Shown here one piece after another: positions 1 through 64,000 of a stretch of DNA of 64,000 nucleotides. Each line of letters begins with the position of its first letter. Positions within the stretch are counted from its first letter, which is position 1. This DNA is from the human T2T-CHM13v2.0 reference genome, Homo sapiens. The DNA lies in NCBI RefSeq assembly GCF_009914755.1, contig NC_060928.1. One strand, given 5' to 3'. Position numbers and translations under genes: made by a program. The notes below the pieces were generated by a model. That model had not been told where the DNA came from. It searched no databases and saw only the letters and a program-made list of their open reading frames with translations.

Positions 1-529
1 GAAGTACACACTTTTATATTTGGATCGAAAGTGAGAATATATCTAAGTAAATGTCAAAAAGTTATATCTACAGGAAAAGGTATGGTCCCCCCAAATATTT
101 TATTTTCTAGGCTAAACATCTTTCAAACAAAGAAAACATTCTCAGATCCTTTACAGCATGTTGATTGTCATTCTCTGGTTCCAGTTTAAGATATGTTATT
201 CTGCTTTGGAGACATTTATCTATATCTTTCTTAAAGCATCCCAATATTGCAACTGATTTTTAGAAGACTTATCTCAATGGAGATTTACACTGATAGTATA
301 GCAAATGTGTGTTGTATTGTAATTTTGAATGTTTCAACACAGCTTTGTTGAGTCCTCTATTATCTATTTTGTGTTTGAGCAACTTGTGTTTTTTAGCCTA
401 AATGCAGGACTTTACCATTATCCATTTTCAATTTGATGATGTACACTATGTTAAAATGAGAAAGGAACTATATTGTACATACAGTATGGTTACCACTACA
501 TGAAAAATATACCTACCTGTTAAAATAAA

Positions 530-1012
530 TCATGCTTACAGTGGTGCTATTCATAATAGCAAAGAGGTAGAAGCAATACAAATGTCCATCAATGGGTGAG
601 TAGATACACAAAATGAACATACAGTAGAATATTACTGGACTTCAAATAGAAAGGAAATCTGTCATATGCCACAGCATGGATAAACCTTGAGGACATTATG
701 CTAAATGCAATAAGCTACTCACAAAAAGACAAATATGATTCTACTCGTGTACGAGATCTAAAATAGTCAAATTCACAAAAAACGGAAAGTAGCATGGTGG
801 TTACCAGAAACTGAGGAAAGGGGAGAATAGGAGTTGTGTTAAACTCCTATTTAGGGATAAAATTTAGGTATAAATTTTCAGTTTGGCAAGATCAAAAGGC
901 TCTGGATATCCATTTCACAACACTCTGAATGTACTTAACACTACTGAGCTATACACTTGAAAGTAGGTAATATGAGAAATTTTATGTTAACTGTTATTTA
1001 CTACTATTTAAA
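530..1012 (+). mobile_element. Old L1 (L1MA/L1MB-like) 3' fragment
   Basis: L1M ORF2-end/3'UTR motifs (aaatgtccatcaatgggtgag, aaccttgaggacattatgctaaatg, acttaacactactgagct); boundaries approximate. Confidence 0.75.
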
Positions 1013-1135
1013 AAGCAGAAACAGCAAAACGTATTGATATAGATGTGAGGGATTGAGGGATGTGGATGTACACAATAACTCAAAGCATTCTGCCTTGCAC
1101 AACTTGGTAATGGTGATTGCATTAATAGATAAGTG

Positions 1136-1486
<351 letters not shown>

Positions 1487-1972
1487 TTATAATAGACACT
1501 GTGGTGCTTTGCACCATCTCTTCTTTGCCCAAGTGATTTCAGCACTGCTCTGGTAAGCAGTTCCATGCACATTGCTAGGGTCCCATCTTAATGAGAAGAT
1601 GTGCATTGTTGCTTTCCTACTTCAGGGCTTTCTCCTAAGGCACACGTATTCCAAACCAACACACAGATGCAGCCTGGAAGTGGGAGGAAAAGGAATCAAT
1701 GGATCATTGCTCCTACTTCCCCATCCTACTCAGATACTGTTTTCAGGCAGTTTCTACAGGGAGCCCAATATGTCCCAGTGGATCTGAGCCCCAGTTGCTG
1801 TTGCTGTTAACCAGTTTAATAATGTACCCCACTCGTGCCTCTTTTGTCTTTTTTTTTCCATTTCTGCTTTCATTCTCTGAAAGCTCTTTTTTTTGTCCTG
1901 ATTCTTAGAGTAATCTTCCAAATAAAATATATATTAATATACCCAATCTTTGTCTCAGGTTTTCATCAAAAC

Positions 1973-2796
1973 TACAGACAGTTTTCAAAAGAAGACATAC
2001 ATGCGGCCAACAATCATATGAAGAAAAAGCTCAATGTCACTTCTCATTAGAGAATGCAAATCAAAACCACAATGAGATACCATCTCACAGCAGTCAGAAT
2101 GGCTATTACTAAAAAGTCAAAAAATAACAGATGCTGGCAAAGTTGTGGAGAAAAAGGAATGCTTATACACTGTTGGTGGGAGTGTAAATTAGTTCAACTA
2201 TTGTGAAAGACAGTATGGCAATTCCTCAAAAACCCAAAGACAGAACTACCATTCAGTTGAGCAATCCTATTACTGGATATATACCCAAAGGGATATAAAT
2301 AATTATATTATAAAGACACACGCACATATTTATTTGTTCATTGCAGCACTATACACAATAGTAAAGACAGGATTGCCAACCCAAATGCCCATCAATGATA
2401 GACTGGACAAAGAAAATGTGGTACATATATACCATAGAACCCTATGCAGCCATGAAAAAGAATGAGGTCAAGACCTTTGCAGGGACATGGATGAAGCTGG
2501 AGGCCATTATGCTAAGAAAACTAATGCAGGAACAGAAAGCTAAATACCCCATGTTCTCACTTATGAGTGGGAGCTAAATGATGAGAACACATGGACGCAT
2601 AGAGGGAAACAACACACACTGGGGCCTATTGGAGAGTGGAGGGTGGGAGGAAGGAGAGGATTAGGAAAAATAACTATTGGGTACTAGGCTGAATACTTGG
2701 GTGATGAAATAATCTGTACAACAAACTCCCGTGACATAAACCTATGTAACAAACCTGCACATATATCCCTGAATTTAAAATAAAAGTTAAAAAAAG
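1973..2796 (+). mobile_element. L1PA 3' fragment (ORF2 C-terminus + 3'UTR)
   Basis: ORF2 peptides FSKEDIHAANNHMKK and MIDWTKKMWYIYT..., G-rich 3'UTR, aataaaagttaaaaaaa end. Confidence 0.93.
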
Positions 2797-2852
2797 GAAA
2801 ATATATGGAATATTTAGGACATGCAAAGTTTTAGGAATCTTTGGGAAATTTA

Positions 2853-3192
<340 letters not shown>

Positions 3193-4242
3193 AGAAAGTT
3201 AGAAATTAATTAGTGTCACCTCAAAAGTAGCTGTCTTTTCCATTTCTTGATCCATTCTGCTCTTCATCTTCCAGAAACTGCTTTCTGCCACTCATTTACA
3301 TTTGTCATTGTTTCTGTGCTTTTTCTCCTATTTTACTAGTTTTTTAAAAAAGTCAGAGATCTTAAGAAAGTTCACTGAATAGAAAGTTTGTCTAAAATAC
3401 CTAAACTTTCTCTTCCTCAAATGGATCATTTGTGACTATATAAAGCTCTAGCTTTTTTTTCAGCGACTCTTCTGTCCTTCATGAGTTTCTGGCCAGAGGG
3501 CCATATCTAATTTGCTTCTCAATATAATTGCTCTGAATAATGGTATGTTCTCTACCTTCTCTGCAACTTTATTTCATCAAATAAAAAAAAACAGTATCCT
3601 TTAAATAGAATGTGAAAAAACTTAAAGATATTTTGGCTCAGCCTGGTCTTGTCAGTCTAAGAGAGATTTACTCTTGTAACAAAGAGGTAGGTTTTCTTTT
3701 CTTTTTTTTTTTTCTAAATACCTCTAGGAACCCATTCTGTCCATGTGTCATATCTTATTTGATGCACGATGTCAGAAATGTGGTTGAAATCTGGAAAAAA
3801 TCCTGGATCTTTGGCACTTTTTCAAAGGCTAAAAGAAATCTTTGCAGAACTGAAAGCTGTCATTTGTGTCCAGGGAGGAGTAAAATTGTTCTGCTTAAAT
3901 CCAAATTGTTGTTTCAAAGAGAACAAAAATGAAAAGTTTGGAAGATAAAATGATGACTAATCCACTCTTGTAAGTTAGAGTACTCTTATTCTTTTTGATT
4001 TAGTAGATGCTGTGATCATGTTTCTTTATACTAATCCTCCTGCAAGCATAATGATCCCCATCTCCTGGGATATCATTTTCCCCCTATGCTTTGTTTCTCC
4101 CTGTTTTATACCTACCTCTATTGTATTTTTCAGAAATATTTTTTTCTGTGAATTGTATCTTCATCATAAAGTTTAGAGGACTTATTAATTTCACTTAAGT
4201 TTAAAGAGAATCATTAGAAATTGGACAGTTAAAAGATATTAA

Positions 4243-4564
<322 letters not shown>

Positions 4565-4881
4565 TAATTTTAAATAAAGAATTTAATTTTTTATTAAATT
4601 CTGTAGAAGAAACTAGAATAATCTGATGTTGAGGTTGAAAAATATCAGAAATATCTTCATTATTATCCTAAGTTTATATATAAGAAAATGAAGGTTCATG
4701 CAATTTAAATAATATGTCCAAAGCCATATATGAATAATCAGCATTACTAGAACTAAAACACACTCTTTCTGTCATTTAATATTGTTTAATTTAATTGAAT
4801 CAATTTAATATGATCAGTAAACCCTGAGATTAAGAGGAGGCACAAGTGACATTTTCTTGCTGATCCTGTTTATGTTATGAC

Positions 4882-5182
4882 TTTTTTTTTTTCTTTTTTT
4901 AAAGATGGACTCTCACTCTGTTGCCCAGGCTGGAGTGCAATGGCGCTATTTTGGTTCACTGCAACCTCCGCCGCCTGGTTCAAGTGATTTTTGTGCCTCA
5001 GCCTCCTGAGTAGCTGGGATCACAGGTGTGTGCCACCACACCCGGCTAATTTTTGTATTTTCAGTAGAGACAGGGTTTTACCACGTTGACCAGGCTGGTC
5101 TCAAACTCCTGGCCTCATGTGATCTGCCTGCATAGGCCTCCCAAAGCACAGGGATTACAGGCGTGAATCACCGTGCCTGGCC
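4882..5182 (-). mobile_element. Alu (AluS-like)
   Basis: Poly-T, reverse Alu ending ccgtgcctggcc. Confidence 0.95.
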
Positions 5183-5206
5183 TCTATCTAGTTTTTAAAA
5201 GGTTTT

Positions 5207-5510
5207 AACTGAGTGTGGTAGCTCATGCCTGTAATCCCAGCACTTTGGGAGTCTGAGGTGGGAGAATCCCTCGAGTTCAGGAGTTTGAGACCAGCCTGGA
5301 CAACAGGTGAAAACCCATTTCTACAAAAAATACAAAAATTTGCTGGGCATGGTGGTGGGAGCTGGTAGTCCCTGCTACTCTAAAGGCTGAGGTGGGAGGA
5401 TAGCTTGAGCCCAGCAGGTGAAGGTTGCAGGGCGCCATGATGGCTCCACTGCACTCCAGACTGGGCAACAGAGGGAAACTTTGTCTCAATAACAATAATA
5501 ATAATAATAA
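5207..5510 (+). mobile_element. Alu (AluJ-like) with (AAT)n tail
   Basis: Alu dimer followed by aataacaataataataataataa. Confidence 0.95.
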
Positions 5511-6608
5511 CTTTTACATATTTTGCATTTTATAGATGAGATTGACACATGGAGAGGGTAACTTGCCCAACCATGTGGTTAATCAATGGCAGAGCCAGAA
5601 CTAGCACTGACTTATATGTGCATTTGCTTATTCATGCAATAAATATTTTGAGTGCATTATCTGTTGCAGGCATTATGCTAGGTAATGGGGATTCAATTAA
5701 ATAATAAACAAAATAGAGTCTCCAATGGCATAAAGTTCATAGTAGGCCATGACTGGGCTGCTACATATCAATGATGATGGAAACAAGAGAATTCAAGAGC
5801 GTTTCATCGTGGAGTAGCAAGAATTCCTAGCTGATAGAACCTTCGGTGCTGGTGTGGCCTTTTCCCCCTAAAAAGCATAGACGGTGGTAGTGTTATGTTT
5901 TTGTTTTTTCAGTTTTTTATTTTTATTTTTTGGCTCCTCTTACCCCATTAGTACTTTAAAGGACTGACTAAATCAACATACTTTGCACACACCAACCAAT
6001 ATGAAGAACTTAGGAAGAAATAAGCAGTCACATACAGTCCTTCATAAATTCATGTGATGCATGCCCTTTACTTATTTGCAGGTTCTATGGTAAAGCAAAA
6101 TGAAAGAAACCTTTGCTATTGTCTGAGTTGCCTCTTTTGCCAGTTTTCGAACCCAGGCCAAATTTTGTGGGCCAGCCTAGCTTAGAGCATATTGTTCAGT
6201 AAAAACTACTAAAAAGTTCAGTAGACTGTAGAATCTAACTCTAGACGGAGTGAGACTAGAGGCAGATGTTGTGTCATTTGTTAGTTGGGCAATAAGTTCA
6301 TACAAAGAAGGTTCCACATTTAACTTCATTTACATACTTTATAAATCACACTGTTGATTTGCAGTTATGCACTCTGACTCTTACTTCTCACAGCTTTTAT
6401 CTAATTACCAGAGAAGTGGGTGGGTGGTTAATTTAAAATTTAATGACAAGAATTAGGCTTCTTTTAACCTAGTACCTTAAAAGAATTGTTAAAACAAATG
6501 ATGTTCTTTAGAGAGAATAGAGGACCAATCAACATTCAACTCTTTTTTTTAGCTGAGTCAGTGTGGGAGACAGACATTAGACAAATAGTCCAATAAAAGC
6601 TATAAGTT

Positions 6609-6638
6609 TATATATATATTATATATATATATATATAA
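6609..6638. repeat. (TA)n microsatellite
   Basis: Interrupted tatatata run. Confidence 0.9.
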
Positions 6639-7899
6639 ATGTATATAGATAAAATTGTGATAATCAAGGATACTTTAAAAAGAAGAGAATACTTAGAAAC
6701 ACATCATGGAAGAACTTAGGTGTAGATTCGTCTCGATTTGGGGTAGGGGATGAGTCAGGGAAGGCTCTCGTGAGAAAATGGCTTTTAAGCTCAGATATTA
6801 GAAAAGTAAATAAAAGGGAAGAAATTAATCAAAAAAGTTGTGAGAAGTGAATGCTTCATTGCAGAAGACAGAAGTACATCTTGGAAGACAGAACTTCTGA
6901 TATTTTTCCCCATTCTTCATGTTTTCCATTTGAAGGACTGGGCCAGGAACACTTTATCATTCAAATTATGTTACATATTTCTTAGTGCCAATTGAAACCA
7001 AATTAAGATCTTGATTGTGGTGACAGCTACATGACTAAGCATTTGTCCCAACTCAGATCCACATGCCAAAAAGAATGACTTTTACTATATATAAATTTCA
7101 AATAGAAATAAAACCAAAATAAAAGAAAATACAAATTAAGTTTACACCATTGACTACTGTTGTCCAGTTGCTCTTTCACCTTCATACTAAAAAGCAACAA
7201 GTAAAATATGAGTGTGCACAGGATTATGTGTGTTTCATCAAAACTCTAATCTCTCCCTTGCTATTAAAATGTTTGCTCTTGTCTGATTTTTTCCATTTCA
7301 AACACAAGAGGGACTCTTTAATATAGCTTTAATATGTAGACAGGCTAGGAAATCCCCAAAAGAAAAATGTGTTTTGTAACATACTGATTTGACAAATGGA
7401 GTGTCATTCTAAGGCTTCATTCTGGCACTACCTGACAGGCACCTTTGTTATCTAGAAGAAATATGGCTACACTTGCTGGTAGAACACATAATGCAGGTAC
7501 CAGAAAGTCATCACTCCAGTAATGACAAGACACCAGAGATCATTATTTCCTAGCCTGAAAACCTTGTGTACCATTGTTAAAATGGAGGCCTGTCATTTTA
7601 CTGTATGTCATCTGATGACATTATCTCTGATATTTATGACAAAGGAAGCACCTTGTGACTTTTACCACTCAAATTAAATAGCATTTTTTAATCTTTCACT
7701 GGATTGAAGAAATCTGACTTAGGAAAGGAAAGCCCATTTAGATACATTCGTTGACTTGCGTTGAAATGTGAATTCCTCTCTCCTCCAAAAAGATATCCTC
7801 CAGAATCTCCAAGGAGGAGAAAGAGGGATTCTGTTTTGATAGTTAATGGTCGTGAGGCTTACAAGTTCCCAGAAACTGACAATACTGCTTTGTTTATAG

Positions 7900-8080
7900 G
7901 CATTAGCACCTTAATTTTCACAGCAATAATTGAAACCGTACTCTCTGAGGCAGAGGTTATTGGTGTTTCAATTTTGCAAAAGAGGAAATTAAGGTCCAGA
8001 GAGGTCAAGAAACTTGCTCCAGGTGGCAGAGCCAGGAAGTGTTCTGAGCGTTGTGCATGTCACGGAGGCTCGCATGCTTT
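7900..8080 (-). mobile_element. MIR fragment
   Basis: attttgcaaaagaggaaattaaggtccagagaggtcaagaaacttgc matches the MIR core in reverse. Confidence 0.65.
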
Positions 8081-8428
8081 ATCTTCTAGGGTCAGATGTG
8101 CTGCTGGAGAGGGATAATGCTGCATAGCTCACCCAAGCAGCTGCCAGTGCTGATGCTTAGATGTGTGCTGATTTCTTCCTGTCAGATGCTTGAATCTTGT
8201 GTCAATTCATATTAGGACCTTAGTATTTCCTGCTTCTCAGCATTAACATTTCCTGTAATAAGCTTCTTGTGATTCCCTTTAAGGACCTCCAACCGAAGAG
8301 TCCCCCAGAGTTTTGCTTAGTTAACAATCCTGCTTTCAGTGGCAGTATATTAACTATGAAACAATTGCAAAGGAATAGTATAAGAGTTTCCCTCTGCCTT
8401 ATTAATAAATAAAAAGGTAATACAAATC

Positions 8429-8751
8429 TTTTTTCTTTTCTTTTTTTTTTTTTTTTGAGAAAGGGTGTTGCTTTGTTGCCTAGGCTGGAGTAGGTGCAGT
8501 CACAGCTTACTGCAGCCTTGAACCCTTGGGCTCAAATGATCCTCCCACCTCAGCTTCCTGGGTAGCTGAGACTGCAGGCTCAGGCCACCAGGCCCAGATA
8601 ATTAAAAAAAAAAAAAAAAAAAAAACTTTGGTAGAGATAGGGGGTCTCACTATGTTGCCCAGTCTGGTCTCTAACTCCTGGGTTCACATGACCCTCTTGC
8701 CTCTGCCTCTGAAAGTGCTAGGATTACAGGCATGAGACACCACATCCAGCC
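8429..8751 (-). mobile_element. Alu (AluJ-like)
   Basis: Poly-T, diverged reverse Alu with an A-run in the middle linker; near-TSD acaaat(t)ctt. Confidence 0.93.
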
Positions 8752-8823
8752 ACAAATTCTTAATAGCAATTTCAAATGTTAATAACAAACCCATGGTGAT
8801 CTTTCACATTGATATAGACTCTT

Positions 8824-9078
8824 TTTATTTTTTTGAGACAGAGTCTCACTCTGTTGCCCAGGCTGGAGTGCAGTGGCGTGATCTCGGCTCACTGTAACCT
8901 CTGCAGTAGCTGGGATTACAGGTATGTGCCACCACGCCCGGCTAATTTTTGTATTTTTAGTAGAGACAGGGTTTTGCCATGTTGGCCAGGCTGGTCTCGA
9001 ACTCCTGACCTCAGGTGATCCACCTGCCTTGGCCTCCCAAAGTGCTGTGATTATAGGCATAAGCCACTGTGCCCGGCC
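8824..9078 (-). mobile_element. Alu (AluS-like) with an internal deletion in the right monomer
   Basis: aacctctgc|agtagctggg junction lacks about 38 bp of consensus; near-TSD tgatatagactcttt / tgataaagactcttt. Confidence 0.93.
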
Positions 9079-10964
9079 TGATAAAGACTCTTTATGATTC
9101 TTCTGTTTCTTAAAACATGTAATCTTTTTAATTTTTAATCTTAGCCATGCTCAAAACTTTTACTAATATGACTTGCTATAGTAAACATACAGTACTGTTG
9201 CTTATCTTTCTCCAACAAATCAAAGTACATAGTAAGTAAAGAGGCCTGAAAGTACTTTTTAAAACTTTAAAAAGTAATCATATATGAGGAAAACAAAGTT
9301 GAGAAGGTTGTATCTTGGTTTTACTAATGGAGAAACTGAGGTGAAAATGGGTTGAAGTTTGTTGCAGCTTAGCCACTGCAAAGTTTAACTCAATCAGGGT
9401 GAAGTTATTTTAAGACACATAGCTTTAACTACCATGGAATGAGGGTATCTGCTATAAAGGTATTCTGATATGGAAACCTGAAGTGAACTCCCTTTCTTTT
9501 AGAGAGTGGACAGGTTATCATTATGGATCAGAGCCAAAAGAGATGACACGTTGGTGACATTTGTTACCTTTATATAGTTCTGGCAACAACAACAAAAATA
9601 CTACTATTTGAAGAAGATGGTTGAAAATGCAGATGGACTTCTTTAATTATCTTCCTTTCCTTTAGTGTTGTCCTTCAAAATAAGGTAGATAAATTTCATT
9701 CATTCTATAATCCACAAATATTCACTGTAACTGTCTTTCAGCTGCTGAAATACCAACAGAGAATCATATCAACCTTGTAAAAAGCTATTGGACCAAGCTC
9801 TTCTGCCACGAAAAACAAAGAAGATGATTAATTTTATTTGCTTTACTGTTTGCATTTCCCTAAGACACAATGAACTGATTAAAATACTTTTGTACTCATT
9901 CATTAGGCTTTTTTGTATATTAAGGTGCATTATTTTGACATACTTACCACATAATTATATTTGTGTAATGATTTCACATTCATAGTCATGCGTGTGTTAT
10001 TTTCTTCTCACAACAAAGCATACCAGAGGAAAAGTTATAACTCCCATTTTTACAGAGAACAAAAATAAGGCTTTGGAGTTTGACCATGGCTATGCAGCTA
10101 CTCTGAGTGTGTGTGTATGTTTATATGTGGGAGTGGGCTATAGAATTAGACTTCATGTATATTGGTTTCTACTAGCACTTTCTATATTCCCCGTGCTATC
10201 TTTACAAAATGAACTAAGTTTTGAAGCACCACAAGCTTCTACTCAGCCCTGCTGGCATTTTCAGGACATCTGGATGACAAGGTTTTCTTTGTTTTGCTTT
10301 GAATTGTGGGTACCGCAAAGAACCAGTAGCATTTCTGGCACACGTTCCAATTTTCTGATTCAAAATCTCTCTGTCTATTTGATGTTGCTACTACGAAATT
10401 CATATAGAAAAAGACGTTAAAAGGTTAAGTGGTTTTGGTGTGTGTAAGAACAAGGGTGAACACCCTACTGCTTCTCCTTTTTTTCCTGGATTCCTCTCAC
10501 ATTTACCTACTTCATTTATGGGGTAGAGAGGGATGGGTGGAGTTGTAAAAGAAACATAATAAAAGCAGAGGGAAATAAGAGCAGCACCTCTGAGGAAATT
10601 TCCTGCATTCAAAAATTATAGGCTGGAATAAAATGTCTGGATTAGAATTTTGTTTCTCCTCATTCTACTCTGCCTGAAGCCACATGGAGTAAAGCTGAGG
10701 TTCCTGAGAAGTGAAAGTTCTTGACAATGAAGCCGAAATAATGTATCTCAAGCTGGAGAGCAGACCCTCAATCTTCAAATGTATTATTTATTCAAAGAAT
10801 AATTATTGGGTACCAACAATATATCAAGTATCATTCTCGGTGTTTGGTAAATACTTGTGAACAAAAGAAAGATTTTTACCCTCTGAAGCTTACATGCTAG
10901 CAGGGAGAAACAGACAATAAGCAATAAATGTAATACGGAAGAATGTTCCCTTGTGGGTTAGAAG

Positions 10965-11175
10965 GTGATGAGTGCAGCAAAACAAAGTTATAAAAGCATT
11001 ACTCCTAGAGCTAGACTGTCCGAATTCAAACCTTAGCCCCACCACTTCCCAACTGTGTGACTTGGGTAAGTTATTTACCCTCTCTGTGCCTCATTTTCTT
11101 ATGACCTATAAAATAGACAAGGCAATAGTGCTGGAATATCTGGCTTATAGTAAGAACTCTGTAACTGCTTATTCA
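10965..11175 (+). mobile_element. MIR
   Basis: ctgtgtgacttgggtaagttatttaccctctctgtgcctcattttc MIR core. Confidence 0.8.
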
Positions 11176-11374
11176 AAAATAATTACTGTGGAAAAATTTA
11201 AAAGATAAGCAGTATGGATGTGAGTGACTCTATAGAGGGTGTAGGTATCATTTGAGGGGAAAATACGTGAGCAAAGACTTAAGGAGGAGAAGGAGTTAGC
11301 CAGACAAATATATTGGGGATGAGCAGTCCCAACAGAGGACATGGCCCTTGTGAATGTGGGAAGATGAGAGTCTA

Positions 11375-11800
<426 letters not shown>

Positions 11801-11830
11801 AATTGATTGTTGGTTTAAAGAAGAGGAGTG

Positions 11831-12154
11831 GGCTGGGTTCAGTAGCTCATGCCTGTAACTCCAGCATTTTGGGAGGCCAAGGTGGAAGGATTGTTTGAGC
11901 CAGGCATTGGAACCACGCCTGGGCAGCATAGAAAGATCCCATCTCTACAAAAAAAATAAAAACATGTATCTGGGAATGGTGGTGGGAGCATATAGTCCCA
12001 GCTACACAGGAGGCTGAGGTGCAAGAATCACTTGAACTTGGGAGGTTGAGGCTGTACTGATCTGTGATTCCATCACTGCACTCTAGCCTGCGTGATGGAG
12101 GGACATCGTGTCTTAAAAAAAAAAAAAAAAAAAAAAAACAGAAAAGAAAAAGAA
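11831..12154 (+). mobile_element. Alu (AluJ-like)
   Basis: Dimer with long A tail; TSD aagaggagtg on both sides. Confidence 0.95.
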
Positions 12155-12769
12155 AGAGGAGTGACATAAACTGACTTTTATTTTTTAAAGGATTATTTTG
12201 GTTGCTGCATTAAGAATAAATTTTAAGGGCCCAAGGCCAAAAGCAAGGAGACCAATTATTGCAGTCATCCATGTGAGAGGTGATGAGGGTTGCAGTGGAG
12301 ATGGTGGAAAGTACTTGGATTCTGGATATATTTGGAAGATAAAGCCAAAAGGAGTTTCTAATGGGTTGCATACAGAGAGTGCAGGAAAAAGAAAAATTAA
12401 GGATGAATTCAAGATTAAAATTTCTCTTAATGATTTCTCCTGCCTCTCTTCCTTCCTGCCTACAGTTTTTTTCATCCACCCCCAATTTCCCTTTGTATTT
12501 ATTGCTAAGAGACCCCCCCAAGACTAGGAAAATAATAATATAAGGAAAGGAGAGTGGCTTTATGAGAGACAATGGGGCAGAAGAGAAAAGCAATCTCCAT
12601 CTGGAGGAAGAATTCAGGCTGGCAGCTCCTCCCACAGAATATTGTGGAGAGTAATTCCAACTGGAAAGAGATACAGATGGAAAAGCTCAAGTGCCCAATC
12701 CTTGTAACATCCAGCTTTGTGGGTAATCTTTCACAGGATCAGGGAGGTTCAAGAAATTTCCCTGAGCCA

Positions 12770-12836
12770 TACCCCATAAATATATGCACCTACTATGCAC
12801 CCACAAAAATTGAAAATAAAAATAAATTTTAAAAAG
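12770..12836 (+). mobile_element. Very short 5'-truncated L1MA 3' end with TSD
   Basis: taccccataaatatatgcacctactatgcacccacaaaaattgaaaataaaa = L1MA terminus; flanked by aaatttcc(c)tgagcca on both sides. Confidence 0.8.
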
Positions 12837-15525
12837 GGAAAATTTCCTGAGCCAGTGTGGATTTCTATGTATCTTAAGCATGAGCAACAAAAGACTAGGA
12901 TTTCTAAAGATAAATACTGGTAGTAAAATTTATCTTTGAAAAAATGTGAGCTTTTTTATTTTCTCTTTCCTTCCCAAAGGTTTACTTTTTTTTTTTATTT
13001 TGTTTTCCTCCATTTCCATGTATAGGCATAAGCCACATTTAAGTATCTAAACTGTCAAGGGAATTGATAAGAACTTTTCCAGGGATGTCTATTATACTGG
13101 ATCTATATATATACATAGGACTAGCCCAGAACCACTAATGCACTCAAAATGGTCACTTTCTGAAGGAAATGATCACATAGAAAAAAATCATCTTTGTCCC
13201 TTTTTTCATGTCAATATTTCTTTGTTTCCTCTCCCGTTTCTTATTACTTCCCTCTTTCACTCTTATCGGCTGGATATTCTCCTATAAAAGCCATTTAGTT
13301 TTTGATGCCTCTAAGCCCTCATATTCCTTAAACTATTTCCTTTAAAAGCGATTTTTCCTCAAATTTGGCCACAGTCAATCATTCATTAACAGACGTTGTG
13401 GCCACAGGCTGCATTTCTCAGAAGTAGGCAGAGGAAAGGGAATGTATTCATCGACATCTTCTGTCAGAAGTCAATAAGCTGTCATTTGACCCTCCTGGGC
13501 CCTAAGCAGGTGCTCCTTCCTTTCTTCTGACAATTGCAAAGATTCCCTAGACCCCCATGACAGCTCCTAAGTTAGTACTTAGTGGCTTCACTGACAGGTG
13601 TTTCTCTGTTTTACCAGACAACAGGTGTTTGCCCAATGCAGCCTGCCAAAAGCCAGGGATTCAGAGTAGAAAACAAAGCCTATTTGCAAAAATGATTACT
13701 GTAATTAAGAGCCATGGTGATGCAAACGATGAAAACACTTGTACGTACACCCTTCCCCCACACACACACTCACACTCACACTCTTTCAAATCCTCACTCC
13801 CCTAGAAAAAGGAAAGAGCAGGCGGAAAAAAAAAAATCATTCACCATTACCATATACTTTTAAATGCTGTAGAGTCTCACTTCTCTGGGGGAGAAAATTT
13901 AAATAATTATTAAGCCATCTTTTGAAGCCATTCCTTTTAAGGATCTTCATTTAGGATTTCAGTTATTGTGCATTCTGGGGATTACAAGGCAGTGTATACT
14001 GACAGATTTCCTTTGAGGAACTTATGATTTACTTAAGACCATATATATCATAAGAAAATTGAAACAGCTAAGCAATAATCAAATCACAATATGTTTGATG
14101 GTGACCCTGGTTACAACACAGAGTTCCACTGTGTGCTCCTCTAGCTCCCAGCAGAAAATTTGCTCATTTACAACCAAGAAAAGTCGTATTGTAATATGCT
14201 GTATGCTCCTAAAACCCTCCCTTAAGGATTACACAGGAGCTTCAAAGATAGGGAAGACAGCAGGGTGATTTGCATGAAGTAAATTCTTTTTTTTAAAAAA
14301 AATCTGTGAATGTAAGATTAGTCACTTTTTTTTCTTTTTTTAGGAGCTAATTTAGGACCTTCTCATTGCTCTGACCTGGGCCAGCTACTGAAATGAAAAG
14401 CAAATGGACCAAGGGTGTGGACACAGTAGATATGAGAAGTAACAGAATTTATCAGCATGATTGTCATAATACGAGCAAATGATCACAACATTAAAACTAA
14501 GTTGTATGTGTCATGTCTTTCTACTCCATTTTAAATCTCATTTTGTGTATGACTGCATGGGAGGTAAAGTGGGGACGTGTCGTAAGTTCTATTTTAGTTG
14601 TTATATACCGTGATTATCAAATGCTCCTATAATGTGCTTATTGAATAAATGGTCCAAGATTGTTGGGCTAGCTAATTTGCAATTTGAAAAAAAATGATTA
14701 AAGGTGACAAAAGTGCAGTTTACAAATAATTCCCTTTTTAGAGGACACAGGAAAAGGAATTCTTTTCTTTCTTTCCCTTCTCTCTTTTTCTTTCTTTTTT
14801 ATTTTTGTTAACAGCTTTTGTTTAAGTCAAAATCATCTTTTTGACTTCCCATAAAGTGTCTGGTTTCAGAAAAAGTATGCAAAGAATATTTCTCTAGAAT
14901 GTGATGCCTAAACTTTTCCTGAAAGAAAACAACAAAACACACCAAAAACTAAACTGAAGCAAATTATCCACTTGCTATTGTTGAGGACATCTTTCAGATT
15001 CGGTGCAGTCCCACCCCAATAATTGGAGTTGCATCTCCAATTATTGTCCCCCTGAAGAAACCTAAGCACTTTATTTTGAAAAATAAATAAATAAAACATT
15101 GTCTGTGTGTTCTGGCTCTCAGACTTAGTCTGAAAAGTCACCTTTGATCAAATTATTTTCTGAACAAACAGCCTTTGAATGGGCTGGTGAATGGATAGCA
15201 CGTGCATCATAGTTCCAGCAGCTTCCTACTGTTTTCTTGCTGGTACCAGGCTTGGTCTCACTTCTGTTCTCTTCCTGCCCTTCCCATTTGGCACAGGAAA
15301 GATGTTCTAGAAGAGGACATACGTTTTTCCCCCCATCCTCTATTCCCACTTTTCTTGAATGAGTACCCATTTGCTTATGGCCTGTCTTTGTGGATACAAA
15401 CCAAATGCTAGAGCTATTCAAATAGCAGCTATGCTAATTTATCTTTTTTTTTCTTTTCTCATAGATAAGAAAAGTCTGATTTCCACCCAATGCACTCCTT
15501 TTGAGGAATTAAGACTGGAAGTATA

Positions 15526-15846
15526 GGCCGGGCTTGGCGGCTCATGCCAGTAATCCCAACACTTTGGGAGGCCAAGGCAGGCAAATCATTTGATCCCAGG
15601 AGTTCGAGACCAGCCTGGGCAACATAGCGAGACCAACCCCCCTCAACCCCCATCTCTATGAAAAATGCAAAAACTAGCCAGGTGTGGTGGTGCGTGCCTG
15701 TAGTTACAGCTACTCAGCAGGCTAAAGTGCGAAGATCACTTGAGCATAGGAGATGGAAGCTGCAGTGAACCCTGACTGTGCCACTGCACTCTAGCCTGGG
15801 AGACAGAATTAGACCCTGTTTCATAAAAAAAAAAAAAAAAAAAAAA
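15526..15846 (+). mobile_element. Alu (AluJ-like)
   Basis: Dimer with poly(A); TSD aagactggaagta. Confidence 0.95.
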
Positions 15847-16677
15847 AAGACTGGAAGTACTGCACCCCTCCACATATGTTTAGAATGTCCCCTTTGACAT
15901 TATTAGATATAGACTGTACCAGTAAGAAAACCCATTACAAAGAGCAGAGAGGACTTTATTTGGGAGGCAGGGAAAGGTGGTATGATTTTTAAATCATGAT
16001 TTTCATATGCATGTGTAAGGAGTACAGGGAATTGTATCCTTTATCTTCTACGGCTGGCCTTAGACAGGATAAAAGGCTTCCAGTTCTTAAGAGAAAGTAT
16101 TTCCCTACAACTGGGTAATGCAGGCTAGGATAACTGGGGGTCTATAGTGGTTTGGGACTTAGTGCATGGATGTACCAGAAGCTAAAACAAAAATAGTCAC
16201 TGGGATAACTGGAAAGCACAGGAGTTGGGCTTTATGAGAAAAACTGATTGCCTTGAGTTCACTTAGGTCACAAAGTACCTCTCTTTAGTAGCAAATGCTG
16301 TTTTACTTTCTGACTTCACAGATATAATGTCCAGTGGCCAATGGCCTTTTGCAAACAGGCCTCTTCTCAGAGGGAAGGACTGGACCCTGGAGAAAGAAGT
16401 CTAACCTCAGGACTTGCACAATTTGTAACTATACCTTCATCACCCTAAAAGTAGACACTGCACACATTCTTCTGTCCCTCTTGGTCTTTGGTTCTTCCTC
16501 ACACAGCCGGCCCTTCCCAGCTCAGTGCTCCTTTAGCCACAGGCTATTTGTTGCTGTAGTTGCTGCCAACTTGGCTGGTGAGAAGCCAGGCCTGGAGGAA
16601 ATAGAGGGTCCTGGCAAGAACCTGGACTGAGGGCCCCCACCAGGTTAGCTTCCGAGTCCTGCAATGCACTGTGCTTC

Positions 16678-17006
16678 TGTCTTAGTTGGCTTGGGCTGCT
16701 ATAACAAGACAACCATGGACAGAATGGTTTAAACAACAAACATATTTCTCATGGTTCTGGAGGTTGGGAAGTCTGCGATCAGGGTGCCAGCATGGAGGGA
16801 CTCCTTCCTTGTTTCCTCATTTGAGGGATTGGGGTTGTGAGAGGAAGAAAGCTCTCTCCTCTTTTTATAAGGGGGAGGCAGAGGGGCATGCACTAATCCC
16901 ACCTCATGACCTGATTAACTTCCAAAGCCCCATATCCAAATACTATCACATAAAAGAACAGAGTTTTAACTTGAATTTTGGGTACCCAAACATTCAGTCC
17001 ATAGCA
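16678..17006 (-). mobile_element. MaLR solo LTR (MLT1A-like)
   Basis: tgtcttagtt...gggctgctataaca, atttctcatggttctggaggttgggaagtc, terminal aacattcagtccatagca. Confidence 0.85.
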
Positions 17007-17869
17007 GTCTCTACTAAAAAGTGTATGCAATTAGAGGCCACTGTGGGGCTCCCAGGACCTGATTAACAAAAGATAGTACTATCTGGGTATAGCCTGAGAG
17101 TATGAAAGGGTGATAGGAATATAGAGTTGGGTAGGGGTGGGGTGCAGAGGCTTTTGGGACCATGTTTGAAACAGCTATCCCAGGAAAGCATTCTAAAAAT
17201 CCTTGGGTTTTCTTTGGATCAAACAAAGAAAATTTGGCCTTGCCTTCAAACTGTACAGTCATCTTAAAGCTCAGAACAGGCAAATTTCTCATGGCACCTG
17301 CACCTCCAGGAGTGGAGATTTTGGGGTAACTGAGGCTCTTGGAACAGAAGTCTGTGTAAGATCAGCCTGGCACAGTGGCAGCCTGGTTCCTGGGTCAGAC
17401 AGCCTCCCAGGACAGTGGCTTGCATTGCCAGGGTTGTTCATTCTATTCCATCATCTATCTCTTGTCCGTCCTTCCAACCCAGCATGAGACATTGTAGGAT
17501 GAACAGTCTTGCCTTCAGGACCCTTGCCTCAGTGAGGCCTGGCCTCAGTTTAAACCCAGGGGTATGTTGTAAATATTGAGACGGTCTCTAGAGTGAAGGA
17601 AATATTGGGCTCTGACTTGACTTATACACCCTGACTTCTCTTTTCTTAGGCTTCTGGGTTCCAACCAGAGGTTACCGGTAACTTTATCTTCTTTTGCATT
17701 GATTTCTGTCTCTAGTAACCAGATCACACTTGTAGTTACGAAAGGGATAGGGGAAATTCACCACCAGTTTTCCACACAGAAATAGGGGAGGCCTGGAAAG
17801 AAAGTTCAGATGCTGGGGTCCAGGAAAAGTGACCCTGAGGGGGTTGGTCTAGGAAATGTGAGGCCTAGT

Positions 17870-18740
17870 GGGGTGAGACACCGCTGAAAGAGAGCTCAAG
17901 AAGAGGGGGTGGGGACCTAAGCCGAAGCCCGCGCACTCACTGCCTGGCGCCTAGGTGACTGGTGGAATCTGCTAATCTGTTGGGTAGTTTTTCCGTCGTC
18001 TGTCAGGTGGCGATGAGTGGAAACTAATCTTCGGGGCCGTTTGTTTTACCTCTGCAGGAAGCAGGGCGCTTGCGCCTTCTCCCAACCTTGCTTTCCTGGC
18101 TGGGAGAACGCAGGAATTGGAGAACTGAGCTGTGGGCTCGAATCCGCGCATGACCTGGAGATCTGGACCAAGCTCCGAGGCTTAATGGGGAAAGCTGAGA
18201 TGTCCCCAGCAGGGGGCTTTGGGCGATTAACTTTTCGGAAAGTCGCCAGAGAAAGTGTGGTGCAGGCTTGCGCTCTTTTGGGTGGAGTTCACAGGAGTAG
18301 GGCTCGAGGTAGCCAAAACAGTAAATTGAGATAGCTCCCCGCCCCACATTCCCCACTGCAGAATTGCTGTGGACAGAGGCTCTCGAAGATCGGCTGCTCA
18401 GAGTGGTAGGCAGGATGTAGACCAGGGCGGGCGCAGCCCTGGCGCATAGCGCGACCCTTTCGTCTCTCAGCTGAGCTGCGGAGGAAGGGGGCTTGGCAGC
18501 TCAGCTCACGGAACAAGCGCAGTGCTGTCTTTCATGTTTCACTGTTCAGTTTTTGTAGCTTTTTTTAATGGCCCCAATACATAACTCTCTTGTGAAAAAA
18601 AAAGTTTAATAGCATCCACCCTACACACTTATGATCACCAATGGAGATTTCCTTTTAAGCCCCGAGTATGTGGGCACATTCGGCTGCCCGCCCAACCCCC
18701 AATCCTCCCACCCCAGTATGGAAGACAGTCGGGCGTTGAG
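17870..18740. promoter_or_regulatory. CpG-enriched upstream block (candidate regulatory element)
   Basis: Unique GC-rich sequence with many CpGs relative to flanks; GC boxes (ccccgccc, gggcgggc). Confidence 0.5.
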
Positions 18741-21008
18741 GACTGGTTTGCCAAATTCAATCACTGTCCACAACAGCTGGTCACTTGTCTCCTTTTAGTG
18801 AGCCCCTGACTCTTTCTAAGCCCTTGGAATCCAGAAAAGTGTATCTTGCCATCCTCCAGTTTGAGGTAGACTAAAGCCTGAGCAGGTGTCTTTGCCTTCC
18901 TGGGTCATCCCTAGGCAAGGATTTGATCCCCAGTTTGGCTCTTGCGGGAGTTGAGAGGGAAACAAGGATGGTTGTTTCAGTGCAGGCGGGGCTGCAGAAA
19001 CTGAGAGAAGGGAGCAAAGACAAGAGGCTGATAACAGCTCCAGAAACTGGACTCCAGAGTCCTCTTGACCTCCTGGGTTTAGACAGGGGGCTGATAGTGC
19101 AGCTGGGGCAGGAACCACTCTCCTCCTCTTTCAGCAGACTCCTTGGGAAAAGGAAAGGGAGAAACAAGCAGCTGGATTTGCTTTGGAGAATCTTCGTCAC
19201 TTGAGGAATGGGCTGTGTATTTGCGTGGCATGGGGGAACTTACAAATGGCATTCAGCAGCATCAATGTGGCTTAAACCCTGACAGCTTTGCCACAGACCT
19301 CAGGGCATTGCCTGAAGAAGGAACAGCACCCAGGTTCAGAACCATCCTACAATCATCCTCCCCAGAAGAAGGTGATTTCAGTCAAGTAGACCATTCTGAG
19401 AGATACTGTGACTGTTCTCAATGTCTACTTTTAGGGTTGCCTTGTAAGGATCTGCCTACCCACCCTAGTTAAGGGAGAAGTATATAACTTGAGCCTAGAA
19501 CAGTGGACAGGGGGTGTGTTCAGCTCTGGACAGTATCTCATGTAGTGTGCCCATGTTATGCACATCTATGTGTGATGTCCTCTTTCTTTATCACAGTGGT
19601 TTTACTACACTTTCCAGGTAACCTTCTGTTTTACAAGTACTTTGATGTTACTCTGGCGGTGGAAGATTCCAAACCTGAAAAATCTGCATTGTTTTATATG
19701 CTTTTCATTATTGAGATGGAAAACCTTAAGTAGGTACTCAATAATGGATAAGGCCGTTTCTTAGCTTCAACCTTGGTTCATCTGAATTGACCTTATCAGT
19801 CAATAGCACGGGCCGTTTCATTAAAATAACCAATGAATAATGTATCATAGCTTAGTTTAAAGTTTCAAATATGTTTTTAGACAGAAACATTCCAAGCATG
19901 CAAGTCAGGTGTATTTCCCAGATAAATAACAGTCTGGGGACGTTGCCCGTACAGGGAAATTCTCTGTTCTCAAGGAAATTTTCCCTTCTCGGGTTTCCTG
20001 AGGTTGAAATCCAGCGCGCACGTCATTAATCATTCACTGAGGTCGGTCCCTCAGTCAATGGCAGGTCTGGGTAAGCTAAAGCGAGCAGTTAGCTAACCCT
20101 TCCTGCCACGGGGATCCTGGGGCGAAAGAGGACAACTGGGCGGTCAGTTACATGTGCTGGTGTCCAGCCGCTGCCTCTCTTTCCCCGGTCGGAGCGCGGG
20201 GGTGCGTGTGCCCTCACTCTCACGAATACAGACGGAGAGCTTCCCAGAAGGAAAAACAAATTCGTCATAATGTTCAGCGCAGCCGAGAGTTTCCAACAAG
20301 AAAGCAGCTCCAGTCGTGGCATGATGACTCAGGGTGGCGTTTTAAACGCTGAATAAACCCATTCCTTAGCTCTTTAATAAATCGCTAATAACAGCAAAAA
20401 CAGCCTTCTCCCCGAACCGCGCCACACCAAAGGCTTCCCAAGTTGGGCTGCGAATCCCTGTTTGGTTTTCCAACGCCGAAAGACGTAGAAGCAGTGGGAT
20501 CTCCTGGTGGGACGCATTTCTCCAAGGGCTCCCAGAGAGAGGACGAGATAGCAGGGTTTACAGGGCAAAGAGAGGAGAACCTGGAAATCGTGTCCTGGGG
20601 GGCAAGAGTGCGTTGCCCAGTCACAAGTGTGCTGTAGAGGTGGGAGAGGACAAGGACCCATTTCCACATTTCAACCCTCCGTTTCTATCGCTGCCCCTGG
20701 AGGACTCAGCTGCTAACGCCGAGCTCGTTTCCACGCGGCTCTGGTCCTAGTCGGGGAATCCGGGTGGCCGCGCGACGCGAGAGAACTGCTGGGATGCGTG
20801 GCCCTGGTATGGGCGCACCCAGCGTCCGGGGCGCAGGTTCTCTCAGCCCAGCTTCTCCTCCCACTCACTCGCTCGGATCTCCTCCCTCCTTCACATCCCC
20901 CGCCCCCGGGACCGCGAGGCTCCCTCCCCGCACCGGCCAGTGAGTACACAAAGCCGCGGGTGAGGGGAAGCTTCGCAGGCGTGCACGGAGCAGTGAGATC
21001 ACTGGCGT

Positions 21009-21016
21009 TATAAATA
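21009..21016 (+). promoter_or_regulatory. FGF5: TATA box
   Basis: TATAAATA inside a CpG island, about 190 bp upstream of the FGF5 ATG; implies a TSS near 21040. Confidence 0.8.
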
Positions 21017-21087
21017 TCCCGGTGCCAGCGCGGAGATCCGCTCGGGTGGCCTCTCTCTTCCCCTCTCCCCTTCTCTTCCCCGAGGCT

Positions 21088-21204
21088 ATGTCCACCCGGT
21101 GCGGCGAGGCGGGCAGAGCCAGAGGCACGCAGCCGCACAGGGGCTACAGAGCCCAGAATCAGCCCTACAAGATGCACTTAGGACCCCCGCGGCTGGAAGA
21201 ATGA
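21088..21204 (+). CDS. Upstream ORF (38 aa) whose stop overlaps the FGF5 start codon
   Basis: ATG 21088, second in-frame ATG 21172, [38 protein letters not shown]; TGA 21202-21204 overlaps ATG 21201-21203. Confidence 0.8.
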
Positions 21205-21555
21205 GCTTGTCCTTCCTCCTCCTCCTCTTCTTCAGCCACCTGATCCTCAGCGCCTGGGCTCACGGGGAGAAGCGTCTCGCCCCCAAAGGGCAACCCGGAC
21301 CCGCTGCCACTGATAGGAACCCTAGAGGCTCCAGCAGCAGACAGAGCAGCAGTAGCGCTATGTCTTCCTCTTCTGCCTCCTCCTCCCCCGCAGCTTCTCT
21401 GGGCAGCCAAGGAAGTGGCTTGGAGCAGAGCAGTTTCCAGTGGAGCCCCTCGGGGCGCCGGACCGGCAGCCTCTACTGCAGAGTGGGCATCGGTTTCCAT
21501 CTGCAGATCTACCCGGATGGCAAAGTCAATGGATCCCACGAAGCCAATATGTTAA
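21201..21555 (+). CDS. FGF5: FGF5 coding exon 1 (signal peptide, Ser-rich region, start of FGF core)
   Basis: [24 protein letters not shown]...[34 protein letters not shown]; 355 nt; donor A|GTAAGT; NGS sequon. Confidence 0.99.
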
Positions 21556-22053
21556 GTAAGTTACTCGCTCTCCTACAAAACCCGTCCTAGGCGGCCGCGG
21601 AAGATTCGGGAGGGACAGCAGGTATTCGCCGGGACACAGGCTCACCTTCCTGAGCCCAGGCCACTGGGACCAAGCTGATACTCAGAAACAGCCGGGCGGG
21701 TTGGGTGGAGATGCATCTATATGGCGTGCGCACAAGCACCCCTCTCCTGGGCATGAGGAATTGCGATTTCTCAGGTGTATGTTACCTAGAGGCTGGTGCC
21801 CAGACGGGTACCTTGTTTTCAGTTTGCTCTAGCCTCAAAGACGAGTCCCCAGCCATGACAGGAGAGAACAAAAAACTCATTTCTTCTCACTCAATTTGTT
21901 TACCTTCTGCTTATGAACTAGCCTGGCATTTTTCATTAGGCATCAAAGGCAGCCCTTCTCCCTATCCATAACTGAAGTTATTTTTTGAAAAGAAGAATCA
22001 AATCCCAAATACTTCCCTCTTCCATCCGCTACCATAAACCTCAAATTAATATT

Positions 22054-22162
22054 GTATATGTATATGTATATATGTATATAAGTCTATGTATACAATGTAT
22101 ACACATAGGTAGATAGATAGATAGATAGATAGATACACAGATAGATAGACAGACAGATAGAT
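22054..22162. repeat. Compound (TA/TG)n and (GATA)n/(GACA)n microsatellite
   Basis: gtatatgtatatgtatatatg... then agatagatagatagatagatagat...gacagacagatagata. Confidence 0.9.
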
Positions 22163-22704
22163 AACTAGGGGACACCAGACAGACATTCCTGCTTGGAAGA
22201 AGATTGTGCTCTAGAAAACTGGACGCGTTTAGAGAGGGAGACATGATAAACATTGAAATTACTAACTCCAGAGTTGGATTTAACAATGTTTAGTATCTTG
22301 AGACCATGACTACACCGTATTAGGAGAGTGGCCAGCCTTTGGTCCCCAAGAACAGTTAGGGGAAAGTTCCTTATTTTAGAAGAAACGCAGAGGTTAAATT
22401 TGGTAGGGGTGCAGATTTTGTAGGACTTTTTATAAACAAAGTTTTAAATTTTCCCTCTGAGTTTTTTCTTTCAGCACGCTCTCTTTTTTCCTTTCTCATC
22501 TCCTCTTCCCTTCCACCCCATCTATGTTTCCAGACCATCGCAGCCACTCCTCTGGTTTCTCTTCACTGCCTCTAGGCAGCTGGGGGCAGGGACGGTTTGG
22601 GGCTGTGAGTAGGAGTGGGGAGATCTCTGTGGGGCTTTTGCTCAGTAGGGCCAGATCGCTCTTCCAGCGCGGGTTGGTCCACCAGGCAGAGCCCCAGCCA
22701 GGGC

Positions 22705-22836
22705 CTGTCAGGTACCCAGGGAGACCGGAAATGTAGCCAGGAGACAGCAGCGCTCACAGTCACCTGGTTTCAGTGTCAGCCTGGTTGCTCCTAGATGTTC
22801 CTAACTTGCTCCATCTCAGACCAACGACTCCACGGG
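22705..22836 (+). repeat. Long inverted repeat, left arm
   Basis: Reverse complement of 23454-23586; 124/133 aligned columns identical by hand alignment. Confidence 0.97.
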
Positions 22837-22859
22837 CCATTGGGCTCCTTCTTACACAG

Positions 22860-22944
22860 GCTCCAGAGGAGCGTGGACACCACCGGCGGTCTGAAGATTT
22901 GGCAGCCAGCAGTCTCCAGAGGGGGGTCGGAGGCGCGCAAGTGG
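22860..22944 (+). other. Candidate 85-nt cryptic/poison (or alternative first) exon of FGF5
   Basis: Acceptor ctccttcttacacag|G, donor TGG|GTAAGG; in-frame TGA at 22892-22894 when joined to exon 1. Confidence 0.45.
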
Positions 22945-23453
22945 GTAAGGCGGTAGGCTGGCTAGCCTCCTCCGGTGGGTTAAGGGGGCCTAATGCGGAA
23001 GACCTGATGGTTCATGCTGAGAGAAAAGCAGGTCTATGCCCGCCCCTCTGCGCCTGTCTAGTCTATCTGATCGCGCTGATTCAGCAGCCTGCGGCGCACG
23101 TGGTGAGGGCGCCTGGAGCGCCCAGCTGGAGAGAGGGCCCTCCGCACACGCACCAGCGAGTCCCAGGGCCTCCCTCACACTCCCGAGAGGAATCTATTTC
23201 CATATTTTAGAGTTTATTTCACTCATCGAATAACTGCTCATTTGGGGGATAAAGGGCAAGATCTGTTGGGGTGAAATGGAATTTTCTGAGATTTGAGGAA
23301 TAATCAGTAACATCTATTTATTTCCATTCGTCCTTCTCATTTTGTCTCAACGGTCTTTTGACTCCATCAGCCATCACAGCTTATTCCCACTTCCGGCAAC
23401 CTTTCCTTCTCTCTTACAAGAAAACTTTCTTTCTTCTGTTCTTCTTGTAACGA

Positions 23454-23586
23454 CCCGTGGAGTCATTGGTCTGAGATGGAGCAAGTTAGGAACATCTAGG
23501 AGCAACCAGGCTGACACTGAAAGACAGGTGACTGTGCGCGCTGCTGTCTCCTGGCTATGTTTCCACTCTCCCTGGGTACATGACAG
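23454..23586 (-). repeat. Long inverted repeat, right arm
   Basis: Perfect 57-bp core 23466-23522 pairs with 22768-22824; the ORF track shows the same peptide SAWLLLDVPNLLHLRP on opposite strands. Confidence 0.97.
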
Positions 23587-26500
23587 AGCACCAACAGAGG
23601 ATAACTTCCGTGAGCTCAAGGGCGGACCCCAAACTAGCAGGCAGCAAGCAGCAGGTTGGAGCCCAGGGAGCTCAGAGAATGCTTCTGGGGAGGGTTTAGG
23701 TGTGCTAGAGATCTCAGAAAGCAAGGCTCATTCCCAGGATATTCACCATCTTCTCTACGAAGACACTATATGAGACGAAGGTAGTTTTACAGCTTAGGCC
23801 TTGCTAGAGGGGGTGTTGTAGAAAAGCAAAGGGGGGAAAATAAGAGCAGATCAAAAAGAGTGCACCCAGATAAACAAGACATTGACCACTACCCAGTATG
23901 TAACATGTACATTTTCTTTTAAAATCCATGTTGAAAGATATCTACAAGAGAACAGGGATGTTTCCTAAAACAGTGCCGACAAAAAGCTTAATTTAAACTT
24001 TTTCCTAATTTATTCTTGTTTACAATAACCTTTCAGAGTTTAGTTTCTGTGTCTTTCACATGACTTGCTTTCATTCATGCCATAAATCATGTACCCAATA
24101 TAAGATACCTATCTCACTAAGCATGATATTTTGGTTACTTTTGTGTTGTTTGTCTTCCATAGAGTTTTTTTTTTTTTCCCCAGAAGAAAGCATAGCAAAT
24201 ATTCAAATCATAGTAATTTTCTGCTTTGTGATATCTGGAGTGTCTAATACTACTTCATAAAATTTTTACTACCTTTGATCAATGCAGAATTTGCATGTAA
24301 TTTGGGAATTTAACATGGATCTCTGCCATTACCTAGCTGTAAAAGAGAAACAGAAACTTGCTAATTACAATTGGTCATTTACCTCTTTGAAGGCAGTAGT
24401 TGATGTTTCCTGACATTCGTGTAAACTAAGGTGTTGGCCATGGCCTTTCTTAGAGTATGTGAGGAAATGTGTTTAAATCTCCTAAGAGAGGCTGAGAGGG
24501 CTGGATCAAGGGCCACAGAGGATACCTCAGTTTGATCTCATCTTCTATTTCTACTGTATGTGAGTTAGTGATGATAGAAAACCTATTCTTTTTGTTACAA
24601 CCCTGATACTTCAGAAAAGTCAAAGCTTTGCCATGAAACTGCATTCTAACAAGTTATTTTAAACCTAATAATATTCTGTAGTATTTGTCTGATAGAACAG
24701 ATAATCATATGTGTTTCGCAAACTATTATTTGACAGTAAACTTTTTTTTTTTTTTTTGCAAATTGCAAATGTTTTCTGGTTTCACCATGAGAAGTGCACC
24801 ATGGCCATGGACTTTCAAACATAATTTGTTTAGTTTACATGGACCAATTAATATACTCTTAGCTTCTCTTACACAATAATTATCCCAAGTTTTGAACACA
24901 GAAAATGAAATCAAGCTCATTGTATATAAATCCTTATTATGAGGAAATACTGTGGAAAAATGAAGAAATATGAACAAGGCAAGATAGATGACCCAACTAT
25001 TGCATGGAAACAAATGGTTTGGTTTAATTTATACGCCTTCAAGTTTAATGTCAATACAGTGCTTCTGTTGACTTACCTTGGGCCATTGAAGAATAGGCAA
25101 TCAAGTAGTTGTCAGTTTAGGGAAGAAAAGTTTAAGGCTTTGTCAAAGCGTTTACATAAAATATGAAAATTCCAAGCACATATTTTGGTTAATAGAATCG
25201 TCGATGTTACTGCTTTTTAAAAAAATCTAAATTCACTACCAATTTTGGGGTCATGTGGAGTCATTAGACAGTCCCCCAAGCCTAGATAAATCAGAATCTA
25301 TATCTACTATGCAGAAAAATCAAGTGGAAAATTTCTGTTGCTAATTTAATCAGTGAAGACTGCTAAACTGAATATTTCAAGATTCAGATTTCATAACTTG
25401 GCACAGCATATCTGTTACTTTGTGGATGCAAGTAGAGAAACTTCAGTTTTAAAATATTTTTGTCTGGGGATTTTCAGATGGGTTGTTGAAAGCTTCTGAA
25501 TACATGGAATATCTGTGCTTTTCTATATTTTATTCATTAACAAAAGAGAGAAAAAGGAAAAATGTGTATAGTTGTATCAACCACTATCAGTAGAGCCCTA
25601 TTATATTAAGAAATCTGCAGAGGACTAAGTCAAAAATCTAGAAATATGTTTTTTTTTACGGAAGTAAGCTTACATCATAATGCATAAGTGGAATAGACTG
25701 TGTGTATAAGCTGAGAGACACCAAGACATTCTTGCCTTCTTCAGCCTAGGTGTCAATGCTGAAATTCCACAAAGAGAGAATAATTCCTTCTGTTAAGCAT
25801 TCTCCTCTTCTTTTGACCCTCTTAAATGGGAACACCTTAAGAAAAATAACACACTGTCTGTAGCACTTTAATGTGAATTTATTTACACTGAGCCACCCGT
25901 CCACCCCGTGCCTTCTCAAGCAGGAGAAGGCCACAGTAGCAGGAGAGTACTAAGACACCTGTCCATACTTGTGTATGCATGGGGTGTCCTGACAAGAGAA
26001 AAGAGAGGTAGTGAGAGGATCAAAGAAGGCAGTCAAATTTAGCAAACAGTCATTGACTATATACCATCTACAAGACAAGCTTGGCCTTCCACAGTTTGGC
26101 TTAGAAATACTGCCTTGGCATCCATAAGGAGAATTGTAAGTTTCCATCAAATTTAATATGCGTGACTCCCGATGATAAAGGTCAGAAAATTACTGAAATT
26201 AAAAAAAATCAATGTCAGAGAAATGTTTTCAGAAATTTATATATTTGTGATTTAAGGCACATGGGTTTAAAAAATTACGTAGAATTCCTGAATGAGTTAC
26301 TGAGATTTGTCATAGCAAAATCAATAGGCCTGTGATGTTTTGGGGAGGAGGGCAGGAAACTGAACTGTGAGACTCATTGAATCTGCTCCAGAAAACAAGG
26401 CATTGTGAAATCACTGCTGACATTACTTTGGAAATTATGATCATAACAGTGTTCTTAATATTAGGTCATAATTACGGTAAGATTTAGAAGATCAATACCA

Positions 26501-28049
26501 AAGTTACTCACGTGAAAAATAATTCATTCATCTAGTCTCATCTCTTACATCTCCTGCATTCTTTATAATGTTAAATAGAATGACATATGTAAAGTGTATT
26601 TTTAAGCTTTCAGTTAAAGATAATTTTCTTAAGGTTATAAAATCTTTTAATTCTCAGGCACTATATCATTTTTATCCTGGAAGTTTTAAGAAGAAACCCA
26701 GCAATATGTAATACAATAATAACACTTTCACATATATTATTTCATCTTCCCCATATTTAAAATACATTACATGCAACTTGTACATAATATATACACAGAG
26801 TGTACACTGTATTGAAATACATGTTAAATGCATCTAAATGGGTCTTTGTTTAAAGAGAGAATGAGCTAATTATCAGAAACTATTTATTTAAGCAAAGCAG
26901 TAGTATTTCTATTAAAACAAATATTTATAAAGCCTTTTTATCTCAACATCTTAAAAGTTAGCATATAAACACATACACTTATGAGACTTTAATCTTTTAT
27001 TCTACCATGTATTTTTTCATTAATATACAATATATCTGCATGTTCAAAACCAGATAATTTTCCAGGGAATGGAATTAAAAGCCTCTAACAATCTAGCACC
27101 ATGAGTAAATTGGAGGAAATATACAATCAAATCTCTCCTGTATCAACTCCATGTTGTCCCTTTTGTATCCATCATTCCACACATATACAATTTCCTTCTT
27201 TCTTTCTTTCTCATTTTTGAATGCACATGTTTACATAAATATTCACAATCACATCCCCCATCTCCCAAATATCTAAAATCATTAATGCTATTCCCAATAT
27301 CATTCCGTATTTCCGATAGAAATTTAACTTTGTATCACTGTTATAGTCATGCTTTAGTAATAATATTATTATAACATATTACATCTGTGTAGAGTAACTT
27401 TACAAAGCATTTGGTGTGTTTTGTTAATATTTGATAAAATGATAATGCTTCTAAACCTTTAGAAGCACACTCAAACAATGTTCATAATAAATCCTATTAT
27501 AAATAGCATTTAAAAACATTTTGAAGGAAAGGATTTATACAGCACTGGTGGTTTTTTTTTTCAGTTTCCTTCTAAAAGCAAAAGTAGTTTCCAATAGTTT
27601 TTGATTTTTGTTTTTCAATTTAAAGAAACACCTATTAGTGAACTGGTACCTGCAGTTTCCCTAAAGTGTGTTTTATTTACTTTGGGCTAAAAACATCTAT
27701 TTTTTAAATAAGCTGTTCAGTTATCCCCTTTTTCACATAAACTTTCTAATCAAGTTTTTTAAGAAACCAAGTTGAATAAATAAACAGCAGTGCTTGCTAG
27801 AATTATAGATGTTAGCTCACATTGCACAAAATAAATGCTCAATAAAGTTACTCACATATATTTATAAAATATTTCTTGTTTTTGGTAAACAGAATAATTT
27901 TATATATACCTCAAATACTGCAGGGAGAGTTTGCTATTTCAAGAAAATCTGATGAATTTCTCTATTTGGCAGAGTCCTATTGAGATATCCTAATTAGTAT
28001 ATATGCTTAGAATATTATAGATGGAAATATTGAGATGTTCTTTTTTCCA

Positions 28050-28222
28050 TCCCTTTCCTTCTTTGTTTCCTTCTTTTCTTCCTTCCTTCTTTTCCTTTTT
28101 AAAAGTAGAGATGCGGTGTCACTATTTTGACCAGGATGGTCTTGAACTCCTGGTATCAGGCGATCCTTCAGCCTCAGCCTTCCAAAGTGCTGGAATTACA
28201 GGCGTGAGCTACTGCACCTGGC
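28050..28222 (-). mobile_element. Alu monomer (FLAM-like) with CT-rich tail
   Basis: gtagagatg...ccaaagtgctggaattacaggcgtgagctactgcacctggc; single monomer only. Confidence 0.85.
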
Positions 28223-28255
28223 TTCCCTTTTTCCTTTCTAAGACAGGTCCCTTTT

Positions 28256-28385
28256 TAGCTCTATTGAGCTAAAAATCTCTTTTTAAAAATTTTGAAATAG
28301 ACAACTAATAAAACACATTATAGCTCTATTGAGCTAAAAGTCTCTTTTTAAAAATTTTGAAATAGACAACTAATAAAACACATTA
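28256..28385. repeat. 65-bp tandem duplication (2 copies, 64/65 identical)
   Basis: 28256-28320 and 28321-28385 differ only at unit position 20 (a/g). Confidence 0.97.
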
Positions 28386-29287
28386 TGCTCTTTTCATGTT
28401 CATATAAAATACATAAATTTATGTTAAATAAGCAGGCTTTCTAATTAAGTGCAGACTATGTGTTTTATCTTATTAAACTACTCTATGAACAGTGGTGTGT
28501 AATTCTCTTGATCCAGTGGACGTGAATTTTGAAATTACTGTAGGAGACAGAGGGACATTGACTTCATAATGCTAACTATAAAATACAAAATATATACAAC
28601 AATGTAATAAATTATTTCATTAATTTTTTTCTAGGAAATGATTCAAAATGCAAGATGTCTCAAAGCATAATCCATTAAACATTTCATTGAACCAATAATT
28701 TCAAGTTATTTATAATGCTTTCAGTATCTTATATGTAGTCTTTAAATGCAGTCACTAAAAGACTGAGTATGGTATATGTTTATTTGTAACTACCATTATA
28801 ACCTTGATAATTAGAGTAGAGGAATTTATTTAATGTAAATAAGTATTATTTTCCAGACTTTCAAATAGTTATACTAGTCTTGAGCACAGATTTGTGCTTT
28901 AATGTTCAAAGTAGTGTATTATCTTTGATGAAGAAACAATGGAGGAGAATTATTTTGAAAAACATTTTTTAAATGTCTTTTTAATTTCTTTAAAACCTGA
29001 GAAAACTTCATGCTCATTGTTTACTAAAAGCAACTTATTTGTCCAAATAATTACTGATGAAGTAGAATCAAATTTTTGAATCTTGAAATTATTTTAAATG
29101 AACACTTGAATCCTAGCCTTCTTTGTTTTTAACATAGTGAATGTCATGAACAATAAGGATGTTAAATACTAAGTTCTTTTTTAAAATCACAATAATAAAG
29201 AATGGAAAGAATCTATGTAGAAATTTAATTCTTCACAATGATATAAATAAGAGCCTGTGTTTTATTTTGGGATTTCTGTCATCCTAG

Positions 29288-29391
29288 GTGTTTTGGAAAT
29301 ATTTGCTGTGTCTCAGGGGATTGTAGGAATACGAGGAGTTTTCAGCAACAAATTTTTAGCGATGTCAAAAAAAGGAAAACTCCATGCAAGT
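29288..29391 (+). CDS. FGF5: FGF5 coding exon 2 (104 nt, skipped in FGF5S)
   Basis: Acceptor atcctag|GT, encodes (S)[34 protein letters not shown], donor |GTAAGT; 104-nt middle exon typical of FGF genes. Confidence 0.99.
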
Positions 29392-30865
29392 GTAAGTAGA
29401 ACCACTTTATATTTGTTAAAGGTGCTATAAAGATTTTACATTTGTAAAACAGAATAATTTTCCAAATTCATAGGTAAGAAAATTTGCCCAAAGAACTTAA
29501 CTTTTAAAAAGTATTTTTACATTTAACCAAGATAATTTTGTGCGCTTCCAGAAGTAATAATTTAAATATTTAATTTACTTAAAAGATATTACAGAGTCTA
29601 CAAAAAGTTTAAGCATAAATGTATTTGAAAACAGCATTCTCAAAGGGGCAGCCATCCACTTATTTCTTAGAAGTGGCCCACGTAAGAAGGAATATGGCAA
29701 TAATATATTTCATCACATTTTAAACTTACAAGTTTATAGTGACTGTATTTGTGCTAAGTAGATGAGGTTCTTATTTAAGTTTACAGGCTACTCATAATAC
29801 CAAATTGGGTCTCAGTAATGTAAAATATTTTCATATTAACAAGCAGGGAGGGAAAAAACCAATAATTAGAAGACTCTGACTTTCATAGACAAATTTTATT
29901 TAATTAATTTGAAGAATTTTTATCTTGTATTTTTGTCACATCAAAAATAAAGACTTCTTAATACTATGAAAACTAATTTTGCATTCTCAAAAATTTATTC
30001 AGACCAGTTTTATATATTGTAATCAATTCACAAACTATTTATTTGCTTTGTTATGAAAGTTCCCATTACCTGGGAAGTATTAAAACATTTTAAAGATAAT
30101 AAAATATGTTCAGCTTAGTTTTCCCACTCACAGATTCTATTTATTTGCATTAGTATATACACGCTGCACTTAAAGGTGCTTTATGCTTTTTCTCTGGCAT
30201 ACTTATTTTCTTCACATTAAAACATTTTGAAAGCAATTATTCTTTAAAGTTAGTCCTTTAATCCTGATTCTTTATAGTCTTTATTAAATAAATTATTGGA
30301 ATATCACTTTTTCAGTTTTCAAAGTTATAGAAAGTTTCAATTGATAGCAATAATTGAAACTTACTATATATAATTTGATTTGATAGATCTTTAAAAAATT
30401 CAATGAGAACGCCACTTGGTTTAATGTGTAAGACTTTTATAATTTTACTTTTCTTAACATCTAAAGTGATTTGTTAATATCTTTTGGAAGAGACAGAATT
30501 TGAACAATTTCTATAGTTATTTGAGGATTCGATGAGATAATACATGCAGTGTGCTAAGAATACTATTTGGTGTGTTATAAGTGCTCAATAAATATTGCCT
30601 ATTATTATAGGGTTAACAATCTAAATATAATCTAAATATAATAAATTACTAAAATTTCAGTTTACTAACATAAATGGAAATCCTTTGTTAAACACTTAAA
30701 TCACTCATTGCAAGAACTATTAAACAATTTACCATTTCATTTTTTGAGCTGGTTACTATACTCTAGCAAGATGTAGTATAATATTCATAGAAATATATTT
30801 TTCTAATTTTTTCATTTGTTTAAGGGACAACATTCTGCATCACTGTGAAAAAAGTAGGGTATTAC

Positions 30866-31067
30866 TTTTTTAAATTTATTTTTTATTTCAATAGGTTTTT
30901 AAGGAGCAGGTGGTATTTGGTTACATGAAAAAGTTCTTTAGTGGTGATTTCTGAGATTTAGGTGCACCTATCACCCCAGTAGTGTACACCGTACCCAATG
31001 TGTTGTCTTTTACCCCCAGCCCCCTCCCCTTTCCCCCTGAGTTCCCAAAGTCCAATGTATCATTCTC
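30866..31067 (-). mobile_element. L1PB-like 3' end fragment
   Basis: ttatttcaataggttttt...ggttacatgaaaaagttctttagtggtgatttctgagattt...cccaaagtccaatgtatcattct. Confidence 0.85.
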
Positions 31068-31099
31068 AGGGCATTTAATTTTATTTTAAAATATTAGTT

Positions 31100-31172
31100 A
31101 AAATCCACATACAGATGAGTTCTCACGAGGGCTGGAAAAAAAAGTAAAAAAAAAAAAAAATCCACATACAGA
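31100..31172 (+). mobile_element. Micro retro-insertion: 20 nt + poly(A) between 16-bp TSDs
   Basis: aaaatccacatacaga - tgagttctcacgagggctgg - A8 GT A11 - aaaatccacatacaga; TT/AAAA target site. Confidence 0.85.
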
Positions 31173-33519
31173 ATAGAAAACAATGATTAAACACATCTAA
31201 ACGGAATAACTTTTCCTCAGTCTACTTTAAGTTTATAAAAGATTAAAACACCTTTAAAATCTAACCTCATAATAGTACACAGTGCATACAAAGAAACTTT
31301 CTCTTACTGGTTTGTTTTGAGTGAAAATCTTAACTTTCAAAATATTCTGATTTATGCCATAGTACATGCAAAAAAAATAGACTAAACTTGGAACAGCTTA
31401 AGGATAATTGCCACAGAAAGTAACATATTACAAATGGAAGCCAATTAGAAAGGTCAAACTGAGAGGTTAAGATACATGATTCCTCTGTCAAAGGCAAGTA
31501 ACAAATTTCTAGAAATTTGACCCAAATGTCTAAGGATGGCTGGTTGAAATAATGCAGATAATGCAAAAACAGCATCTGTTATTCTTTCTCATCTTGGCAG
31601 GCTAAAGTTATTTCATAGAATAATGACTTTTAAACAGTACAAAGCAAGTCTTGCTCTTGTCACTCACTGAAGCTCTTTGATATAAAAGTCATTCTGATGA
31701 CTTTGAGCTAAATTGTAGATAAAAATATTAAGCCTATGATTATGTGGATTCTTTTTAAACCAATTATCCAAGCCCACTTTCTCTTATCTGAGCATTTATT
31801 AGCACTTTTCCTCTAGGTGTAAACCTAATTAAATTATAAAGTGATTTATTTTTTAAAGATGTTGAATTTAGAAATAGTATTAATGCTAGCAATTACCAGT
31901 TTTATGCCCAGTTGGTTTCTTTCCTGTTTTCACATTCTAGTTAAACATGCTGGGAAATTGTTTTTGTAACTCTAAATATGACTATTTGATTTAGTTAATA
32001 GTTTTGATTTTTACGACTTTACATCATCCCCAAAAAAGGTTAAAAACTCATAGACTTTTAGGATTAAACTTGTAATTTGTGAGTTGCTTTAAACTAAAAA
32101 TTTTGCGGAGGCATTTAAAGGGTACTTTTAGGGTTCTATCTACAAAGCAAATGTAAACTAAAAATATAAAATATTAATAGAATTCTGGGAAAAGTAATCC
32201 CCCACTGTACTGAGAAATATTCATGGATACTTGTAAATATTCAACTCAGTTTTTGTAATAATAATCAGAGTACTAAAAATTAGCTACTAGGCAGAGATAA
32301 TGTACTTTCATAGTTCTTTAAAAGCCCTTTTGCTCACATTATCTCATTAGATAATGAGGTGACGAAAGAGTCTCATAGATGTTAAATTATTTTCCCAAGG
32401 TTACACAGTTAACAAGTGATTGAACCAGAACTATATCCTCCTAGAATTTTCTCTTTCTTTTTAAATGCTATAGTGCTTGGTAGATAAAAGTTAGCTTCAA
32501 AGAAGATATTAAATTTTGTTTGGAATCAATTACATTGTTTTCACCTCTTAGTGTATAGAAATTAATATGTGCGTGAAAATATTTTTGTATTACATATACA
32601 AATGAATACTGTGGCACATCATTAGAATATTTATAGCACTCTATTTAATAGGCAAATAAACAGGCAATTTAAGACTTATAGTTAAAATTGTAAATTTCCC
32701 CATTCTAGGTACCTCTTTTTCTCTTTGATTCATATCACCTTTTTTGAACTGGTGTTTCCCCCATCTACTCCTGGGTCTCCAGTACTTTACTTTAGAATCT
32801 AGAGAAGAGGGGATGTGTCTGCCACAGAATTTTACAAATGTTGGTTATTCATTGTCAATGATGAGTTGCATAGGGAACTCCTGCCTCCCGAGATAAACTT
32901 TCAAAACAGAAAAGAGATCTGTTTTGCTCACAGAAAACTTCATTTAGTAAATATTTTACTGCCATAGACACAAATATGGCAGACTGAAAGGGTAGGCCAG
33001 AGCAGATTCAGGCAGCATTGATGCTGATTCCATTTTTGTGCTAAATTTATTAATCCCATCAGATAAGTTTTATTTGAGCTTCAGCCATCTAAATGTGGGC
33101 TCCCTGGACTCATTCAAGCCCCTGATCTACAGGCAGCTCTCCTTCAAACTTTTATTGGTATACTCTAAATATGCAGTGCAACCAAATTCTTATCGTGCAG
33201 GTTTTTCAGCATTCTTTACAAGGATGAGGATGTATGGTCTTCTCTTTGTCCAAATGTATCAAGAATCATCAAGAGCAGGAGGAGATAATTACTTTCCAAA
33301 GAGCCATGAGGGCTACTCCAAGCCACAGCTGTGGCCTGTACTCTCTTTCTCAACACATTCCCATGCTAAGATACCTTCTGAGACTGAGCACTCTTTCTCC
33401 CTTTATCTGTCTGTCTGTCCCTGCTCCCTCCTGAGGTTGGCATCCTTACTGAAAGTCCCCTAGAGAGCCTTTCTGGATTTATCTGAGGTGGGTCCAGACT
33501 AGGAGTGAAAGGCCTTGAG

Positions 33520-33740
33520 TGTGATGGTAAAGACACAGTTAGATTGCCCCAGGCTGAATCCTACTCTACCACTTCCTAACTGTGTCATTTTACTTCATCT
33601 TTCTATTCCTTGGTTTTATCAACTACAAAAGAAGGAAAATTAAAGTCACAATCTATTGGGATAGTTAAGTGTTTTAAACAAGATAATACACATAAAACAC
33701 TTAGAGTACTGCCTGAAAAGTGTTCCACACTTAATGTTTA
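33520..33740 (+). mobile_element. MIR
   Basis: tgaatcctactctaccacttcctaactgtg...agataatacacataaaacacttagagtactgcctg. Confidence 0.7.
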
Positions 33741-35169
33741 AACAGATTTTCCTGAATTTGCTCTCAGGCAGCTGTTTGACAATCCTTAATCTTTTTCTTT
33801 CTGATTTTGGGGTCAGGCAACTGTGACCCTTAAATTATTCAGGCCAGCCCCAACTCCTATTTATCACTGATCTTTTCTTCCTCACGTCCAAACTTTGTGT
33901 GCTTATAGGTGTCCCTTATCTACTAAGTTTTCCTTTCACCAAGGAACCTAATTTCAAAGCAAAATTTCCAAGCTCAACCTCTTAAAGAGGCATGGATTTC
34001 CTATGGTTATAATCTTGTGACTTTTTTCATAGCTCTGTTGTCCATCTTGATTTTTCCCTAAATATATAAATCTTGGAAAAGGTGGTTATCATGTATTCTT
34101 CAGTCTTTTCATAAAGTATGCAGAAAGCTCATTGCTAATTAGGGAAAAACATGTTACCTTATTTTAAAGATCCAGAGAGAAGCATGTGGTGGAATTATTT
34201 TTGTTTCTCAGGGTTTTAGGGGATCATGTTTGAAAGGAAAGCTAATTGCAGACTTTATGAAACAGGCATGGAATGTGTGCTTGATCAGTCCTAAGCAAGG
34301 AATAGATCATCCTCCTTTCCTGGTTTCAGAGGGTGCCAGCTGGCTTGCCTGGGATGAGACTCCAGAATGGACTTCCTGCGCTGCAGGCAGAGTGAAGAGG
34401 AGTCAGCAGCCCCTAAAGCTGAACATATTTACTGAAAGGGGAAATGGAGGCTTGAGTAATACTTATCATCCTCATCAAAAAATAACTTACTAAGCACTCC
34501 ACTCTGCCAGTCAAGACCATGCATGAGCTAGATCAAGGCATTTGAAAAGAATATTTTTTTGCCCTCTAAGAGCTTTCAATATACAGTAAAATGGAATGTC
34601 TAGCTATTCAGGCACAAAAATGGGTTTAAACTCTGCCTTCGCAGTAAATGCCAGTTTCCCCTCAGTTTTGCACTGTGGAGGTCTAGTTAAAAGACCTATT
34701 TTATTGAGGAAATCTGGATGTGATTGCCTTGTAGATTCAGAAATCCATTTTAGCAGAAAGTGAGACATGGTAATATATTTCTTTGATGATTTGAAGAGTG
34801 ACACTTGTCATTCATCAATATTTTAACAGGAAACAACTTCAGAGCAAGTAAGATTGTATGAGCAAAGACTAGGCAATAGCTTTGGTTTGTATAGTGTTAT
34901 GGAAAGACCCTTAGTCTAGGAATCAGAAGATGCAATTTAAATCACAGGTCTATTCTGGCACTTAATAAATGCAGGGTGATAGATGGATCATTTTCTTTAC
35001 TTCTCTGGCTGAAAAAAATCAGATAATACTATCCTAATAGCAGCCATGGAATTACTGTGAGTTAAATTATATATGTAAACCACCTGACACAGAGTAGTCT
35101 CCAATAGTCCAGCTATATGGAGTTATTAAGGGCCTCAGAAAGAAAGTCATGCTATACCATGTTTTGCCT

Positions 35170-35325
35170 GGTGTGGTCCTTACTTCAAGGGTATCAAAAC
35201 CACATGGGATGCTGGTTAATGATACATCAAGTCCAGGGTCTCACCTCAGACTTAGAAAAACACAGTCCCTGGATATAGGGCTTGAGGAGCTGCATTTGAG
35301 CCTGCTCTCTGAGTAATTTGAAGGC
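35170..35325. mobile_element. MER5-like hAT DNA transposon relic
   Basis: Degenerate similarity (atcaaaaccacatgggatgctggttaa...ggatatagggcttgaggagctgcattt). Confidence 0.5.
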
Positions 35326-36348
35326 AAATTATGTAAGTGAAGAAAAGAGATCCTGTAGTTGATATTCTTTACTGCATTATCTCAGGTTGGGTGATATTAA
35401 AGCCAACTTGTGTATTTTGTTGGTTGCTCAGTATGAAGAACTGAGATATAGAAGGAACGAATGTCCAGTACCAAGCAGGAGATATGGCCGTGCCTGGGAG
35501 ATAGCATGGCAAGGCTACAACTGACCCATACACAGCTTATATAGTAAAGAGTAAGAAGTAGCCCTCTGGGTGCTTGCTATCCTGTACCAGGGCACAAGTA
35601 TAAAAAACGAACTGAGTTTAGGGCACCTGTCCCAGGCAGCTCCATTGGTGGAGGGAAGGGATGGGAACCAAGCAGGTCTAAAAGGAGGGAGGGGAATTAG
35701 AAGTGATGCATGTGACAAGGAAACTTAGTTTAGAGCAAAATTTGGTCTATAGTTGTTTTTATTACAGTCTATGATAACCTTTTTGTTATTTAATAATATT
35801 AGTCTATAACAACATTTTGATTATTTATATTTGGCTTTTTTTCCCTTAACTTTATAAGGTTTTTCAGGAGAAAGGGGCAAATCAAAGAAAACAAGCTGAA
35901 ATAAATCATTAAAATTGATTAAGTACACACAAATTCCAAGGTTTATACTGGTGTCTGTTCAAATTCACTCCTATTTCTATATCTCATATCCTACATATTT
36001 AGTTCTGTAGTTGCACGCAAGAGTCGGTATTTGCACAGCTTTAATTCATACTATACAAGGTACTCAATCATCATAGATGGTGATATTTACTAAGGAACAA
36101 AACCACAAGAAGGGATTTTAGAGAGATTTTTTTAAACAATATCATTTTGGAAATAATTTATTTGGTTTAATTGACCTGTTTAATTTTGGCTTGGCAGAAT
36201 TAGTCATTTCTGGAATATTGTAGTTAATCGGAGTTGTGCTTTCTTTGAATTCAATTTGACCGTTCAAAAAATATCTGTTGTTTAAAATTGATCCTTCACT
36301 GTGAGAAGGGGTGAGGAGAGCCACAGTTTACTTCTAGTGAAAAAGTTC

Positions 36349-36640
36349 TTTTTTTTTTTGAGATAGAGTTTTGCTCTTGTTGCCCAGGCTAGAGTGCAAT
36401 GGTAGGATCCCAGCTCACTGCAACCTCCGCCCCCTGGGTTCAAGCGATTCTCCTGCCTCAGTCTCCTGAGTAGTTGAGATTACAGGCGCGCACAACCACA
36501 CCTGGCTGATTTTGTATTTTTAGTACAGACAGGGTTTCACCATGTTGGTCAGGCTGGTCTCGAACTCCTGACCTCAAAAGATCCACCCGCCTTGGCCTCC
36601 CAAAGTGCTGTGATTACAGATGTGAGCCACCGTACCCAGC
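36349..36640 (-). mobile_element. Alu (AluS-like), intron 2
   Basis: Poly-T + reverse dimer; TSD aaagttctt. Confidence 0.95.
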
Positions 36641-38531
36641 AGAAAGTTCTTATTTCTCTTAATAGTAGTGTGTTTCCTCTCCTTGTAATAATCTGGATAT
36701 TCAAGAAAAAATAGTTCGATTTGTTTAAAGTTCTTTTTTTTTTGTCAATTAGGAGTATATACTAAAGTACAAAAAACGCTGATTTTAAACATTTCATTTT
36801 AATTTTGCAATTATGGTTTGTTGAATGTAACCTGTTATTATTCTTGCCAGATCAAGGAGAAATTAAAGAGATTTTAATGTAATTTAAGTCAACAAAAACA
36901 TGGGCAGGACCATGTTAATACTGTTTTCCACTGTAAAAGTGGCACCTAGCACAGTGCCTGGCATGTGATATCTGTGGAATAAATTAGTGAAAAATGAATA
37001 TGAAACTTTTTAAACAAATATTTAAACAATTGCTTTCATTGTAGTGGCTGATGGTGGTAAGGCAATTAGATGAAGGAGTCTTGATTTCAGCAACTTATCT
37101 GAAATTTGATTCATCTCTCTACTTCATACTCTTTAACTATAGAAAAAGTCTGTTAATTTCAGGGTTTTTTTTCTAGAAAAATAATGGAGTTCTATCATTT
37201 TAAAAGTGTATATTTTATTAGAAGACTTATAATTTAAAAAAAAGATTTAAAAAATAAAAATCAGCCTGGAAAATTTATTGTCCAAAATTTTCTAATGGTA
37301 AATGTATGTATTTTAGTACCTCTAGCTAAGACCTATGACTCTTTGCTATAAAGATGGTCCATGCACAACATTATGTATAGAGATATACTGCTTAGGGTCA
37401 CCATCTTGTCTGAGCCAGACCGGGAATACTAACAGGAATAGTCAATCCTTCAAGATGAGTAAATTCACTGAAATGTTTGTTTCAAATGATTCTGTGTTCC
37501 ATCACAGCTGGAATAATTTTTCAGACAAAACATTAAATTAAAAGTTAATTAAGAAAGCCAAAACAGTCTAACTGCGTTTACTCCCGTATTAATGTAGAAT
37601 GTAGGATTTGGATGGCTGAGGGGCTGTGTGTACTGTGTAGATCCTTAGAACTCTACACACTTCTACCCTGGGTAACAGTTAGGTGACCTTTGAAAAATCT
37701 GAAGTCCAAATAGCCATCTCCATAAAGGGCTCCTCTTAAGAAAGAACTTTAGAATATGAATCTCGAGGAAAAGAGGAGGAAAAGAGAAAGATTTTAGATG
37801 AAACAATTGTAGGGGGTGGGGCAGGTGGGTTTCACTCATATGAAAGATCCTAAAATGGAAATGATATAGATTCCTGTTTTAAAAAAAGAAATGCTGTGGT
37901 GTGTGTCTGCACATGCACCTGTGCATGAGTGTGTGTGTGCCTGTCATCTACATTAGTTAAAAATGACATGTTCTTTCTTTATTTTCTTGGGCACTGTTGG
38001 GGGAAAATATTAAATAATGTAGTACATTGTAAAAACCTAACTCTGTCAAAATTGAGTAAAGCAATCACCGCTGTTTTTGTGAAACAGAGCTGGAAGTCAG
38101 ATCAAGGCATAATGTATTACACATTTTCAAAAATGTCATTCAACTGCATTTTAAGAAAAAAAAAACCCGAGACAAGATAAATATACCTGATACTCTTTTT
38201 AATGAAATGTTTCACACCTTTGTAAAATTCTTGTGATCTGTTTATAGAGCCAGAAACATTCTAGATGTCTATAGCTTTTATTTTGAAATAAAATGTTGGG
38301 ATTATCTAATTAAATGGGAAAACCATTTTAAGAGCTAAGCAGCTGTAGACAAATCTACAATGAATTTGTAAGCAAGTCTTTCTAATAAAAAATAGGAATA
38401 GTCAATGTGTGGTCTTCGAAAGTGATGTCAGCATAGCAGTCCGGGCCTAAATGCAGGCTGGCAAGGTGTATCGTAGACAGGGTGAAAGGGATGCCATACA
38501 TAGGTGGTGATTGTTTATAATACCTGCCTTC

Positions 38532-38932
<401 letters not shown>

Positions 38933-39579
38933 CTACATATATGGCTTCATAACCTGCCAATGGAACTTTGTTGATTGAACTACACTTAAATATAAGTAAC
39001 TCCAGTAAACTATTGTACATAAAGTGAATGTGCTGTTGGAAATGCTCTGATATTGGTTGGCTTCTACTACTGTCAGTAACCTGCACTGCTCAAAAACTCC
39101 ATGTGGACTTCAACAGTGGATCTATGTAGATTGCCTTGCAATATTCAGATTTTTAGATTTCTGTGTTATGATCAGTATTTCAAAGAAAAGTTTGGCATTA
39201 TTAGAAAAAACAAGGAAAAAAAGGCCATTTTATTCCCGTATAAAACTTCTTGGTTTGATATAGAAGTATGTAGCTTTTAGTGTTTTTATATATAGGGGAC
39301 AAAATATTTGGTATTCTCAAACACGGGAATTCTGTGTAAATAGTACTCCTTGAAATTATGAAACCTGGTAGTCTTAACTAGTACAGGAATTCTTAATTCT
39401 TTGGGGGTTATGGGCTCTTTCAAGTTTGATGAAAGCTACAGAATCCTCCTTTGGATTCTCATAACAGCCCTATTGTTGTAAGTGTTATGGATAAGGAGGC
39501 TAAGGCTAAGAGCTTAATTGGCAGAACTGGTTTTTGATTGCATGTCTGACTCCAAGTTCACACTCTTCCCCCATTCTCC

Positions 39580-40030
39580 CACATATTCCTTCAAATTTTA
39601 CAACATGGCAAACTAAGCTCTTTCAGAGCTGGTGCTGACCTACATTGTCTGGCTCATCTCCTTACTTCCCACATGCATCCTAGGTAGAGGTCACGCTGAA
39701 CTACTTACAGGTATTTGAAAGTGTCATGTTGACCTTTCAACACCCTGTTCCTTCTCCCTGAAAATCCTTTCTTATTTTGCCTTCCTCTCTAATGCTAGTT
39801 AGAGAACATTCCTAGTTGTACTTGAAGACTCAGCTCAAATGTCACCTTTTATAGGAAGACTTTTCTGCCCTCTTCTTGGCCACCTCCACCCTCTTAGATG
39901 CCCTTCCTCTATGCTGTCATTGTACCCTCTGCATACCGCTGTCATAATTCCATTTATCAAGCTGCACCATGACGGATGTCTACTTGTCTGCTTTTCCACT
40001 ATTCTGTAAGCATTTCAAGGGCAGATATTT
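39580..40030 (+). mobile_element. L2 fragment
   Basis: aagactcagctcaaatgtcacc...ggaagacttttctg and ctgtaagcatttcaagggcag L2 3' motifs. Confidence 0.6.
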
Positions 40031-40703
40031 TGTGTGTGTGTAAGATCTGGCCAAAGTGTAGTTAGTAACTCGAGTGACTTTTTTCTTCTTGGAGTTAGAT
40101 ATACTTTCCTGTAATGCCTGAGTAAAGATACGTTATTTTTTTCTAAAGAACTCTAACACGTGCAATATTAATGGGGGCCATATGCTACTTCTCTCTCAGC
40201 AGCCTCAATCACACTGATAACATTGAAAAAATGCAAGCTTGTTTCAAAGGAATAATTTTGACCCCATTTCTGTGAACAGGAATTTATATTTTACCAGGCA
40301 ATCATTTCTTAGTAATATAGTTCCATTTATTTTCTTAGTGAGTTAGGAGGAAAAACAGTATGTAAAAAGATTTGTAACTATACATTTCAAAGTATTTAAA
40401 CAATAGTAACAGGGTTTAAATGTATCAAGAGTTCTGGTTACTTTTATAGTCATCGATATTATGTCACCAAGTAAGTAGGGAACAGAAATGTGTTACAAAG
40501 ATAAATGAAGTAGAAATATAGAAAGAAAAATAGTAATTTTAAAGCAACTTTAAAATAAGCAAACATGTCTTTATAAAAAGGAATTGAGTAGGAGGAACAG
40601 AGATCAACAAAATTATTGTTTTTTTTTCTACAATACCTTATGTTTTATTACATGCTGAAAAGATCGCCACAACTTAAATTTCCTCTTTTTTTCTCCTCCT
40701 TAG

Positions 40704-41051
40704 GCCAAGTTCACAGATGACTGCAAGTTCAGGGAGCGTTTTCAAGAAAATAGCTATAATACCTATGCCTCAGCAATACATAGAACTGAAAAAACAGGGC
40801 GGGAGTGGTATGTGGCCCTGAATAAAAGAGGAAAAGCCAAACGAGGGTGCAGCCCCCGGGTTAAACCCCAGCATATCTCTACCCATTTTCTGCCAAGATT
40901 CAAGCAGTCGGAGCAGCCAGAACTTTCTTTCACGGTTACTGTTCCTGAAAAGAAAAAGCCACCTAGCCCTATCAAGCCAAAGATTCCCCTTTCTGCACCT
41001 CGGAAAAATACCAACTCAGTGAAATACAGACTCAAGTTTCGCTTTGGATAA
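40704..41051 (+). CDS. FGF5: FGF5 coding exon 3
   Basis: Strong polypyrimidine acceptor ctcctccttag|GCC; [23 protein letters not shown]...[14 protein letters not shown]...KYRLKFRFG*; 355+104+348 = 807 nt. Confidence 0.99.
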
Positions 41052-46492
<5,441 letters not shown>

Positions 46493-49400
46493 TCAGTCAG
46501 CTGGGCTACACATCATCAATCAGTATTTCAGCAATTTTATGCAATAAAAATAATATTAGATTATAAACCAAGAACTCTCATTTATGTTTTAGTTTATTAA
46601 ATTGTTTTTGTCTTTATTCAGACATAAATATCACAAGTCACTCTCTAGCACCTGTTTTACCCTTCACCATTTGATCTCTAACATGATTTCTAGATTTATT
46701 ACCAGTGATTGTAGGATTCTTACAATGTTGAAAGTTCTATGAGATCATAAAAAGGGACATAGTTCCTTCTCTAATGAAACTAAATTTACGTCCAGATGAA
46801 ACTGGACAACCACGTGAAAAAAAAAGCTGTCAATGAAGTTATAAACATAGATCTTTTTAAAAGATCTTTTCTTAGTTTAAAAAATATCCACTGAATAAGT
46901 GTGTGAGATTTGATCAAGACATTTACAAAGCTAGGATCGATTTTGGGCTTAGCATTTTATGAAGGATGTAAAAAATTTGAATTAACCTGGAGGAAGAATG
47001 GTCAGAGTGGTATCATAGTTGATAATAAATAGCCCTACTTAATTAAACATGCAATTTTAAAAACAGCTCTTTTGTGATTAAAGTTCCCCATTCTACATGA
47101 AGTCTTCTAGAAATTCTTGAAGAAATATGAGTAATTTCTTCTTGACATCATGCCTCCAAATAAGATAGCTCAGGACACAATTTTCTGTCACCATTCCCTT
47201 ACTTTCCCAAAAATTCAGGAAATGTTTTCTGAGATCCCTCCTTGCACAAGGCACTCAGCTAGCAAGACATTCTTGGACTTGCTCAGTGCTTGTTTAGTAG
47301 TTCCTTGTGTATATTTACTTCAATGTACTCTCATATTTTGCACTTCTGGAGAAAATATGTCTGCCCTCATTGCACATTTCCCACCCTAAAATCAGGCTAA
47401 TAAAAATAACTCAATAAATGCTCTTAGCGAAAAGCAAACTTGAATGATGTGTTCCTCTGGCTTAAACACTTTGTAGAGGCTATTGGATATTCTAGTTATT
47501 CACAAAACTTAGTGTGTAATTATAATTATAGGTTCCTGGCATATGTTAGTTGCTCAGAAATGCTTTTAGGATGTATACATGTGCTGAATAAGATTTATCG
47601 GACAAAAATGATGATGACAGGTAAGAGAATTTCATGTTAAATATGAAATGTCTCCTACAATAAGAGTAAGAACATCCACTGCCCCTCCTACTGTACTTGA
47701 AGTTCTCAAACATAAATTTTTAGACCAAACTAAAAATATCAGGCACTTGCAGCTGCATTTAAGTATCAATACATGTCATCATATGACACTTCAATTTCAC
47801 TAGCAATCATAAAAATAGGTTACTGTGCAAATCCCAGTGCTTTTGCTATTTGTAGGCCAAACAAGCAGTCTAGTAGGATGCCAGTAGGTATCAGTGGGAG
47901 AGTAAAGACATTTCTTTTTGGTAATTTATTTCTAGATGTGCTTGTCCCTTTCCCTAGATAAACTCTTTCAGAGAAGACTGACATTTTTCTGTATCCTACA
48001 GAGAGATTAGTGAATGCATAATCACACAGTGACAGGTCCAGCTCCAATGTGTTTCTCATTAAATTCTCTGTCGTTCCCTCTGTGGGAAACTGGACAATTT
48101 ATCAGATTTTCATACAGGGAGGTGAATTTCTGCTGAGGAGGAAACACCAATGTCTTTTACCTTCCTGAGTGCAATTATGGCTGAGCTTCCCTGATAGTAC
48201 TCCATTTTATGATAGGGTTGTCATTGTAGGATGTGTGCATTCTATAACTTCTGACACTGGTTATATATTTGCACTTTTTAAAGTTAGCTAGTTGTCCTAC
48301 ATTTGCCTTAACACAGAATGTCTGAGATTAAGCATACCTGTATACTAAAATATTAATTGTACAAGGAGAATATACAAAGATTTCTCTAACAGTCACCATC
48401 TTAATGGAGCATGTGAGAGAATGAGTTTCAAATCTGGAAACAGAAAGTAGTATAAAAGCGTATGTTCTCAGTCAATTCTTGTTTTTTTTTTTTTGCATAA
48501 AAGATGAATTTCAAAGGGGAGAAAAATATGTTTTCTGTTTAAGTAATTAAAGAATAACCGTTATGGCAATAACTACCATAAATTTTGTCTGAGATCTGGA
48601 GTTCCTTTAAGTTATGATTAGAAGGAAAATTCATGCCCATTTATTTATGTTGCCACATTTGTTGTATCACTGTGTAAAACAACAGATCAGCTCTGACAGA
48701 GAGTTTGTTTTCACTTTAGATATCATGTTGCCTAAGATTCTCAGCCTTTACCATTTGGTGAGCAAGCGAACAAATGAGAAAAATACACACGCATCCCACC
48801 TTGCTGGTGCAGAGCACAAACCACAAGATTTCTCCACTAGTCAAGGGAGTTTAATGTTTAATGACACAAAATCAACTCAGTCTAGCAAAACTCCAAGGTC
48901 CAAAGGAGCCAAGCAAACTAAAAGAATAATGATTTCTTGATTGCTAATAATTTATGGCAGAAACCACTAGTAAGTTTCTAATAAAAGCATTCAGTGTTCA
49001 TTTAACCCCTTATACCTGGCATTATGCTGGGGTTCTGGGAATAGAATTAAACACATTGGTTTGAGGGAAATTTACATTCTTGCTGATAATATTAGGGAAG
49101 TGAACCATAGCTTTAGAATACGATATCCAGTTCTTGGTAGGTTAAAAATGACACTTATTCTTGCCAAAGGAATTTAGTATGTTGGGTCACTGTTTACCAG
49201 GATGGATCCAAAACCTTAAGCTGTAGTTTACATTACACATTTTAGAAGTAACTCTCAAGTTTCTTTGATGCTCCTTTTGGGAATTTATCGCATTTTTTAT
49301 TGAATATTAACCTACAGGATGTTATCAAAGATGCAAGATGTTTCTATGCTTATTTTAAGATAATTAGGGATCCAATAGAACGTAAGAAAATTGTGTGCAG

Positions 49401-51059
49401 GCTTTTCTAATTCCATCTGCTATAACAAACATTTACCTTACAGCTGGGATTGGAAAAGCAATACGATCTGATTCCAGGATTGCTCAGAAATTGGAAAAAA
49501 ACTCACCTGTGCTTCCCAAATTTATTTCCCAAGACAAAGATGTCTATAGCACAGAAAAAAATGCATGAATTAAAAAATCAAGATGTATTATTAAATATGG
49601 TCCTGAGTATTGCTTAACATTTCAGTTCTTTTTCTACCTGTTTGCTGGAAGCAAGAACATTGTTAACAATTTAGCACCTTTTTCATTAAACACCACCTCC
49701 CACTGTTGGTCTTAAATAAAGGATTATATATATATATCAGACTTCCTTTGAGAACAGCTGCTGCTTTTTGGACTGCTAGGATTAGTGCAAACAAACCTCC
49801 CCCAGGACATTTAAGGGGGTTGGCAAATGTTGCTGTGTCTACTTTGGTTGTTATAGAGGCACCCTTGCAGTGGTTTCAGCCAGCGTTCCTGTAACATTGG
49901 CCTGCAGTCAATAAATATTTCATGTCTCTTTCCCCTAGGGTGTGCTCAGAAGACCACCCTGCAAGTTTCTGCCTCTGTGGTCACAGCTTCATGCCGTGGG
50001 CGTAAAGGTGGGTGTGCAGCCAGAGGCAGGATGTGCAGGCAAGATCCAATGTGGTTAAAATTTGGGATCACTAGTCTGGCTTTAGGGAATCTGGAGACCA
50101 TTTCATGTTAACACTCATTCTAAGAGAGAAAGCATGTCCATCAGAGGATTATCATTAAGCATCAGTGTGATTCACTCAAGGGTTAATAGAAAGAAACATT
50201 CATAAGAGGTGAGGTTTCAGGTTAAGAGAGAAATAGGAGCCTCTTGTTCTTCTCACCAGAGTGTAGAATGTCTTCTTCCCTTTAGGAAGAAGACCCTCAA
50301 AGTTTCCAGAAGTTTCCAAAGTTTCCTAAAGAGACCCAAGTGGGAAAGGATCCATGTCTCCTTAGCTCTTTAAAACATGTCATGAATCAGGCATCCAAAC
50401 AATAATGCACTCAGTGACTGAGTGAACATCTAGTGAACCGAATGATTCAGAGATTGGTCGAGATTTATTAATTGCCTAAAAAAGAGACTCAAAGGCCAGG
50501 GAAAGTAGAGCCAGTTTTGCTTTGCTTAAGAAAATAAGAGGAAAAATAAAAATGATGTCGCACGTTGCTTTTGGGGCCTAATATCACTTTCCCTCCACCC
50601 TCGCAGAGGGTAGGTCTAACTCTTGTTAGTTATCATTTGGATGGTTTGCTTAGTTATTCCCTGTCTGTTTTCCATAGACATTGTTTGAGTACTTACTATA
50701 TGCCAAATATGCCACAAGTGATGGGTGTAGAGATAAATAAGACCTGGTTTCTTCCCTCAAGAAGCTTGTAGTCTAGATGAGAAGACGAAAAATTAAAAAA
50801 ATATGCTCTATATATCCCACGAGGGCAGAGCTGGACTACTGTAATAAGTACTGCCACCTTACTTTTGAACAGCGCTTTTTAGTTTTAATGTAGCACTTAA
50901 AGCATTCAGAATATATTTAGCTGCCTTATCTAATTAGATATAGAAGTAAACCACCTAAAAGGAAATGAATGGCTTCTAAGAAGTTAGCATTTAAACCTAA
51001 GATACCTTGATGCTTGGTCCAAATTCCCTTTTCAGTGCTCATAACTCAGCTGCTGAATA

Positions 51060-51525
51060 TGCAGCTGCTCAAGGCCGTGCCTCTTACCTTAGGCAACTAC
51101 CAAGGTTACATTCATTCCCAGGGTACCCTGAGGCCAATAACTAGCTGATTCAGAAATACAATGGCCTGACCCCCTTGCCACGATTTTTAATCAATATGAA
51201 GGGCCATAGCAGCTTCAAGGCACCCCTAGGATCAGCTGAGGCCCCAGCTGCCGACATAGAGAAGACAATTTTCTCCCTCCACCCTGCCTTTTTCATTTCC
51301 TTACAGGTAGGGACACAGATACAAGACAATACTCTCGACTACATTTGAATTCTAGATAAACAATAATTTTTTGTATAAGTATGTTCCAAATATTGCATAG
51401 GTATCCTGTAGTTTTATTTGCTAGGTCTGGCACTACTATGTACAATTGTAACTCTGAAGATCACTCCCTGTGAACGTGCTGTGTGCTACTCTCAGCCTCA
51501 GAGTGTTGCTGGGGAATCCATTCTC
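51060..51525 (+). mobile_element. ERVL LTR (LTR16-like) interrupted by a MER53-like element at about 51305-51435
   Basis: aagggccatagcagc...ggatcagctgaggcc LTR16-like motifs; atttgaattctagataaacaat...gtataagtatgttccaaatattgcat MER53-like motif. Confidence 0.55.
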
Positions 51526-51979
51526 TGGGAAAAGGTATTGTGGTCAGGAAGCACAAGGGAGGGCCTGGACTGCCAGAGAAAAGTGTGAGGGGAATAAGAA
51601 GAGGATCCTCTTTCTACAATCAGAGATGAAGGCATATTTCAACATTCTCATGGGCATAAAGAAGTTTATACTCATAAGCAAGACAAAATTCAAAAGTTTC
51701 AGTGGCTATACAAAGCCTAAAATATTCTTTATCCAAAGCGTGATCTTGAGGCCTTAATTCTTTGCTCAGCCTCCCAAAACATTAGCTGTATGTGTTTGTA
51801 CATATAATACTAAGGCACATGGACTGTCTTTTCCTAAATTATGCAAGGCATGTGATCAATTTGGGACTTATTAATGACATTTCTGAAAGTCTCTCAAAAA
51901 GTTGGTCAGCCTTTCTTCATAAAACACATTTTTACATGTTTTACAAAGTGCCACATACACCTGGCCTTTCTGCTACCTC

Positions 51980-53045
51980 AGCAGCTATTTCTTCCTGTCT
52001 CTTTGGCTAGCTCCTCTTTTACCTGACCTGTAAACCTTGTGGGACCCCAGGGCTCAGTTTTTGCCTCCTTTGTGTTCTTTCTGTAAACTCACTTCCTACG
52101 TGATTTCACCTCCGCCTTACATACCAGATGTATGCTGACGACTTCCACATTTAAATCTCCAGCCTCAACCTCTCCCAGAATTTCACATTCACGTAGCCAA
52201 CTGCCTGTTGCAGCAATTCTATATTGCTACAGGATATCTAACAGGCATCTGAAGGCTGACATGTTCAAAACTCAACTCTTGTTCCCAAACCAGTTAAGCT
52301 TCCAGACTTCTACAGTTTAATAAACAGCATGATGATTTATTCAGTGACTCGAGCCAAAAATTTGGAATCATTCTTGTGTCTTTCCTTTCTCTCATAACCC
52401 TCATCCAGTACGCCAGCAACTCCTTTTGGCTAAACCTTTAAACAAATTCTGAGTTCTTTCTCTGTCTCTACTCCATATCTCATCTTTGGCTTGACCTGTT
52501 GCTATATCCTCTCAACTGGTCTCTCTTCTTCTCACTACAGTGGATTTTACAGAGAAGTCAAAGTGAAATTTTAAAAACAGAAATCACGTCTTTTTCCTGC
52601 TCAGAACTCTTCAGTGGCTTCCCAGCCCACTAAGATGGAGCTAGTCCTTTCCTCCCTCTCTTGTTCCATCCCCTAGTCTCTTCCACCTCACTAACTCTGC
52701 TTTAACCCAATGCCTGGAATGCCTTTCCCCCAATTGTTCAGCTATTCTACTCCTTCTCTCCTCAGAGATGCCTTCCCTGATGACTGTTTGAAGTGTCTTC
52801 CCCTACTTACTCCATCTCATCCCCTTCTTATTTTTGTTAGTGCATTTTTCATGCTCCTTAATTATCTTGTATACTTTGGTGTTGACTGATTTCCTCAGGG
52901 TTATATAAGTAAGTCTGTTTCCCCCCAATAGAATGTAAACACCTTGTGTAAAGACCCTTCGCTTGGCTTCTTCACTGCAGGATTTCTGGTTCCTGGTGTG
53001 GACCTGCCACAGAGGAGGTACTCGATATTTATTTATTTATTGGAA
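51980..53045 (+). mobile_element. L2 3' region
   Basis: Pyrimidine-rich L2 body (ggatatctaacaggcatct, cagtggcttccc, tgcctggaatgcc) ending gaggaggtactcgatatttatt. Confidence 0.8.
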
Positions 53046-53507
53046 TGACAATATTCCCTATTCTAGAAAAGGCTAGAGGGTTGAAAGTAAGTGAACTATA
53101 CAATTAGCCAGAATGATTAGTCAAGCTTTAATTCTAATAAGCTCTCCAACTGGAATGCTAAGTTTGTCTGAAAGTGCAATTAATTCTCTGGCCGAACATG
53201 AAAAACCTCCCAACGATTTACCAATTTTTCAGTAAGGTAAATTTTGTAGAAGGATTAGGAAAGCCTTAAACCCTAATGTGGTATCACCATGTTTGCAAGC
53301 TCCCCTAGACAATTTATCTATGCCCTTGCTGGATGTGGTCAAGATTCTAAGGATCTGCCTTATGATCAACACTAAATAGCATATTAATATTAATAAATAT
53401 CTGTATGGCGTAAAACTGAGACATTCACCAGCAAATATACAAATACATAACTACTCTTTGATTAATTTTAGGATAATCCATCAAAAGTAATGTGAATATT
53501 ATACTTT

Positions 53508-54780
53508 CTTTTTTTCCAATATTAAACCATTTTTAATTGACACATAATTGTACATCTTTATGGGATACAATTTGATGTTTCAATACACATATATGTTATA
53601 TAGTGATCAAATTAGGGCAGCTAGCATTTCCATCATCTCATGTATTTATCATTTTTTTGTGGTGAGAACATTCACAAGCCTCTCTTCTAGATATTTTGTA
53701 TTATACAATACATTATTGTTAACCATAGTCACCCTATTGTGCAACAGAACACTAGAACTTATTCCTTCTATCTCATTGTAACTTGTACCTGTTGACCTAC
53801 CTCTCCCCATCTTTCCTTCCCCCCACCCCTCCCCACTTAGTCTCTGGTAATTACTGTTCCACTACCTGCTTCTACAATATCAACTTTTGTATTTGTTTTT
53901 CTGTGTTTGACTTATTTCACATAAAATTATATCCTCCAGGTTCATCCATGTTGTCCAAATGACAGGGTTTCATTTTCTTTTATGGCTGAAAAGTATTTTA
54001 TTGTGTATATTTACCACATTTTCTTTATGTGTTTATCCATTGTTGGACACTAATTTGATTCCATATATGAGCTATTGTAAATAATGCTGCAATAAACATG
54101 GGAGTGCAGATACATTTTCAACATGTATATTTCTGTTGGATATATCCCTAGTAGGGGGATTGCTGGGTAATAGGGTAGTTTTGTTTTTAATATTTTGAGG
54201 AAATTTCCTACTGTGTTTCATAATTGCTGCACTAATTTACAATCCCAAAAACCATGTGTAAGCGTTCCCTTTTCTCCACATCCTTGCCAATAGTTTTCTT
54301 TTGTCTTTTTTGATAATAGCCATTCTAACTAGAGTGAGGTGGTATTTTGTTGTGGTTTTCATTTGTATTTAGCATAAATGATTAATGACATTAAGCATTT
54401 TTTTCATATATCTGTTGGCCATTTGTTTGTCTTCAAAGTCTGCTAAGGTCTTCTGCCCACTTTTAAATTGGATTATTATTATTATTATTATTATTATTTT
54501 TGCATTGAGTTCCCTTTATATACCGGATATTAACCCCTTGTCACATGTATAGTTTACATATATTTTCTCCTATCCTGTAGGTTTTATTTTCACTCTTGTT
54601 TCATTCACTGTATGAAAGCTTTTTCATTTGATGTAATCCCGTTTGTCTATTTTTGCTTTTGTTGCCTGTGCTTTTGAGGTCTTACTTAAAAAATTTTCAC
54701 CCAGCCCAATGTCGTGAAGTGTTTCTCCTATAAAAATTATGCTGTGAAGCATTTCTTCCAGTAGTTTTATAGTTTCAGGT
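53508..54780 (-). mobile_element. L1MA 3' fragment
   Basis: tttttaattgacacataattgtacat start, ORF2-end motifs (aatagccattctaac, tttgcttttgttgcctgtgcttttgagg); internal (TTA)n at 54472-54497. Confidence 0.9.
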
Positions 54781-55065
54781 AATATTTATTGATTGAATGA
54801 GTACGGTCAGTTTTGCTACAACAGTTGTTTCGAAAACCCTAATTTGTTCCAACTCCATTGATAGATTAGGAAACAATTTGAGCATAATGTAAATTTTGTG
54901 TTAACTCATATGCAATTTCATCTGTGAGAAACACTAGATATTTCAGCTGAACTGAGCTATGTGGGAATACGCAATATATACATACACATACCTCATGAGA
55001 TCAATAAGCCATACCTATTCATACCTGGCATTACAATTTTCCATCAGATACCCCTCCTTCAAACA

Positions 55066-55451
55066 TGTTGTGGACTAAATTGTTTCCCCCTAAAATTCAT
55101 ATGTTGAAGTCCTCACCCCTAATATAACTGTATTTGGAGATGTGGGCATTAAGGAGATAATTAAGGTTAAATGAAGTCAGAAGGATGAGTCCCTAATCCA
55201 TTAGGACTGGTCCTTAAAAACAAAGGAAGAGACACTGGAGCTCTCTTTCCCCTCATGCACAGAAAAACAGTAAGTGAGGAGAAAGCAACAAGGCAACCCT
55301 CTGTAAGCCGGCAAAAGAGCCCTCAATAGGAACTGAATCTGCTGGCACTTTGATCTGGGACTTCCAGCTTCCAGAACTGAAAAAATAAATTTGTTGTTTA
55401 ACCCACCTAGTCTGTGGTATTTTGTTATGGCAGCCTGGGAAGGCTAATACA
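55066..55451 (+). mobile_element. MaLR solo LTR (MLT1A-like)
   Basis: TG...CA termini, aaattcatatgttgaagtcct, ggacttccagcttccagaactg, ttgttatggcagcc...ctaataca. Confidence 0.9.
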
Positions 55452-55761
55452 AACCACTTGACAATACCTCACAAGCCACAACCCTTTCTATTGCTACCCT
55501 ACTCAGGCAGCGCAGCATGCATCCTCCTATTTTTGTCCCTCTTTTTAAGCTTTTTTGAATTTTTCCTCTCTGTTCTCTTTTCTTTTTCTCTTTATCTTTC
55601 CTTTATGGTAGAAGCTTTTTTTCTCAGTTTATTTCTTCTCTTCTTCTTTTACACAGAACACACTAGAAACTTAAGTACAAGCAAACTTCAGACCCCTTTA
55701 AAGGTAAGATGCTCTATTTATTATAGTATTTGTATATTTCTTAAACTTTTAACATGTTTAA

Positions 55762-56588
<827 letters not shown>

Positions 56589-57029
56589 CTCATGAAGTTT
56601 TTGAGTATTAATCCCTTAACCCTGTTTTCTTATGAGTCCTGTGGTTTTTATTCCACAATTTTGCATATTGCAGTGATTTTTTTAGAAATACCTGTTGAGC
56701 TATAAGAGAAATGACTGGTTTTTACCCTCACAAAAACTTAGCAAGTTAGAAAAATGTATCCTTATTTTACAGATGAAGCAGAAGATCGAAGCATTTGGTA
56801 TAAGCCACAATGTGTTCTTTACTGTGCCAAATATACTTTTGTCTTGAATCTTCTGACATTAACTTTTATTTTTTAATGTTGGTAACCAGCTTTAATCTAA
56901 TCAACTTCTAAAAAATCGTATTTTGTAGTATATTTATCTTGGCACAAGGAAATGAGGACATGGCCTAGATAATTTAGGTCCAAAGTCAACCATTAACCAT
57001 ATAATCTAGATTAAAATTTTAAATAGTAT

Positions 57030-58419
57030 TGAGAGGGGACAGTGTGCTGGCAGCCCTCACAGCCCTCGCTCACTCTCCGCACCTCTTCAGCCTTGGCGCC
57101 CACACTGGTCGTGCTTGAGGAGCCCTTCAGCCTGCCGCTGCACTGTGGGAGCCCCTTTCTGGGCTGGCCAAGGCTGGAGCCGGCTCCCTCAGCTTGCAGC
57201 AAGGTGTGGAGGGAGAGGCGCGGGCGGGAACCGGGGCTGCCCACGGTGCTTGCGGGCCAGCGCAAGTTCCAGGTGGGCGTGGGCTTGGTGGGCCCCCGCA
57301 CTCCGAGCGGGAAGGCCAACCCTGCAGGCCCTGGGCAGTGAGGGGCTTAGCACCTGGGCCAGCAGCTTCTGTGCTCCACTTCCCGCTGGGCCTTAGCTGC
57401 CGCCCTGCCAGGCAGGGCTTGGGACCTGCAGCCTGCCATGCGTGAGCCTCCCCCATGCCATGGGCTCCTGCGCAGCCTGAGCCTCCCCAAGGAGCGCCGC
57501 CCCCTGTTCCACGGTGCACAGTCCCATCGACCACCAAACAACTGAGAAGCATAGGCACACGGGCGGGACTGGCAGGCAGCTCCACCTGCTGCCCCAGTGC
57601 GGGAGCCACTGGGTGAAGCCAGCTGGGCTCCTGAGTCTGGTGGAGACTTGGAGAACCTTTATGTCTAGCTAAGAGATTGTAAACACACCAATCAGCACCC
57701 TGTGTCTAGCTCAGGGTTTGTGAATGCACCAATCGACACTCTGTATCTAGCTACTCTGGTGGGGACTTGGAGAACCTTTATGTCTAGCTAAGGGATTGTA
57801 AGTACACCAATCAGCACTCTGTATCTAGCTCAAGGTTTGTAAACACACCAATCAGCACCCTGTGTCTAGCTCAGGGTTTGTGAATGCACCAATCGACACT
57901 CTGTATCTAGCTACTGTAGTGGGGACGTGGAGAACTTCTGTGTCTAGCTCAGGGATTGTAAACGCACCAATCAGCACCCTGTCAAAATGGACCAATCAGC
58001 TCTCTGTAAAACAGACCAATCGGCTCTCTGTAAAATGGACCAATCAGCAGGATGTGGGTGGGGGCCAGATAAGGGAATAAAAGCAGGTTGCCCGAGCCAG
58101 CAGTGACAACCCACTTGGGTCCCCTTCCACAGTGTGGGAGCTTTGTTCTTTTGGTATTTGCAATAAATCCTCCTGCTGCTCAGTCTTTGGGTCGACTTTG
58201 CATTTATGAGCTGACACACTCACCACGAAGGTCTGCTTTTTCACTCCTGATCCAACGAGACTACGAACCCACCAGGAGAAAGAAACTCTGAGCACATCCC
58301 AACGTCAGAAGGAACGAACTCTGGACACGCCGCTTTTAAGAACTGTAACACTCACTGCGAGGGTCCGCGGCTTCATTCTTGAAGTCAGTGAGACCAAGAA
58401 CCCTCCAATTCCGGACACA
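57030..58419 (+). mobile_element. Solo LTR12 (ERV9 family)
   Basis: TGAGAGG...GACAG...GCTGGCAG start, CCAATTCCGGACACA end, 4-bp TSD GTAT, internal tandem CCAAT repeats. Confidence 0.97.
57650..58050 (+). repeat. LTR12 U3 tandem enhancer repeats with nine CCAAT boxes
   Basis: Recurring tgt(g/a)tctagct...caccaatc(a/g) units; AATAAAA promoter motif at about 58076. Confidence 0.9.
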
Positions 58420-61400
58420 GTATGTCCTCCTTACTATGCTCAATTGACTGAGTTGACAATTGCTTGATGCATGCTTCATTTTATCTTGTGGGTCATATAT
58501 ACATTATTAAATAATATCAGTTTCAAATTAGACTCAGCAGCAATTAAAAATTATATTAACATAACCATTTTAAATATAATTTCAAGAAGCCATGCATTTT
58601 GTTGACAGCTAGTATTTACCATACTATTTGCAGGTATATAAAAATGACTAGAGAAGTTTTATTCTTTCTCTGGTGGTTCCATGTGTTTTATATTATTGGT
58701 TGTGTAAGTTCTCTAAAGCTGGGAGCCATTTGTGTTTAGTGCTCTATAAAGGAAGGAACTGAGACCGGCAATAGAAATTTATTCTTCAACTTAGCTCTGC
58801 CACAAATTAACTGGAAGAGCTTGGACATCTTATTGGGGTTTGACCTGATAAATTGTAAAGTTTCTCAGCAATGAGATCTGGGTTTTCGGCTGCTTCCCCT
58901 CTAACTCGGTTTCCGAATTGGATATGTTTAGGACTGAACTGTCTGTTCAGACTGTAAATGTTATCATGTAGAACTCTGTTCTTTCACCATAATTCCCCAG
59001 GCCTCTGTAAACTCCTTTTAGAAAGAAAGGTGTATAGATATGAATAAGAGAAAGTCTTCTCTTAGAACACACAGTCAAACATGCTGGTGTAAGGTCTTTT
59101 AACATCATTCCACTCTGGGGTAGAAAGAATAAATGAGATTATTTTACCTTAGAGGTAATCAAAAACATTAAACTCTCCTATGAGGTTTAAATCTTACCTT
59201 CAGCTTGACTCTCCCAAGATAGAGCATACTCCCACCAATCTCTGATACAGAAGCTCACTTCTTTCCTAAGACTTTTATTCTTTCTCAGAATAAATTCTTT
59301 TCAAATGAAAAGAGAAAGAGAAGGAAAAAAACCAAACAATTGTAAACACAAACTTGACAACAAACCAAGACAAAGATAGAAATGTATACACAAAGACGTA
59401 AGAAGTTGGAATAAATTGCTGCTAAGGCAGTATCCAAATATAAGGTTTTATAAAATACATAAACTTACTCATTAGTTTTAACCATGTTGGCTGACCAGCT
59501 GCTAAATTAATTATAAATTAAGACATTTGATTAAAAGCCCACTAAATTGGGAAACGATGGTAATAGCCCTTATAATAACTGACCTTAAGGTGCGCTTAAA
59601 TATTTCCACAATAAGCCACACATTCAGTAGTAAGGCGCTCATTCAAAAAGCATATGATCTTGTGTCTATCAGGTTTGTTAAGACTATTTTCCACGTATCT
59701 TGAGTAGAAGAAATGAGAACACTATTGTCAACAGCAACAAAATGAGCAGACTGCTGAATGCCACGAAAGATGGTTTGTTTTGTCTTCAAAATACAATTGA
59801 GGGCAAAAGAAAGGGCACTTGAGAAATGACATGCATATTTTTAGCAGAAGTTATGACCACTCATATGATTTAACAGAAAATATGTCACATCTACATAATA
59901 GCTTCATACTTGCTATTGGGCTAATTGAACTATGTACTTTTGATGCATTCCCTATTCATCTTAAAGTGTGGGTAACAGATGATGGAAGTCAACAGTCACG
60001 GCAGTTGGACACACTGGATATCTTTCTTCTATGACTCTGAGTCAGTCTTCTCAGTGGATTACTAAACACATTCCAGAAATCTCGTAAGTTACTACTGGAG
60101 AGTAGTTTAAAATGGTTTAAAATGGATATAATTAAATATGAGTAAACCTACCGCAGAGCTTGATGTCATCTTTAGGCTAATTAACACAAACTATTTACAA
60201 CAGACTTTTATAAAGATTGCTTATATGTTACTACAAGTTCATAGACCTTCCCATCACAGAAGTGACCACCTCCCCAACATATTCATACAGAGAAAGGAGA
60301 TATCTGCATTGTAACTGGTCTAGGTAAGGTAGATCTAGTAACTGTGGTTGTAAACTTTAACCAGAGCCAGCCTAAGATCTGGGAATCTTTAATGAATTTC
60401 ATTATTGTAAAGGTTTACCAGTAGATACCTGTGGGTTTAGAAGTACTGTGATTTGGAGCAATAACTTCCAATATTTAAGATCTGATTGCCTCAACTAGGT
60501 TGTTTTTAAAAATTGCAGTGTTACCAGCTGCTCTCCATGGTGAGGGAAGAGAGATTATTCATTCCCCAAATTGTCTTTCATTTCAGGTCTGATAGACTGT
60601 TACTAAATTCTTAAAAATAAGGCTCCTTTTCTTGCTGCCTCCTAAGTTGCTCTTAACTCAGACACTAATTTTCTGTATAAGACTTTCCATGCAATGTGAA
60701 CTAAATAGAAGACCTATGAAAGGATAAGACATTTCTGGATAATTTGTTCTATCTTTGCATTCATATTCAATGCCAGGTACTGTACTGAGTGCTTTCATCT
60801 TCTCTCTTCAATTCTCATGACAATGGCATGTGTATGAGTAATTTCCTCTCTTTTAGGTTGAAGAGACGGAGGTCGAATAATTGTATAAATTCCCATGGTT
60901 CACAAGGCAAAGCTCAGAATCAATTATTCTCTTCTGTCTTTTAGTTCAGTGTTAGAAGAACGGTTATTAATCACTAAGTTTTAGTTTATACAGTATGTTC
61001 ATCTTTGATATGTACATTCATAGTATATTACATGGTTCAAAACCTAAATTTTTCCTCCTCTATTGAGACAGATATGAGGGTGCTCCAGGTTTAGAAAAGA
61101 AGAGCAAATGGTCAGATGTAAGTTTGGTTCACTGAGCCAAAACAAGAAAAGTGTATGAATTTATGTGCTGGTATAAATGAATGTTACACCAAGCACTGAG
61201 GAATTACTTGACCAAATGAGAGGTTGGTTACGGAATTCAGACATTGAGTTGACTGCTTTAGTCACTCTATACTTCTAGAGGTGCCCGCTGATCTTTGGCA
61301 TTTTTAATCCTTCTTACTTGTCCATTCTGATCTTTGAAAAATAACACAGAATTTTTTCCCTTAGTTACACATAGAGTTATGTCTGATGTACTTCCATATT

Positions 61401-62599
61401 AGGGATTGAAATCAACTTTGATGATCTTTTTCTTTCTTGACATCAGAGATTCAGAAAACAAATTGCAGAAATCAGTTGTCAGTAAACCCAGGTTCCAAAT
61501 TCTGTCATCGAGATACCTTAGTGTCATTATAATTTGAGCTGATAATAGTTTAGGAGTGGTTGAGAATATTTCCCTTTTTCTTACCTGTCAAGATTCAGTT
61601 GATACATCACAGATCCCTAAAGCTATGTAGGGAACTCTCCCCTTAATTCCATCCACTTCATTTCTAAGCATCTGTAATAGTCACGGCTGGGTTCAGTGAG
61701 AGTTCTGCTTGCTAGAAGTGTGAGATCATGCCCTAAGTAATTACAGTGAGCATGCAGTGAAAATATGTGGTGAATATAATGTCAGGAAATCATGCAAATT
61801 TTATTATCATCAGTGAAGTGGTGGCTGGTGGAGAACTTGTCAGTATTTGCAACTAGAAGCCTCTAATTACTTTGATTTACATGTAGTACCATTCATAACC
61901 TTGCTTCCCTGCTGTTCCTGACAGCACTTTTGCATTTTACAAGAAAGGAATAATGCCATGTAAATAATTTAAAAACAATAAATCATTTAGAGTGGCTTTA
62001 AACCAAAACCTAATGCAGTAGCTGGCTGAGTATTTGCTACACTTGACAGGTAGCTGGCATGCAAGAATTCATCTGTGTCTAAGAGGTATTTACTTTTAAA
62101 TTCAGAAATCCCAAACAGGCAGACTGAAGAAAAATGAGATCTAAGCCTTCTCCATGCTGAATAGTCCATTTCACCTTATTGAGGTGAAATGGGAAACAGG
62201 GAAATTAAATTCTACATGGGATAATTCTACTTCAAACACAGATTTGCTGAGTTATGCTAGGTAAATGACTAATTAAGGCTGATTCTGGAGCAGAGCTGGC
62301 TGAGTGTTGGAGGAATATACAAACATGCCGGAGGCGCCAACCCCACCCACGCAAGAGCTGAGGGAGAGACTGGAGAGGTTGGGAGCAGGAAGAGAGAACA
62401 GGGCCGATATATAACCAGTTTAGGAAAGGCGACACTCATTTCTCTCTGGTCATTTCTAATCACACAAGACAAGGCAGATAATGAAAATGAAAAATCCATT
62501 GAAAAACTCCTACTTTCAAAAAAAAGGTAGGATGACTTCCTTTAGCTAGAGGGAGAACCGGGGCTGGCAAGCTGCCTCCGGACAGTTGCGTTCCATGGG

Positions 62600-62770
62600 T
62601 GCCAAGCATGTCATTATCTCTTTTAATCCTCCCAACAATTCTCTGAGGTAGGTATGATTATCCCCTTTTATAGATAAGGACAAAACCTGAGCTAGATTAA
62701 GTAATTTGCCTGAGATCACCAGCTAGGAAGTGACTGTAAGGATTAAGTCTGAATCTGTCTGACTCATGCA
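62600..62770 (-). mobile_element. MIR
   Basis: ttaatcctcccaacaattctctgaggtaggtatgattatcccc...ttaagtaatttgcctgagatcac. Confidence 0.8.
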
Positions 62771-63237
62771 GCTCTCTCTCTTCATCCCCTGCTTTGCCCT
62801 CTCTTCCAACCCGATTTCTTTCTTAACTCAATCTATAAATTCACTTACATCTGTGACATATTTTTAAGATAGTCCTATGAACATTCAGAATGATGGTGTC
62901 CCTGGGGTAAAAAGGGATTATAAAATCACCTAGTTGGGCTACATCTGAAACATCCCCTCTTTACCCTCCAGAAAGGCTCTCCTAGTTTATTCTGCCTGAA
63001 TACGCTCGTGATAGGGCAATAGGCACACATGCAGCGTGTCTGACATAGGTGACAGCTCCATTTCTTCTTCAACATTGCTCCTACCCCCTAGGGTTCTTCT
63101 TCCCGAGTTCCCAGGCACCTTATTTCCCTTAGTATGTCCTTCTCTTTCAGGGGAAACCTTGCCAGGTCTGTTAAAATCCAAAAGTGTTTGTTTCTTTCTT
63201 CCAAAATACCAACATTCACATATGTATGTCCCTAGAG

Positions 63238-63304
63238 CAGTGGTTCTCCAACTTTCATCTGCATAAGAACCACCTGAAAGGCTTGTTAAAACACAGATTG
63301 CTGT
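63238..63304. mobile_element. MER5A-like fragment
   Basis: cagtggttctccaacttt...gcttgttaaaacacagattgctg. Confidence 0.7.
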
Positions 63305-63311
63305 CTTGTGA

Positions 63312-63812
<501 letters not shown>

Positions 63813-64000
63813 TAAGCTTATCCTGACATTCCCCAGACTTTAGGTTTCAGTTCTCATTTATCAGCAGGAGTTTCCTTGGATTCATGAATTTAGAAGGAAG
63901 AAAATTAGGAGAATATTTTACCCATTTATTTATACTGTGTGAAGAAGCAAAATGTAACATACTTGCTACCCAAGTCTACATGGCATGGACAAGAGACATT

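What the first reader, a model, noticed from the sequence alone, without database searches (positions are those of the whole stretch)
22705..23586. Long inverted repeat in FGF5 intron 1, not a recognisable transposon (132/133-bp arms, 617-bp loop)
Seen: 22705-22836 and 23454-23586 are reverse complements with 8 substitutions and 1 indel (93%), and a perfect 57-bp core (22768-22824 / 23466-23522). Two of the differences (tg opposite tg) are tandem G-U wobbles in the sense pre-mRNA. The arms resemble no Alu/L1/LTR/MER that I recognise, show no obvious TSD, and lie 1.15 kb past the exon 1 donor around a CpG-rich loop. Inference: a very stable pre-mRNA duplex (ADAR substrate, splicing or elongation regulator) kept similar by selection or arm-to-arm gene conversion. 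I know of no description of it.
Basis: partly seen in the sequence, partly recalled or inferred. Interest (0 to 1): 0.85.

Follow-up and report, generated by a model that had tools for sequence, protein, structure and literature searches.

The report
Single-copy inverted duplication in FGF5 intron
A 132-base stretch inside the first intron of the human FGF5 gene was copied once, backwards, about 600 bases downstream; the pair is real and is not a transposon, but nothing found here shows that it is more than a fairly young neutral duplication that happens to be able to fold into a long RNA hairpin.

Summary
Arms 22705-22836 and 23454-23586 are reverse complements with 8 substitutions and 1 indel, a 57-bp perfect core and a 617-nt spacer.

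It is not a recognisable mobile element.
- The arm finds only itself and its partner in the T2T genome.
- 4 of 4 masked control stretches of similar length gave 1,298-2,895 candidates, with matches down to 79% identity.
- There is no target-site duplication and no homology beyond the arms.

My best reading is a one-off local inverted duplication, probably made by a replication template switch. Per-arm divergence is 3.2% (95% CI 1.3-6.0%), which suggests a primate-age origin if the arms evolved neutrally.

The RNA stem is very stable in prediction: -259 kcal/mol for the arms, z = -16 for the whole element. It is equally stable on the antisense strand.

The "tandem G-U wobbles" are two independent decays of a single CpG. 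Nothing therefore points to selection or gene conversion, apart from a marginal clustering of the differences.

New context:
- The left arm lies wholly inside a RefSeq alternative exon.
- The spacer and right arm carry a RefSeq enhancer, at the position of the mouse Fgf5 intronic "PE" amplifier.

Cross-species comparison and editing data could not be reached.

The parts
22705..22836 (+). Left arm of the inverted repeat (132 nt). It lies entirely inside the RefSeq alternative exon 22644-22944.
   Evidence: Exon coordinates come from the hub's gene table. GC 56%, 4 CpG.
23454..23586 (-). Right arm (133 nt), the reverse complement of the left arm. It is intronic in every annotated transcript and begins 509 nt downstream of the alternative exon's donor.
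   Evidence: GC 54%, 3 CpG. 126 of its 133 nt fall inside the RefSeq enhancer 23009-23579 (hub table).
22768..22824 (.). Perfect 57-bp core of the left arm (partner 23466-23522).
   Evidence: longest perfect run 57. A run of at least 57 is expected in 5% (9 differences) to 14% (7 events) of random placements.
22837..23453 (.). 617-nt spacer (loop). The 5' half is GC- and CpG-rich, the 3' half AT-rich. It holds the alternative exon's 3' end and its GTAAG donor (22945), and most of the RefSeq enhancer 23009-23579.
   Evidence: hub table. There is no inverted homology between its two halves (score 10 versus shuffle mean 9.4).
22644..22944 (+). RefSeq alternative FGF5 exon that contains the left arm. 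The donor GTAAG follows at 22945. The AG of the nearest canonical acceptor is at 22644-45.
   Evidence: Hub table; sequence; reading frames.

Best explanation
This is a single-locus inverted duplication, not a mobile element. One ~132-bp piece of FGF5 intron 1 was copied once in reverse orientation ~0.6 kb away. The original is probably the left copy, whose base composition matches its GC-rich surroundings. The most likely mechanism is a replication template switch, in which the nascent strand briefly copies the opposite strand and then returns. Such an event leaves no target-site duplication and no other copies.

If the arms then evolved neutrally, their 6.3% divergence dates the event to primate evolution, roughly the ape or Old World monkey stem.

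The consequence is physical rather than selected. Any transcript spanning both arms can fold into a ~130-bp, nearly perfect stem with a 617-nt loop. That holds for the FGF5 pre-mRNA, and for a transcript starting at the alternative exon. The duplex is nuclear and intron-dependent. It is long enough to be a promiscuous ADAR substrate, and it would bury most of the alternative exon 22644-22944 in double-stranded RNA, which should disfavour use of that exon.

Shown: the repeat, its uniqueness in the genome, the lack of a TSD, the predicted stability, and the overlap with the exon and enhancer annotations.

Inferred: the template-switch origin, the age, neutrality, editing, and the effect on the exon.
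For: - Repeat anatomy.
- Uniqueness: the arm query gave 2 candidates, itself and its partner. The 1.1-kb query at E<=10 gave only the locus itself. In contrast, 4 of 4 masked control stretches of 125-190 nt gave 1,298-2,895 first-look candidates, with scored matches down to 79% identity.
- No TSD for the whole element or for either arm beyond chance.
- Homology stops at the arm ends.
- No Rfam family in or near the arms at E<=1.
- Half of the substitutions (4 of 8) are CpG transitions, as expected for neutral decay.
- Per-arm divergence is 3.2% (CI 1.3-6.0%).
- There is no strand preference in pairing.
- Template switching is documented as a one-step source of new inverted repeats and hairpins in human and ape genomes (PMC5453318, passages; 10.1101/2023.04.19.537475 and PMC7954356, search listing and abstract start only).
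- Stable non-repetitive intramolecular dsRNAs are a known class. About 497,000 are predicted in the human genome, and 4,597 are edited on both arms. The edited ones have a median length of 144 bp and a median loop of 509 nt (PMC11838218, passages), close to this one.
Against: - The documented short template switches are tens of bp long (PMC5453318). A 132-bp copy placed 617 bp away is larger than those.
- The differences between the arms are unevenly spread: 8 of 9 lie in the outer 63 of 132 columns (P = 0.014 post hoc; 6 of 7 if adjacent changes are merged, P = 0.049). This could reflect partial homogenisation or constraint on the inner 57-bp core.
- The repeat sits in annotated functional DNA (an alternative exon and a RefSeq enhancer), not in anonymous intron.
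- Long near-perfect inverted duplicates are reported to be depleted even from pre-mRNAs (PMC7006430, passages), so persistence here is not fully expected. That depletion is strongest above 300 bp and 96% identity, and this repeat does not reach either.
- The age and the neutrality rest on no outgroup sequence.
Confidence: 0.62

Rival explanations
1. One reading: the duplex is a functional pre-mRNA element. It would act as an ADAR target or as a regulator of splicing or elongation of FGF5. The arms would be held complementary by selection, or by arm-to-arm gene conversion or template-switch homogenisation.
For: - Very stable predicted stem.
- The left arm is the body of an annotated alternative exon, and that exon's donor lies in the loop (hub table). 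This geometry resembles the conserved intronic pairings that are reported to suppress intervening exons and obstruct splice sites (PMC8052449, abstract and passages).
- The perfect 57-bp core and the clustering of differences in the outer half (P 0.014-0.05) would fit a recent homogenisation tract.
- Its size and loop match the edited class of non-repetitive dsRNAs (PMC11838218).
Against: - There is no strand asymmetry: sense -258.6 versus antisense -261.1 kcal/mol, and G.U-compatible transitions split 2 to 2 between the strands.
- The wobble pair is explained by CpG decay.
- 93% identity needs no constraint if the duplication is of primate age.
- The clustering statistic is post hoc and marginal.
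- No editing, duplex or conservation data could be consulted. FGF5 does not occur in the main text of the dsRNA catalogue or the PCCR paper.
Confidence: 0.17
2. A DNA-level regulatory duplication. The arm is a block of transcription-factor sites belonging to the intronic FGF5 enhancer or amplifier. The inverted copy adds a second block on the far side of that element. On this view the RNA hairpin is a by-product.
For: - RefSeq lists an enhancer at 23009-23579, which covers the 3' part of the spacer and 126 of 133 nt of the right arm (hub table).
- The repeat spans +1665 to +2546 from the NM_004464 start (21040).
- Mouse Fgf5 has a poised enhancer or 'amplifier' (PE) in intron 1, less than 2 kb from the TSS. 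It initiates transcription strongly and accumulates paused Pol II (bioRxiv 10.1101/2020.05.06.080564, passages).
- The equal stability of both strands fits a DNA-level rather than an RNA-level role.
Against: - Orthology between the human spacer and mouse PE rests on position alone. No mouse sequence was available.
- No motif analysis was done.
- Nothing shows that the arms themselves carry enhancer activity.
Confidence: 0.1
3. The arms are the terminal inverted repeats of a DNA transposon or MITE, with the spacer as its body.
For: Only the shape: two inverted ends around ~0.6 kb.
Against: - No other copy in 3.1 Gb at a sensitivity that recovers thousands of copies for 4 of 4 control repeats.
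- No TSD.
- The stretch is not among the masked stretches of 100 bp or more in the hub's list.
- An element old enough to have lost all relatives could not keep 93% identical ends without homogenisation.
Confidence: 0.03

Closest known systems
Template-switch mutations (four-point model; Loytynoja and Goldman 2017, PMC5453318) and the de novo hairpins or miRNAs they create (10.1101/2023.04.19.537475)
   Same: A nearby sequence is copied in reverse complement in one step. This creates an inverted repeat able to form a hairpin, with no target-site duplication and no dispersed copies.
   Different: Published events are tens of bp long and have short spacers. This copy is 132 bp long and sits 617 bp away. 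The ancestral state needed to call the event was not available.
Non-repetitive intramolecular dsRNAs of the human 'dsRNAome' (dsRNAscan, PMC11838218)
   Same: It is intronic, not built from annotated repeats, ~130 bp long, more than 90% paired, with a loop of ~0.6 kb. These values are close to the medians of the 4,597 edited non-repetitive dsRNAs (144 bp, 87.5% paired, loop 509 nt).
   Different: At -259 kcal/mol it is more stable than the edited median of -184.8.
Inverted Alu pairs (IR-Alus), the common ADAR substrates in human introns
   Same: Two inverted copies within a few kb in an intron that form long imperfect dsRNA. The window holds many such pairs at 70-93%.
   Different: The arms are not Alu or any other dispersed repeat. 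They are more alike (93%, with a 57-bp perfect run) than most of the 23 other pairs shown, whose complementarity ranges from 70% to 93%.
Pairs of conserved complementary regions (PCCRs) that loop out or mask exons (Kalmykova et al. 2021, PMC8052449)
   Same: A long-range pre-mRNA pairing positioned so that an alternative exon and its donor are masked or looped.
   Different: PCCRs are defined by conservation and exclude annotated exons. Here conservation is untested, one arm is exonic, and the stem is far longer than typical PCCRs.
Mouse Fgf5 intronic PE 'amplifier' (10.1101/2020.05.06.080564)
   Same: Same gene, same intron and a similar distance from the TSS. The human spacer carries a RefSeq enhancer and an alternative exon, features that suggest a promoter-like element.
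   Different: The passages I read mention no inverted repeat in the mouse element. Sequence orthology was not tested.

Membership tests
DNA transposon / MITE | Multiple dispersed copies in the genome | tested here: not met
   Searches found only the two arms. Controls gave 1,298-2,895 candidates each (4 of 4).
DNA transposon / MITE | Target-site duplication flanking the terminal inverted repeats | tested here: not met
   the best match is 3 nt, and 435 of 500 random position pairs do at least as well.
DNA transposon / MITE | Match to a curated repeat family (Dfam/Repbase) | not testable with these tools
   No repeat library is on hand. The hub's list of masked stretches of 100 bp or more does not include the arms.
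Template-switch (inverted duplication) mutation | Reverse-complement copy of a nearby sequence, with sharp ends and no TSD | tested here: met
Template-switch (inverted duplication) mutation | An ancestral or outgroup sequence lacking the copy, with the event explaining the whole difference | not testable with these tools
   No other primate or mammalian genome is held.
ADAR-edited non-repetitive dsRNA | Predicted intramolecular duplex of at least 25 bp that does not overlap repeats | tested here: met
   (132 bp, -258.6 kcal/mol); for non-repetitiveness.
ADAR-edited non-repetitive dsRNA | A-to-I sites on both arms | not testable with these tools
   No editing database is available. The search FGF5 + A-to-I + dsRNA gave 4 papers, none on this locus by title or abstract.
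Conserved long-range pre-mRNA pairing (PCCR) | Both complementary regions evolutionarily conserved, with compensatory changes | not testable with these tools
   No orthologous sequences were available. Within the human sequence, the G.U-compatible changes split 2 sense to 2 antisense, which gives no support.
Known structured RNA family (miRNA and others, Rfam 15) | Covariance-model match | tested here: not met
   there were 3 weak hits at E<=1, all on the TAGA microsatellite at 22050-22130 and none in the repeat.

The most novel reading that the evidence does not exclude
The repeat is a primate-specific RNA switch built around the human counterpart of the Fgf5 intronic 'amplifier'. The stem buries the alternative exon 22644-22944 and loops out its donor and the enhancer-derived transcript. 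In this way it sets how much FGF5 pre-mRNA is diverted into a truncated or poison isoform, or how long polymerase dwells there. On this reading the inner 57-bp perfect core is kept identical by recurrent template-switch or gene-conversion events between the arms.
Probability: 0.1. Interest if true: 0.6.

Novelty: new member of a known kind. Interest (0 to 1): 0.3.

Why it matters
FGF5 controls the length of the hair-growth phase, is a standard marker of primed pluripotency, and lies at a blood-pressure GWAS locus (all three recalled, not from a call). A lineage-specific structure in its first intron, at the place where the mouse gene keeps a strong regulatory element, would be a concrete candidate for primate-specific tuning of FGF5.

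As it stands, the finding is a clean example of a non-transposon inverted duplication that creates a long intronic dsRNA. That class is already catalogued by the hundred thousand. Its value lies mainly in being a well-defined, easily testable case: one arm is exonic, the other is intronic, and the spacer holds an enhancer.

Tried and rejected
- Transposon TIRs: rejected on copy number and TSD.
- A larger, decayed duplication: rejected. The outer flanks score 16 against a shuffle maximum of 16, and the inner flanks score 10 against a shuffle mean of 9.4.
- Known RNA family: none.
- G-U wobbles as evidence of selection on the sense RNA: rejected. They come from one CpG decaying in both arms, and the antisense strand pairs as well.
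- Literature:
  - FGF5 + inverted repeat gave 6 papers (5 listed), none on this locus by title or abstract start.
  - FGF5 + A-to-I + dsRNA gave 4, none on it.
  - FGF5 + intron 1 + hairpin gave 6, none on it.
- Warburton et al. 2004 (PMC524409), wanted for base rates of human inverted repeats, is not held.
- The oligonucleotide tables of the mouse Fgf5 enhancer preprint are images only, so the mouse PE could not be located by sequence.
- LIRBase keeps only arms longer than 400 nt (PMC8728187, passages), so it would not contain this repeat.

Full report
**1. The observation**

The inverted repeat exists as described.
- The repeat finder on 22000-24300 returns two adjoining inverted pairs: 22768-22841/23449-23522 (74 nt, 96%) and 22705-22766/23525-23586 (62 nt, 90%).
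- A gapped local alignment merges them into 22705-22836 against the reverse complement of 23454-23586.
- Column by column there are 8 substitutions and one 1-nt indel. The longest perfect run is 57 nt, 22768-22824.
- The spacer is 617 nt, and the left arm starts 1150 nt after the exon 1 donor.
- Folded as RNA, 22690-23600 has an MFE of -479.1 kcal/mol, against -322.8 +/- 9.6 for 20 shuffles (z -16.4).
- The two arms alone form a duplex of -258.6 kcal/mol.

Within the whole 64-kb window, 30 inverted pairs of at least 50 nt lie within 5 kb of each other, and 25 were shown. The other 23 shown lie in the repeat-dense stretches 1.1-11.7 kb and 36.4-43.6 kb and are 70-93% complementary. I compared these with the hub's masked list by eye and did not check each one.

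**2. Not a mobile element**

- The arm (137 nt) searched against the window's own 3.1-Gb assembly gave 2 first-look candidates, itself and its partner.
- The 1.1-kb region at E<=10 gave only the locus itself.
- The tool warns that it can miss things, so I ran positive controls with four masked stretches of the window of 125-190 nt. All 4 gave 1,298-2,895 candidates, and the scored matches reached down to 79% identity.
- A family of young or middle age would therefore have been seen.
- A family too old to be seen could not have ends that are 93% alike, unless they were homogenised.
- There is no target-site duplication around the element or around either arm beyond chance. The best match is 3 nt for the whole element, and 435 of 500 random position pairs do as well.
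- Homology ends at the arm boundaries.
- Rfam has nothing here. The only hits at E<=1 are sub-threshold mir-297/mir-4510 matches on the TAGA microsatellite at 22050-22130.
- The assembly held has 24 contigs, so the mitochondrial genome was apparently not searched. A mitochondrial origin would nevertheless be expected to leave other nuclear copies.

**3. What the differences between the arms say**

- Four of the 8 substitutions are transitions at CpG sites: 22726, 22732, 22733 and 22825. The other four are transversions.
The parsimonious ancestor is ACG. The C was lost in one arm and the G in the other, that is, one hypermutable CpG decayed twice.
- Given two such decays, the outcome that yields tandem G.U in the sense RNA is one of four equally likely combinations.
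- The other two CpG transitions give C.A mismatches in the sense RNA and G.U in the antisense RNA. Sense and antisense duplexes are equally stable (-258.6 versus -261.1 kcal/mol).
- There is therefore no sign that pairing in the FGF5 sense transcript has been favoured.
- Jukes-Cantor divergence is 6.3%, or 3.2% per arm (Poisson 95% CI 1.3-6.0%). This gives 32 Myr at 1e-9 per site per year (CI 13-60) and 63 Myr at 0.5e-9.
- From recalled figures for primate divergences, 3% is about the length of the human branch since the split from Old World monkeys. A neutral duplication of that age explains the 93% identity without selection or conversion.
- One feature does not fit perfectly. 8 of the 9 differences lie in the outer 63 of 132 columns (P 0.014; 6 of 7 merged events, P 0.049). 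A perfect run of at least 57 is expected in only 5-14% of random placements. These tests are post hoc and marginal. They leave room for a later homogenisation of the inner part, which the classical template-switch mechanism can also produce (PMC5453318, passages).

**4. Origin**

The anatomy has four relevant features: a sharp-ended reverse-complement copy of nearby sequence, no TSD, no other copies, and no extension of homology. This anatomy is what replication template switching produces.

Such events are documented as a one-step source of new inverted repeats and hairpins in human and ape genomes (PMC5453318, passages; PMC7954356 and 10.1101/2023.04.19.537475, search listing and abstract start). 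The published short events are tens of bp long, so this copy is larger and more distant.

The left arm shares the GC content of its surroundings: the arms are 54-56% GC and the left context is 57-62%. The right arm abuts an AT-rich stretch of 41% GC. This weakly suggests that the left copy is the original.

**5.

- The whole left arm lies inside a RefSeq alternative FGF5 exon, 22644-22944.
- A GTAAG donor follows at 22945, so it sits in the loop. The right arm starts 509 nt further on.
- RefSeq also lists an enhancer at 23009-23579. It covers the 3' part of the spacer and 126 of 133 nt of the right arm.
- The repeat spans +1665 to +2546 from the NM_004464 start.
- In mouse, intron 1 of Fgf5 holds a poised enhancer ('PE', called an amplifier) less than 2 kb from the TSS. 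Its deletion lowers Fgf5 about 10-fold. It shows a strong PRO-cap initiation peak and paused Pol II, without yielding mature mRNA (bioRxiv 10.1101/2020.05.06.080564, passages).
- The human spacer is thus the positional counterpart of PE. Orthology could not be tested, and those passages mention no inverted repeat.

**6. Likely working**

Whenever both arms are on one RNA, the ~130-bp stem is by far the most stable structure available. It exists only before the intron is removed, so it is nuclear.

By established ADAR biology, a duplex of this length is edited promiscuously. Its size, pairing and loop are close to the medians of the 4,597 non-repetitive human dsRNAs found edited on both arms. 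It is well below the >300 bp and >96% paired class suspected of triggering MDA5 (PMC11838218, passages).

The stem covers 132 of the 301 nt of the alternative exon, so it should hinder recognition of that exon. Conserved intronic pairings are likewise reported to suppress intervening exons and obstruct splice sites (PMC8052449, abstract and passages).

Both effects are inferred, and neither is shown. FGF5 does not occur in the main text of either catalogue paper. Their supplementary tables may list the locus, but I could not open them.

**7. Verdict**

The repeat is real, single-copy and not a transposon. The best reading is a primate-age local inverted duplication with a physically unavoidable but so far unsupported RNA-level consequence.

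It is a new member of a known and very large class. Its position inside an alternative exon and around an enhancer of a developmentally important gene makes it a reasonable small experiment rather than a surprise.

The decisive test is an alignment of the orthologous region across primates and other mammals, which these tools could not provide.

Noticed in passing
window 22640-22650: The annotated start of the alternative exon (22644) puts the AG dinucleotide (22644-45) inside the exon, whereas a canonical acceptor would start the exon at 22646. Joined to exon 1, a start at 22644 gives a TAG as the second codon of the exon (119 aa). A start at 22646 gives 167 aa with the stop inside the left arm. 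The exon could also be a transcript start rather than a spliced exon.
   Followed up: partly
window 22795-22944: An ATG at 22795, inside the perfect core of the left arm, opens a frame that runs to the end of the alternative exon. It is in frame with the FGF5 exon 3 reading frame if the exon is joined directly to exon 3 (165 aa), but not if it is joined through exon 2 (62 aa).
   Followed up: partly
window 22090-22172: A (TAGA/CAGA)n microsatellite draws sub-threshold mir-297 and mir-4510 matches (31.7 bits against a gathering score of 90). I take these as spurious.
   Followed up: yes
window 1135-11713 and 36378-43591: There are many inverted pairs of dispersed repeats, 61-198 nt long and 70-93% complementary, within 5 kb of each other, upstream of FGF5 and in intron 2 to the 3' UTR. 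These are ordinary candidates for repeat-derived dsRNA.
   Followed up: no
window 22705-22836 vs 23454-23586: The differences between the arms cluster in the outer half: 8 of 9 lie in 63 of 132 columns (P 0.014 post hoc). This is a weak hint that the inner part was homogenised later.
   Followed up: partly

What the first reader, a model, noticed from the sequence alone, without database searches (positions are those of the whole stretch)
22800..22950. Candidate poison exon inside the inverted-repeat loop, with a branch-point motif buried in the stem
Seen: 23 nt after the left arm is an acceptor (ctccttcttacacag|G, 22860), followed by a strong donor (TGG|GTAAGG, after 22944), defining 85 nt. 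Spliced to exon 1 it reads S-S-R-G-A-W-T-P-P-A-V-TGA (22892-22894), upstream of two more junctions. A consensus branch motif CCTAAC (22800-22805) and a second acceptor (catctcag|A, 22820, giving a frameshifting 125-nt exon) lie within the perfectly paired core. Established: long-range RNA stems can loop out or mask poison exons, and such PTCs trigger NMD. Inference: stem formation suppresses the exon, while slow elongation, helicases or editing expose it and lower FGF5. Alternatively the donor serves an alternative first exon from the CpG-rich loop, giving a signal-less protein from the exon 2 Met ([10 protein letters not shown]...).
Basis: partly seen in the sequence, partly recalled or inferred. 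Interest (0 to 1): 0.8.

Follow-up and report, generated by a model that had tools for sequence, protein, structure and literature searches.

The report
FGF5 intronic alternative first exon

Summary
Its arms are 22705-22841 and 23449-23586, with a 57-nt perfect core, and it is single-copy in this genome.

The donor after 22944 already belongs to a RefSeq exon, 22644-22944. That exon is preceded by TC, not AG, so it is a first exon, not a cassette exon. Spliced to exon 2 it gives a 125-aa product without a signal peptide, starting at the exon-2 Met.

The acceptors at 22860 and 22820 are unremarkable. In a crude model, 22 of 58 equally good donors in the window have an equally good acceptor 50-300 nt upstream. 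No transcript in the hub's table uses either acceptor. My searches of the paper library found no paper on an FGF5 poison exon, cryptic exon or inverted repeat.

In mouse, an element in Fgf5 intron 1 less than 2 kb from the start site initiates transcription strongly but gives no mature mRNA. That fits the human annotation by position only.

Verdict: the feature is already known, and the poison-exon mechanism is untested speculation.

The parts
22644..22944 (+). Annotated alternative first exon of FGF5 (301 nt).
   Evidence: Hub annotation table ('exons of other transcripts 22644-22944'); preceded by ...ttgctc|AGTAG (no AG) and followed by |gtaaggcg.
22860..22944 (+). It is a pseudo-exon by motif only and is not annotated as an internal exon.
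22820..22944 (+). Its acceptor AG (22818-19) lies in the perfectly paired core.
22892..22894 (+). In-frame TGA if exon 1 is joined to 22860.
22800..22805 (+). CCTAAC, a branch-point-like motif in the left arm.
   Evidence: Paired with the right arm at P = 1.00.
22945..22950 (+). Intron side of the donor (GTAAGG). The donor ranks 58 of 3262 GT sites in a crude model.
22705..22841 (.). Left arm of the inverted repeat.
   Evidence: Single-copy apart from its partner.
23449..23586 (.). Right arm of the inverted repeat.
22768..22824 (.). 57-nt core, perfectly complementary to 23466-23522.
22842..23180 (.). GC-rich, moderately CpG-rich left part of the 607-nt loop (GC 0.65, CpG observed/expected 0.60).
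23009..23579 (.). RefSeq functional element 'enhancer'. It covers the right part of the loop and most of the right arm.
   Evidence: Hub annotation table only. I did not see the underlying experiment.
22795..22797 (+). ATG in the left arm that opens a 62-codon upstream reading frame in the alternative transcript. The frame ends in exon 2.
29362..29364 (+). Exon-2 ATG. It is the first FGF5-frame start in the alternative transcript and gives a 125-aa product.
   Evidence: transcript position 376, which is 29288 + 74.
21040..21555 (+). Canonical exon 1. It ends in phase 1 with donor TAA|GTAAGT.

Best explanation
The donor after 22944 is the 5' splice site of an already annotated alternative first exon of FGF5 (22644-22944). 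Transcription starts inside intron 1, about 1.6 kb downstream of the main start site, at a GC-rich element next to a RefSeq enhancer. The exon is spliced to exon 2.

The only FGF5-frame reading frame of that transcript starts at the exon-2 Met (29362). It gives 125 aa with no signal peptide and about half of the FGF domain. I infer that the transcript is a by-product of an intronic promoter/enhancer element rather than a source of active growth factor.

The '85-nt poison exon' is an acceptor-like AG that happens to lie upstream of this real donor, at chance-level quality.

The 137-bp inverted repeat around it is a real, single-copy inverted duplication, not a transposon family. It would fold into a long stem in any RNA that spans both arms. 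No evidence found here shows that the stem has a function.

Shown: the motifs, the repeat, the absence of an AG before 22644, and the reading frames. Inferred: that 22644 is a true transcription start, that the element corresponds to the mouse intronic element, and that the product is inactive.
For: 1; 22644 is preceded by TC, so the annotated exon cannot be a canonical internal exon. The hub's table lists it among the exons of the other two transcripts.
2; the alternative exon joined to exons 2 and 3 gives a 125-aa product from the ATG at transcript position 376. Two upstream ATGs precede it: an ATG-stop at 22731-36 and a 62-codon frame from 22795.
3. Pfam FGF profile positions 69-124 of 124 lie in exon 3 and positions 1-28 in exon 1. 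A product that starts 10 codons before the end of exon 2 therefore keeps roughly half of the domain.
4. (bioRxiv 10.1101/2020.05.06.080564; passages and the whole of section 12). The mouse Fgf5 first intron holds an element less than 2 kb from the start site with a 'very strong and distinct' PRO-Cap peak, paused Pol II, and mostly short-lived transcripts. The authors 'cannot completely rule out' some mature transcript. The human site 22644 is 1,604 nt from 21040.
5; the acceptors at 22860 and 22820 rank 89 and 206 of 4350 AGs. 22 of 58 comparable donors have an equally good acceptor 50-300 nt upstream.
6. Searches, on the inverted repeat. It folds at z = -16. Arms and loop are each single-copy in the own genome. 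It is the only long inverted repeat among the 25 longest pairs listed for the window that lies outside the masked repeats, by comparing with the hub's masked list.
7; of 6 transitions between the arms, 2 keep a wobble pair in the + strand RNA and 4 in the - strand RNA. There is no sign of selection for pairing in the FGF5 transcript.
Against: - I had no CAGE, PRO-Cap or RNA-seq data for human. 22644 could be the end of a 5'-truncated cDNA, and strong acceptor-like AGs lie 68 and 169 nt upstream of it (22576, 22475).
- The region around 22644 is GC-rich but CpG-poor (observed/expected 0.27-0.28 for 22500-22799), unlike a typical CpG-island promoter.
- The correspondence to the mouse element rests on position only. 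No mouse sequence could be compared, and the paper's oligonucleotide tables are images.
- My acceptor and donor models are crude. The true exon-2 acceptor ranks only 464 of 4350, so they cannot exclude that 22860 is used.
- A 57-nt perfect core within arms that differ at 11 of 138 columns is uneven. That could reflect constraint or gene conversion rather than neutral decay.
Confidence: 0.7

Rival explanations
1. 22860-22944 (or 22820-22944) is a cassette poison exon of the main FGF5 pre-mRNA. The inverted-repeat stem loops it out or masks its branch point and acceptor. Conditions that weaken the stem allow inclusion, a premature stop, mRNA decay and less FGF5.
For: - All motifs are present, and the stop lies upstream of further junctions.
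- The arms flank the candidate exon, as complementary regions do around the BRD2 and BRD3 poison exons. There, blocking or mutating the pairing raised inclusion and compensatory mutants restored it (PMC10789245: abstract, section 17).
- CCTAAC and the 22818-19 AG are fully paired in the model.
- The right arm is transcribed about 500 nt after the donor, so a kinetic window exists (inference).
Against: - No annotated transcript uses these acceptors (hub table).
- The acceptors are of chance-level quality.
- The tract and AG of the better acceptor (22860) are not paired with the right arm.
- An AG lies between CCTAAC and 22860.
- FGF5 is absent from the one supplementary file held for the cryptic poison exon catalogue PMC11632617.
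- The searches found nothing on it.
- The differences between the arms show no bias towards keeping + strand pairing.
Confidence: 0.08
2. The annotated exon is 5'-truncated. It is really an internal exon that begins at a stronger acceptor upstream (22576 or 22475) and is spliced from exon 1. That would make a 369- or 470-nt poison exon with in-frame stops, different from the one the reader proposed.
For:: 22576 ranks 34 of 4350 AGs and 22475 ranks 61, both better than 22860; with either acceptor the first stop falls in the new exon. A long pyrimidine-rich stretch lies at 22460-22575.
Against: RefSeq places the exon start at 22644 and lists no such exon. In mouse, capped nascent RNA starts inside the intronic element. 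Exons of 369-470 nt are long for internal exons (general knowledge).
Confidence: 0.07
3. The stem acts on RNA fate rather than on a poison exon. RNAs that span both arms, whether the main pre-mRNA or transcripts started at 22644, form a roughly 137-bp duplex. That duplex would be edited by ADAR, cleaved, or retained in the nucleus, or it would promote back-splicing of 22944 to 22860. Either way it would limit the output of the intronic start site.
For: -: the stem dominates the fold (z = -16; left arm paired with the right arm at P = 0.92).
- The left arm is exonic in the alternative transcript.
- Transcripts started at the mouse element are short-lived.
- Intronic structures are often associated with back-splicing, and a circular RNA matching the BRD2 poison exon was found in a database (PMC10789245, section 17).
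Against: - I could consult no editing, small-RNA or circular-RNA data for this locus.
- One search found no paper on editing of human FGF5, judging from the search listing only.
- Rfam gives nothing here. Its 4 matches, all below threshold, lie in a microsatellite at 22050-22130.
- An 85-nt circle would be unusually small (recalled).
- It is unknown whether mouse has the repeat. The mouse paper does not contain the words 'inverted', 'palindrom' or 'hairpin'.
Confidence: 0.05

Closest known systems
Alternative first exons driven by intronic promoter or enhancer elements; specifically the intron-1 'PE' amplifier element of mouse Fgf5 (bioRxiv 10.1101/2020.05.06.080564)
   Same: It lies in the first intron, within about 2 kb of the main start site. 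Transcription initiates inside the intron: an annotated exon start at 22644 in human, a PRO-Cap peak in mouse. An enhancer is annotated next to it (hub table).
   Different: [quoted passage not shown] Sequence orthology was not tested. The mouse paper mentions no inverted repeat.
Poison exons controlled by pairs of conserved complementary regions, as in BRD2 exon 3b and BRD3 exon 5b (PMC10789245)
   Same: Complementary segments flank a short stretch with an acceptor, a donor and a frame-disrupting length. A stop would lie upstream of later junctions.
   Different: The BRD2 and BRD3 exons are seen in transcripts, and their dependence on pairing was shown with antisense oligonucleotides and compensatory mutants. 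Here inclusion has never been observed, conservation is untested, and the donor already has another annotated use.
Intronic pseudo-exons (acceptor-donor pairs that look like exons but are not spliced)
   Same: There are 29 acceptor-donor pairs of equal or better crude score on the + strand of this 64-kb window. Three use the 22860 acceptor and one ends at the exon-1 donor 21555, and none is an annotated internal exon.
   Different: In this pair the donor is a real, annotated splice site.
Inverted Alu pairs that form long double-stranded RNA in introns
   Same: Arms of more than 100 nt within about 1 kb of each other are predicted to form a long duplex in pre-mRNA.
   Different: The arms are single-copy, not a repeat family, and they are more complementary (96% and 90%) than any of the repeat-derived pairs in the window (70-93%).

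Membership tests
Poison (decay-inducing cassette) exon | Functional 3' and 5' splice sites on both sides | tested here: inconclusive
   The donor is annotated (hub table; rank 58 of 3262). The acceptors at 22860 and 22820 exist as motifs but rank 89 and 206 of 4350 AGs in a crude model that also scores the true exon-2 acceptor low. MaxEnt and SpliceAI were not available.
Poison (decay-inducing cassette) exon | Inclusion between two constitutive exons seen in transcripts | not testable with these tools
   No RNA-seq was available. The hub's table of 3 RefSeq transcripts lists no exon starting at 22860 or 22820. The searches found no report. FGF5 is absent from the supplement of PMC11632617.
Poison (decay-inducing cassette) exon | Premature stop more than about 50 nt upstream of the last exon junction | tested here: met
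   With the 85-nt exon the stop is TGA 22892-94, 50 nt before the new junction and a further 104 nt before the exon 2/3 junction. With the 125-nt exon the first stop falls in exon 2.
Poison (decay-inducing cassette) exon | Evolutionary conservation of the exon and its flanks | not testable with these tools
   No other vertebrate genome was available. states that the own genome 'has no relatives here'.
Alternative first exon / intronic promoter | The exon start is not a splice acceptor | tested here: met
   TC precedes 22644.
Alternative first exon / intronic promoter | The donor is spliced to a downstream constitutive exon in an annotated transcript | tested here: met
   The hub table lists 22644-22944 as an exon of another FGF5 transcript. 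The donor is GTAAGG. I did not see the record of that transcript itself.
Alternative first exon / intronic promoter | Capped 5' ends at the exon start | not testable with these tools
   No human CAGE or PRO-Cap data were available. The mouse intron-1 element has a strong PRO-Cap peak, but orthology is untested. The sequence ctcA(22644)gt fits the recalled initiator consensus BBCABW. That pattern is expected about once per 76 nt, so this is weak.
Alternative first exon / intronic promoter | Promoter-like base composition | tested here: inconclusive
   GC is 0.61 around 22644, but CpG observed/expected is only 0.27-0.28. The CpG-richer part (0.60) lies 200-500 nt downstream, in the loop.
Splicing control by long-range complementary regions (BRD2/BRD3 type) | Complementary segments flanking the regulated exon | tested here: met
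   The arms are 22705-22841 and 23449-23586, and the candidate exon lies in the loop.
Splicing control by long-range complementary regions (BRD2/BRD3 type) | Pairing kept in evolution (compensatory or wobble-preserving changes) | tested here: inconclusive
   Only the two arms could be compared. Of 6 transitions, 2 preserve a wobble pair in the + strand RNA and 4 in the - strand RNA. There are also 4 transversions and 1 indel. No cross-species data were available.
Splicing control by long-range complementary regions (BRD2/BRD3 type) | Disrupting and restoring the pairing changes exon inclusion | not testable with these tools
   This needs an experiment (minigene, antisense oligonucleotides).
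Transposon with terminal inverted repeats | Multiple copies in the genome | tested here: not met
   The arm query finds only itself and its partner (2 matches). The loop query finds only itself (1 match). The tool warns that its counts are lower bounds.

The most novel reading that the evidence does not exclude
The single-copy 137-bp inverted repeat is a functional RNA switch at the intronic start site of FGF5. It sets the left arm (exonic in the alternative transcript, intronic in the main one) against the right arm. The long duplex then decides one of two things. Either RNAs that cross this region are spliced productively, or they are diverted: into inclusion of a stop-bearing exon ending at 22944, or into editing, cleavage or retention of transcripts started at 22644. 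That would tie RNA structure to the 'amplifier' behaviour of the intron-1 element.
Probability: 0.07. Interest if true: 0.6.

Novelty: already known. Interest (0 to 1): 0.2.

Why it matters
FGF5 controls hair growth length and is the classic marker of primed pluripotency, so a built-in switch that lowers its output would be of interest. Here the key splice site already has an annotated and more ordinary role.

What remains worth a look is the unusually clean, single-copy inverted repeat that brackets an intronic start site and enhancer. My searches found no paper describing it. If it is conserved or edited, it would be a rare long double-stranded RNA in a developmental gene that does not derive from a repeat family.

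Tried and rejected
- Rfam scan of 21500-24500 at E up to 1. It gave 4 matches, all below threshold (mir-297 twice, mir-4510, RUF21), all on the TA/GATA microsatellite at 22050-22130. Rejected as low-complexity artefacts. Nothing matched the inverted repeat.
- Transposon origin of the repeat. Rejected because arms and loop are single-copy. I also saw no target-site duplication by eye.
- Paper searches: FGF5 with 'alternative first exon' (8 papers, none about this exon by title or abstract); 'poison exon' (2 reviews); NM_001291812 (0; the accession is one I recalled and is not confirmed by any search); 'intron 1' plus 'inverted repeat' (0); 'cryptic exon' (5, and the one I opened, PMC10571338, was irrelevant); 'alternative promoter' plus 'first intron' (4, only the mouse preprint relevant); 'A-to-I' plus 'intron' (7, none on human FGF5 editing by listing); 'inverted repeat' (6, none relevant by listing).
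- Testing orthology to the mouse element through the preprint's guide or primer sequences. Not possible, because the tables are images and bioRxiv supplements are closed.
- Proper splice-site scoring (MaxEntScan, SpliceAI). Not available, so I used crude position weights recalled from memory. Treat those as rankings only.
- Protein-database, structure and complex tools were not used. They do not bear on this question.

Full report
**The observation.**
- Canonical exon 1 ends at 21555 (TAA|GTAAGT) with one base of the next codon. Its coding part, 21201-21555, is 355 nt.
- An AG at 22858-59 follows a pyrimidine-rich stretch (ctccttcttacacag), so a candidate exon would start at 22860.
- The donor TGG|GTAAGG follows 22944, so the interval is 85 nt.
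- Joined to exon 1, the frame runs eleven codons (S-S-R-G-A-W-T-P-P-A-V) and stops at TGA 22892-94.
- CCTAAC is at 22800-05.
- A second AG at 22818-19 would give a 125-nt, frame-shifting exon whose first stop falls in exon 2.

**The inverted repeat.** It is real.
- The arms are 22705-22841 and 23449-23586, reported as a 74-nt block at 96% and a 62-nt block at 90% complementarity, with 607 nt between the inner ends.
- The two arms differ by 10 substitutions and 1 indel over 138 columns. They contain a 57-nt perfect run, 22768-22824 against 23466-23522, which holds both CCTAAC and the 22818-19 AG.
- As RNA, 22690-23600 folds at -479 kcal/mol, against -323 +/- 10 for 20 shuffles (z = -16).
- In a partition-function calculation the left arm pairs with the right arm at a mean P of 0.92.

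**What the donor is.** The hub's annotation lists 22644-22944 as an exon of another FGF5 transcript, so the donor is already annotated.
- The two bases before 22644 are TC, not AG. The exon is therefore a first exon, or a transcript 5' end, and not a cassette exon.
- Joining it in silico to exons 2 and 3 gives a transcript whose first FGF5-frame ATG is at 29362 in exon 2.
- Two upstream ATGs precede it. One is an ATG immediately followed by a stop (22731-36). The other, at 22795 inside the left arm, opens a 62-codon frame that ends in exon 2.
- Pfam places FGF profile positions 1-28 of 124 in exon 1 and 69-124 in exon 3. The 125-aa product therefore lacks the signal peptide and about half of the domain. 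I infer that it is unlikely to be an active secreted growth factor.
The annotated start is 61 nt upstream of the left arm, not in the loop, so the left arm is exonic in that transcript and the right arm is intronic.

**Is the cassette exon more than chance?** I had no MaxEntScan or SpliceAI. I ranked sites with crude position weights recalled from memory.
- On the + strand of the window, 22860 ranks 89 of 4350 AGs and 22820 ranks 206. Two AGs just upstream of the annotated exon start rank higher: 22576 at rank 34 and 22475 at rank 61.
- The donor ranks 58 of 3262 GTs.
- Of the 58 donors scoring at least as high, 22 have an acceptor as good as 22860 lying 50-300 nt upstream. 29 such pairs occur in the window.
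- The model is weak, since the true exon-2 acceptor ranks 464. That is itself the point: motif-level evidence cannot separate a used exon from a pseudo-exon here.
- CCTAAC occurs 7 times in the window, against 28.9 expected, so one copy in an arm is no signal.
- An AG lies between CCTAAC and the 22860 acceptor. By the recalled first-AG rule, the motif would serve 22820 rather than 22860.
- The tract and AG of 22860, and the donor, are not paired with the right arm in the model (P = 0.00). Only looping-out could affect that site, not masking.
- The stop codon adds nothing. An 85-nt insert shifts the frame in any case.

**Context from the literature.**
- My searches found no paper on an FGF5 poison exon, cryptic exon, alternative first exon or inverted repeat. 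For most of these papers I saw only the search listing.
[quoted passage not shown] Deleting it lowers Fgf5 about 10-fold at all time points. It accumulates paused Pol II and shows a very strong PRO-Cap peak, meaning it starts transcription itself. Those transcripts are mostly short-lived, and the authors cannot exclude some mature transcript.
- A review repeats the summary (PMC12493175, passages).
- The human exon start at 22644 is 1,604 nt from the main start at 21040, and RefSeq marks an enhancer at 23009-23579. By position, the human region looks like the counterpart of the mouse element, and the RefSeq variant looks like the occasional spliced product of its start site. Sequence orthology could not be tested.
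- Composition is mixed. GC is 0.61 around 22644 but CpG observed/expected is 0.27-0.28. The left part of the loop (22842-23180) has GC 0.65 and observed/expected 0.60.
- There is no AATAAA or ATTAAA on the + strand from 22644 to 26000.

In BRD2 and BRD3, complementary regions flanking poison exons suppress inclusion. Antisense oligonucleotides and disruptive mutations raise inclusion, and compensatory mutations restore it (PMC10789245: abstract, section 17). The FGF5 arrangement has the same topology, but no evidence was found that the exon is ever included. A catalogue of conserved cryptic poison exons from GTEx (PMC11632617, abstract) does not contain FGF5 in its one held supplementary file. 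This is a weak negative, because FGF5 is little expressed in most adult tissues (general knowledge).

**The repeat itself.**
- It is not a repeat family. The arm query finds only the two arms in the 3.1-Gb own genome, and the loop query finds only itself (the tool warns that its counts are lower bounds).
- All the other long inverted pairs listed for the window coincide with stretches the hub lists as masked repeats, and they are 70-93% complementary.
- Among the 10 substitutions between the arms, 6 are transitions. I read 5 of those 6 as CpG-decay type from the sequence contexts.
- Only 2 of the 6 transitions keep a G-U pair in the + strand RNA, and 4 would do so in the - strand RNA. That gives no sign of selection for pairing in the FGF5 transcript, on a very small sample.
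- The simplest reading is an old local inverted duplication that is decaying. The function of the stem, if any, is open.

**Verdict.** The donor's role is already annotated as the end of an alternative first exon. The structure-gated poison exon is an untested idea with low prior probability. The inverted repeat is the one unusual item, and it deserves a conservation and editing check.

Noticed in passing
window 22460-22580: A long pyrimidine-rich stretch with two strong acceptor-like AGs (exon starts 22475 and 22576, ranks 61 and 34 of 4350) lies just upstream of the annotated alternative exon start at 22644. If the annotated 5' end were truncated, these would be the likelier acceptors.
   Followed up: partly
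window 22731-22736 and 22795-22797: The alternative first exon carries an ATG directly followed by TAG, and a second ATG inside the left arm that opens a 62-codon upstream frame. That frame ends in exon 2, 64 nt before the exon 2/3 junction by my arithmetic. This could make the variant transcript itself a target of nonsense-mediated decay.
   Followed up: partly
window 22867-22944: A third AG (exon start 22867, crude score 2.04) would give a 78-nt, in-frame insert without a stop between exons 1 and 2.
   Followed up: no
window 22047-22165: A TA/TG and GATA microsatellite in intron 1. It attracts Rfam matches below threshold to mir-297, mir-4510 and RUF21, which are low-complexity artefacts.
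   Followed up: yes
window 23421-23527: The right-arm side also shows a pseudo-exon pair in the crude model: an acceptor at 23421 and a donor CAG|GTGACT after 23527, inside the right arm.
   Followed up: no
window 22644-26000: There is no AATAAA or ATTAAA hexamer on the + strand for 3.3 kb downstream of the intronic start site.
   Followed up: no
whole window: CCTAAC is strongly under-represented: 7 matches on both strands against 28.9 +/- 5.2 in dinucleotide-preserving shuffles. Unexplained. It may reflect composition differences along the window.
   Followed up: no
window 1134-11807 and 36337-43598: The other long inverted pairs listed for the window (70-93% complementary) coincide with stretches the hub lists as masked repeats. 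Those at 36378-43591 lie within FGF5 intron 2 and exon 3.
   Followed up: no
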